A stretch of DNA of 64,000 bases from Eledone cirrhosa (taxonomy: Eukaryota): positions 285,882,001 to 285,946,000 of the forward strand of contig OZ024742.1 of the NCBI GenBank assembly GCA_964016885.1. Reading direction: 5' to 3'. Position numbers and translations under genes: made by a program. The notes below the pieces were generated by a model. The model saw only the letters and a list, made by a program, of their open reading frames with translations, made no database searches and was not told the DNA's origin. Positions 1-64,000 of the stretch are shown here, one piece after another. The stretch's first letter is position 1. Each line of letters starts with the position of its first letter.

Positions 1-83
1 TTTCAAGTCGCTGGCTGGACTAAAAGTCACACTCGTTCAGCGCATCGGTAGGAGTTCTCCTACATGGATATAAAGTAGTGGCC

Positions 84-87
<4 letters not shown>
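1..87 (+). mobile_element. 3' end of RTE-derived non-autonomous element (same family as 22036-23840)
   Basis: Reverse complement of ~22062-22150; encodes FKSLAGLKSHTRSAHR*, the tail of a C2H2-like motif. Confidence 0.75.
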
Positions 88-170
<83 letters not shown>

Positions 171-332
171 TAGATAAATATACACGGGTGTGTATGATTG
201 TGTATAGAAGATTATATTAATAAAAGGAATTCCAACTTTGTCTGATTTACTCGTTTTATTTACAATCCTTTTAAATTTATAATGGTATTAGAATGAAATA
301 GTATGATAGAATATTAAATGTTAAGTGTTCAT

Positions 333-371
333 TGAACAAGTACTTTCATACTTTCGCAATCTTCAGGTTCA
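333..371 (-). ncRNA. Minimal type-I hammerhead ribozyme motif (PLE pLTR type)
   Basis: Minus strand reads tgaac-CTGAAGA-t-tgc-gaaa-gta-t-GAAA-gtac-TT-gttca: stem I tgaac/gttca, palindromic stem III AAGTACTT. Confidence 0.75.
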
Positions 372-456
372 TGTGTGGTGACAGTCAAGTTTGCAATTTT
401 AAACTGTTTATATATATATATATATATATGATTATAGTTACAAGTATATATATATA

Positions 457-615
457 ACTGTTTCTACTTTTGGCACAAGGCCAGCAATTATCCAGTGCAT
501 TACTGGTACTTTATTTTATCGACCCCGTAAGGATGAAAGGCAAAGTCAACCTCGGCGGGATTTGAACTCAGATCGTAAAGGGACGCAACTATGTTGGAAA
601 GCATGGCGTCCGAGT
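457..615 (-). mobile_element. tRNA-derived SINE (dominant family)
   Basis: Reverse complement of the repeat at 15228-15418, including B-box GAGTTCAAATCC. Confidence 0.85.
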
Positions 616-616
616 G

Positions 617-707
617 GTAAGGAACCAGGTGGACCATAACATACCAGAGTCCAGAAATAGACGTCGAAACGAGTTGAGCTCTGCCGTCGGGGTCCTGACT
701 CTTTTCC

Positions 708-708
<1 letters not shown>
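617..708. mobile_element. Fold-back pLTR fragment, same family as 4174-4379
   Basis: 617-650 is antisense to ~4330-4365; 650-708 matches 4242-4299; ends in (TA)n. Confidence 0.7.
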
Positions 709-738
<30 letters not shown>

Positions 739-744
739 ATAATA

Positions 745-779
<35 letters not shown>

Positions 780-837
780 AATAGTTATAAGTATATATAT
801 ATATATATACACATATATATATATATACATATATATA

Positions 838-906
<69 letters not shown>

Positions 907-1007
907 TTATATATATGTGTTTGTGTATACTTTAATATTATTTCGATACTCATCTTATTTAGTATCCCACATTACAGTCTTTTGTAACTTTCCTTACTTC
1001 CTTGAAG

Positions 1008-1056
<49 letters not shown>

Positions 1057-1265
1057 CATCACCATCACCCCTACTACTACTGCCAATACCAACACCACTA
1101 CTACCATTACTACTGCCATCACTACCACCACCTTTACTACCACTACTGCTGCCATTACTCACACCACTACTACAATTACTACTACTACCATCACCACCAC
1201 CACCACCCCTACTACTCCCGCCACTACCATCACCACCTTCACCACCACCCCTACCATCACTACTT
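1008..1265. repeat. (CTA)n/(CCA)n trinucleotide low-complexity tract
   Basis: Direct reading; produces poly-T/L/S pseudo-ORFs. Confidence 0.95.
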
Positions 1266-1597
1266 CCTTGCCAACGTACCATCGGTCTATAGTGGCTTTG
1301 ACTGTGTTGTGGTATCAAATACTAAGTCAGATTAGGTGATATGCTAATCTGGTAAGATCAAAGAGGGAATTATGTGTCAAATGTCATCTAAAGCAAACTC
1401 TTTCAGAGGAATGAATTACAAAAATAAATAAATAAATAAATATATAAATACATAAATAAAAATGTCTCTAATCTTAAAAGATCTCACGAGACAATAGTTA
1501 CAGAAACAAAAAATAAATGGAGCAATGTGACAAATTTTAGTGAGAAAAATAAATGAAAAATGTTTCTGAATTTTCAAAACTGTCACGGGTTTTGTTA

Positions 1598-2290
1598 TTA
1601 ACCCTTTTGTACAGTTGCCATACTTCTAACGAAAACCATTGCCTCATCTTTTTTAAACAAATTTGAAAATAATCCAGAATTTGGAGTGGTTTAACTAATT
1701 TATTAAATTGGTGTTTCTGTCTTTATTAAGTTGGTGTCTGGTTCTTACATAAATAACGGAAAAATTTAAAGATAAATATAAATACTTTAACCCCTTCATT
1801 ACCATATTCCCAAGAAAGACACTGCATATATTACTTTCAAGTAATTTTGAAAATAATCCAGAATTTGGAGTGATTTAATAATATAACTAACTTAAGTTGG
1901 TGCCTGGGTCTCACATAAGTGACGGAAGAATTTAAGATAAATATAAGTACTTTAATCCCTTCATTACCATATTTCTAACAAAAGACATTCCTATAATTTT
2001 CAAATAATTTTGAAAATAATCAAGAAGCTGGAGAGATTTAATAACATGACTAAATTCTCGTTTTTACGCCGGTGTTTAGCAAATAATTTAATAAATGTTC
2101 TTATGTAAAATTATGATGCAAAACGTTTTGATAAATATGAAAACATTAACCCTTTTGTTACCACATTTCCAATAAAATACGCTAGCTATAATTTTCAAGA
2201 AATTTTGAAAATAATCAAGAATTTAAAGCGATTTAGTAATATAACTAATTTAATAAGGGTTCTTACATAAAATTATGATGGAAGGTTTTC
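1598..2290 (+). repeat. Degenerate ~180-bp tandem repeat (4 units), related dispersed copy at ~54170-54345
   Basis: Units start TTAA(C/T)CC at ~1598, 1787, 1952, 2147 and share ttttgaaaataatc..gaatt. Confidence 0.75.
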
Positions 2291-3788
2291 TTGCTCGGGG
2301 TCGATCTTTGGGTCTCCTGTCGGTTGGTTTTTCCCTTAAAATCTGTCCAGAAATTCTTTCCTGTGACATTCTAACCACACGCCCATATTATCGGAGCAGT
2401 AGGCTCTCAAGGACACAACGCACCACCTGAAATCGAACTAATGACCTGACGATCGTAAGCTGAACAGCCTAGTCACTAAGCCACGCTCCTTTGCATCTAA
2501 CACTAACAAAAATAACAACTGTCACAGGCTGTCATCGCATTCTATCGCTCTGAGAGAAGGCAACCGGTAGCATTAAAAATTAGCATTCAAAACGATGACA
2601 CAGACTGCCAACGCTCCTCGTATATTGATAGAAGTTGTCAAGCTGAACCCACAGCAGGCTGCAGATTTAGAATCTCTCTGTGATCGTCTCAAATCAGTTT
2701 TGACATGGACATATGTATGTATGGAATCGTAATTCCTGGAAGAGTTGTAGCAGTTTTGTTGTCGTGTCATACAACTAGTTCTGGGTAAAACCTGGTGAAA
2801 CCTATCTCGTCTTCAGGTCTAAACACAGGTCGATTTCTTTAACAGAAAGAAAAAGAGTGTGGTAGAGAGGAAATCAGAAAGAGATATAAAGGAAGAATCG
2901 ACCCCAGTAATAAACTGGTACTTTTTATCGAGCTCGAAAGGATGAATGACAAAATTGACTTCGGCGGGATTTGAACTCAGAGAGGAAAGCCGGAAAAGAT
3001 ATCTCAATGTATTCTATCCGACTTTCTCACCCCTCTGCCAATTCGCCTTCTTACACACACATACATACAAACTAAGTGCCAAACCGTATCGAAAGGCCTT
3101 TATAACAAGTATTTTTCGAGAAATATGAGGAATAATTTATAAGGATTTAAGAATCGATTCCAATACTAGACTATTACTTCTTTTAGCGACCTCGAAAGGA
3201 TGAAAGGCAAAGTTTATATCATATGTATATATGTTCGTACGTAAGTGTAGTCTTAAGTTGCTGGGTTTCGTTTCTCATTTACGAAAACGCTGCTATACTC
3301 CTGATCTATTCAACAATGTCTTTCGCAAGAATTCCAGGACGGTTTATTAACTTGAAAAACAAACAAATAATGAAATTGTTACAACAGGATGTTGACACGG
3401 TATGGGTGTTCAGTTGGGTTAGGGTTAATGTTCGCTGGATAAAAAGAAAGAAATGGAAGCGTTCCTAGTAGGAAGCTTTCTCATTGGTGTCTCAGTTGAG
3501 AATATATTAATCAAAGACATTCCCAATTTCCTCCATAAAATTGGAAATATAGCGGAATATGAGGAAGTAGCCCCATGAAGGGGTGTGGCAGTTGCAGCAG
3601 CTATCTCTGGCCATTCTCCACAGTAATTTCGAACTCAACTGGTTCTCGTCAGGGCGATATCTCCCGCTCTTGCAACTGCCGGACTTTGAAAACAGGTGAA
3701 ATATACAGTTTTTTCGTCTGTGTAAATGAGGGGATTAATCTCATTTGCATATAAAGCTGTATAAGTTGGTTCAACTTATAATAGAATA

Positions 3789-4110
3789 GAATTAGAATTT
3801 AACTTCGAACATAGCAGTATCAAATATGTATTTGAGTTTCGTATTTCTAAAGAAATACGGCATGTTTATAAATAAACATTTAGAAAGCCATAGCTATGAA
3901 TAACACACTGGCAGCTAACGCCATTCGAAATGAATCGACGATTGTCCCCCTTGCTTCTGCCGGGCACTGCCTGGTGGCGTTAGCTGCCAGTGTATTATTC
4001 ATAGCTATGGCTTTCTAAATGTTTATTTATAAACATACCGTATTTATTTAGAAATACGAAACTCAAATACATATTTGTATACAGCTATGTTCGAAGCTAA
4101 ATTCTAATTC
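3789..4110. repeat. Inverted repeat, ~135-bp arms with 51-bp spacer
   Basis: 3789-3923 is the reverse complement of 3975-4110 with a few mismatches; right end abuts (TA)n. Confidence 0.9.
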
Positions 4111-4129
4111 CATATATATATATATACTC

Positions 4130-4173
<44 letters not shown>

Positions 4174-4175
<2 letters not shown>

Positions 4176-4378
4176 GAAAAGGTATGACCCCGACAGCAGA
4201 GCTCAAGCCGTTTCGACGGCTATTTCTGGACTCAAATAGCTGTCCAGAAATAGCCGTCGAAACGGCTTGAGCTCTGCCGTCGGGGTCATACCTTTTCCTA
4301 TTACCCACTCTACTACCCTAAGTATTGAGTACTCTGGTGCGTTATGGTCCATCTGGTTCCTTACCACAATTCCTTCGT

Positions 4379-4379
<1 letters not shown>
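4174..4379 (+). mobile_element. Fold-back PLE pLTR insertion in (TA)n carrying the 3' half of a hammerhead
   Basis: 4174-4231 is inverted against 4242-4299; GAAAC-GGC...GCC-GTC stem III and cleavage triplet; flanked by TA repeats. Confidence 0.75.
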
Positions 4380-4412
<33 letters not shown>

Positions 4413-4417
4413 ATATA

Positions 4418-4483
<66 letters not shown>

Positions 4484-5299
4484 TGTGTGTGTGTGTGTGT
4501 GCCTGCGTACGTGTGCGTGTGTGTGTGTACCTAAATGTATGTTAATACCCAAAGGAAGCCACATACGTACATATAAAAACTGTTATTTTAGAAATCAATC
4601 TCTCGTGTGTCAGACAGTTTATACAAACAAGGATATAGATTGTTATCAACCTATGTTGCATTTATAATTTAATCCTGAATATATTTTCATATCAGTAGTT
4701 TCTATCATTTTACTTTATACTTTCTAATTTCTATCTCATGAATGTGAATAGATTGTCATCTACAGAAACATCATCTTGCCTCTTCATATCAATGTAATTT
4801 TTGTTGACGATCGATGCTGCTGTCTTCTTTTGTCTTCTATTAGTATTCATATTATTAATATTATTATTATTATATTAAATGGGTGGTATATTGGCAGTGT
4901 CGGTAGGGCGTCGGAAAAATGGTTTGTGGCATATAGTTATGTCCCTGTACGTTCTGAATTCAAACCCCCTAGGTTGTCTTTGCCTTTCATCCTTACGGGG
5001 TCGATAAAATAAAGTACCAGTAACGCACTGGCGTCGATTTAATCGTCACCCTAAATTGTTACTTTGTGCCTGAATCAAAAAATCATTATTAAGGTGGTGA
5101 CTTGGCAGCATCGGTTGAACCTTGGACAATATGCTTTGCGGCATAGAGCTACGTCGCGAAGTATTTTCTACCATCACCCCAGCTTTGTCAAACCGTTGTA
5201 AGAACTGTGATACTGACGAGAACTGTGTAGAACTCTGTCTGAAAGTCCATTCTTGTATATAGATCATACACTTTATTTGGCGCCCCTTTTAACAACACC

Positions 5300-5850
5300 A
5301 CTTGCCCTTGGATATCATTAGCTGAGCTTGGTAAGTTAGTCTGGGCGTGGTTGTCATTTCCTGATCTCGGTAAGTTAGGCTGGGCTTGGATATCATTAGC
5401 TAAGCTCAGTAAGTTAACGTGGGCTTGGATATCATTATCTAAGCTCAGCAAGTTAGTCAGGGCTTGGATGTCATTAGCTGAGCTCAGTAAGTTGAGCTGG
5501 GCTTGGTTGTCATTAGCTGAGCTCAGTAAGTTAATGTAGGCTAGGATATCATTAGCTAAGCTCGGTAAGTTAAGCTGGGCTTGGGTGTCCTTAGCTGAGC
5601 TCAGTAAGTTAAGCTGGGTTCGGATGTCATTAGCTGAGCTCAATAAGTTCTTCAGGGCTTGGTTATCATTAGCTGAGCTCGGTAAGTTAGTCTGGGCTTG
5701 GATGTCATAAGATGAGCTCGGTAAGTTAGGTTGGGCTTGGATGTCATTAGATGAGTTCGGTAAGTTAGGCTGGGCTTGGATGTTATTAGAGGAGCTCGGT
5801 AAGTTAGGCTGGGCTTGGTTGCAATTAGCTAAGCTCAGTAAGTTAAGCTA
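5300..5850. repeat. 39-bp minisatellite, about 14 units
   Basis: Unit ggatrtcattagctgagctcrgtaagttaggctgggctt; minus frame gives a 13-aa repeat SSANDIQAQLNLL. Confidence 0.95.
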
Positions 5851-7180
5851 AATCTTTGCCCAAGAATTATTTTTGTTTTATTCAAACTAGTTTGTGGTTG
5901 ACCTAGAAAAAATAATGGCACTACAGATTTTAAAAATACCCAGGACACGATGTATTTCACTGCGATGCTCCGAGGGTTCAACACCCGTAAACGCGTACAT
6001 CCAGTTTCTGGTTTTAAGGCGGTGAGTTGATACAATCATTACGGCGTCGGATTAAAGATACCTTGGTATTTTTTCTGGCTCATTACGTTATGAGTTCAAC
6101 TCGCACCGCGGTCAACTTTGCCTTTTATCTATTCGGGGCCCTTAATTTAACTACTAGTCCAATACTGAAGTCGATCTTTTCCTCTATCTCTTATTATCAC
6201 TTCCTTCTTTTATTTTTTTTTATTTTTCTCTGGAAGAAATTGATTGTTCCGATTTGTGTGTCAGGACGGCGCCCCTGCGATTCTATCAGGTGTTAGGATT
6301 CCTTTACCTTAGTATCTCGCTGGTCCTGAAAAGCCATCAAGGTGCTGCCATCCTCGTCTTACTGACTAAGCCATTACAACCCCACTTACACCAAAAAAAG
6401 GAAGAAGAAAGAAAATGAAACATGAATAATTAAACAACACTAATTTAGATTTTTTTTTTCATTCCAGCAAAATTTACCATTTTTTTTTTTATTCAGCCTG
6501 AAATATCATTCCAACTGTGATAATCCAGTTTGAAAAAGAAGACAAAAATCACAAAAGAAATCATAAACACAAACAAATAAATCAGTGTTTCTTCTGTTAG
6601 TCACGTGATCATTGGATCAGATGGCGCTAATTGTTAGCAAGAGTAACTGAGTAGGTTTAATTGTTTTGATTCTATTATATATATATATATATTGTTTTAC
6701 ATCTCTCTCTCTCGTTCTTTAAAACATTTCTCTAAAGTCAACGACAACCAATCAACTACTTATAATTCCAATCAATATTTCCCTGTGGACAAAAACCAAA
6801 CCAGGCTTTCTATTTTTTATTTTTTTATTTTATTTATATTTTGTTTTCTTCTTATTCCAAAAGGTGGATGTTAAATAGGTTTCTATCGTCAAATCAATCA
6901 ATTAAATGAGATCGGAAATAATTGTGATTTCAGAAAATGTCACATGCCTCTAGTAATTAAATTATAACACGAAATTTTAATTTTAAGACAATTTTATGCA
7001 TTTTTTTTCTCTCTTTTTTTTTTTATTTAAATAGTTCAAGAATTATGAAGCGTTGTATTTTTTAAAATCTCGTATGTGTGGGGGTATGGGCAGGCGATTG
7101 GGTAAATGAAATAAAAATACTCAATACAATTAAATTAAACTTTATAGATTTTATTTCACATTTTCAGTTTAAAAAATTAT

Positions 7181-7337
<157 letters not shown>

Positions 7338-7541
7338 ATTTCTGTATTAAATGCATATATATATACATATATATATATACAGTATATATATATATACAGT
7401 GTATATATATATATATGTGTGTGTGTGTGTGCGTGTATGTATGTGTGTGTGTGTGTTTAACTCTGCAATGGCCGGTGTCTTGTCCAAAGGTTAGTCTTGA
7501 ACCCTCATTCGCTTCACCCCACGGAAACCAGGAAAAGCCCC

Positions 7542-7588
7542 AGCCTGATGATCCATCGGACTCGAGACAGACTTTAGAAGTTGTCGCT
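7542..7588 (+). ncRNA. Degenerate hammerhead-like motif
   Basis: agc-CTGATGA-tcc-atc-gga-ctc-GAGA-cag...ttg-TC-gct; GAAA altered to GAGA. Confidence 0.45.
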
Positions 7589-7659
7589 ATCAATCGGAAA
7601 ATTTATTCCGTGGCATTCCTCGCTTTCTACGACCTCGTTTCCATTATAAAATTGTTAAA

Positions 7660-7927
7660 GTGAAATGGAGCTATTTTTTCGTTGGAGATTGCCTGGCCAA
7701 ATTCTAGATTATATTACGAGACATTTCCACTCATTTGCCTTTTATTTCGAAGTTATACAATAAAACCATTCAAATTCGATTTAGCCCTTTGAAATTACAA
7801 ATGATGGAAGGAAATCTGGGCTCCGAAATGGAATATTATATGAACATAATGCTATAAAAGTTTATTCCAAAATAAGCACCAATCTTTAAAATAACAAAAA
7901 AGCTACATCTATTTTCACACCAGCCCA
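7660..7927 (+). mobile_element. Possible mariner-like transposon 3' remnant
   Basis: Degenerate KL..RW....NG.Y-like coding stretch and a TIR-like end ttttcacaccagcccaTA. Confidence 0.35.
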
Positions 7928-8091
7928 TATATATATATATATATATAACCAAAGATTAGTATGGTTCATTGATTACTCAATGAATATAGTTTTACAATAG
8001 ATTAAAAGCACGCTACAAGGAAGTTTTCTGGAGTTATTAATATTATTCGGAATATTAATAAATGAAGACATTCACATAATCAAAATACATG

Positions 8092-8157
8092 TTTTATTAT
8101 ATATATTTCCAAGGTACTGTGCTGTTTTTTCAGTACATCCTCCCTCGTCAGATAAAA
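8092..8157 (-). ncRNA. Hammerhead ribozyme motif in a pLTR remnant (~7945-8220) between TA tracts
   Basis: ttttat-CTGACGA-ggg...gtactg/cagtac...cttg-GAAA-tatata-TA-ataaaa; diverged relative of the 12296-12361 motif. Confidence 0.7.
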
Positions 8158-8218
8158 TACATGAATTGATGTATGACATACCTCAACGGTGTTGATGGTT
8201 CAATTCCAGTATTGGCAG

Positions 8219-8316
<98 letters not shown>

Positions 8317-8630
8317 CGTGTAGATATATGCATGCAAATATGAGTTTGCGTGCGTGTAGATATATGCATGCAAATATGAGTGTGCGTGCAAATATGTATA
8401 TGTATATAGGTGTGTGTATATATATATATGTACGTATATATATTTGTAAACGTACTAGTATATATGCATATATATGTACATGTGGTGCTATTAGATTATA
8501 CTTGGCCTGTATTGGTCGAAACCTATCTAAGTCATATATATGAGTGTGTGTGTATATATGTATGTCTCTCTCCCCCTCTCTCTCTTTATATATATATATG
8601 CTTATATATATATATATATATATATATATA

Positions 8631-8692
<62 letters not shown>

Positions 8693-8703
8693 TAACAGAT
8701 TAA

Positions 8704-8754
8704 AGTTTAAGCAAAGAATCGCTGCTTTCACCCTTAACGGGATCTTCTGAAACT
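8704..8754 (-). ncRNA. Hammerhead ribozyme motif with variant core CAGAAGA
   Basis: agttt-CAGAAGA-t-ccc-gttaa-ggg-t-GAAA-gca...tgc-TT-aaact; same core in copies at 19534 and 33715. Confidence 0.75.
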
Positions 8755-9682
8755 AACAAAGTCAATCTGTAAACGCAGAACTGGATATTTCAAAAAACGT
8801 TGCAGCCGGAGGAAGACAGGAAGACGATACTTTGGTTCGTGGTGACGTTCGCTGGCAAAGAACAGGAAAAAACGAATAATACGTCATTAATAGGAGCGGT
8901 GAAAAACAATTACGCGCAAAGACAGAACCACGTTTATGATATAAAAGAGGTCGTAGACTAATGTTCTCTTAGGTGGTGCATAGAGACGTTCTCTGGCAAT
9001 GAACGAAAAAACGAAGATAATAAGTCATATGTGGAGCGTGGAGAACAATAGCACGCAAAGACAAAACCACGTAAATGGTATAGCAGAAGTTGTAGACTAA
9101 AATTCTAACTAGGAGACCAAATGAATCTCCGCTACAGAGTTAAGAACAAAGTAAATAAATACAATACAGAAGTAATAGAAACAAATAAATACATACACGC
9201 AAACAGATACGTACATACACAAGCATGCGCAAAACCTTACCATAGGTATACAAAACCACGCACATATAAATATGTGTGTGTGTGTATGCTTGTGTACAAA
9301 TAAATAAATAATTATATAAACATATATAAGTAAATAAATACGTATATAACAAGCGCACACACATACCTACAAATAAATACATGAAGGTTCGGAGACGTAA
9401 GTCAACTAAAACAAGAAGTACACATATACACACACCCGCCATACGTACGAACCTGCATACTCGCGCAGACGCAAAACTCCCGTATACACATAGCCGAACC
9501 CTAAATACCAGAATATGTCAACATTATACGCCATAACAGTCAAATATACGTACGAGAAGGTATACATCCCTTCACAAAACATACGGGTAATATATACTTA
9601 CCTATGCAAATAAGTAAAGGAATAAACAAAACATATACTTAGCTCCCACATCAAGACGTAAAATATCCAGGTATAGATCGTG

Positions 9683-11758
9683 TTATCCGTTAGGGTATAA
9701 CGTGGGGCTGTAATACAGGAAAGTTTTGTGCAATTTATGTTTACAAGCCGAAATTGCCTCAGATTTTTTGTTTAAGATGTGGTCTGTGGCGTAGAGTATT
9801 TCCAGGGCCTCAGCGGCGCAGAGGTCACATGGTTTTTTATTTCCGTTATACGATCTAGCCCTAGCTAGGATCTCCCAGTGTAACTTATGTTGGGTGTGGT
9901 TGTCTTTTAGACTCCAGATATAAGCTGAAAGTGACGTCATATTCCTTCTTAGAGGGTAACGAAAAGAATGGGTATGCATGTAAAGACGCTGCTTGAAACT
10001 ATTGGCGGTTAACCCTATGTAGGCCCTACTGGACGTGGGTGTTACAACCTTACATTTGTAGACAATGTTACTAGAGAGACATTTCCCGGATAGGGGGCAA
10101 TCAGCCCGATTCTTACAATTACAGTTAGTACTAACTACAGGGTTGCACGTGTTCCTACGGCTAGGTAGTTTAGCTAAATTTGAAGCTGTGATGTTATGTG
10201 CAAGGTTAGGAGTCGTAGAGTAAGAAATTTTAATGGTATTTCTATTAAAAATGTTACTATATTTATGTGTAGGGGAAAATGCTTCGTAATAAGGGAAAGA
10301 AAGATCTTAGCTAATGGTGTGGCCACCTCCATATTATATGGTGGGTTATACCAACACATGCGACGGGATCTATTTCTTCTAGGTCTATTTTCGTACTCTG
10401 TATATGCTACATTATCGACAAATCCACTTCGAGCAAGAGCTTCATTTTAATAAGTGGAATGGTCGTTGAAAATACGCTCGTTGGTGGAAAGACGGGAAAG
10501 CCTCAACGAAACGTTTCTTACCAGGTTCTTGGTTATGCTGGCAGGATGGTTGGAATGCTTACTTATGTAATTAAGCGTATCATTCGGCTTTCTATACGGG
10601 TAATACAACCCATTCAATAAATTGAGGGTAACGTCGAGGTAATTAACGACCGAGAGATTGGCCTCAACCTGTATAGAGAGGTTGAAGCCTCTTTTCTGAA
10701 CCTGTCGCAAGCACGAGGTCCGCACTTAGTCATGGTCAAAAGACCGTCGTCACGGTACAAACCACCGCCCGCGTTGGGGAATTCGTCCTTGATAGAGAAA
10801 AGAAGGAAAAGGCCAATAAGATCAGTAACCTCCGCAGAGTTACTGGCGCCCATACTCACGTCGAATGGGGTACTATTGGATTTTTTAATCCAAATAGAGT
10901 CGTCGAAATTAATCACCGACTTCGAAATCCTTAACCACTGTGAGTGTTTTAGCGAAATTGATAGCTCTAAGGAGAAGTGATGGAGGAGTAGTAATTGTTG
11001 ATGTCGAATTGGATAAAACGGCAATGTTCCTTGTTACATATGCCGTTGAACCAATCAATCACCGCGAAAGAATTGTTCCACAGTGCGAGAGGGGCCAAAC
11101 TTCTAATTTCAGGTATAATTCTATCAAGAATCGTTTTACTAAGTATACCCAAATCGGACTTCGTAGGGTTAATAAGCCGAATAGAGGGGTTGTTCGGAAA
11201 ATTGGATTTGTGGTCCTTCAGGGTAAAGTGGGGAGAGATAGGGTCCAGAGGTTCGGTCCGGTCCAGGATGTTGAGATCAGATGTGATTTTAAACCCAGCA
11301 TCGTTGATTTCATTGATGACACACCGATTAGTTTTACGGTAATCCTTAGTTACAGCATTATGTAGTAGTTGATGGTAAGTACTGCGCTCCACTTGATATA
11401 GGTTGCCAGTTTTGTCGGAATGGACGTGCACGGCGTTAGAATCCTTAATAGAACGAATTCTATTCTTCAGGTCTTGCTGGAAGGAATTGCTCCTATTCCG
11501 AAATTTGATACTCCGAATGAGTTCCAAGACATGATTTTCGAAGGGTAGCAATGCTGGGTTCCACGGAGGGTTATTATAGGTTTTAAATCCAAATTTATCC
11601 TGTTTGTTGTCTGCTTTTCGCGGATTATCGAAATAAAAGGCACGCCACCGCAACCTTTTAATGAACGCGTCTGTTTTCTGTATCAGGAGTTTTAGGTATG
11701 TTTTCCTGCTTGGTACTGGTATATTCTTTGTAGAAATATTCAGATGTTGTTTCTGCAT
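9683..11758 (-). pseudogene. Naiad-type PLE reverse transcriptase/GIY-YIG endonuclease, with frameshifts and a stop
   Basis: Consecutive ORF pieces: KNIPVPS..FIKRLRW, SDKTGNLY, FIQFDINNYYSSI, MGASNSAEV..GLYRDDGL, NYLDVTLNL, WYNPPYN, CNC..CPLSGKC, IVY..AYIGLT, CDLC..E, CKH. Confidence 0.92.
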
Positions 11759-12138
11759 GATGAATATAAGTCAGTAGAGTGCTCAACCGAAGGAGCCAAA
11801 TAGTAATAATAATAAAATTGAAGACTAAAATCCAAAGAGGGCTCGATAAGGAAAATATATATCAAATATATAAGAACCGTAGAGCAAATATTTATTAAAA
11901 TATATATATACGTGTTGTACAGTGTCTCACCATATGCTTAAATGCTGGTAGTATGAACATAAAATTGCTGTCATTACTTCCAAGAAACAAGAGTGTATTA
12001 TTGTAATGCTAACATATATATAAATTACAAAATACCAACAGACCATAATGTCTTCATAAGTGTGTCGTCTGTTCTGAACGTCTGCAGTGAGTACAGTAAA
12101 ACATGCACGTACACACCAACATATAAATGGATGATGAC

Positions 12139-12172
<34 letters not shown>

Positions 12173-12295
12173 CAGAGGTTATATTTAATTTGTTGGGATT
12201 CAACATTTTTATAACTGATATAAAGCACTCAACAGTTTAGTGGAGTAAATACACAATATATTAATAAATGGAATCTATATTTATAAAACTATATT

Positions 12296-12361
12296 TATTT
12301 TATTATATATATTTCAAAGGCAACCAAGGCAAATTATGGTGCGCTTTCATCAGATAAAATA
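12296..12361 (-). ncRNA. Type-I hammerhead ribozyme motif
   Basis: tattttat-CTGATGA-aag...ctt-t-GAAA-tatata-TA-ataaaata; the mirror copy at 15123-15178 (+) has lost stem III. Confidence 0.8.
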
Positions 12362-13844
12362 CAGATTTGTTTTATAAATAAATATTGACATACCCTGAAA
12401 AAGACAAACTTAACGGTTGGAGCTTCCTGGATAGTGGAGATAATATTTTATTAAGGATAGTACAAAGTTATGAGTGAGTATGCAAATGAGTGTCCGAAAA
12501 GTTGAAAAGATAACGGTTTATTTAAATTAAACTGTTGGAAGAGGATGATACGTAAGGGAGAGAGAAAAAAGAGAAAAGAAAAGAAAAAAAGGAAAGGAAG
12601 GAGAAAGAAAGAAGAGGAAAGAAAGAACGATTAAACATAGTGATATTGAAGAAATTCAGAATGAATGAAGAAATAAGTTTTAATAGAGAAATATACATAG
12701 CGTAAATATATCTAAGTGAAAGAAGAAGTGAGAGAAGAAATAAGATTAACGTGGAAGAATAATATTTAGAATATAGGGTTCATTACGTTGTTATTATAAT
12801 ATTGATAGGTTGTAATATAAGTTGAAAAATTATATTAAAATAAAAAATTAGAAATCAAAATTTAAGATTAAAATTTGCCTTAATATTAAAGATTTAATTG
12901 AATAATTTAATATTAATATTAAAAATTAAAAAATTAAAGATTAAAAATTAAAAATTAAAATTAAAACAGAAGTATTTATATTATATTAAGATGTATTAGT
13001 AATAATATATTGGTTTAGATGTGTATGTTAAGGATTATAAATTATTTAAATAAATATATAGTATTATACATTAGAGAAAATCTAGTATATTTTATTTTAT
13101 TAAAGTAAGTTTGCAAAATTATATTTATTAAACATCCAAATAATTCTAAATTTATGAAAATTTACGAGAGTTTACAAAGGAATAACTACTTAATTATATT
13201 ATAAAAACAGTAAGGAAGTATAAAGGAAGTTAGAAGTGATTTTTTAAGATCTCAAATGATTCCAAGGATTAAATGTGATAAAGTTAAAAATGTTATCTTA
13301 AGAGTATAATTAAAACATAAAACATATGTTATTTTATAAGAAGTCATAAATTTATCTTAAGAGTATAATTAAAACATAAACCATAGGTTATTTTATAAGT
13401 CATACTTGCTATAAAGTTTAAAAAATTTATCTTAAGAATATAGTTAAAACATAAACCATAGGTTATTCCACATATATATAAAAAAACCTATATATAAAAA
13501 TCACATGTTATTCCACATATATATACATATTTGGATACATATATTAAAAATGTTTGAAGATATAAAAATATTGGAAGATATGAAAATAATGGTTTTTTTC
13601 ATATCTTTCAAAGAATTTTCTAAAACCTTCCGAAAGTTTTTCAATGAAAATTTTCCTTAAAAGAATTTCAAGTAGTCATATAAAAAAGGTTATAATCTAT
13701 TGATAAGTGTAATAATATATTTATGAGGTAGAGATAATAGAAAGTAAATTAAATATATATGAATCATATATAGATATAATCTGAAGGATGATGTTGTACG
13801 TGGTTGGATATATAAAACATTATGTAAAAGAGATTAACCATATA

Positions 13845-14138
13845 TTACATTTTATATATATATTTAAAAGTTAAGTTTAAACAATGTTTACAAGAACTAA
13901 ATAAATTATTTCGCAAATTAATAGAGTTCTTAATTTTTATTATGAAGAATATTTCTTCAACGCAAAGGGAGCAACTTTTGGATAGAGCCGTGTATGAAGG
14001 AGCTTTGGAGATAATTTCCCAAAATAAAGAATAGTTAATATTCTTGGATTTTAAGTTCCATAATAAGTTGGATAGAGAGGTTGAAGATTTTTTACCAATA
14101 TTCGTAAAGGAACATTTATGGTTATTGAAACGTTTCAA
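13845..14138 (-). pseudogene. C-terminal fragment of Naiad-type GIY-YIG endonuclease
   Basis: KRFNNHKCSF..TSLSNLLWNLK..WEIISKA.SY..CSLCVEE..SSCKH, colinear with the 9683-9979 ORF. Confidence 0.88.
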
Positions 14139-15227
14139 TAACCATAAATGTTCCTTTATCTCTTAAGATAACATTTTTAACTTTATAACATTTAATCCTT
14201 GGAATCATTTGAGATCTTAAAAATCACTTCTAACTTCCTTTATACTTCCTTACTGTTTTTATAATATAATTAAGTAGTTATTCCTTTGTAAACTCTCGTA
14301 AATTTTCATAAATTTAGAATTATTTGGATGTTTAAATTTTGACTTGCAACTATTAATAAATATAATTTTGCCAAACTTACTTTAATAAAATAAAATATAC
14401 TAGATTTTCTCTAATGTATAATACTATATATTTATTTAAATAATTTATAATCCTTAACATACACATCTAAACCAATATATTATTACTAATACATCTTAAT
14501 ATAATATAAATACTTCTGTTTTAATTTTAATTTTTAATTTTTAATCTTTAATTTTTTTTTAATTTTTAATATTAATATTAAATTATTAAATTAAATCTTT
14601 AATATTAAGGCAAATTTTAATCTTTAATTTTGATTTCTAATTTTTTATTTTAATATAATTTTTCAACCTATATTACAACCTATCAATATTATAATCACAA
14701 CGTAATGAACCCTATATTCTAAATATTATTCTTCCACGTTAATCTTATTTCTTCTCTCACTTCTTTCACTTAGATATATTTACGCTATGTATATTTCTCT
14801 ATTAAAACTTATTTCTTCATTCATTCTGAATTTCTTCAATATCACTATGTTTAATCGTTCTTTCTTTCCTTTTCTTTCTTTCTCCTTCCTTTCCTTTTTT
14901 CTTTTCTTTTCTCTTTTTTCTCTCTCCCTTACATATCATCCTCTTCCAACAGTTTAATTTAAATAAACCGTTATCTTTTCAACTTTTCGGACACTCATTT
15001 GCATACTCACTCATAACTTTGTATTACCCTCAATAAAATATTATCTCCACTATCCAGGAAGCTCCAACCGTTAAGGTTTTTTTTTTCAGGGTATGTCAAT
15101 ATTTATTTATAAAACAAATCTGTATTTTATCTGATGAAAGCGCACCATAATTTGCCTTGGTTGCCCTTGAATAAAATAAATATAGTTTTATAAATATAGT
15201 TTCCATTTATTAATATATTGTATATAT

Positions 15228-15418
15228 TGGCGGTGGATTGGCAGTATCGGTAGAGGGTCGGACGCCATGCTTTGACGCATAGAGTTACGGCCCTTACCAT
15301 TCTGAGTTCAAATCCCGCCGAGGTTGACTTTGCCTTTCATCCTTACGGGGTCGATAAAATAAAGTACCAGTAATACACTGGGTAATTGCTGGCCTTGTGC
15401 CAAAAGTAGAAACAATTA
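15228..15418 (+). mobile_element. Full-length tRNA-derived SINE (dominant family; Meta/MESC-like central domain)
   Basis: A-box-like TGGCAGTATCGG, B-box GAGTTCAAATCC, central gcctttcatccttacggggtcgataaaataaagtacc; near-identical copies at 16207-16398 and 18340-18530. Confidence 0.9.
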
Positions 15419-15426
15419 ATATATTG

Positions 15427-15457
<31 letters not shown>

Positions 15458-15849
15458 CATGTATATGCGTATATGCATCTATATGTGTATACATAATGTG
15501 TATGTATGTATATATATATATATATGTGTGTGTGCGCGTGTATATGCGCATTTGTATATACGCATACAGTGTGTACAAGTCAGATATAGGAGCGACAGAG
15601 AGAGAGGGAGAGAGAGAGGGAGGAGAGCCTCTTTGTATATGTATGCATATTTGGCCATGAGAAAATACCGCCCTTCACTGGAATGTTACTGTAACAATCT
15701 ATTTAGCCCCGGGTTACTAGGACATAGATATACATCCCTTCTCTATAGTGATTACTCTAACCTAAACATAGTAAACCAATGTCAGAAACTTCATTGTTAA
15801 TTGTTCTTCTACCGCTTTTACATTCTTCCTTTTATTCCGCTTGTTTTCA

Positions 15850-16067
<218 letters not shown>

Positions 16068-16639
16068 ATTCTTCACGTCTTTGGTTACTTGCTGAGAACA
16101 AGGACTTCTTCATCGCAATTTTTCATAGAATGTCACTTTCTGTTTTCATGTCACTTAAACCGGCGTTGTTATCGTTGTTAGTATTATTATTATTACTATT
16201 GGTTAAGGGCGGTGGATTGGCAGTATCGGTAGAGGGTCGGACGCCATGCTTTGACGCATAGAGTTACGGCCCTTGCCATTCTGAGTTCAAATCCCGCCGA
16301 GGTTAACTTTGCCTTTCATCCTTACGGGGTCGATAAAATAAAGTACCAGTAATACACTGGGTAATTGCTGGTTTTGTGCCAAAAGTAGAAACAATTATTA
16401 CTATTGGCTGTCAGACAGCGAAGACGTGTTTTTTGTGAACTCCACAGGGTAGTGAATTTTAAGATTATTTTCAATTGTGTTAGTTGTAAGACTTCCATCT
16501 TTGCCCTGTGAAAGGGAGACGCTATAATATTTGGAGCTTTTGGCCCAAATATTTTAATTTTGTGTATATTAAAAAAAAATTATCGAGAAAAAACAGACGT
16601 GGCTGAGCCCCCCCCCCCCCCCGGTAAGTCTGCTGTCGT

Positions 16640-18200
16640 GTGACAGTGGCCTAAACGTTGAGAAGAGGGATACGGTGAACACAAACATTTATACCACAAA
16701 CACCACCACAAAACAACAAGATCAATGACAGTAACAGCGACAACCAAAAGACAGATAACAGAAACAATGACAACAAAAACATGAACAGCGACAGCACCAA
16801 AACCAACTGCACCGAAAACAGCAACAGCGGCACCAAAGATACAACCAACTGCATCAGCAACAACAGCAACAACAACAACAACAACAACAACAACACCGCC
16901 ACCAACAACAAGAATACTTTCGCTGCGGCAGCAGCCAAAAAGAAGCCATGCTGTAGCATGGATCTCACGAATAAAAATGAAAAATTAGCCCAGACCTCGA
17001 AGTTCATCTAACAAGAGCAAATCTGGGACAATTTAACTGTCCCGGCAAAAGCCATTGAAGCAGTGGGGCGTAGAACAGTACATTTCAACAGAGACAAAGA
17101 GGGCGGCTTTAATTGACCAGACAGATATTGAAGCCGTTCTGAGATGCATCAAGGATGACACCAAGTACATAGCGAGGGGCAGACAATACGGCACCATTTC
17201 GATGCTGTTCAGAAGCCCTCGCTATGAAACATGCGATGACCCAATGCAAAACCATTAAGGTCATAATATACCCCTTCCACATGGGAAAATGAATAGTTCG
17301 TGTTGTGTCGAGTTCTATAGAGGATTAGTGAGGGGGGGGGGACACTCGGAGAGGTTCTGGGCGTCGACCAAGTCGAACTGACCAGTCCGTTCCGGAGGAC
17401 TTTCGAGCCGGGGACGATAAATAACTTCCAGAAATCCCTCGCTTGGCAGTACTATCGAAGGGCACTGCCAGTTCGAGATAAACTCTACTGGCACGGAAAT
17501 GCTGTCAGACACACCTGCCCGAGATGTACGCAGATCGACGAAACCGTTCTGCACGCACTCCTCTAGTGTTTGTGCATTGCTGACTTGTGGTGTTATGTCG
17601 AACAGCTGTTGTCGCGTGTAGAACGGATCCGGCTATCGGCCGAGTCCATAGTGAAGATCAAACCTCCGCCATCTTTTGGCTAAAAAGGGCAGGCAATTTT
17701 CCTCTGCCTGGTGGCAGTAGCGAAAGACGTTGTATGGTGGACCAGGTCGAAATGACTGAAGACAGACACTTTTCTCTTCGGCGAATCCCTCATCAACTTT
17801 TTAAAATTTCACTTTGGAAGGAAGATGAGAGTGGAGAGAGAAGTGCTGCCCCCCCCCCCCCCTCCTCAGTACATTTGCCGAAAGGTAGGTGAATGTGGCG
17901 AAAATGGCCAGTATGAGTGGGCCTACTCTGATCATGCGCCTGTAGGCTGGTGAATTTAAGGAGGAGAGGGTGCCCTTCTTGGGTGCCTTCGAAGCGTCGG
18001 GTGGTTCATGATTGGTGGGGTACCTGAGTCAACCCTGGGTGGTTATTCTCCCTATTGGGGAATTTTCATTGTTGTATTTTTCTTGTTTATTGTTATTGTT
18101 TTCGTATTTTTTACTCGATTTTTTTGTGTGTAAAACCTCCACTGTCCCCGTCTACTGTATTGTCCCCTATATGTCGGCCCTTGTGACCAATAAATGAAAC
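16640..18200 (+). mobile_element. Internally deleted, decayed L1/Tx1-like LINE
   Basis: (CAA)-rich leader, ORF1-like remnant ~16970-17310, ORF2 C-terminal remnant (ETVLHAL*C..IADLWCYVEQLLSR..FLCLVAVAK.VVWWTR), AATAAA at ~18189. Confidence 0.55.
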
Positions 18201-18224
18201 CATTATTATTATCATTATTAATAT

Positions 18225-19330
18225 TGCCGAGGGTAACTTTGCCTTTCATCCTTACGGGGTCGATAAAATAAAATAACAGTAATGCACTGGGTAATTTGCT
18301 GGCCTTGTGCCAAAAGTAGAAACAATTATTACTATTATTGGCGGTGGATTGGCAGTATCGGTAGAGGGTCGGACGCCATGCTTTGACGCATAGAGTTACG
18401 CCCCTTTCCATTCTGAGTTCAAATCCCGCCGAGGTTAACTTTGTCTTTCATCCTTGCGGGGTCGATAAAATAAAGTACCAGTAATGCACTGGGTATTTGC
18501 TGGTCTTGTGCCAAAAGTAGAAACAAATATTACTATTATTGTTCTATTTATTTATTATTTATTGCCTTGCTTTGTATTGTTGCTTTTTTTTTTTCTTTTT
18601 GCTTTGTTCTTTATATTTTACTTTCTGCTCTTTGGATTTTGATATTTTTTTGTCATTTTTATATTTTCATATATCTCTCTTGCAAATATTACGTTTATAT
18701 TATCACGTAGCAGATTTTATAGCATCAGAAATATTCTGCTTTTGCTTTTGCTTCATCTAACGTTTCCCTAAACTCTCTTGTATGCATATGCAAATGAGAC
18801 AAATAAGTCCGTATACATAAGTGTTAAAACTATATGTTTGCGTCTTATCTAGTGGGAGGCAAGGAAAGAGGTGCATAACCTTGAAAGAGGTGCATAACCA
18901 ACAACACAGCCAGAAAGAGCTGTCGGTTGCTTCCCCATTCCTTTGCTTCTGCTGGAACTAGGTTGATGGAGACAGCCACCATCTTTAAAATTCATAGCTA
19001 AATGGATTTTAAATGTTTATTTGTAAACACATCGTATATTATTCGATATACAAACATTACATACATGAATGTATACAGTTATGTTGGAGCGAACGCCCTA
19101 ATTCTCTCTCCCACACACTCTCTCTCTCTGGATATATATATATAACCAGAAATAATTGTTTCTACTTTAGGCACAAGGCCAGCAATTACCCAGTTCATTA
19201 CTGGTACTTTATTTTATCGACCCCGTAAGGATGAAAGGCAAAGTCAACCTCGGCGGGATTTGAACTCAAATCGTAAAGGGACGTAACTACGCTGGAAAGA
19301 ATGGCGTCCGACCCTCTACCGATACTGTGA
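18225..19330. mobile_element. SINE copies (18225-18330 +, 18340-18530 +, 19153-19330 -)
   Basis: Match to 15228-15418. Confidence 0.85.
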
Positions 19331-19388
19331 TTCGTGCAAACAATGTTATTTCTGCAACCAATAGTTTCATGACTACCTACTTAGTACT

Positions 19389-19486
<98 letters not shown>

Positions 19487-19487
<1 letters not shown>

Positions 19488-19692
19488 AAAATAACAGATT
19501 AAAGTTTAAGCAAAGAATCGCTGCTCTCACCCTCAGAAGATCCCGTTAAGGGTGAAAGCAGCGATTCTTTGCTTAAACTTTAATCTGTTATTTTAATAAA
19601 TATTTGCTCTACGGTTCTTATATATTTGATATATATTTATCCTTATCGAGCCCTCTTTGGATTTTAGTCTTCAAATTTATTATTATTACTAT
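19487..19692 (+). mobile_element. Solo fold-back pLTR of the 8687-11900 family in (TA)n
   Basis: 19487-19533 is inverted against 19549-19595; the sense part joins the 3' end and the 5' end of the full element. Confidence 0.88.
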
Positions 19693-19794
19693 ATATATAT
19701 ATAGTTAATAAACGAAACAAAGCACATGAGGCAATTTTTACGGTTATATTAGGTTCTATATATAAATATAACACACAAACACACGCGTACAGAA

Positions 19795-19903
<109 letters not shown>

Positions 19904-19914
19904 CATGTATATAT

Positions 19915-20200
19915 CTTGTAAGAATGATAGATCATCGTATTGCTAAGCAGTTAGTGTATGGGGAGTTAGTAAAAAATAAACGGTCAAGGCATAAACCAAA
20001 ACTCAGGTATAAAAACTGCATCAAAAGAGCTTTGAGAGAGTCAAAAATCAGCGTAGATAACCTGGAAGATATTGCCTTAGATCGATCATCTTGGAGGAAA
20101 ACACTGTTTAATGAAAAACAGGAATTTGAAAAATCTTGTGTGGAGCAGGAAAAATTATAGAGGGGTCTGCATAAGGGTCTACACGATATTACTGATTTCA
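19915..20200 (+). pseudogene. RTE-clade LINE ORF C-terminal fragment
   Basis: RM.DHRIAKQLVYGEL...RSRHKPKLRYKNCIK...EDIALDRSSWR. Confidence 0.85.
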
Positions 20201-21142
20201 AATCCCGCGAAGGTTAGCTTTTCCTTGCACCCTTACGGAGTCGATGAAATAAAGCACCAGTCATGTACTGGGTCGATTTAATCGACTCCCCATCTACCCC
20301 CCCCCCCCCCCCAAAAAAAAAGATGTAGAAATAATAATTGTTTCTACGTTAGGCACAAGGCCAGCAATTTGAAGAGGAGGGAAAAGTCGATTAAATCGAT
20401 CCCAGTGTTACTGGTGCTTTATTTTATCGACTCCGTAAGGATAAAAGGCAAAGATAACCTCGGTGGGATTTGAACATAGAACGTGAAGGCCCGTAACTCT
20501 ATGCCGCGAAGCATGTTGTCCGCTCTACCGATACTGCCAATCCACTGCCCTGAAAGAAGAAATAACGGTTTCTTTATTGGAAAGTAGAAATAATGATTTC
20601 TAGCATAGGCACAAGGCCAGTTATTTTTGGGAGGGGAAAGTCGATTAAATCGACCCCAGTAAATTACTGGTGCTTTATTTTATAGACCCCGTAAGGATGA
20701 AAGGCAAAGTTAAACTCGGCGGGATTTGAACTCAGATCATAAAGGGCCGTAACTCTATGTTGCAAAACATGGCGTCCAGCGCTCTACCGATGCTGCCAAT
20801 CCGCTGCCCTGAAAGTAGAAATAATAATAATTATTATTATTGCTGCTGCTCGCCAAGTTTAACTTTACCTTTCATCCTTACGGGGTCGTTAAAATAAAGC
20901 ACCAGTAACGCACTGGGGTCCATTTAATCGACTTTCCCCTTCCTCAAAATTGTTAGCCTTGTGCCTATATAAGAAACCATTATTATTGTCCATGCTTTGC
21001 AGCAAAGAGTTACGGCCCTTTATGGCCTGAGTTCAAATCCCGCCGAAGTTAACTTTGCCTTTCATCCTTACAGGGTCGATAAAATAAAGTACCAGTAATA
21101 CACTGGGTAATTACTGGCCTTGTGCCAAAAGTAGAAACAATT
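20195..21142. mobile_element. Cluster of about 5 SINE copies in both orientations
   Basis: Repeated B-box and central-domain matches. Confidence 0.85.
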
Positions 21143-21489
21143 ATTATTGTCTTGTATCGTCCCTGTGCTATAATTGTATTGTTACTGTTTTTAGCTTTGT
21201 TCTTTATATTTTGGTTTCTGATCTTTAGATTCTGTATTTGTGTCATTTTTATATTTTTTCACATTTCTCTTGTGAATATTACGTTTATATTATCACGTAG
21301 CAGATTTTCTAAGTTGAAATCTGCTTATCTTCTGTCTCATCTAACTGTCTAAATATACATCCATCCAATAATCCATACATATATGCATACATACATACGC
21401 TCATACATACATACATGCATACATACATACATACATACATACATACATACATACATACATACATACATACATACATACATACATACATA

Positions 21490-22023
21490 CCAGATATTAT
21501 GATATGGGACAGGGAGAAGAAAGCATGCACAGTAGTGGAAATTAATTGCCCAGCAGATGCCAATATAATATCAAAGATTCACTAATAAAAAGGAGAATAT
21601 TTATGCAGATACTCCACCCTGATTACACCTTCAGATTTATACCTGTGATTATTGGGGCACTGGGATATGTTAGTAACTGCCTCAATACAAATCTTGAGAA
21701 GCTAGGCTTCACAGGAACAGAAAGAACACAACTAGTTAGGAAATTACAAGTACAATCCATTAATGGAACAGTAAAAATATGTAAAACATTCCAAAAATTT
21801 TGCATCTAATAACTGCATACACACATGTACAGATGCAAAGCATATACACATGCACACATACAACTCAAAACATACACATCCACACATACAATAACATCCA
21901 TATATACACATGCATGCATACATACAATAACATCCATATATACACATGCATGCATACATGCATATCTACCTAGTTGATGTTGTGTAAATTCCATGAACTT
22001 GTGAAATTATAAAACCAGAAGAA
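21490..22023 (+). mobile_element. 3' fragment of restriction-like-endonuclease LINE (R4/Dong-like) within (ATAC)n
   Basis: PDIMIWDREKK..VVEINCPAD...IPVIIGALG...LEKLGF...GTVKICKTF; (CATA)n on both sides. Confidence 0.75.
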
Positions 22024-22035
22024 CATACATACATA

Positions 22036-23840
22036 CATGGTGGTTGCCAACTCGTTTTCGAGTACGGCCACTACTTTATATCCATGTAGGAGAATCCCTA
22101 CCGATGCGCTGAACGAGTGTGACTTTTTAGTCCAGCCAGCGACTTGAAAACTCTGGTACAAACACTACACCTGTGACAATTATTGACACATAGTGCTAGG
22201 CCCATGGTACCATGTGACGACAAGTGCAGATCTCCAGATATAAACCAAAGCCTGTGCCGTGAAGCTTTTATAGTGAGCAAAGGCACTGCACAAAGCCAGT
22301 CCCACTCTCTTAACCAAGATGATATTTACCAAAAAGAAGAACAAGTCAACATCATTGGATACCATCAGAGTTGCAGGTGTTATATCAGGGTTTTCCTTCT
22401 CATAGAATTCTGCCTTGACAAAGGCTAAGGAGTCATCTCTCCCGGTGATTTTGGATGGCCATTGACTCTTAAGAGCTCCTTTGCTCTTTGACAGGTTTTG
22501 TTTTTAGTCCTGCAGGATGTCCAAAGTCACCCTCCTCACCAAGAAACCTTGATGGGGTTGCCAGTTTAGTCGCCAACGACCCGACCATGAGACAGGTTGT
22601 ACTGGGATACATGTTACCAGTAGCACCAATATACATACATACATGGTGGTGGCTCCCAACTCGTTTTCGAGTACGGCCACTACTTTATATCCATGTAGGA
22701 GAATCCCTACCGATGCGCTGAACAAGTGTGACTTTTTAGTCCAGCCAGTGACTTGAAAACTCTGGTACAAACACTACACTTGTGACAATTATTGACACAT
22801 AGTGCTGGGCCCATGGTACCATGTGACGACAAGTGCAGAGAGATCTCCAGATATAAAGCAATGCCTGTGCCGTGAAGCTTTTATAGTGAGCAAAGGCACT
22901 GCACAAAGCCAGTCCCACTCTCTTAACCAAGATGATATTTACCAAAAAGAAGAACAAGTCAACATCATTGGATACCATCAGGGTTGCAGGTGTTATATCA
23001 GAGTTTTCCTTCTCCTAGAATTCTGCCTTGACAAAGGCTAAGGGGTCATCTCTCCCGGTGATTTTGGATGGCCATTGACTCTTAAGAGCTCCTTTGCCCT
23101 TTGACAGGTTTTGTTTTTAGTCCTGCAGGATGTCCAAAGTCACCCTCCTCACCAAGAAACCTTGGTGGGGTTGCCAGTTTAGTCGCCAACGACCCGACCA
23201 TGGGACAGGTTGTACTGGGATACATGTTACCAGTAGCACATACATACATACATGGTGGCTGCCAACTCATTTTCGAGTACGGCCACAACTTTATATCCAT
23301 GTAGGAGAACCCCTACCGATGCGCTGAACTTTTTAGTCCAGCCAGCGACTTGAAAGCTCTGGTAGAAACACTACACTTGTGACAATCATTGACACATAGT
23401 GCTGGCCCCATGGTACCATGTGACGACAAGTGCAGAGAGATCTCCAGATATAAAGCAATGCCTGTGCTGTGAAGCTTTTATAGTGAGCAAAGGCACTGCA
23501 CAAAGCCAGTCCCACTCTCTTAACCAAGATGATATTTACCAAAAAGAAGAACAAGTCAACATCATTGGATACCATCAGGGTTGCAGGTGTTATATCAGAG
23601 TTTTCCTTCTCCTAGAATTCTGCCTTGACAAAGGCTAAGGGGTCATCTCTCCCGGTGATTTTGGATGGCCATTGGCTCTTAAGAGCTCCTTTGACAGGTT
23701 TTGTTTTTAGTCCTGCGGGATGTCCAAAGTCACCCTCCTCACCAAGAAACCTTGGTGGGGTTGCCAGTTTAGTCGTCAACGACCCAACCATGAGACAGGT
23801 TGTACTGGGATACATGTTACCAGTAGCACCAACTGGTGAC
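22036..23840 (-). mobile_element. Three tandem ~600-bp non-autonomous RTE-derived elements separated by (ATGT)n
   Basis: Units ~22036-22629, 22641-23238, 23249-23840; RTE-type 5' UTR motif ggagaaggaaaactctgatataa joined to a C2H2-like coding 3' end. Confidence 0.75.
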
Positions 23841-24219
23841 CATACATACATACATACATACATACATACATACATACATACATACATACATACATTTTAA
23901 CTATTTATCGATCTACCAATCTAGATATTTCATTATTTGTCTATCTATCCGTCTATCTATGTCTGTCTGTCTATCTATCCGTCTATCTATCCGTCTGTCT
24001 GTCTATCTATCCGTCTATCTATATGTCTGTCTGTCTATCTATCCGTCTATCTATATGTCTGTCTGTCTGTCAATCCGTTTGTCTATATGCCTGTCTGTCT
24101 GTTTTTCCCTATGCCTACCAATCTGTCAGTCTATCTATATATCGTTATTTTAGTTTAGCGCCAGGTCAGCCTTGACTCATCAGTCGTATTATCAGACATT
24201 CCTGTAGTGACTTTTGAAA

Positions 24220-24632
24220 AGTTGACCGTAGCGGGATTTGAACTCAGATCGTAAAGGGAAGTAACTATGCTGGAAAGCATGGCGTCCGGCCCTCTACCGA
24301 TACTGCCAATCAATGGTTTCTGATTAAGGTACAAAGCCAACAATTTTGGGAGAAGAAAAAGTCGCTAGAATCGACCACAGTGCGTTACTGGTACTTTATT
24401 TTATCGACCCCGTAAGGATGATAGGTAAAGCTAACCACGGCGCGACTTGAACTTTGAACGTAAAGGGTCGTAACTATATGCTGCAAAGCATGTTAGTTAC
24501 GACCATTTACGTACAGAGTTCTAATCCCGCCGTGGTTAGCTTTACATTTCATTTTTACGCGGTCGATAAAATAAAGTACCAGTAACGCAATGGAGTAATT
24601 GTTGGCCTTGTACCTAGATCAGAAACTATTAT
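24220..24632. mobile_element. Oppositely oriented SINE fragments forming a local inverted repeat
   Basis: ~24380-24480 (-) mirrors ~24495-24590 (+). Confidence 0.75.
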
Positions 24633-25255
24633 TATCGTTATTATTTTTATTATTATTATTGTTGAGAGTAATTTGATAGTACTGGTTATTTAAAAAATAA
24701 CAATGATATAAAGGAAACGTGCTATAAAGGAAAAAAACCTGCACCACGCAATCTATGGATATTTGACGTCATGGAGATTTAGCTATTGACGCTAGTTTTT
24801 AAAGGTTTATTTTATTGTTTTTGTCTTGCCTTTGAGGTTACATTCTTTGTTTGTTTTGTGTGTGTGTTCGTCATTATGTTGTTATGTATGTCTTTTAACG
24901 CTATAAAGTCTGCATCAAATTACAAGATATGACACGATGATACGACAGATGAATACAGATTTTGTGACGAGATAAGATAACATTAAAAAATGGTGGTGTG
25001 ATGTGAAGGGACATGCAGGCGAGAAGGATGATATAGATAGAATAGGTTGAGGGTAAGAAGGAAGGAGATAATGTTGAATTAAATAAAGCTAGTTGGTAGA
25101 CATATTGCAATATAGAATATTAGGACTATTTCGGGCTACTGAATTCAGTGAAAAATGAAAGAACACTCTACTTCTGTAAAAACCAAAATTTTGAAATAAT
25201 GACAAATATTTTCTTCCTCTTTATCATTCTACTTTATATTCTATTTTGAACTCTA

Positions 25256-25290
25256 TCTTCTGATGAAAGACTAGTGTCAGAAACGTTAAA
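25256..25290 (+). ncRNA. Minimal hammerhead-like motif in a pLTR remnant ending in (TA)n at ~25375
   Basis: CTGATGA-aa-gac-tagt-gtc-a-GAAACGTT; stem I poor; AATAAA downstream. Confidence 0.55.
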
Positions 25291-25390
25291 ACTGTTTTCC
25301 TGCTATTTCAAGCGTTGAACTAATATATTTCTTCAATAAACTGTGTCGTTTGCTTTGTTATTTTTGTTTACTTTATATATATATATATAA

Positions 25391-25645
25391 ACAGGGTACA
25401 TAAGATTTTTAGGACAATTTAGAAAAAAGGGACAAAGCACATCAAAGAAATGGTATATTTAGATACAAATTGGCACAAATATTATTTACAATACATTTAT
25501 GATATCTATTCACTGAATCCTCTGCTTCAATACAGGGTCTGAAGCTTTGGCATACCCGAAACAGATGACCTCTATCAATACTGGAGAGTGCGGAATCTTG
25601 CTGGAAGACAAACGTCTTCCACAGCACACCTTTGTAGACAGTAAC
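25391..25645 (-). mobile_element. Tc1/mariner-superfamily transposase remnant with terminal sequence
   Basis: FVFQQDSA and C.SFR..IEA motifs; ends ...gtaccctg next to a TA run. Confidence 0.6.
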
Positions 25646-25723
25646 GTTTTTATATCGAGGTCGATATATAAAAAATAACAATCCAGTACTGGGATCGATT
25701 TTTCCACTTCTCCATCACCAGGT

Positions 25724-25832
25724 CTTAAATGCCCAAGATCGTCTTAAATGCCCAAGATCGTCTTAAATGCCCAAGATCGTCTTAAATGCCCAATATCGTT
25801 TTAAATGCCCAAGATCGTTTTAAATACCCAAC
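25724..25832. repeat. 19-bp minisatellite, about 5.5 units
   Basis: Unit gtcttaaatgcccaagatc. Confidence 0.95.
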
Positions 25833-26473
25833 GTCGTATATCACTAATTTTAAGTATTAAAGTAATAAAGCATTTAAATATAAGTTTGAAAGCAGAGACA
25901 ACTGAGAGTTCCAGCTATAGCTTGTCAACAAAATCTCCATACGGTTTAAATACACAAGTCTCCGATATCCAAATGGTTAAATGTCAGAAAATGTGCACCC
26001 AGGAGTCATGACTTGGATGTGGCTCGCCCTTCTTAGGATGTAAGAAGTTAAGAGTCGAAACGCTTTCTCGGATGGCTTTCTTCTCTGAAGACCTTCTGCT
26101 GTCCAGCTCTCTTGAGAGTTTCTTACCATTATAGATTTTAATTTATATTCCTAGACCAGTGTTTTTAAGGGCCAAAGCACTTGCTTGAGAGGGGGTTTCT
26201 TCTGTGAAGACCTTCTGCTGACCTGCTCTCCTGAGAGTTCCTTATCACTATCTAAATTATTCCTCCTGCATTTCTCTTCTGTCCTTGATCTAATTCTCTT
26301 ATCTCAGTTTCTTATATTACTGTTGTAGTTGTTTGAAATTATAATTTGCTTATCTTCAAGGTGGTCTTGATGAGCGTTTTAACTGACTTTTCATGCTGAT
26401 ATCCTGAGAACTGAGAAAGAATTTCATAAAATAAGTAGTAGTCATGTACTAATTGTCAGGTCATACTTTTGTC

Positions 26474-26610
26474 TACTACTGGTACCATGTAACCTAGTAC
26501 AACCTGCTTCATGATTGAATGGTCGGCGAATAAATCGGCTCCCCTCCAAACCCTGGTCTGGTGAGGAGGGTAAATGGAACCCCAGCAGCACAAAAACAAG
26601 AGCTGCTAAA
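26474..26610 (+). mobile_element. Diverged RTE-type 5' leader related to the 22-23.8 kb units
   Basis: tactggtaccatgtaacctagtacaacctg...ggtgaggagggt...aaaaacaa is colinear with the reverse complement of ~23700-23830. Confidence 0.65.
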
Positions 26611-26864
26611 AGAAAAAATCTCTTCCAATATTAAGTTTAAATTCTCAATTGAAATTCCAGTCAACCTGACTTATCTTTCTCCGTTTCAGTATTATATCAG
26701 TGTCGGCTGTTTAATAAGAATTTCAATATCTTTATTATTCATAGTTTGAGAAATACATCGAGAGTTAATAATCTTGATATTAGAATTAAGACGTTAAAAT
26801 ATCAGATAGAGTACTTTACGGTATTACAGTTTTCTGTTCTCTCTCAGTTCAAATTGCGCTGCTG

Positions 26865-27585
26865 TTGATCTCGGCAGGATTAGAACTCAGAACGTTACGA
26901 GCGGGAACAAAATGTCGTAAAATATTTTATTTTCCTGGCGTTCTTATAACCCTGCCAATCCCCGATAATGGCTTTAGATTTAGACTCAAGGTCAACAATT
27001 TTGAGGGGGGTGGAAAATCAAATAAATTGACCCAGTACGTTACTGCTACTTTATTTTATTGACCACGTAAGGATGAAAGGCAAAGTTAACCTCGGCGAGA
27101 TTTCAGCCCAGAACGTAAAGGGCCGTATCTCTATGCTGAAAATCATGTTTTCCGACGCTCTACCGATACTGCCAATCTACCGCCTTGAGATGGGGTATAA
27201 TAATGGTTTCTGATTTAGGTACAAGGCAGCAATTTTGGCGGGGAGGGGAAAGTAGATTAGATCGACCCCAGTGCGTTACTGGACATTATATATCGACCCC
27301 GCACGGATGAAAAACAAAGGTAACCTCGGTGGGATTTGAACTCCGAACGTAAAAGTACATAATTCTATGCCACAAAGCCTGTTGTCGGACGCTGTACCGA
27401 ATGTGTCAATCAACGATAATAAAAGCACTGGATTGGCAGTATCGGTAGAGCGTCAGACACCATGCTTTGCAGCATAGAGTTATGGCCCTTTACGTTCGGA
27501 GTTTAATTTTGTCTTTCATCTTTACGAGGTCGATAAAATAATGTACCAGTAATTGCTGACCTTGTGCCAAAAGTAGAAACAATTA
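26865..27585. mobile_element. SINE cluster
   Basis: About three minus copies and one plus copy of the dominant SINE. Confidence 0.8.
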
Positions 27586-28481
27586 TTATAGTAGCTATAA
27601 GATATATATGTGCACAGCTGGTCTCATTTTTTTCAAGACACATCATAAGTCAAATACATATTTTGAATAAACTGCTGTACGACACGTACACACACACATA
27701 TACACACAAGTATATACATATACATATACGCACACAAGTATATACATACACACGTACATACACACATACATACTTACACATCTATATACAGAAACACGTA
27801 TATATGTACACACATACATACACTTACACACACACATATGGACACACACATACATAAACACACAAATACATATGCACACATACACATGCATACATGCACA
27901 CACACATACAGTTATACATATACACACATATGCACATACACTTATACACATACATACACACACACAAACGTATATATGTGCATACATACACATACACACA
28001 CATGCATATATATGCGCAAATGTATATATATATATATATATACACATATTCTTTATTGGATCTCCGTCGTTAACGACCACAATTGTTTCAGTTATTTGAC
28101 AAACGAGACAACCTGCTTATGAAATTAACGTGCAAGTGCCTGAGCATTCCACAGACACGTGATCCGTTAACGTATGTCTCAGGGTGATTCAGTGTGACAC
28201 ATTGCAGCTGTGAAAAGTAAAGTGTCTTTCTCAAGGACACAATGGGCCCACGAGGAATTTAACTCATCATCAGGAATTGATCACGCTAACCACTAAACCA
28301 TACACATACACACTTACATACACTTACACGCATACACATACACACGCATATACACACATGCATATAAACATACACACATGCATGCGCGCCTGCACACACA
28401 CACATACACATACACATACACATACACATACGCACACACATGGACAGATTAGTACACAAGCACACAAGCGTACACACACAG

Positions 28482-28513
<32 letters not shown>

Positions 28514-28957
28514 GTATATACACACACGCGCGTAGACATGTACACAGGCGCACATACACACATACATACACGTATGCACATATAAATATCATCAGACACA
28601 CCCTGTCTAGTTCTCTCTCTCTCTCTCTCTCTCTCCTACCTCACTTTCTCCTACCTCACTCTCTCTCCCACCTCTCCCCTACCAAACCTACGCATCTTTC
28701 TTTTCTTGACTCTTTCTATCCATCTGTCTCACAGTCTCTCTAACTCTCTCCCCCTCTCTCTCTTTCTCTCTCTCTCTCTTTCTCTCTCACTCTCACTCTC
28801 TCTCTCTCTCTATTCCCACTCTCCTCCTATACAAATGTCATTAAACGTAACACTTACTCTTTTCCCCTCTCTCTACTCTCCCTCTTTCTGTTTGTCTCTC
28901 TCTCGGTTTCTGTCTCTGTCTGACTCTATGTCTGCTCTCTCTCTCTCACCCTCTCTT

Positions 28958-29030
<73 letters not shown>

Positions 29031-29063
29031 TGTATATAGATGTATATTTTTATATTGTTATTT

Positions 29064-29175
<112 letters not shown>

Positions 29176-29304
29176 TACACCGCACCTCCTAACCCACACC
29201 TACCCACACACGCACACGTCGTCCTGCAAATAATCACAGATGTTACTTCTTCGCCCAGTGACCTACTCTCTATATTGTTATAATGTCTGCCCACGCGTTG
29301 GCTG

Positions 29305-30330
29305 GCTATGATGATGATGATGATGAAGGTTGGGGGGGGGGGGGTGCTACTGTGGTGGTGGTGGTGTTGCTGGTGACGATGGTGGTGATGGTGGTGGTGG
29401 TGGTGGTGATGGTGGTGGTGATGGTGGTGGTGGTGGTGATGATGGTGACGGTGGTATTGTGACAGTGTTGGTGGTGGTGGGGATGGTGGGGGGGGGGGGG
29501 GGGGGGTAATAGTTGTGATAGTGATGGTGGTGGTGGTGGTGGTGGTGCCGATGATGATGACGTCGGTGGTAATATCTGTGATGACGGTGGTGTTGGTGTT
29601 GGTGGTGGTGATGGTGGTGGTGTTGGTGTTGGTGGTGGTGATGGTGGTGGTGTTGGTGTTGGTATTGGTGGTGGTGATGGTGGTGGTGTTGGTGTTGGTG
29701 GTGGTGATGGTGGTGGTGTTAGTGGTGGTGATGATGGTGGTGTTGGTGTTGGTGGTGGTGATGGTGGTGGTGTTGGTGTTGGTGTTAGTGGTGGTGATGA
29801 TGGTGGTGTTGGTGTTGGTGGTGTTGGTGTTGGTGGTGGTGATGGTGGTGGTGTTGGTGTTGGTGTTAGTGGTGGTGATGATGGTGGTGTTGGTGTTGGT
29901 GGTGGTGATGGTGGTAGTGTTGGTGTTGGTGATGGTGGTGGTGATGATGGTGGTGTTGGTGTTGGTGGTGGTGATGGTGGTAGTGTTGGTGTTGGTGATG
30001 GTGGTGGTGGTGGTGTTATAAATGGATGGTATTATGGCGGTGGTGCTGTTGGTGGTATTGTGACGGTGTTGGTGATGATGGTGGTAGTGGTGGTGGTGCT
30101 ACTATGGCTGTGTTGGTGGTGATGGTGCTACTATGGCTGTGTTGGTGGTGATGGTGCTACTATGGCTGTGTTGGTGGTGATGGCGATGATGATGACGGTG
30201 GTTTTGTCAGTGGTGGTGATGGTGGTGGTGGTCCTGCGACTGTTGGCGATGGTGATGACGGTGGTGATGGTGATGTCGGTGGTGACGGTTGTGATAGTGA
30301 TGATGATGATGATGATGGTGGTGGTGACGG
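29305..30330. repeat. (GGT/GAT)n low-complexity array with 27-33-bp higher-order units
   Basis: Direct reading; gives a poly-Val pseudo-ORF. Confidence 0.92.
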
Positions 30331-30483
30331 CTTCGCATCTTATTGTTATTATAACGCTAACAGGTAATAATAACAGATTCGCAAACTCCCACACATACAT
30401 ACGCAAAACCACAAAACACATACACATAGGCATTTGTGTATTTGTCTGTATATGCGTGTGTGTGTGTGTGTGTGCGCGCGCCC

Positions 30484-30537
<54 letters not shown>

Positions 30538-30624
30538 TATATACATACATATATAATATATAATATATATATACATACATATATAATATATAATATATAA
30601 TATATATATATACATACATATATA

Positions 30625-30714
<90 letters not shown>

Positions 30715-30962
30715 GAGTGAGAGAGAGAGGGGAGATAGATAGAGAGATGTGTGTGTATGTCTGTATATATTTTGATGTGTATGTGTGTATCCAAACACTC
30801 GCCACACACACACACACACAAACATGTATTCGTCCCAACAAAATGAGACCTCTAATTGTAATGACGCATTTTCGCCACAAGCTGGTGATATATTATGGCA
30901 CTTAGTGTTTTCCGTATGTAAACACTGCAAAAATTTAACACAACCATACACTTCTATCTAGA

Positions 30963-31119
30963 CACGTGATGGGTAAACTGCGGCCCGCGAGCCGCATGCA
31001 ACCCGTTTGGTTTTTTGAATGTCACGCTTCATTTTAAAATTGCCTTGAAATCTTTAGTTAGTGCAGCCCGCTTTTGAAGAGTCACATCCTAAGCGGCTCG
31101 AAAAGGTTGCCTATGCCTG
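30963..31119. mobile_element. hAT (Charlie-like) MITE
   Basis: Imperfect TIRs (cacgtgatgggtaaact / aggttgcctatgcctg), gcggcccgc subterminal motif, TSD-like atctagac / atctggac. Confidence 0.6.
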
Positions 31120-31142
31120 ATCTGGACTATGTGGATGTATTC

Positions 31143-31177
<35 letters not shown>

Positions 31178-31184
31178 CTATTTT

Positions 31185-31350
31185 GAGGACCAACTCACGG
31201 TAGCCGCAGTAGAGGAAGACCTGCTTATACCTTCATCGATCAACTCTCAGACCATACAAAGTTTGGTAAGAAACAGTTGCCAGGAGCAATGGACAATCGT
31301 GAATTGTGGAGAGACTTTGTCAGGAATGTTCGACTGTGATCGCTATGATG
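31185..31350 (+). pseudogene. RTE-like LINE 3' coding remnant
   Basis: PTHGSRSRGRPAYTFIDQL...AMDNRELWRDFV. Confidence 0.75.
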
Positions 31351-32246
31351 ATATATTCGCTTAATGTCATTCCAGATTCCAGAACTTAAGCGACTGGAAG
31401 TACAAAACTGTCCTTCGTCACATGATTACCTCTCGGCTACTTTCAATACTTTTTCCCCTTTCAGCTGAATGGACTAGAGCAAAGGGAAATGAACTCCCTT
31501 ACTCAAGGATACAATGCACCATCCGGTCTGGGAATCAAACCCACGACCTTACAATTGCCGACTCAACGACACAAGCTAACTACTAGGCTATGTGCTTTTA
31601 TGGTTGTTGGCTACGTTTTTGTTTTGTTCAATAAGACGAATACTTTTGCGATGTGTATGGATGCCACAACTTCCATTCAACTAGTTGAAGCCAATAATCA
31701 CCGATCTCTCGTTCATGTACGTGAATGAATTATATATTGTGTCACTAGGATGCGTGTGGCTGCTTGTGTGCGTATATGTGTGTGTGCTTGCGTGTCTCTG
31801 TGTGTCTGTGTAGCTGCGTGTCTGACTGTGTCTGCATGTGTGTCTGTGTGGGGTTGTGCATCTGTGTGTGCCTGCCTATATGTATGTGAACAGTATCTGT
31901 TTATACCTACTTACAATGGAAACCTAATACGATATAATGGGCACATGTGTAAACATGTGCATGAGTGTGTGATGCGTTGCTGTATATATATGTGTATAAG
32001 TGTGCCTACATTTCTCTGTATATGTGTGTAGATAATCACATATTGATTGCGAATTGGCAAAGCTGTTAGAACGTCAGATTAAAGACTGCCACGGTATTTG
32101 TTTCGGCTCACTCTGCCTTAAGTTCAAATCCTGTGGAGGTCGAATATGCCTTTGGAGGTAGATAAAGTGCCCTCATGACTCCATCAAGAGTTAAGTGCCC
32201 TTTATCCTTATTAATATAGGTGATATAGTACTTGACAGGTACTTTC

Positions 32247-32277
<31 letters not shown>

Positions 32278-32382
32278 GAGTGTATGTATAATATATTTGG
32301 CAATATACCGTTTAGAAGACCATACGCTATCAGTTTTAAAGTAGCGACTATGTCACTTCTTTTCGGCGAAAGAATGGAGAGA

Positions 32383-32424
32383 AGCTGACAGTATGTTTCA
32401 CGCTGGTTGGCGTTCATCAGAGCC
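32383..32424 (-). ncRNA. Canonical type-I hammerhead motif in a ~290-bp ORF-less element (32280-32565)
   Basis: ggct-CTGATGA-acgc-caacca-gcgt-GAAA-ca-tac-tg-TC-agct; diverged homologue at 60341-60640 (+). Confidence 0.85.
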
Positions 32425-32565
32425 ACGTACTCCCCTTCTTCCGCCGAAAATTATAGAAGCTGGATTCTTATAGAATTCCAGTAATAATCAGGAGCTGATT
32501 ATACAGAGCGATTGCCGGTCCAGCAAAAATTAGGTATTAGGATTGGTGCTCTGAAATAGCGATGT

Positions 32566-32638
<73 letters not shown>

Positions 32639-33300
32639 AATATAAATTAGCGAGAATCGTATTTCGGCTTTGGAATTAGCGAAAAACAACTTTCGAGATG
32701 TGTGGCAAGCGCTCAATAATTCTGGCGAACCAGAGCTACAACATACGTTAAAGGCCAAACACACTGAGACGATGGTTAAACCGTCATCCGCACAGCCATA
32801 GAAACGACCAAGTAATTCGGGTCAAACAAATAAAAAAAATATGTGATTGAAAAATTTACCCGGACCCCTGGATGGTTGGTAAAATCCAGTATTTGGGTTT
32901 CTGCGACTCCTAAATCAAATACTGTCCGCTTAGACAAATAATGTTAGGCTTCTGGTAAGATGATTGAACAAGGAAGTCACTTTTTCAACAGGTTTTAGTT
33001 CAAGTGCCAGGCCAAGGAATGACCATTACCGATACCCACGTGGGGCTCGATAAGGGAGGCAACCCTTATTTTTGGCGGATGAAATTCAGTATGTGTATAT
33101 TATTGCAAAAATGCAAAATATCACAAAACGAATTAAGCTCTCAACAGAATGGTTATAAGTTAACAAAAGCTATTCATCAGTCAATAGAATCAACTAAAAA
33201 AATCAAGAAAATTAACTGTCACTTTTTCAACAGGTTTTAGTTCAAGTGCCAGGCCAAGGGATGACCGTTACCGATACCTACGTGGGGCTCGACGTGAGGC

Positions 33301-33339
<39 letters not shown>

Positions 33340-33545
33340 TTCTTCGCCCACTTATTCCTGAGAGGGTCGTTGGGGCAGAGTCCTCATGCACGCCTTCTAG
33401 CGGGTCATGTCAAAAGGAACTGTCTCCAATTGATCCGGCCAATTGACCCCTGGATCTTCTGCCGGTTGGTTTTGCCCGTAAAATCTGTCCAGCGATTCTT
33501 TCCTTAGGCACTCTAATCACACATATCCGTAATATAGGAGCTGTG
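33340..33545 (-). mobile_element. RTE-like LINE 3' end; related copies at ~2295-2400, 43915-44108, 44838-44965, 54350-54460
   Basis: Shared KP.G.R.RG / ctggaagaagtgtttgaggactctgcccc / tctcaggaataa..gggcgaagaag sequence. Confidence 0.65.
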
Positions 33546-33557
33546 ATATATATATAT

Positions 33558-33730
33558 AGTAATAATAATAAATGTGAAGACTAAAATCCAAAGAGAGCTC
33601 GATAAGGATAAATATATATCAAATATATAAGAACATTATAGCAAATATTTATTAAAACAATAGATTAAAGTTTAAGCAAAGAATCGCTGCTTTCACCATT
33701 AACGGGATCTTCTGAGTTATTTTAATAAAT
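33558..33730 (-). mobile_element. Solo pLTR of the 8687-11900 family with short inverted 5' piece, in (TA)n
   Basis: 33558-33715 is antisense to 19533-19692; 33716-33730 is a sense piece gttatttttaataaat. Confidence 0.85.
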
Positions 33731-34740
33731 ATATATATATATAAATGCGTGTGTGCGTGTGTGTTTATATGTGTATTTATATATATATGAGTTCAAATCC
33801 CGCCGAGGTTAACTTTGCCTTTCATCCTTACGGGGTCGATAAAATAAAGTACCAGTAATACACTGGGTAATTGCTGGCCTTGTGCCTAACGTAGAAACAA
33901 ATATTTATATATATATGCATATATGTATATATGTATGTATATATTGAATGTGTGTGTGTTTGTGATGATTGTGATAGCAAAGAAGTGAGTCAATTAAAAG
34001 AAACAAGTAAAGTTATATCGATTAAATTCCCTTATGGTATTATTCTGCATGTCAGGACATATGTTAGAATGTTAAGGTTAACTATGGAATAATATCAAAG
34101 TCAAAAGTGAAACCTTCAACATAATTCTTTTTACATTTGGCACAAACCCAACAATTTTGAAGGAGGGGAAGTCGATTAAATGGACCCCAGTGCATTATTG
34201 GTACTTTATTTTATAAATTTAACCATCAAAATAGAAACAAGAACGTGTATGTGAGTGTGTCTGTCTGTAAAATATTTTTCTTTTTCAAATTATATTAAAG
34301 GTTACCTCATGTGATGGATCCTCAGAATATATTTCAGATATGAATGAGCTTCTACATTTCTACTGCTAAAACATTTTTGAGATAGCTGTATGGATTCATC
34401 GGAAACCAAGAGTTATATTAGTAACATATGAAATATATTTTAAATGTATGCATATATACATGGTCCCGTAACTCCCGAAGAAGTCGTAGGGGCGCCATAT
34501 TAAAATACTGTATTACTAGGGCATATTTAAACTTTGAGGAGCCCATCTCCTGTCCGGGTGTGAATACAGTAGATTTCTTCAGAGAAGGATAGAAAGTGAG
34601 AGAATGGAAGTGAGAAAAAGACATAGATGAATAATAGACCCTTTGAAAAGCAAAGTTCAACAAGGCGGGATTTGAAGTCAGTGAGTAGAGAGTCGAAAAG
34701 AATACCGCCCGAATAACCACCCTGCCAATTCACCGCCTTT

Positions 34741-34778
<38 letters not shown>

Positions 34779-34976
34779 CCATCTGGGGTGCGGGGTATTT
34801 ATGCATGGGTGTTTTCTGGAATGTAAAATGTCTAAAATTAAATGGCTGCTAACTCGATATTTATAGATAAATGCTGGCAAGCGAAGAAAAAAAATAGTGA
34901 TATGAAAAGCTTGATAGCTATGCAGATTAAGAGGGGAGAGAGAGAGGGGGTAGGGGGAGGGAGTGAGAGTTATGTG

Positions 34977-35010
<34 letters not shown>

Positions 35011-35058
35011 CAAGCCTGCTTCGGGCAATGGCAATTATATAATAATAATAATAATAAT

Positions 35059-35100
<42 letters not shown>

Positions 35101-35219
35101 GTTTCTACTTTAAGCACAAGGCCAGCAATTACCAGTACATTACTGGTACTTTATTTTATCGACCCCGTAAGGATGAAAGGCAAAGTTAACCTAATTATAT
35201 ATATAATATAATGAGGTTA

Positions 35220-35544
35220 AATGCGAAGTTCGTTGTAGACGTTTAAAAATCTACTGCGCACAACTGTAAAGTGGAACTGAAGTTCACAGGGGAACAGATA
35301 TTGGCAATGAAAACATCATATCTGTCCGTTCCCTTGTCTGTAGATTGGATTGCCTCGGAAACGAAACCTTATTACGTAAAATGCTGCCTGAGGATTTAGC
35401 GTGACGATTGCGTGATCGTAACAGCACGCATTTAGCGTGACTGATTGCGTGATTGTACCAGCACACAGCCATGATCGTCATTGAAATATGTATCACAGCT
35501 CGATTAATAAAGGATTTTGAAACATCTACAACGAACTTCGCATT
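35220..35544. mobile_element. MITE with ~32-bp terminal inverted repeats
   Basis: aatgcgaagttcgttgtagacgtttaaaaatc ... gattttgaaacatctacaacgaacttcgcatt; TAA/TAG flanks. Confidence 0.75.
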
Positions 35545-37589
35545 AGAAACATGCTAAATATAAGTATTTTCCTGTAAGTTGAAAACATGGTAATTACTTT
35601 TAATCGATGTTGGAACCTTGTTGAGTTCTCATCAGAAGACATGCATATCCTCCAAGCTAACAAATGAAAATATGTAAACGATGGGCTTATTTACAAGTTC
35701 TCTTATTGCAATATCCTGAAATGGACGTACTAATTTGCATATTATTAGCGCTCGTGCTGAAAGTTAATTTTGTTATATAGTAAGTTGTGCACTAAGCAGC
35801 CGAAATATACGGTAAATTTATATCCATATATATCCAGAATTGAAATAACCGAGGCTTTGTAAATATATATACGATTTTACACATTGAGTACATACACAAA
35901 TAAACATGTCAAATATACGTATTTCCTTTATGAATGAATAATTGTTTCTACTTTTTGGCACAAGGCCAGCAATTACCCAGTGCATTACTCGTACTTTATT
36001 TTATCGACCCCGTAAGGATGAAAGGCAAAGTTAACTTCGGCGAGATTTGAACTCAGGATGGCAAGGGTGGTAACTCTATGCGACAAAGCATGGCGTCCGA
36101 CCCTCTACCGATACTGCCAATCCACCGCCAATTCACATTTGTGAATGAATAATGAGTAAATTATAACGTTATAATTTTCGTGTATTTTCTATTTATATTT
36201 CACATATTTATTGATCCATTTTTATTTATATAAACATCCGAGTATTTAATTTACAGAGTAAACATAGCTTAAGTGGATATATTTTGACTTTTTGTACCCC
36301 CCCCCCCTTTCCCCAACGCCGCGTGTCTTCATTATCAGAACATTTTTTATTGATAATTTATTTCTTGTAAATATTCAAATGAGTCTTTTTGTTTGTTTCA
36401 AGTTAATCATTTTTTAATTTCAAAATTAGTATTCACTTCATCATTTTGTTTAAGTACCATGAATTCATGATTATTTCACCTGTATAATATTACCTGATGT
36501 TACACTCATAGAAGCAAAAATGTGTTTCAAATATAGATTATTAACAAAGCAAAATGTATTATGCGAACTGTAATTTTCAGTGACATGTACTTTAAATAAG
36601 GACTATGAAACATTACCCTTAACAATTACTTACATGGATATGTCCTTAACTATTTGGGGCAACGAATTGGCAGAGTCATTAAAGCGTCGGATAGAATGCT
36701 TGGTGGTATTTGTTCCATCCATCTGTTCTCTGAGTTCAAATCCAGTCGAGGTCAACTTTGCCTTTCATCATTACGAGGTTGATAAAAAAAAAGTACCAGT
36801 TCTGGGGCTGGTTCTTCCTCTAGTTCTCTTTCTCACTTCATCTCTCTCACTTTCGATCCTTCTCCGGCAGAAATCTACTGTGTTCAGTCTTGGAGAAAGA
36901 TGGGCTCCGCCAAGCTTAAAATGCCCAAGAAACGTGGTGTGTCAATACGGCGCCTCTACGACTCAACCAGGAGTTACGGGACCATAAAATACCATGGTAT
37001 CTATATATAGATGTGAAAATTAATTGTCCTACTATATGTTTACTTTCTCTCAGCAAGTGACATGCTAAGAATACCAGCCAAATAAACTTGAAATGGCATC
37101 CAACATTTTCACTACATATGATCCTTATTCATTTAAATTAATTTTCTCGCGGTCACCATCCTTTTGAAATCAATAAACTCAAAGAGCCCTAGAGCTACGT
37201 TTGCAGGGCCCTCTGCTCTATTAAAAAAAGGAAGGTCTCAGTGGATAAATGTAATCCAACATACATTGTCTATATATATTACAGGATGATGGTCACAAAT
37301 GGAACGTCTTTGACAAGAGGTTTGCCTTCTCAAGGCTAAACTTTGAGTAAACGCCAATAACAACAAGCAGAACAATTATTATTGAGAGTAATAGCACGCA
37401 GCAACCACAAACATAGTTAAATCTACTCCCACTAGGCTTAAATTAAACAAACATGGTTTAACATCGATTAGGATATACTCTTGTACTATTTTCAGTAAAA
37501 AGTTAGATATGGTGACAGATGTTCTATAATGGCTTCCACTGTAGTTATAGTAGTGTAGCCCACGCATGGCCTAAATATATATTAATGTA

Positions 37590-37702
37590 CATAGCAGCAG
37601 CAGCAGTAGCAGTAGTTGTAGTAGCAGTAGCAGTAGCAGCAGCAGCAGCAGCAACAACAGTAGTAGTAGTAGCAGTAGCAGTAGCAGCAGCAGCAGCAGT
37701 AT

Positions 37703-37735
<33 letters not shown>

Positions 37736-37760
37736 CAGTAGCAGCATCAGCAGCAGCAGC

Positions 37761-37807
<47 letters not shown>

Positions 37808-37850
37808 CAGCAGCAGCAGCAGCAGTAGTAGTAGCAGTAGCAGCAGCAGC

Positions 37851-37905
<55 letters not shown>
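37590..37905. repeat. (GTA)n/(GCA)n compound microsatellite
   Basis: Direct reading. Confidence 0.95.
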
Positions 37906-38354
37906 ATTGGTTACTAGGGATTTAAAATGTGAAAAGCATCGTTTGTGCGACTCGAACTTACGCCCAGGGCAATTTCGTCGCTCTGCGCTCATCTCCGACA
38001 GGCCCGTCTGACAGCTCTTACATGTGTGTAGAGTTTATCTCGAATCGGCAATAGCCTCTCATAGCACTAGCAGGTCAAGAAATTTCTGGAAATTATCCGT
38101 ATTCCCTGGACCGAAAGTTCTCCGGAACAGACTTGTTAGTTCGTTCTCGTCGATACCCAGGACTTCCTTAGAACGTCGTCACACTTCCCCGCCACTTATA
38201 CTCTATAGATTGCTAATGTGGTACTTCTACCGATCAAAATGGCTGACTGGTAGTAGAGCGATGTAAGCTCCTGACAATATTCTAGTTGCCAGTCATCCTT
38301 CCTTGATATTTTCCTCACCCATATAACGGTTTCTAATTTCGGTACAAGTCCAGT

Positions 38355-38500
38355 GAAGCCGCATGGCATAGTGGTTAGAGCATTGGACTTGCAATCGAAA
38401 GGTTGTGAGTTCAATTATTGGATAGGGTGATGTGTTGTTTCCTTGAGCAAGGCACTTTATTTCACGTTGCTCCAGTTTACTCAGCTGTAGAAATGAGATG
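38355..38500 (+). mobile_element. Second tRNA-derived SINE family; other copies at ~2400-2490, 28110-28300, 31460-31600, 55290-55550 (all -)
   Basis: A-box TGGCATAGTGG, B-box GAGTTCAAT, core ccttgagcaaggcactttatttcacgttgctccagt. Confidence 0.75.
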
Positions 38501-39019
38501 ATAGGACTGGGGTCCCTATCATTAAATTACCCAAGACACCTCCAACGAGATATACCTTGGAGGAGGCCAGCTAAACCTGCATAGGTGTGAGCTGTCACAC
38601 ACACACACACAAGTCCAGTAGTTTTGAGGAAGAGAAAACAGATTAAATCGAATCCAGCATTTGACGGTTATTTCATTCCGTTTGTTTCTACTTCTGTCCT
38701 GACTATCATCGTAGCTGTGACCATTGATGCTATAGGAACAGCAGCAACAGTGGTAACAGCTACTGTCTTCCATACTTTTCTTCTTCTTTTGGCGGTGAAT
38801 TGGCAGAGTTGTTAGAGCGTCAGATTACGTACCCCAGTATCTCTACCAGCTCTCTACACACTGAATTCAACTCCCGCCGTAACCAATTTGCCTCTCATAC
38901 ATTTGGAGTCGATAAAGTACCAATCGAGGAGCGATGGATTCGCGGAATTATTAAGGAATTGTAAAAGATAATTTGACGCATCCATATATTGGTTCGTTTT
39001 TTAGTTAAAACCCAGCTTC

Positions 39020-39210
39020 ATTCTGCCAGGAGTTGCGACTGACAGACTGCATTGACAATGGAAAGACCAATGGAAACATTGTTTCCTTGGTCTGATCTGA
39101 CGATCAGCTCCTTTCTTCTACCAGGAGTTGCGACAGATAAATAGTATCAACAATGGAATGGCCAATGGGAACATTGTTTCCTTGGTCCGATCTGATAATC
39201 GGCTTCTTTC
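39020..39210 (+). repeat. Tandem pair of ~95-bp repeat, third copy at ~63305-63385
   Basis: ggagttgc...ggaaagaccaatgg.aacattgtttcct.ggtc.gat.tga shared. Confidence 0.75.
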
Positions 39211-39297
39211 CTTTATCTTTTTGTGTAGAAGGCTATCAAGTCACCTTCATTAAACTCATGTTGCAACTAGGATATTGATTAATCTCATATTCTTAAC

Positions 39298-41345
39298 GTC
39301 ATAGAGTTACGGCCCTTTACGTTCTGAGTTCAAATCCCGCCGAGGTTAACTTTGCCTTTCATCCTTACAGGGTCGATAAAATAAAGCACCAGTAATGCAC
39401 TGGGGACGATTCAATCAACTTTCCGTTTCCCTCAAAATTGTTGGCCTTGTGCCTAAATCAAAAACCATGATTATGAGGGCGGTGGATTGGCAGTAAATAA
39501 TAATATTAATAATAATAATAATAATAATTGTTTATACTTTAGGCACAAGGACGGCAATATTTGGCGAAGGTAGAGTCAGTTAAATTGCCACCAGCGCATT
39601 ACTGGTACTTTATTTAATTGTATGTTGTCCGACGCTCTACCGATACTATTTCTAATCCAAATAATAATAATTGTTTCTACTTTTGGCACAAGGCCAGCAA
39701 ATTACCCAGTACATTACTGGTACTTTATTTTATCGACCCCGTAAGGATGAAAGGCAAAGTTAACCTCGGCGGGATTTGAACTCAGATCATAAAGGGACGT
39801 AACTATGCTGCAAAGCATGGCGTCCGACCCTCTACCAATACTGCCAATAGCCACAAGGCCATCAATTTTGGGGGAGGGGAAAGTTGATTAAATCGAGCTC
39901 AGTGCGTGACTGGTACTTTATTTAATTGACTTCGTAAGGATGAAAGGCAAAGTTAACCTCGGCGGGATTTGAACTCAAAACATAAAGGGCCGTAACTCTA
40001 TGCCGTTGAATATGTTGGCCGACGCTCTACCGATACTACTGCTAATCCAAATAATAATAATAAATAGATTAATATATAAAACATCTAAATCTTATTGAAA
40101 CAAACGCCATTCAATTGATCATGCTGTCACAGCTGACTATGTAGGACAGTTATATTACTTGTATATCTATTTTATTTTATTCAGCTTTTTTTTCTAATGT
40201 TTATTAATGTTCTTTCGTTTTTTTTTGTGTGTACGTGTGTGTTTTTTTGTTTGTTTATTTCTTTAGGATTGACGCAGCCATCTTGACGTAGGTGAAAAAA
40301 AAAAGAAAGATCTATTTTATCACAGCTGGTGATATTCCTTTTACGTCGGTCACCATGTTAAAGATGAAGGTAATAATAATAATTGTTTTTTTTTTTTATT
40401 ATAATAATAATAGTTTCTGATTTAGGCACAAGGCCAGCAATTTGAAAGGAGAGGATAAAGTCGATTATATCAACCTAGTACGTTACTGGTGCTTTAATTT
40501 ATCGACCCCGTAAGGATGAAAAGCAAAGCTAAATTCAGCCGGATTTGAATCAGATCGTAAAGCGGCATAACTCTATGCTGCAAAGCATGGCGTCCGACCC
40601 TCTACCGATACAACCAATCCACCGCCCTTATAATAATAAGGATTTCTGATTTAGGGACAAGGCCAACAATTTTGGGGAAGAGAACCCCAGTGCATTACTG
40701 GTACTTTATTTTATCGACCCTGTAAGGATAAAAGGCAAAGCTACCCTTGGCGGGATTTGAACTCAGAACTTAAATAGCCGTAACTTTGTGCTGCAAAGCA
40801 TGGTTTCCGACGCTCTAACGATATCGCCCATATAATAATTGTTTCTATTTTTGGCACAATGCCAGCAATTATATCAGTGCATTACTGGTATCTATTTTAT
40901 CGACCCCGTAAGTATGAAAGGCAAAGTTAACCTCGTGAGATTTGAATTCAGAACGTAAAGGAGCATATCTCTATGCTGTAAATGGCTAATAATGGCTTCT
41001 GATTTAGGCACAAGGCCAGCAATTTGGGGAAGCGGCGAAATTCAATTATTACACCCAGTACTTAACTTTTATCGACCGCAGAAAAATAAAATGCAAAGTT
41101 TAACTCGGCAGTTTAAATCGTAGAGAGCAGCAATTAAGTACTGCAATAAAATTTCCCGATGCTCTACCGATTCTGCTAATCCATCCCTTTAAAGTGAATA
41201 TAAATATTTCTAATTAAGCACAAATGGCCAGAATTTTAGGTGAAGAGATAAGTCGATTAAATCGATCCCAGTAATTGAGTGGTACTTTATTTTACTGGCT
41301 CAGGAAGAACTTTTTACCGGACGCTCTACCGATTCTACCAATCCG
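39298..41345. mobile_element. Dense SINE cluster (mostly minus strand, about 8 copies or fragments)
   Basis: Repeated matches to the dominant SINE. Confidence 0.85.
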
Positions 41346-41485
41346 TAAACACTTATATTAATAATAATATCAAAGACATGCGAGTACTCCGAAAATCATT
41401 CTTCATATTCTTAGAAAAATTACTTGCTATAAAGGCCTTTCGATACGGCTTGGCACTTAATTTGTGTGTGTGTGTGGGGGGAGTA

Positions 41486-41583
<98 letters not shown>

Positions 41584-41928
41584 TGTGAGTGTGTGAGTGT
41601 GTGAGTGTGTGTGTGTGTGAGTGTGTATGTGTGTATGGCAGTGAATTGGTGGAATCGTTAGAATGTCGGACAGAATATTTTGCGGTATTCGTCTCGGCTT
41701 TCTGTGCCTCTTTGAGTTCAACTTTGCCTTTCATCATTTGGAGGTCGATAAAAAACAGTGCTGGCCTAGTTCTGGGGTTGATTCTCCTTCTATATCTCTC
41801 CCTTTCATTCCTGCTCTTGAGAAAATCTGCTGTGTTCAGGCATAGTGAGAAAGATGGTCTCCGCCGGTCTTAAAATGCCCCAAAATGCTGTATTGAGAGA
41901 TCACAGCTCCAATACTATTGGCATATTA

Positions 41929-43893
41929 CACCATGTAACAAAAAAAAATTTTTTCTCTGTTACTGGCTTGTAATCACTTTTTTGTGTTGCTTAGGTCCCA
42001 AATAAATTTAAAAAAGTGCTATTAAACAGTTAAAAGTTTGGGTTTGTAAAAATTCTAAGCTATTCACTAGAATTATTTGTATGCTGGATTTTACGTTGTA
42101 TGTAAGTTTAATTTGCTTATGTTAAATGATTTTTTTAATATATGTTTCAGGTTAAATTAAAATCATAAAATAAAGAGTAATACCTAAAGAAAATTATAAA
42201 AGTGCAATAAAGTATAAAATTTGTAAAAAGTGGATTAAAGAGATTTATTGATACTGGATTTTCGCACCCTGATTAGTAAGTTGTGTTTTAAGCACGAATT
42301 TTCATTAGTATGATTAGTGTTCTTTTATATTATTTAAATATGTATTTCCCTTTCCAATATTTATTTTGTATTGCATATCGAATTTATTTTCCAAGACAAG
42401 TATTCTGATAAAGAGGAGGAGATGGATGCTGAGGACTTGGATTACCTGCCTGAGGTACCAGAAAAAGTTCCTCACTTCCCAAACCAAAAAGAAGTCAATG
42501 GCTTGGTCAGGGATATGGGTTTGACTAAGTCCAATGCAGAGCTATTCGTCTCCAGGATGAAGCAGTGGAACTTAGTCAAGGAGGAAGTGCAGGTGACAAG
42601 TCAGAGAAGTCGACACAAACCTTTCTCAGGCTTTTACACTCTTATGGATGGCCTCTGCTTCTGCCATAACGTGCCTGGACTGTTTGACGTTATTGGGTGC
42701 CGTTTGTGCCCAAGGAGTGGCGGCTATTTATAGACAGCTCCGCCACCAGTTTGCAGGCTGTCCTCCTCCACAATGGAAACAACTTCCCGACACTGTCCCT
42801 AACTCATTCAGTCTGCCTGAAGGAAGATTACTACAGTGTGAAAGTCCTCTTGGAAGCTCTGCAATACAACCAGTACAATTGGGAAATCATTGGAGACTTC
42901 AAGATGGTGGCTTTCCTGCTTGGACTCCAAGGAGGCTTTATCAAATTCCAATGCTTCCTCTGCCTTTGGGACAGCAGAGCCACCTCTGACCACTACAAAA
43001 GAAAGAACTGGGAACAGCGAACAGAATTTGTAGTTGGGACCCAGAACGTAATGTGGGAGCCACTGGTTGATCCCAGGATTGTGCTCATGCCGCCACTGCA
43101 CATTAAGTTGGGGTTGATGAGGCAGTTTGTGAAGGCTCTCAACCAAGAATCAGCCGCTTTTAAGTACCTTCTGAGGCCAAAATCAAAGGTGGAATTTTTG
43201 TTGGACCTCAGATAAAGAAGGTGTTTGAGTCTACCGAGTTCTCCAATAAGCTCAATAGGATTGAGAGAACAGCATGGAACTGTTTCAAGGCAATTATTAA
43301 GGGCTTCCTGGGCAACTACAGAGCTGAAAACTACCAGCAACTGGTGCAGGATCTGATAAAGGCTTTTGGCGCCATGGGATGCAGGATGTCGCTTAAACTC
43401 CATATGCTGGACGCTTACCTCGAAAAATTCAAGGACAATATGGGCGCCTACTCAGAAAAACAAGGCGAACGATTCCACCAAGATGTGAAAGAGATAGAGC
43501 GGAGGTACCACGGCCACTACAATGAAAAAATGATGGGGGACTATATCTGGGGCTAGTGTGGGAATGCGACCTGGACTACAACCGCAAATCCAGGAAATCC
43601 AGTCATTTCTGACGTGTATAAGTTGCTTTATAAGTGTTATTTGTTTTTACTTGTTTGCTGTTGATAAGCTTGTGTAATAAAATAAATATATACTCTGTTG
43701 ATTTAATTATATGAACTGATAAATTAAAAAAAAATGTGTTTTTTCTTGAAAAATATGAAAATTTCGAAATATCAAACTCCTTACCACAAACCCAAACTTC
43801 TGATTAAATAATGTTTTATTTTTATCATAATGGGATATAACAAACCATGAAATGACACTTAGAACTGGGGAACAAAAAATATGTTACACGGTG
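41929..43893 (+). mobile_element. Chapaev3-type (CMC) DNA transposon
   Basis: TIRs caccatgtaaca / tgttacacggtg, 3-bp TSD TTA on both sides, internal transposase. Confidence 0.85.
42371..43611 (+). pseudogene. Chapaev3-like transposase, frameshifted and lacking the N-terminus
   Basis: EWRLFIDSS..AVLLHNGN, GDFKMVAFLLGLQGGF..CFLCLWDSRA, PPLHIKLGLM, MSLKLH, QGERFHQD..ERRYHG. Confidence 0.9.
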
Positions 43894-44203
43894 TTATTAG
43901 AATATTATTAAAGAATTGCTGGAGAGATTTTACGGACAAAACCAGTTGGCGGGGTTAGACCCTCAGCAAGATGGTTAGATAACATCCATGAGTTTGGCTG
44001 GTCTCGCTTGGGAATCTAGCCGGATCAATTGGAGACAGGACCCGCTGGAAGAAGTGTTTGAGGACTCTGCCCCCAAGACCCTCTCAGGAATACGTGGGCG
44101 AAGAAGAGAGACTAGTTTGCTAGTCGTATAGAATACATTGAAGTCGAAATTGTGTTTTGTTTAACGTTAGCTTTATTTTCGGAATGTATTATTTACGTAA
44201 ATT

Positions 44204-44712
44204 TACGGGGTCGATAAAATAAAGTACCAGTAATGTACTGGGTAATTTCTGGCCTTGTGCCTAAAAATAGAAACAATTATTTACGTAAAAAAGGCCGGTG
44301 GATTGGCAGTATCGGTAGAGCATCGGGCAACATGCTTTATGTCATAAAGTTACGGCCAATTACGTTCTGAGTTCAAATCCCACTGAGGTTAGCTTTGCCT
44401 TTAATCCTTACGGCGTCGATAAAATAAAGTGTCAGTAACGCACTGGGGTCGATTTAATCAGCTTTCGCCTCCCCCAAAAATTGTTGATCTTGTATCTAAA
44501 TCAGAAACATTATTTACGTAATCAAAGGGCGGTGGATTGGCAGTATCGGTAGAGGGTCGGACGCCATGCTTTCCAGCATAGTTACGTCTCTTTACGATCT
44601 GAGTTCAAATCCCGCCGAGGTTGACTTTGCCTTTCATCCTTACGGGGTCGATAAAATAAAGTACCAGTAATGCACTGGGTAATTACTGGCCTAGTGCCTA
44701 AAGTAGAAACAA
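44204..44712 (+). mobile_element. Three tandem SINE copies
   Basis: Matches to the dominant SINE, each ending attatttacgta. Confidence 0.85.
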
Positions 44713-45439
44713 TTATTTACGTATTCAGTGATTTACATTCAGTGATTACTTTGCGTCTGTTCTAGATATATCTCCAATAAATTTTATGTGTTTGACGGTC
44801 CTATTTGCTTATTTGCTTATAATATCTCAGAAGAAGAGATAACATCCATGAGCTTGGCTGTCTCGCTTGTGGATCCAGCCTGATCAGTTGGAGGCAGGGC
44901 CCTCTGGAAGAAGTTTTTGAAAACTCTTCCCCCACGACTTTCTCAGGAATAAGCGGGTGAAGAAGAAGAAGTAGCTTATCATATATGGGTAGGGACTAAT
45001 TTAGTAGTTGTATAAATACGTCAAAGTTGAACCATGTCGGTGAATATATCAGAGTTATAATATAAAACTATAGTTATAGGTCAATTACATGACGTAAGAA
45101 CCATGGTTAATATTAAGAGGTTAAACTTGACAGAAGAAAATAAATTCATAAGATAACAATAAAGTTTTATGAATAAACAAAACTGATGTCAATGGTAAAA
45201 TGTGGCGGAGGCGTTGGTTGGGTTTGGTGGGGGTCGTGTTGGCGTGGCGTGAGGGATTTGGGGGAGGGACAGGGATGGAATTTAATAACATCACCCTTTT
45301 CCACATGTGCTTTATTTTGTTTTGTTCTATTTTGTTTGCTTTTTTATTTATGCTATTATTCTGTATGTGACGACATGTGGTCGAGTATTATGCTTAACTA
45401 TGTTAGGAAACACGAAAACAATTGAAATTTTGTCACCTC

Positions 45440-45845
45440 GGCCACCAACCCTAATACCGCGGCTCGAGTTGCAAAGGATAGGAAGACAAACAAATACCGG
45501 AACTTGTCCGGTCACTTCCTCTTTACACCGGTCACCATCGAGACCTCAGTCGTCCTTGGACCCCGGACGGCTGACCTCGTCCATAAAATTGGATCGATAG
45601 CAGTCCGTCTGAAGAAAGAGCCCCGCGCGATGGGGTGGCTGTTGCAGCGTATGTCGCTGGTCATTTTGTCTGCGGGGCGCAGCCGAAACACCGCTTTGGC
45701 CTAGGTGAAGAGTCTGTCACCCTCTCCCCTTCCCCCTGTCTTTCTTCATTTGTCAGTATTCTTTGCTCTTCCCTTCCTTATCCTCTCATTTATGGCATTT
45801 CCAATACTGCTTTCTTTTTATGTAGGTTTAACCAAATAAAAATAA
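45440..45845 (+). mobile_element. 3' fragment of CRE-like RLE LINE
   Basis: K..KYRNL..HFLFTPVTIETS..LGP...IG....EPRA..WLLQRMSL; AATAAA at ~45835. Confidence 0.7.
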
Positions 45846-45872
45846 TCTATATTAGAATTGTCGTATTAAATA

Positions 45873-45910
<38 letters not shown>

Positions 45911-45915
<5 letters not shown>

Positions 45916-46184
45916 GAAAAAAGGAGGAAGTTTCGTTTACATGTGAAACATATTTATTGCATATCGGCCTCTGTTACGCGCGTTTCGCAGAGGATTGGCT
46001 CAAGGTGACCCATAGGACTTATGGACCTGACTCCAGTATCGATCTGCTCCTCGGACTGGTGATGTGACAATAAACATTTTTCATATGTAAAGGAAACTTC
46101 CTCGTTTTTTACTATTATATATCCTCTACCTATGCATAGAGTGCTTGATTTGATACCAACAACAGTATTTCACCGTACTACCTA

Positions 46185-46188
<4 letters not shown>
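45911..46188. mobile_element. Fold-back pLTR insertion in (TA)n with hammerhead motif at 45971-46058 (-)
   Basis: 45911-45959 is inverted against 46067-46117; minus strand CCGAGGA-gcaga...tctgc-GAAACGCGCGTA. Confidence 0.75.
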
Positions 46189-46239
<51 letters not shown>

Positions 46240-46244
<5 letters not shown>

Positions 46245-46322
46245 ATAATAATAAATTTGAAGACTAAGGGTGAAAGCAGCGATTCTTTGCTTAAACTTTA
46301 ATCTGTTATTTTAATAAATATA
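46240..46322. mobile_element. Tiny head-to-head pLTR insertion of the 8687-11900 family in (TA)n
   Basis: Antisense gtaataataataaatttgaagact joined to sense aagggtgaaagcagc...ttttaataaat. Confidence 0.85.
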
Positions 46323-47762
46323 TATATATATATAAATTTCAATATTTTTATTTTATATATTTATATATAATAAAAATATATAATTTTTTAACATAATGAA
46401 AGTCGTGTGTGACGCTTTAAACAACTTCAACTTTAGAATGAAATCGACGACAATTGTTTTCTAATTTAAACACAAAGCCAACAGCCATTGGTGTGAGGCA
46501 ATGTTGATAAAATTAAACTCCAGCACTTCACTGGTACTATATCTTATCGACCTTGGAAAGATGGAAGGCAAAGTTGACCTCGGCAAGATTTAAATTCAGA
46601 AGGTTATAGGGCCGAAACTAAATGCAGCAAAGCATTATGTTCGACGCTCTACCGATTCTCCTAATCCAGCCAATGTTTTAGTAAAAGAGAGGAAATGTCC
46701 CAGCATGTCACAATAAAATAAAATAAAATAAAATAAAATAAAATAAAATAAAACGAAATAAAAACTAAAACAAAAGCAGATAGATTCAAAATGGAGTAAC
46801 TTCAGTTACTCTCGGCTCTCGAATAATGCTCCTCTCCCCTCCCTGACTTGCTTATTCATTTTTAGACTACCCATTAATTAGAAATTCTTATTTTTACATG
46901 CGGTCCAGTCTTGACCTTGTAATGTTTGGTACAACTCTCTGAGTTCAAATCCCACCGAAGCCAACTTTGCATTTTATCGTTACAGGGTCGATAAATAAAG
47001 TACTTTCGGGTCTGGATTAATCCCCCCCCCCACACACACACACTAATTCTTCAGCTTTTTCCGCCACTGACCCCCCCCCCCCCCCCAGCCCCGCTCATAT
47101 TGCAGTCCACGTCCCCACCGGCATATTAAATTTTACTAATCTATCTCCGGCGAAATTTTATTTCAAGTGGCAGCATTATTCCTGCGACAATAACATTTCT
47201 TGTAAGCTATATAATATAATACAATTAAAATATGTAACTACATTAAATGGGTTTCCCCCTTCTCACCATTCCACTCCGCTCCACCCCGGTCCAATGAGAG
47301 TGGGAAGCACATTAGAAACAATCAGTCAACAAAAACCACAAAAATCCTGGCCTCCTCTATATAGAAGTAAATGCCCTCTTTATGATGTAGACTAGTGAAC
47401 TAGCGAAACTAATAAGTCGAACTAATATCAATGCTACCATTCTCTCTTCTAAACTAATAATAACATTGGTTTGTATACAATGTTTTGTGCTGGCCTATAT
47501 ATTACAATAATGTATTATGGTATTATATTACAGAAAAGGCACTGTTTACAATAGGGAACACGTTTTAGAGGACATTAAAACGTGCTACTAGGCTACAAAC
47601 TGTAAACAGAGAGAGAGGGGGGAGAGGGGGAGCACATGTGCGCGTGTGTGGTGTTTGTGTGTGCATATATATATATATATAGTTACATATATGCATATAT
47701 ATATATATATATATATATAGTTACATATATGCATATATATATATATATAGTTATATATAGTT

Positions 47763-47793
<31 letters not shown>

Positions 47794-47932
47794 TTATATA
47801 TATATATATATATATACATATATTAGTTACACACACATTCACACACACATATACACACACACACACACACATATGTATATATATATTTACATATAGATGG
47901 GTAGGTTGGGTGGCTCAGTGAAAGTGTTAGGG

Positions 47933-48023
<91 letters not shown>

Positions 48024-48794
48024 AGAATCAAGGAAACAGAGAAATATAAGGAGTGGGAAGTGGGAAGAAAAGAGCAAATGAGAATGTTGAGTAGGCAACG
48101 GGTGCAAGAAAATTGTGGTTCAGTATTAGAACCTAGAGAATGACAGACTATGTCTTACCTTTGTGTTGTGAGTTCAACTCCCACCAACGTCGATTTTGCT
48201 TTTTATTTTTTACCTTTCAGAGGCTGATAAAATATAGAACCATTGGAGTACTGAAATTTGTTTAATCCACGGTGTTCCCCTGGAAAATATGTGACTTCAT
48301 GTCGACCACGGCATCGTGAAGGAGTTGGATAGAAAAGAATGAGGATCGACACAGATCTCAATGACCAAACCTTATCGATGTTTTCAGGTTTCGCTAATCG
48401 ATGAAGGTAAATGTGGATCAGGAAGTACCCACCTATTGGGATATGGGTAGTTTCATTTACTTTAAGGAAAAACATAGATTGTATCTACAAATTAAACTTT
48501 ATAGTGAAACACATTTGTGCCATGCTATAAATATTTGAAGCTGCAAATCTTCTAGTATAGAAGAACTGCCTCGACCTTTGTCTGACTGCAGCTATTCCGC
48601 GCGCACACACGCCCGATAGAGTACTTCAGTTGTATGCACACTGTAAACAACAGAGGCCACGTGATGTCCCTCTCCGACAAAAACTTTTTCCCCTCGGAAA
48701 ACCCCCAGTTGATGGATGCGAAATCCGAAATATAGGGACAATTAAATCACTTCCAAGGTAACTCTATCACATGTTATTACTTTTTAATCTTTTA

Positions 48795-49012
48795 GGGCGG
48801 TGATTGGCAGTATATGTAGAGGGTCGGACGCCATACTTTGCAGCATAGAGTTACGGCCCTTTATGATCTGAGTTCAAATCCCGCCGAGGTTAACTTTGCC
48901 TTTCATCCTTACGGGGTCGATAAAATAAAGTACCAGTCACGCACTGGGGTCGATTTTAATCGACATTTGCCTCCCTCAAATTGCTGGCCTTGTGCCTACT
49001 TAAGAAACCATT
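48795..49012 (+). mobile_element. Full-length SINE (dominant family, long-tail variant)
   Basis: A and B boxes and central domain present. Confidence 0.85.
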
Positions 49013-49194
49013 ATTTTTTACACCTTTCCTACGTTCCTTTATGCTCTATACGTCTCTTTCTACGCTTCCTCTTACATCTCTCTCTCATTACCACCTGATT
49101 CTGTTACCCGGAGATTTACCCATCTGCATTGTTGAAGCTTCCAAAACAACCATTTTTATTATCCCACAATGCTTCAAGCAAACTTCAACACTCT

Positions 49195-49271
<77 letters not shown>

Positions 49272-49430
49272 ATATATATAGTCTGGAACTAGCTGTTGAA
49301 ACTACAATTGCTCAGCCGCCAGGTCCTGACTTTCTAATATAGTCAAACTCTCCTATCCCAAGTATCGAGTAGTTGTTGAATAACGGTCTAACTCGTTTAA
49401 TACTGGTTTAATACTGATATAAATATATCT

Positions 49431-49471
<41 letters not shown>

Positions 49472-49556
49472 GTAAAATTGAACAGGGACAGAACAGAGAG
49501 GCAGTACGATAAATGTTTATTAAATTCACGCTCAGGAGAGTGGGGGGTAGGTGGGG

Positions 49557-49590
49557 GACGACGTTTCGGGCATAAGCCCTTCTTCAGGTG
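49557..49590 (-). ncRNA. Minimal hammerhead motif of the Neptune-type pLTR
   Basis: ac-CTGAAGA-a-gggc-ttat-gccc-GAAACGTC-gt; palindromic stem III, very short stem I. Confidence 0.75.
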
Positions 49591-49891
49591 AGAGTTCAAA
49601 AGGTGTGTAGGGGAGTGGTGGAGAGACATATAGCGAAAGGAAACGGTGCGAATGAAAAATTAACAAATAAAGACAAAAATATAATAAATAATAAATAAAA
49701 ATAAAGCATGATCAAAATACAAGGAATGAGAACATTTAAAAATAAAGGCATGATCAAAATAAACTGAAATTAAAAGGGGGGTAAACAGGTAGTGGAAGGG
49801 TGTGGGGTGAGTAGAGGTGGTGGCGGGTGGAGTGGGGAGAGGGAGACGGGGTGTCCGAGCGAGGAGGGCTGAAGGTGGTGTGTGTGGTTAG

Positions 49892-49928
<37 letters not shown>

Positions 49929-50427
49929 TGAGGGTTGGGGGAAGAACGGGGTTGCATGTTCAGGAAGGTGTGTGTGGGGGGTGTTTTTGTGGGTCGGAGG
50001 TTTTGTGCGTGTGTGGATAGGGGGGTGGGGGGGGAGAGGAATCAGGGGGCTGAGGGTGTAAATATGTGGTGGGAAGCACGTGTGTGTGGTTTAAGCGTGT
50101 TGTGGGTGTGGGTGGCGTGTGGATAAACAAATTTTTTGGGGGTGTGTGTGTGGGTGAGTTATATAGGTGGTGGTGTAAGAGGATGGTTGAAAAGTGGTAA
50201 GTTACACGGATGTATGGAGATTTTGGTTGGAAGTCAATAACGCGTGTGGGTAATCCAAGAAGCGGTGGTCGGAAGAGGAGAGATGTGGGGTGCGCGCGCA
50301 ACAGGAAGTGGTCAGCAGTGGAAGTGTTGTGGTCAGTTGGTGCTGAGACAGTGGTCGGAAGGGCATAGCAGCAGTCGGCGGAATGGTAGGGAGGCGAGGA
50401 TGGGTAGGTGTGAGAGTTGGAGTGAGG

Positions 50428-50464
<37 letters not shown>

Positions 50465-50940
50465 TAGTAGGGGTGTTAGTGGGATGAGTGAGTGTGGAGC
50501 GGGGAGAGAAGGGTGTGTGTGGTTCTATGGAGGGAGTGTGGTGTACTGGTGTGTGTGTAGTTTGGTGAAGAGGTGTTAGTGGGTGTTAGTATACGGGAGG
50601 TGGGGAGGGGTGGAATGCAGGTGTGAGTGGGGGTAGGGTGTGTAGAGTTGGTGGTGTACGAGGGTGTGTGGGTACGTGTGCGTGGGGTTGGAGGGTGTTA
50701 GTGATGTTAGTTGCGTGTGGGGTGGGTGGTGTAAGAGGGTGCGTGTGTGTGTGTGATAAGGAGGGGGGAGGAGGAGAAGAGGGGAGGGAAGGGATGTTAG
50801 TATGTTAGTTGGGGAAGGGTGGTCAGATGAGGGGTGGAGTGGAGGTGTTAGTATTGTTAGTGTGGGGTGGGCGGTGAAAAGGAGGGGTGTGTTAGTGGTG
50901 TTAGTGGGGGATAAGTGTGGGGGGAGGGGGCGGTCGAACG

Positions 50941-53734
50941 CTAAAGGAATAAGGGTGGGGAGTTCAGGCCGGGGGGAGTGTGGGTCTGTAAGATGAAGAT
51001 GGTACGTTGTTCGACCGTAAGGCGATGGGCGGGTGTTCCGTGGCACTGGAGTAGGCCACAGACTGTCAGATGGCGTGCGGAGTGTCCAGGGCCACCAAAG
51101 TGGCGGGCGATGGGGGAACTGCCCCCGAGACGAATGTCCCGGAGGTGCTCCGTGACTCGGTCCGCCAGGCGACGTCCCGTCTGTCCGACATAAGTCGAAC
51201 TGCACTCCGTGCAACGAAGTCCGTAGACTAGGTTGGAGGAGGTGCAGCGGAAGGCATGCCGGACCGAGAGAGGGTGGCCGTTGGGACCCTGGAAGGTGGT
51301 GGTGTTGGTGATGTGGGGACAGGTGTTGCAGCGGGGCCTAGAACAGGGGAAGGAACCGGGGGGGGGAACGGAGCGTGGGTTGGGGGGTAGGGAGCTGTGG
51401 ACGAGGAGGGTGCGGAGATTGCGTGTGCGTTTGAAGGAGGGGAGTGGTGGGGTTGGGAAGATGTGGGAGGTGGAGGGGTCGGACTGGAGGGGTCGGAAGA
51501 GGCGGCGGATGGTGCGGTGGAGGGGTAAAGTGGAGGGGTGGTAGGTGATGGGGAAGGGGAGACGGTGGGTGGGTGTGCGGTGGCGTGGGGTGAGGGTGGT
51601 GGAGCGGGGGATAGCACGGGCGCGGGTGAGAGCGGTGTGGACAAGAGAGGGGGGGTAACCTCTGCGGATGAAATGGCTGACTAGGGAAAGGGCCTGGGAC
51701 TCGAAGTCAGCATCTCGGCTACAGAGGCGGCGGATCCTGAGAAGTTGGGAGTAGGGAATGGAGAGTTTAGTGTGGGTGGGGTGGGAAGAGGTGAAGTCGA
51801 GGTAAGAGTGGGAGTCGGTGGGTTTGAAGAAGGCGGAGGTGACGAGGGAGTGGTGGGAGGGGTCGAAGGCGACGGAGATGTCCAAGAAGTGGACGTGGGT
51901 GGTGGAGATAGAGGTGGTGAAGTGGAGGGAGGGGTGGAAGGAGCAGAAGAAGGAGAGAAAGGAGTCGAGCTGTACTCGGGTGAGGGTCGTGGCTCCGATA
52001 CAGTCGTCAATGTAACGACCGTACAGTTCGGGCGTGGGGCCGGTGTACTGGGCAAAGATTTGGGCCTCAACATGGCCAACAAAAAGGTTGGCATAGTTCG
52101 GGCCCATTCTTGTGCCCATGGCTACCCCCGTGACCTGTTGGTAAAACTCACCCGAGAAGGAGAAACAATTTAGGGTGAGGACCAGCTCGGCGAGGCGAAG
52201 GAGGGTGGGGGTGGAGGGAATGGGGGAGGGGCGAAGGTCGAGGTAGTGTTTGAGGGCGCGAAGGCCGTCGGCGTGGGGAATGACGGTATAGATGGACTTG
52301 ATGTCTAGGGTGAAGAGGAATGGCTGAGGGCCGGGTAGGTAGGTGAAGGAGTCGAAAAGGCGCAGGGCGTGGTTGGTGTCGGAGATGTGGGAGGGGAGGG
52401 TGGTGACAAGGGGAGCGAGGAGGGAGTCGAGATAGGCGGAGATGAGTTCGGTGGGGCAGTTGCAAGCGGAGACGATGGGGCGGCCGGGGTTGTCGGGTTT
52501 GTGGAGTTTGGGGAGGAAGTAGATGGTGGGGGTGCAGGGGGTGCGGACGATGAGGTGGGAAGCGGTGGGGGGGAGGAGGGAGGAGGCGATAAGGTCTTTG
52601 ATGGTGGAGGAGACTTGTTGTTGGTAGAGGGGGGTGGGATCGGAGGGTAGAGGGCGGTAAAAGAGGGGGTTACAGAGCTGCCTGAGGGCTTCGGCCGTGT
52701 AGAGGTCCGCGCGCCATACCACCACGGCGCCTCCCTTGTCCGCCGGTTTGATGACGATGTCATCTCGGCTACGGAGGGAGCGGAGAGCGAGGAGTTCGCC
52801 CCGTGAGATGTTGTGCCGTTTGGAACGGTGGCGGAAGTCGAAACGATTTACTGCGCTACGGCTGGCATCGACGAAGGCGTCCAGGGTGCTAAATTGCCCT
52901 GGGGCCGGCGTCCAAGAAGATGGTCGTCGGCCCAGGGCGAGAAACGGGTCTGGGGCGTCCGGAGCCGGTGGCGTTCGGCTGAAATGTGCCTGTAGCTTAG
53001 TGCGTCGCACGAATCGCTCGACTTCCGTTCGGGTGCGGAACTCGTCGCTGTGCGGAGTGTGGGGTATGAAGCGAAGGCCTCTACTAAGGAGTGAGCGCTC
53101 AGGTGCGGAGAGGGGGAGGTCAGGGGGTATGGTGACAACAAGGGGTGGGGTTTGGGTGTTTGGGGAGGGAAGGGAGGGTGTGGTGAGGGGGTGGAGATTG
53201 GGTGGGGGTGGGGTCGGGGGAGAGGTGGGGAGTGGTGGGCGTATGGGGATGGGCGGGTGGTGGTGGATGGGGGGGGAGTGAGTGTAGCTTGCGGGCTTTG
53301 GTGGAGCTGAGGAACGAGAAGAGGTTGGGGTTGAGGTTGTGGATGAAGGAGAGGATGGCTTGGGCGAGGAGGGGGTGGCAGGTGGAGTAAAGGCGGAGGA
53401 GGGTGGGGGTCAGTTGGTGGTCAAGTAGGCGGAGGGTGGAACGGGAGGCGCGGATGGAGTTGCGCATCAGAAGGCGTGAGGATCGGGTGAGGATACGTTG
53501 CGCGGAGGGGGAAGCAGCGGGGGAGGGGTGGAAGTGTAGACGGAAGCCAAGGGGGATAAGGTGGAGGCGGAGGCAGTGGCTGAGGAAATGGATGTGGCTG
53601 GAGTGCCGGGTTTTGGCGAAGAGAAGGTAGGAGAGTTGAAGGGCGGAGGGGAGATAGCAGGGTGGAAGGAGGGGGGTGAGGAAAAGTTTGAGGCGATTGT
53701 GGAGTTGGTGGAGAAAGGATGTCAGGTTGGCCAT
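50941..53734 (-). CDS. PLE reverse transcriptase plus GIY-YIG endonuclease, about 930 aa, one frameshift near 53120-53280
   Basis: IKPADKGGAVV, FLPKLHK..PGRPIVS, LDIKSIYT, GVAMGTRMGPNYANLF, RYIDD, FLDI, Cys linker CSRPRCNTC, LVY..C..C..YVGQT.R...R..EH; ATG at 53734; span 2794 nt = 931 codons + 1. Confidence 0.93.
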
Positions 53735-55554
53735 GATGGGCGTTGGGTGAAAGCAGGGGGAGGGATGAGAGGGCGGGGGTGTGAAGCGGGGTGGAGTGAA
53801 CGAAGGGGTGAGTGCGAAGGATAGGCAGAGACGGGGAAGGGAAAATAAACAGAAAAACGTATATATATATATATATGCACGTGCATATATATGCATTATG
53901 GGATGGCAGTTATCTCTGCTGCACACATCTTTCTTTTGATGTTCTATGATTTTTATCCCACAGGGTATCTCACAAATTAGTCTGATGAGGTTGTATCTTC
54001 GTCACCGACGACCCGACTATACATAAGTTATACTGGCTTACAGGATTATCATTAGTAGAACCCTGATTTTTACATCCCTAACCTGAGAGATATACACATC
54101 CCTAAATTAGGAGCCTCAGTATGTGTCATGAGAAGAAAGATTTGTACTAGGAAAGTTCCTTATTAATCTTTTTCTTACCATATTTTAATGAAAATCACTG
54201 ACTAGAATTTAATTAACTTTGAAAATAAGAAATCGGAAAGATTTAGTAATAACTAGATTTCTAGTTAAGTTCTTGTTTGAAACCATACTTAAACATTTTT
54301 TACATGGAATTATGATGGAACATTTTAGATAAATATAAATGTTTTAAAACAAATAGCTTTGATAAATTGGAGACGGTTGCTTGTTTCTGACAGGACCCAC
54401 TGGAAGAAGTGTTTCAGAACTCTGCCTCACGATTCTCTCAGAATAAATGGGTGAATAAGAACTTTGTATCGTAGGACCAGGGGTAGTTTCAGTTGGTTTG
54501 GTATCAAACAGGATAGGGTATTTACATAAAAAACAAAACAAAAAAAAAACAAATTATTTTTGCGAGACATGTAGTTTTCCATGTATGCTTGTGGCTCCTC
54601 TCTATTGTTGTCCAAAAGAAAGACATGGATCGATACAGCTTGGCACCAGTGATGTCGAAGACGAACTCACAACACAAAGGGACGAATGAGACGCCTTAAT
54701 GAATCTCAATCGACGTTTTAAGAATTCTTTTAATACAATGCCTCCACATACTCTGATACTTTATCATATTGTCATACAGACACACACGCATATATTTGTG
54801 TACGCATACACAAACTTTTATACGCATACAAAGGCAAACACACACACACACACACACAAGCATACACAGAAACATACTCATGCGCACAGCCATACACATG
54901 AGCACATACATATACAAACACGCATATGTTCACACACTCACATACATACATATTTACATACATGCGAACTTATGCATTTTCAACAATGTTACAACCCGAA
55001 ACTAATTACACATTGATATTATTATTTAGGATAGGGCGCTAGATTGGCAGTATCGGTAGAGGGTCGGAAGCCATGCTTTGCAGCATAGTGTTACGGTCCT
55101 TTCTGAGTTCAAATCCCGCTGAGGTTAGCTTTGCCTTTCATCCTTATGGCGACGATAAAATAAAGTACCAATAATACACTGGGATAATTGCTGGCCTTGT
55201 GCCAAAAGTAGAAACAATTAATATTTAGGCTAGCTATGTATGTTTATATGTACATGCGTATGTACATATAAACACACACGGAATAGCTTGCTTGTGAAAA
55301 TAACGTACAAGTGACTGAGCATTCCATAGACACGCATACCCTTAACGTAGTTCTCATGGAGTTTCAGTGTGACAGTGTGTGACAAGGCTGGTCCTTCAAA
55401 TTACAGGTACAACTTATATTTGCCAGCTGAGTGGACTGGAGCAGCGTGAAATAAAGTGTCTTGCTCAAAGACACAACACGTCGTCGGGAATCGAACTCAC
55501 AACCTTATGATTAAGAGCCGAAAAACCTTAACCACAAAACCACGTGCCTTCACA

Positions 55555-55890
55555 CATGATCGCTGTCCCCTCGTTATCGAGTATTGCCATTGCACGATAT
55601 AACATTATTAATAATTATCAATTAATGCTATCGTGCAATGCTTGTGCGTGAAGATTTTTTTTTAAGTGAGAAAAGACTGTGCACTGAGCCAACCCCACTC
55701 TCTGAGCGACAGTAGCTATAACCTGAAAAGAAGAAAAGATCAACCTCATCGGTAACTACTGAGCCGCAGGTTTTATGTCGGAGTTATCCCAGTTTCCTGA
55801 GTTGCCTTCTCCTAGAAGTATGCCCTGACAAGGGCTAGGGTTCCTTCACACCCAGTGGTTTAACTGCACGATCGGGTATCTAGCCCGATT
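55555..55890 (-). mobile_element. Diverged bipartite RTE-derived element related to 22036-23840
   Basis: Colinear ctcg.t.tcgagta..gcc 3' end, gcaatgc.tgtgc.tgaag, cccactctc, ccttctcctagaa, tgacaa.ggcta.gg. Confidence 0.65.
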
Positions 55891-56658
55891 ATTTCTATAT
55901 CCCCGCGCATATATACACATATGCTTACATACATACATACATACATATGCGTACGTGTTTGTAAATATCTGCACATGTATTTGTGGTGGATTGGCAGTAT
56001 CGGTAGAGCGTCGGACAATATGCTTTACGGCTTATAATTACGGCCCTTTACGTTCTGAGTTCAAATCCCGCCGAGGTTAGCTTTGCCTTTTATCCTTACA
56101 GGGTCGATAAAATAAAGTACCAGTAATTCACTGGGGCTGATTTAATCAACTTTCCCCTCTGGCCGTGTGCCTACATCAATAACCATTTAACTTTGCCTTT
56201 CATCCTTACGGGGTCGATAAAATAAAGTACCAGTAATACACTCATATAATTGCTGGCCTTGTGCCAAAAGTAGAAACAATTATTACTTAGGATAACTATG
56301 TATGAATATATGTACATACATATAAATAAAGTCATACATACATACACACATTCATACATCTATCCATACATACATATGCATATGCATGTGTGCGTGTTTG
56401 TAAATATATGCGCATGTATTTGTAATGTTATTAAAAATAGGAAGGCCACGCACTGAAAACAAAAATGGGACACGTATTATGACGTCAGAGAGGTTCACCT
56501 AACATTTAACATCTGTCCTCCTCTCATGTCTATAAAATGTGACGTTATATAAGCAATGGCTTTATTCCTTTATTTAATATACAAAACAATTGGCTAGCTG
56601 GTGAGCATCTGACGCAAATTAAAGTATGGCGTTACGCTGTTTTTACAATATTTTACGG

Positions 56659-57195
56659 CAGAGGTTCTCAAACTTTTTGGGCCACCGTTTCCCTTCACGG
56701 CCATATAATACCCTCTGAGACCTACCACCTCCACCTCTATTTCCAGAGAGACCTGCCTACATGCAAATTATAAATAATAAAATATAGAATCGTCAATGGA
56801 TATATAATAAATGATACAATATATATTATATATTGGCAGTATCGTTAGAGAGTCGGACGCCATGCTTTCCAGCATAGTTACGTCCCTTTACGATCTGAGT
56901 TCAAATCTCGCCAAGGTTGACTTTGCCTTTCATCCTTACGGGGTCGATAAAATAAAGTACCAGTAATGTACTGGGGTTAATTGCTGGCCTTGTGCCTAAA
57001 GTAGAAACAATTATATATAAATAAATATTATATATATTTTTTATTTTACTATATTTATATATAATGTTTCATTTGATATTTGATATACTATTATATCATC
57101 TTTACCCCCACCCCCAGCGATCCTTTGACCCCCAGGGCGCCCTGGACCTTCTCAGCGCCTCCCGGGAGCCGTAGCGGCCAATTTGAGAACCTCTA
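56659..57195. mobile_element. hAT MITE with nested SINE (56832-57012)
   Basis: TIRs cagaggttctcaaa / tttgagaacctcta; 8-bp TSD ttttacgg / ctttacgg. Confidence 0.85.
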
Positions 57196-58050
57196 CTTTA
57201 CGGCATTTTCTTCCCGCTCTTAACGTTATGAGTTCAAATCCTGTCTAGAGCGTCGGGAAATATGCTTTGCGGCATAGGGTTACGGCCCTTTATATTCCTT
57301 GTTCAAATCCCGCCGAGATTAGCGTTGCTTTTCTTCCTTACAGGGCCGATAAAATGAAGTACCACTAACGCACTGGGTTCAACTTTTCCCTTCCCCAAAA
57401 TTGCTGGCTTTGTGCCTAAATCAGTAACCATTATTGGCAGTATCGGTAGAGGCTCGGACGCCATGCTTTGCAGCAAAGAGTTACGGCCCTTTATGGTCTG
57501 AGTTCAAATCCCGCTGAGGTTAACTTTGCCTTTCATCCTTAAGGGGTCGATAAAATAAAGTACCAGTAATGCACTGGGATAGTTGCTGGCCTTGTGCCAA
57601 AGGTAGAAACAATTATTATTAATGGTTAAAGGGTAGTGGATTGGCAGTATGGGAAGAGCGTCGGATAACATGCTTTACGGCATATAGTTACGGCCCTTTG
57701 CGTTTTGAGTTCAAAGGATTTGAATGCCTAAATCAGAAACCATTATTATCGGTAGAGGGTCGGACGCCATGCTTTGACGTATAGAGTTACGGCCCTTGCC
57801 ATTCTGAGTTCAAATCCCGCTGAGGTTAACTTTGCCTTTCATCCTTACGGGGTCGATAAAATAAAGTACCAGTAATGCACTGGTTAATTGCTGGCCTTGT
57901 GCCTAACGTAGAAACAATTATTACCATAAAAGGGTAGTGGCGTCGGATATGCTTTGCAGCACATAGTTACGTCACTTTACGTTCCGAATTTAGTTTTGTC
58001 TTTCATCCTTACGAGGTCGATAAAATGAATTACCAGTAACGCACTGGGGT
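57196..58050 (+). mobile_element. Tandem SINE cluster (about 6 copies or fragments)
   Basis: Repeated matches to the dominant SINE. Confidence 0.85.
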
Positions 58051-58826
58051 CGATGATTCCTCTCGAATGAAACAGTTCTAGTCCTGTAGATGCTATTTCT
58101 ATATTAAATATTTATACTCTGCTATGTATTGAGTACCTTACTTACTGTGGTTACCCCCGATTGAACCCGGGATAAACTTATATATGTATGTGCGTGTGTG
58201 CGTGTGTGTGTGTGTGTGTGTATTCATAAAATGGGAGACATTAGTAAAATAGGCAATGCTAGACGTCCTAATGGCGCAGACATATGCACGATTTCTTCCT
58301 TTTGCTAGTATAAAATATAATATTTCTCAATCTCTAGTATGTTGCCTTCAGGTCTGTAATACAATGAAAGGAGGGGCGAGACAACGTTATATCTAAACCA
58401 GCCATTTTGTCTTTACAATAAAAGAAATCGTGAGTGTTTTTGCCCGAGTACATATATTTATACACAGACACACACACATGCATAGGCATACACACAAACA
58501 TGGTGTGTGTATGTATATATATGTGATGTATATGTGTATATATATGTATATATATATATGCGTGTGTATATATATCTATATATATATATCTATATATATA
58601 TATATATCCATAAATGGCGTGACGTTAGCAAAATAAATTCATATATATATATATATGTATGTATATGTATGTATGGATGGATGTATATACACGTGTGTGT
58701 GTTTGCTGTATACATGCACAGATGTGCACACATATGCACAAATATGCACAAATATGCACACATATGCACACATATAAACATGCACATATTTAGTTAGTAA
58801 GAAAATCAATAGATTTCGAGTGATTT

Positions 58827-58888
<62 letters not shown>

Positions 58889-59278
58889 TTGGTTCCGAGA
58901 CTGATATTGGTTCCGATGTTTCTAGACTGTTTGTAGGATATAATTAAACCTCCCACCGTAACGATGTTTTGTTTTCTTCATTCCACCAGTCAAACACTCA
59001 GACATTAACACTCACATATTCTTAGAAAATTGGTTTTCTCCTAACATTTGTAATGATTCCTTGTTTGCATTGGTTTGTTGGTTCTTTTTTTCAGTAAAAT
59101 ATCTTAAAAGAAAGCCTACACTTTAATGACCTTCACTTGCTAACGTGTATGTGCATATATATATATATATATAGATACATATGTGTGTGTGTGTGTGTAT
59201 GTGTGTGTATATATATATATATATATATTGATATAGTCTTCAGAATCTCTTCTGAAGACTCTCTATATATATATATGT

Positions 59279-59343
<65 letters not shown>

Positions 59344-59396
59344 CACACACATATATATTAATGCATGTTTTTGTGAACACACAGACAAATACATAC

Positions 59397-59626
<230 letters not shown>

Positions 59627-59904
59627 AAAGAGAGAGAGAGAGGTATCAGAGAGAGTAAGCGAGAAATGAGTGGTGCCCGATTCGGCTACTCGATTCATTC
59701 AAGCAGACGTTATTAACAGTAATGTTAAAGTGATCTAATCCAAGATGGCGCCTGTATCTCCCTGTTTCATTAGATAATATGGAGTCATGTGTATGAAGTT
59801 CTCCTATCGATTACATTGTGTGTTGTTCTACGCTTTTTTCATGTTTATGTAAATTATTATATATATATATATACGTGTATATATATGATAATTTCAGATG
59901 GACA

Positions 59905-59990
59905 TGATAAGTGGCTAATGTGGCTGAGTTGGTAGCAGCTAAGTATACTAACCTCAGGACTATAACGCTACATGGTTCGAATCTCACACT
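59905..59990 (+). mobile_element. tRNA-like SINE head or tRNA pseudogene
   Basis: A-box TGGCTGAGTTGG and B-box GGTTCGAATC without a good cloverleaf. Confidence 0.45.
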
Positions 59991-60183
59991 CTTCTCTATA
60001 TGGCCGGTGGAGTTATCTCTTACTCTTTTAATTATATATGTGCATATGCACATGTATATATATATTATATATACATATTATATATATATATTATATATAA
60101 TATATATATAATATAATATATATATTATATAATATATATATATACATATTATATATAAATATTTATTATATAATATATATATA

Positions 60184-60640
60184 TTAGAATTGGTGCTCTG
60201 AAATAGCGATATATATTTTTTTATATCGCTATTGTTTTAAAGTAGTGACAATGTCACTTCTATTACTGGAATTCTATAAGAATCCAACATTCATAATTTT
60301 CAGCAGACAAAATACACTATATATACATTCATATATATATATCGCTATTTCAGAGCACCAATTCTAATTTTCAATTTTTGCTGGACCGGCAACCGCTCTG
60401 GATAATCAGGTCCTGATTATTACTGGAATTCTATAAGAATCCAACATTCATAATTTTCAGCAGGCAGGAGGAGTGCTGAGCTTTGATAAGTAACAACAAG
60501 TAAGAAACAGAGCCCTGTCAGCTTATCTCCCCTTGTTTGCTGAAAATAGAAGTAAGTGACACTGTCACTACTTTAAAACAATAGCGTAAGGTCTTCAAAA
60601 TGTTTTTAATTAAGCATACAGTGTATTGCAAAATGCACTA
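60184..60640 (+). mobile_element. ORF-less pLTR-like element (homologue of 32280-32565) preceded by scrambled self-fragments
   Basis: Shared atcgctatttcagagcaccaat..ttgctggaccggcaa; decayed hammerhead agct-TTGATAA..GAAA-cag..ctg-TC-agct at ~60479-60524. Confidence 0.75.
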
Positions 60641-60706
60641 TATATACATTCATATATATATATATATATATTATATAATATATATATATTATAAAATATA
60701 TATATA

Positions 60707-61180
<474 letters not shown>

Positions 61181-61186
61181 ATATAT

Positions 61187-61631
61187 GTAAAAGTTCTATT
61201 TAAATTGTTAGGATACAACAAGCAAATATTTTTATAACTGATATAAAGCACTCAACAAATATTTGGAGTAAAAATACGATATTAACAAATGGAAACTATA
61301 TTTATAAAACCCTATTTATTTCATTATACATATTTCAAGGATACCAAGTAAAATTATCGTGTGCTTTCATCAGATAAAATACAATATAGATCAGTTTTAT
61401 AAATAAATATTGACATATCCTTAAAAAATGCAACCATTACTGTTGGAAGCTCCCGGGAGCTTCCAACAGTAATGGTTGCATTTTTTAAGGATATGTCAAT
61501 ATTTATTTATAAAACTGATCTATATTGTATTTTATCTGATGAAAGCACACGATAATTTAACTTGGTATCCTTGAAATATGTATAATGAAATAAATAGGGT
61601 TTTATAAATATAGTTTCCATTTGTTAATATC

Positions 61632-61634
<3 letters not shown>
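61187..61634. mobile_element. Spacerless 360-bp palindrome (61275-61634) of a pLTR with two hammerheads (61317-61381 -, 61528-61592 +)
   Basis: Centre ggaagctccc|gggagcttcc at 61454/61455; related to the 12172-12430 family; flanked by TA tracts. Confidence 0.9.
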
Positions 61635-61713
<79 letters not shown>

Positions 61714-61737
61714 ATATATATATATTATATATATATA

Positions 61738-61790
<53 letters not shown>

Positions 61791-62134
61791 AGATATCCGT
61801 AGATAAAAGTTCAAGGTAAACAATGCTCAATCTGTTGCAAGAGAGATTAGTTTAAAATAATCCCCTCCAATATAAAGTGGTGGCCATAACTGGATACCGA
61901 AACCAATGGTCACGCAAGAATGCTTAGTTGATCCATGATTCCATGATGGAGGCAAATGGTGGACTGAGGTTTGATATGATTTCCCTTTTTAGATAGTTAA
62001 TATGCAGGGGGAAGCAATTGTTGCTGGATGATATTTAATTTATTTAAGAAAAAGGATTAGGTAGGGTGTGAGGGAGGTAACTCTTGTAAATGTTTGATTG
62101 TTTGTTGCAGTTTTAGATTGGTCCGATTTTTAGA

Positions 62135-62790
62135 GCATTAAGTAGGGGTTGGAATTTGTTAATGAAATATGTTTCCTTATTGGTACGTTGGAAGAAAGTA
62201 GCGTTGTCTATGAATTTTTAAATGGGGAATATTTTAAAGTTTGGATGTTGGTTGTGAGCACAATTGGCGATATGTTCACTAAATGCAATCTTTCTGTATT
62301 CCTGTATTTTAATTTGTGATTTATGGACGGTCATACGTTGACGGAGGCGGTTTTTGTCTGTCCTATGTAGTGCTCTTGACAACCTGAGCAGGTCAAAACA
62401 TAGATTAGGTTTTCAGATGTGAAAGTTGTGTTTAACTGTGAAACGCTGTCCTTGTTTAAAATGGAATGTTGAACCTTCTATTAGATTTATGCATATGCCA
62501 CAGTTGGGCCTTCCGCATTTTGTTACTGTAGGGTTCATTGTGAGGGTTTGTTGGATTTTGGCTTGTGTGAGGCTGTTTTTTTATGGATTTAAGTTGTCTT
62601 TTGCTCTTTATGATGTTGTATGTTTGGAGGATTTTGTTCATTCTTGGGTCTCTCTTTAGTAAAGGAATGTTCTGGAGGATGGTGTCGAATGCCTCATTGT
62701 TGAGGGTGTTGTGTGTGGAGATGTATGGTAGAGTTTATTGTTGCGGTTCATTCCTGGGTTTGTTGCGGTTCATTCCTGAGTTCCTGGATG
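62135..62790 (-). pseudogene. PLE GIY-YIG C-terminal fragment with Cys linker (Neptune/Nematis-like), frameshifted
   Basis: TKCGRPNCGICINL...ENLIYVLTCSGCQEHYIGQ..RLRQRMTVH...KETYFINKFQPLLN. Confidence 0.85.
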
Positions 62791-62869
62791 TCTAGTTTTA
62801 GGGCACGTTGGAATCCATTGTTGATTAGGGATGGTGGGTAGTAATAGAGAAACATCACAACCATCATTA

Positions 62870-63275
62870 CTTCCAACATAGAACCCAAAATACACAACTA
62901 CAACACATGTCACACAGGGCCTCACAACCACACACCAGCTATAAGGAAACCCTAATCTACCCTCCCCCACTAATCACATCCTACAACAACACCAGCGGGG
63001 GACAATACAACCACACGAGACACCCTAACCACTACAACCACCATAGCTACACACCATATAACAGCAACAACAGGACTCAATATGACCATACGAGACAACT
63101 CTACTAAAACTACCACCAAGTCTACACACCCTACAACAACAGCAGTGCTCAACACAACTTTACGATACAACCCAACTTCAACAACCACCACAACTACACA
63201 CCCTATAACCACGTCTATCGTGTGGTTGTATTGAGCCCTGCTGATGTGGTTATAGGGTGTGAAGTTGTGGTGAAG
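62870..63275. repeat. C/A-rich degenerate tandem repeat with terminal fold-back
   Basis: caccacaactacacaccctataaccac mirrored by gtggttatagggtgtgaagttgtggtg. Confidence 0.65.
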
Positions 63276-63424
63276 ACACTTTATTTCACGTTTCTCTTTC
63301 TACGTGGAGTTGCACCGATAAATAGCATTAGCAATTGGAAAGACCAATGGTAACATTGTTTCCTCGGTCCGATTTGACGAAAGTCGTTCGTTCCTATATA
63401 TATATATATATTATACATACACAC

Positions 63425-63870
63425 ACACAATTAAACTTTCCTATTCGACTACTAAAAATATTGTCCAAAATATAGCTAAAATTAACAATAGAAATCTTGG
63501 AATTAAACATTGGGAAATAACTCACAATAATAATCATAGAATCACTAATGGAATTAACAACATCTCAAATAACAGTCATAATTACATTTACATAGGCGAT
63601 GGAAATCTGCCGAATTATGAACACATAGTGGGAAATTTAAATAATTGTAATTGTAAAAACCGTAATATTTGCCCACTTAATAATAACTATCTGGATCATA
63701 ACTTAGTTTTATAAATGCATAGTTAAAACGAAGGATAAGTCTTTTAGTTATATTGGTGCCACTTCTTCTAAATCTAAAGAAAGGTGATATAACCATCGCC
63801 ACTCGATTAAAAGAAAAGATAAAAGATTTACTACGGCCCTCTCTGAATTGATTTGGTCTCTTTCAACTAA
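63425..63870 (+). pseudogene. Naiad-type PLE linker and GIY-YIG fragment
   Basis: TIKLSYSTTKNI...NCNCKNRNICPLNNN...KCIVKT...SYIGAT...R*YNHRHS..TALSELIWSL. Confidence 0.82.
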
Positions 63871-64000
63871 CATAAAGAAAATTAGGAGCCAAAATATCAA
63901 ATGAAAAAACGGAGTTAAAGACTCGCATTAATCCCCTTTAATTTAATGAGCTCAAGGAATAAGTACCGAGCTCTTCATAATGCAGTATATAGAGAAGAAA

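What the first reader, a model, noticed from the sequence alone, without database searches (positions are those of the whole stretch)
8704..8754. Hammerhead with a family-wide non-canonical core CAGAAGA (U4 to A)
Seen: stems I-III, GAAA and a CUU triplet are intact, but the CUGA turn reads CAGA in all three copies that include it (8743-8749 -, 19534-19540 +, 33708-33714 -), so it is not a decay mutation in one copy. Established: U4 is highly conserved in hammerheads. Inference: a natural core variant that may be slow, conditional or repurposed, and that standard searches would miss.
Basis: partly seen in the sequence, partly recalled or inferred. Interest (0 to 1): 0.75.

Follow-up and report, generated by a model that had tools for sequence, protein, structure and literature searches.

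The report
Core-mutated hammerhead capping a retrotransposon transcript
A young jumping gene with over 20,000 copies in this animal genome carries a hammerhead-shaped RNA motif with an A where its relatives have the normally essential U; the motif likely forms the first 51 letters of the element's capped RNA, and the change likely slows self-cutting so that more of that RNA stays capped and whole.

Summary
Confirmed and family-wide. The motif is the pLTR hammerhead of a young Hydra-type Penelope-like retroelement with intact 709-aa ORFs. Exact CAGAAGA copies number 20,026; CTGA copies 640, of which 28 of 30 examined are fold-back junction read-throughs. A4 is derived: the sister family in this genome, 44 of 45 metagenomic relatives and the oldest subfamily (2 unbiased copies) have U4. 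After the change, subfamily flanks diverged at 28 of 82 sites but unforced stem and core sites at 0 of 22, so the fold stayed under selection. New here: truncated copies pile up at the first base of stem I, with an extra G in 52 of 80 junctions (25% expected), the known mark of a copied cap; relatives show a TATA box about 30 nt upstream. So the hammerhead likely sits at the capped 5' end, where cutting would decap the mRNA. U4A likely slows cutting strongly; this is untested, and genomic ends cannot show it because the canonical sister family also lacks cut-site ends. Only window copy 1 has all three stems. No RNA data were available. Three earlier scan notes already report the U4A family. 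New variant of a known kind.

The parts
8704..8754 (-). Type I hammerhead-derived motif, copy 1 (complete), positions +1..+51 of the inferred transcript
8750..8754 (-). Stem I 5' strand; 8754 is the inferred transcription start (+1), in an initiator-like context (consensus recalled)
   Evidence: 5'-end clustering and extra G in genomic copies
8743..8749 (-). Core C3 A4 G5 A6 A7 G8 A9; A4 at 8748 replaces U4
8730..8742 (-). Stem II: U10.1-U11.1 mismatch, 3 C-G pairs, 5-nt loop
   Evidence: U-U closure in 22 of 45 relatives
8726..8729 (-). G12 A13 A14 A15.1
8710..8726 (-). Helix III, 4-5 bp, with G15.2-C16.2 (C-G in 45 of 45 metagenomic relatives)
8709..8711 (-). CUU triplet; predicted cut between 8709 and 8708
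   Evidence: hammerhead numbering; cutting untested
8704..8708 (-). Stem I 3' strand
8587..8703 (-). 3' tail ending near +70..+75 in a (TA)n tract; one of two family-wide 3' ends (the other near +163), inferred reverse-transcription starts
   Evidence: 59 of 101 ends at +74/75, 27 at +161..164
8755..9682 (-). 3' UTR of the element; its last ~40 nt lie where the promoter of the next unit would be; holds a 139-bp tandem duplication
9683..11758 (-). RT + C-terminal GIY-YIG-type ORF of a Hydra-type Penelope-like element, broken by frameshifts and stops in this copy; 709 aa intact in other copies
11759..11902 (-). 5' leader remnant (about +61..+204); first ATG of intact units is at +204 to +206
19484..19690 (+). 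Copy 2: fold-back stub, inverted arm plus direct piece +5..about +162; core at 19534-19540; no stem I 5' strand
33558..33716 (-). Copy 3: 5'-truncated stub from +5; core at 33708-33714; stem II mismatch
46241..46321 (+). Copy 4: stub that begins inside stem II, without the CAGAAGA core

Best explanation
The motif is the pLTR hammerhead of a Hydra-type Penelope-like retroelement in which U4 changed to A once and was fixed; it likely forms the first 51 nt of the element's capped RNA, and A4 likely slows self-cleavage to little or none, so that more transcripts would keep their cap and their reverse-transcription start sites. Shown: element identity, copy numbers, fixation of A4, U4 in outgroups, retention of stems and the other core bases across subfamilies, clustering of copy 5' ends at stem I with an extra G. 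Inferred: the G is a copied cap, so +1 is the start site; a cut at +46/47 would remove the cap from the mRNA (first AUG at +205) and, at the downstream repeat, cut off both inferred RT start sites (+75, +163); A4 breaks the U-turn and adds an A4-U11.1 pair that favours a helix hiding GAAA. The three-way fold is still selected, as a much slower ribozyme or as a structure bound by the element's protein.
For: Family-wide A4. Young, intact-ORF family (2.8% mean difference per motif site; 713-codon open frames). A4 derived: sister family B in the same genome (about 50% aa identity, joined at SH-aLRT 100 in a quick tree) has CUGAUGA; 44 of 45 distinct metagenomic motifs have U4 and none A4; all 26 Hydra rows of File S2 of PMC8557442 read ctga; oldest own-genome subfamily has U4 (L428, L434 unbiased; L418 from a T-selected search). 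Selection after the change: S1 against 21 S3-type copies, 0 of 22 unforced stem/core sites differ against 28 of 82 flank sites (Fisher p 0.0006, 0.0014 with noisy columns dropped). Start site: 52 of 80 non-T junctions at +1 have G, 25% expected (my tally of the 100 rows; p 5e-14 treating rows as independent); in the 30 loci checked by script 15 of 21 junctions not explained by the inverted arm had G; extra G is read as the cap in L1 insertions (PMC11702581, passages); family B has TATAAA at -30; TATA-like word 28-48 nt before C3 in 19 of 45 relatives against 4.4 +/- 2.0 shuffled. Effect of U4: all single mutants of the CUGA turn had low activity in a mutational scan (PMC9901934, passages); predicted pairing that hides GAAA rises from <=0.04 to 0.22-0.51 with A4. 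Hammerhead mutants did not impair insertion by another Penelope element in vitro, and uncut RNA was the template (PMC11167929, passages).
Against: No cleavage assay and no U4A rate constant found in the papers I could read. Conservation of G5, A6, U17 and all stems after the change fits residual catalysis equally well. U4C is reported to keep enough activity for viroid infectivity (PMC3088659, passages), and the Anolis Penelope hammerhead cuts only with protein, so low intrinsic activity need not mean none in vivo. Family B with a canonical core has 15,678 anchor matches, so A4 is not needed for success and an advantage is not shown. Absence of cut-site 5' ends (at most 1 of about 100) does not discriminate, since family B shows none by eye in 100 rows either. 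This family has no clear TATA box at -30. The start site rests on DNA junctions only. The U4 ancestor subfamily rests on 2 unbiased decayed copies. The S3 sample was selected on G8-A9-U-C-C and GGUGAAAGC, so those sites could not be tested. ViennaRNA gives stem I low probability for both A4 and U4 copies (0.07 and 0.10).
Confidence: 0.55

Rival explanations
1. A4 is a working natural core: the ribozyme still cuts at a biologically useful rate, helped by the element protein or by a dimer, and selection keeps the fold for catalysis.
For: 0 of 22 unforced structural sites changed while flanks changed at 28 of 82; helix III pairs kept with one-sided changes; protein-assisted cutting of a Penelope hammerhead; tolerated U4C; cleavage can drive cap-independent translation in viral 5' UTRs (PMC13725137, passages).
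Against: Low activity of all CUGA-turn single mutants; added handicaps (3-bp stem II with U-U, U17, stem I limited to 5 bp by the start site, so no loop I contact is apparent); predicted competing helix; no excess of copies starting at +47, though that test is weak.
Confidence: 0.27
2. A4 is a neutral passenger: the ribozyme is dispensable, died in one master lineage, and the sequence is kept only because it overlaps the initiator, downstream promoter and protein-binding DNA or RNA signals, not as a fold.
For: The motif starts at the inferred +1, where promoter elements lie; one small non-autonomous group spread with G4 (L447-L449, from a selected search); covariation inside the family does not exceed shuffles (156 of 500).
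Against: Loops II and III change while both strands of all three stems stay; one compensatory C-G to U-A pair in stem II (2 cells); 90% of cells pair against 27-65% when slid.
Confidence: 0.12
3. CAG is a 3' splice acceptor (pyrimidine tract before it), and splicing to an upstream donor rebuilds or switches the ribozyme, as the D. virilis Penelope intron ends at helix I.
For: Acceptor-like sequence before the core and donor-like GTAAG words in the 3' UTR; D. virilis precedent (PMC4209133).
Against: 0 of 178 distinct copies join sense-strand body sequence to +1..+9; by eye no donor-like site gives both a CUG core and stem I; the 5-bp stem I pairs with the unspliced sequence; junctions carry G with unrelated upstream letters, as expected for a cap and not for a fixed exon.
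Confidence: 0.04
4. The match is chance or an assembly artefact.
For: Fold z-score 0.12; no Rfam hammerhead hit.
Against: 20,026 exact copies; same sequence in four public runs; hammerheads at the homologous place in 56 of 77 related loci against 0.6 hits per shuffled set.
Confidence: 0.01

Closest known systems
Hydra-clade Penelope-like elements and their pLTR hammerheads (Craig et al. 2021, PMC8557442; section 11, passages and supplement parts 1-2 read)
   Same: Single ORF with RW[KR], DKT, CxCX5C linker, C-terminal CxxC and CxH; (TA)n targets; tandem and inverted pLTRs; type I hammerhead about 200 nt before the ATG, with U after A9 and U before G12, often U17.
   Different: U4 to A; G15.2-C16.2 instead of C-G; 4-5 bp helix III with a long loop instead of a short palindromic one; unit 3.24-3.46 kb (paper: generally <3 kb); the paper does not place the start site at the hammerhead in the parts I read.
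Minimal and variant hammerheads of metazoan PLEs (Cervera and de la Pena 2014, PMC4209133; parts 1-2 of 4 read)
   Same: Hammerhead in pLTRs, thousands of truncated copies, low intrinsic activity, family-wide core variants (U3-A8 in S. mansoni).
   Different: Their core variant is a compensatory pair; this one is an uncompensated change of the U-turn base; no intron overlap found here.
Natural core variants such as viroid U4C, A6C, U15.1-A16.1 (Perreault et al. 2011, PMC3088659; passages read)
   Same: Single core change in an otherwise complete fold; U10.1-U11.1 tolerated.
   Different: Those are rare single sequences, U4C is a pyrimidine; U4A is not named in that paper's main text (0 occurrences) and here it is fixed in over 20,000 copies.
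Poseidon element of Anolis (Frangieh et al. 2024, PMC11167929; passages read)
   Same: Internal RT starts define the tails; uncut RNA is the template; no RNA ends at the cut site.
   Different: Canonical core, protein-assisted cutting, hammerhead overlaps the start codon; here the motif is 150 nt upstream of the ATG and likely abuts the cap.

Membership tests
Hammerhead ribozyme (type I) | Three helices around the core in the order I-II-III-I | tested here: met
   Copy 1; 90% of cells paired over 21 copies
Hammerhead ribozyme (type I) | Core C3 G5 A6 G8 A9 G12 A13 A14 A15.1 U16.1 H17 | tested here: met
Hammerhead ribozyme (type I) | U4 | tested here: not met
   A in 62 of 62 unbiased copies; hence filed as hammerhead-derived, not as a proven ribozyme
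Hammerhead ribozyme (type I) | Paired 10.1-11.1 (usually G-C) | tested here: not met
   U-U; a tolerated natural variant and common in this clade (22 of 45)
Hammerhead ribozyme (type I) | Rfam hammerhead model score | tested here: not met
   No hammerhead family at E<=10; canonical copy at 7293 also not listed
Hammerhead ribozyme (type I) | Site-specific self-cleavage after H17 | not testable with these tools
   Needs an assay; genomic 5' ends uninformative
Hydra-clade Penelope-like element | Single ORF, RT with C-terminal GIY-YIG-type nuclease | tested here: met
   709-aa ORF; 477 homologs at 38-56% among the 120 listed, one annotated PF01541; own Pfam scan gave no relevant hit
Hydra-clade Penelope-like element | RWK motif, DKT in place of DKG | tested here: met
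   RWR and DKT in the translation, against section 11 of PMC8557442, (K to R in RWK)
Hydra-clade Penelope-like element | CxCX5C linker; CxxC and CxH near the C-terminus | tested here: met
   Read from the translation
Hydra-clade Penelope-like element | (TA)n insertion, tandem and inverted pLTRs, tails | tested here: met
Hydra-clade Penelope-like element | Canonical hammerhead in the pLTR (reported as universal in the clade) | tested here: not met
   U4A; this is the exception reported, so the element is called Hydra-type on protein motifs
Hydra-clade Penelope-like element | Phylogenetic placement with named Hydra reference proteins | not tested
   The tree held only unnamed relatives; supplement files S4 and S7 were not read
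Non-autonomous retrozyme | Short non-coding tandem unit bounded by hammerheads | tested here: not met
   Motif-to-motif unit is 3.24-3.46 kb and holds the ORF

The most novel reading that the evidence does not exclude
Hydra-clade Penelope hammerheads are cap-adjacent self-decapping brakes: transcription starts at the first base of stem I, cutting removes the cap and the RT start sites, and this lineage escaped the brake by U4A while keeping the fold as a pseudo-ribozyme (or tuned it into a U-turn-less slow ribozyme), spreading to over 20,000 copies.
Probability: 0.3. Interest if true: 0.75.

Novelty: new variant of a known kind. Interest (0 to 1): 0.5.

Why it matters
What hammerheads do for Penelope-like elements is open (PMC8557442 and PMC11167929 say so in the passages read). 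This genome holds a matched pair: two related, very abundant families, one with U4 and one with A4, plus an older U4 subfamily of the A4 lineage. That makes a direct test of whether the ribozyme helps, limits or merely rides on the element. If the motif starts at the cap, cleavage has a clear consequence (decapping) that can be measured with a reporter. If A4 proves active, a base held to be nearly invariant is replaceable and descriptor searches miss whole families. I found neither a natural U4A family nor a start site at stem I in print (searches), but Ruffner 1990, Ambros 1998, Nelson 2008 and Lunse 2017 could not be read (the last three not held; the first not looked up).

Tried and rejected
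DNA search of the own genome with the 126-nt stretch gave nothing because common words are skipped; patterns worked. Splice-acceptor idea: rejected (0 of 178). CTGA copies as a surviving active subfamily of the young family: rejected (28 of 30 abut an inverted arm because TTC-A-GAA is a quasi-palindrome centred on position 4; a search for canonical-core sisters with G15.2 gave 237 matches, the 100 listed almost all young-family mutants or junctions). A-to-I editing as rescue: rejected by reasoning, it would give I (G-like), not U. Cut-site 5' ends as proof of activity or inactivity: uninformative, control family lacks them too (3 of 181 contexts not contiguous at +47, one a deletion). Pfam and Rfam gave no useful hit. 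The S3 pattern was mis-sized and gave 3 matches. An HMM for incidental old copies found mostly young ones. Within-family covariation was not above shuffles. The careful tree did not finish; the quick tree is cited. PMC11014351, PMC3376415, PMC12029980, PMC6155905 (passages) gave no U4A data; the supplement list of PMC9901934 was seen but not read, and it may hold single-mutant values.

Full report
Observation. The minus strand at 8754-8704 holds a complete type I hammerhead layout whose core reads CAGAAGA. The same core is at 19534 (+) and 33714 (-), but these two copies start at +5 and lack the 5' strand of stem I, and copy 3 has a stem II mismatch. Rfam lists no hammerhead here; it also missed the canonical copy at 7293.

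What it belongs to. Copy 1 is the 3' end of a 3.2-kb element running 11902 to about 8685, with a broken ORF between TA tracts. Other copies have intact 709-aa ORFs; the motif recurs every 3243-3457 nt in 5 tandem copies, with the first ATG at +204 to +206. The protein has RWR, DKT, CxCX5C, CxxC and CxH, the marks of the Hydra clade of Penelope-like elements (PMC8557442 section 11). I did not place it in a tree with named Hydra proteins. Copy 3' ends fall at two points, +74/75 (59 of 101) and +161 to +164 (27 of 101), like the internal RT starts of PMC11167929.

How fixed is A4. Exact matches: 20,026 with CAGAAGA, 640 with CTGANGA. Of 30 CTGA loci, 28 abut an inverted arm (20 centred exactly on position 4) and 2 have an intact stem I. 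With stem I required, 121 copies have C, G or T at position 4 (my tally of the 100 listed: T 43, G 41, C 16), the pattern of sporadic mutation. In a sample anchored downstream of the core, 62 of 62 full ungapped copies have A, mean difference 2.8% per site. Part of the count is not independent: 7 of 108 sampled contexts are a -50..+75 piece carried inside another repeat.

A4 is derived. Of 77 metagenomic loci with related ORFs, 56 gave a relaxed-descriptor hit (shuffled control 0.6 per set); 21 gave none and were not examined further. Among 45 distinct motifs, 44 have U4, one C4, none A4; all have C15.2-G16.2 where this family has G-C; U-U at 10.1/11.1 occurs in 22 and U17 in 2. All 26 Hydra rows of File S2 read ctga, though they were found with a canonical descriptor. 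Family B of this genome (15,678 anchor matches, canonical CUGAUGA, about 50% aa identity) is the nearest relative in a quick tree of 35 proteins (SH-aLRT 100). Older subfamilies with different loops carry A4; the most diverged group has U4 (L428 and L434, sampled without regard to position 4; L418 from a T-selected search). That group is thinly sampled.

The fold stayed under selection. Comparing the young family with 21 S3-type copies, the flanks differ at 14 of 40 upstream and 14 of 42 downstream sites and loop III at 3 of 7, while 0 of 22 stem and core sites not forced by the search pattern differ (p 0.0006). Sites G8 to C15 and G23 to C31 were forced and are not tested. Across 21 copies 90% of cells pair, against 27-65% when slid, but covariation does not exceed shuffles. 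So A4 did not start free decay; the constraint may be catalysis, protein binding or promoter overlap.

The motif likely begins the capped transcript. In about 100 unbiased copies, 5' ends are dense between +1 and +46, with 8 at +1 (6 preceded by G), sparse upstream, and at most 1 at the cut site. 2,378 copies have a non-T base before +1; of the 100 listed I counted 20 contiguous point mutants and 80 junctions: G 52, A 20, C 8, against 25% G expected. Some rows are the two strands of one palindrome and some Gs are explained by the inverted arm; in the 30 loci checked by script, 15 of 21 unexplained junctions had G, and several palindromes carry the extra G on both arms. An extra G at full-length L1 5' junctions is read as the copied cap (PMC11702581). 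Family B shows the same by eye (G in 7 of 10 junctions at its stem I edge) and has TATAAA at -30. A TATA-like word lies 28-48 nt before C3 in 19 of 45 relatives against 4.4 in shuffles (max 11 of 500 runs; the window was chosen after seeing the data and some motifs are near-duplicates). This family has an initiator-like word (consensus recalled) but no clear TATA box. No RNA run was listed, so the start site is inferred from DNA only.

Mechanism. Inferred: a cut at +46/47 would release the cap from an mRNA whose first AUG is at +205 and, in the downstream repeat, would sever both RT start sites; uncut RNA is therefore what gets translated by scanning and copied, in line with the Anolis element. 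All single mutants of the CUGA turn had low activity in a mutational scan, U4 contacts the A6-N7 phosphate, and A4 can pair with U11.1 to extend a helix that hides GAAA (predicted 0.22-0.51 against at most 0.04; stem I is predicted weak for both). I therefore favour strongly slowed cutting with a retained fold (0.55) over useful residual or protein-assisted activity (0.27), promoter-only constraint (0.12) and splicing (0.04; 0 of 178 spliced joins). Against an advantage of A4: family B prospers with U4. The lack of cut-site ends cannot decide, since family B lacks them too.

Relation to what is known. Hammerheads in Penelope pLTRs and rare core variants are in print. A fixed U4A and a start site at stem I were not found in my searches; four classic papers could not be read. 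Three earlier AI notes on this genome report the same U4A family, split between slow and crippled; they are not independent support, and their summaries do not mention the cap signature or the U4 ancestor. Verdict: real, new variant of a known kind, interest 0.5.

Noticed in passing
window 7285-7340 (+) and 58052-58107 (+): Canonical CUGAUGA hammerhead of sister Hydra-type family B (15,678 anchor matches; TATAAA at -30; its core holds an upstream AUG). Used as control.
   Followed up: yes
window 32367-32438 (-); related decayed copies 60373-60600 and in L017: Canonical type I hammerhead (Rfam HH9, 24 bits, below gathering score) in a third repeat family; the other copies have decayed cores.
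   Followed up: no
window about 50900-53100 (-): GC-rich, strongly skewed Penelope-like RT ORF; the DKG motif can be read by eye near 52740; long G-rich flanks on the plus strand.
   Followed up: partly
L225, L227, L238, L287, L322, L323: A -50..+75 piece of the A4 element, with promoter end and motif, sits inside another repeat family with shared flanks, so it was amplified as a passenger (about 7% of sampled copies).
   Followed up: partly
L447-L449: Three copies sharing one junction have G4 in the direct arm but A4 in the inverted arm: probably a small non-autonomous group that spread with G4.
   Followed up: partly
L032, L066, L014, L016, L093, L079, L002: At least five further minimal hammerhead families with canonical cores in neighbouring DNA, some with palindromic short helix III and CUU or CUA sites.
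   Followed up: no
window 13860-14135 (-) and 63643-63871 (+): Fragments of more distant relatives of the same nuclease domain (38-55% aa identity).
   Followed up: no
window 5307-5849; 8844-9100: 39-bp tandem array of 14 units; 139-bp tandem duplication inside the element's 3' UTR.
   Followed up: no
metagenome loci L133-L209: TATA-like box about 30 nt before stem I in many Hydra-type elements of other organisms suggests the cap-adjacent hammerhead is clade-wide.
   Followed up: partly
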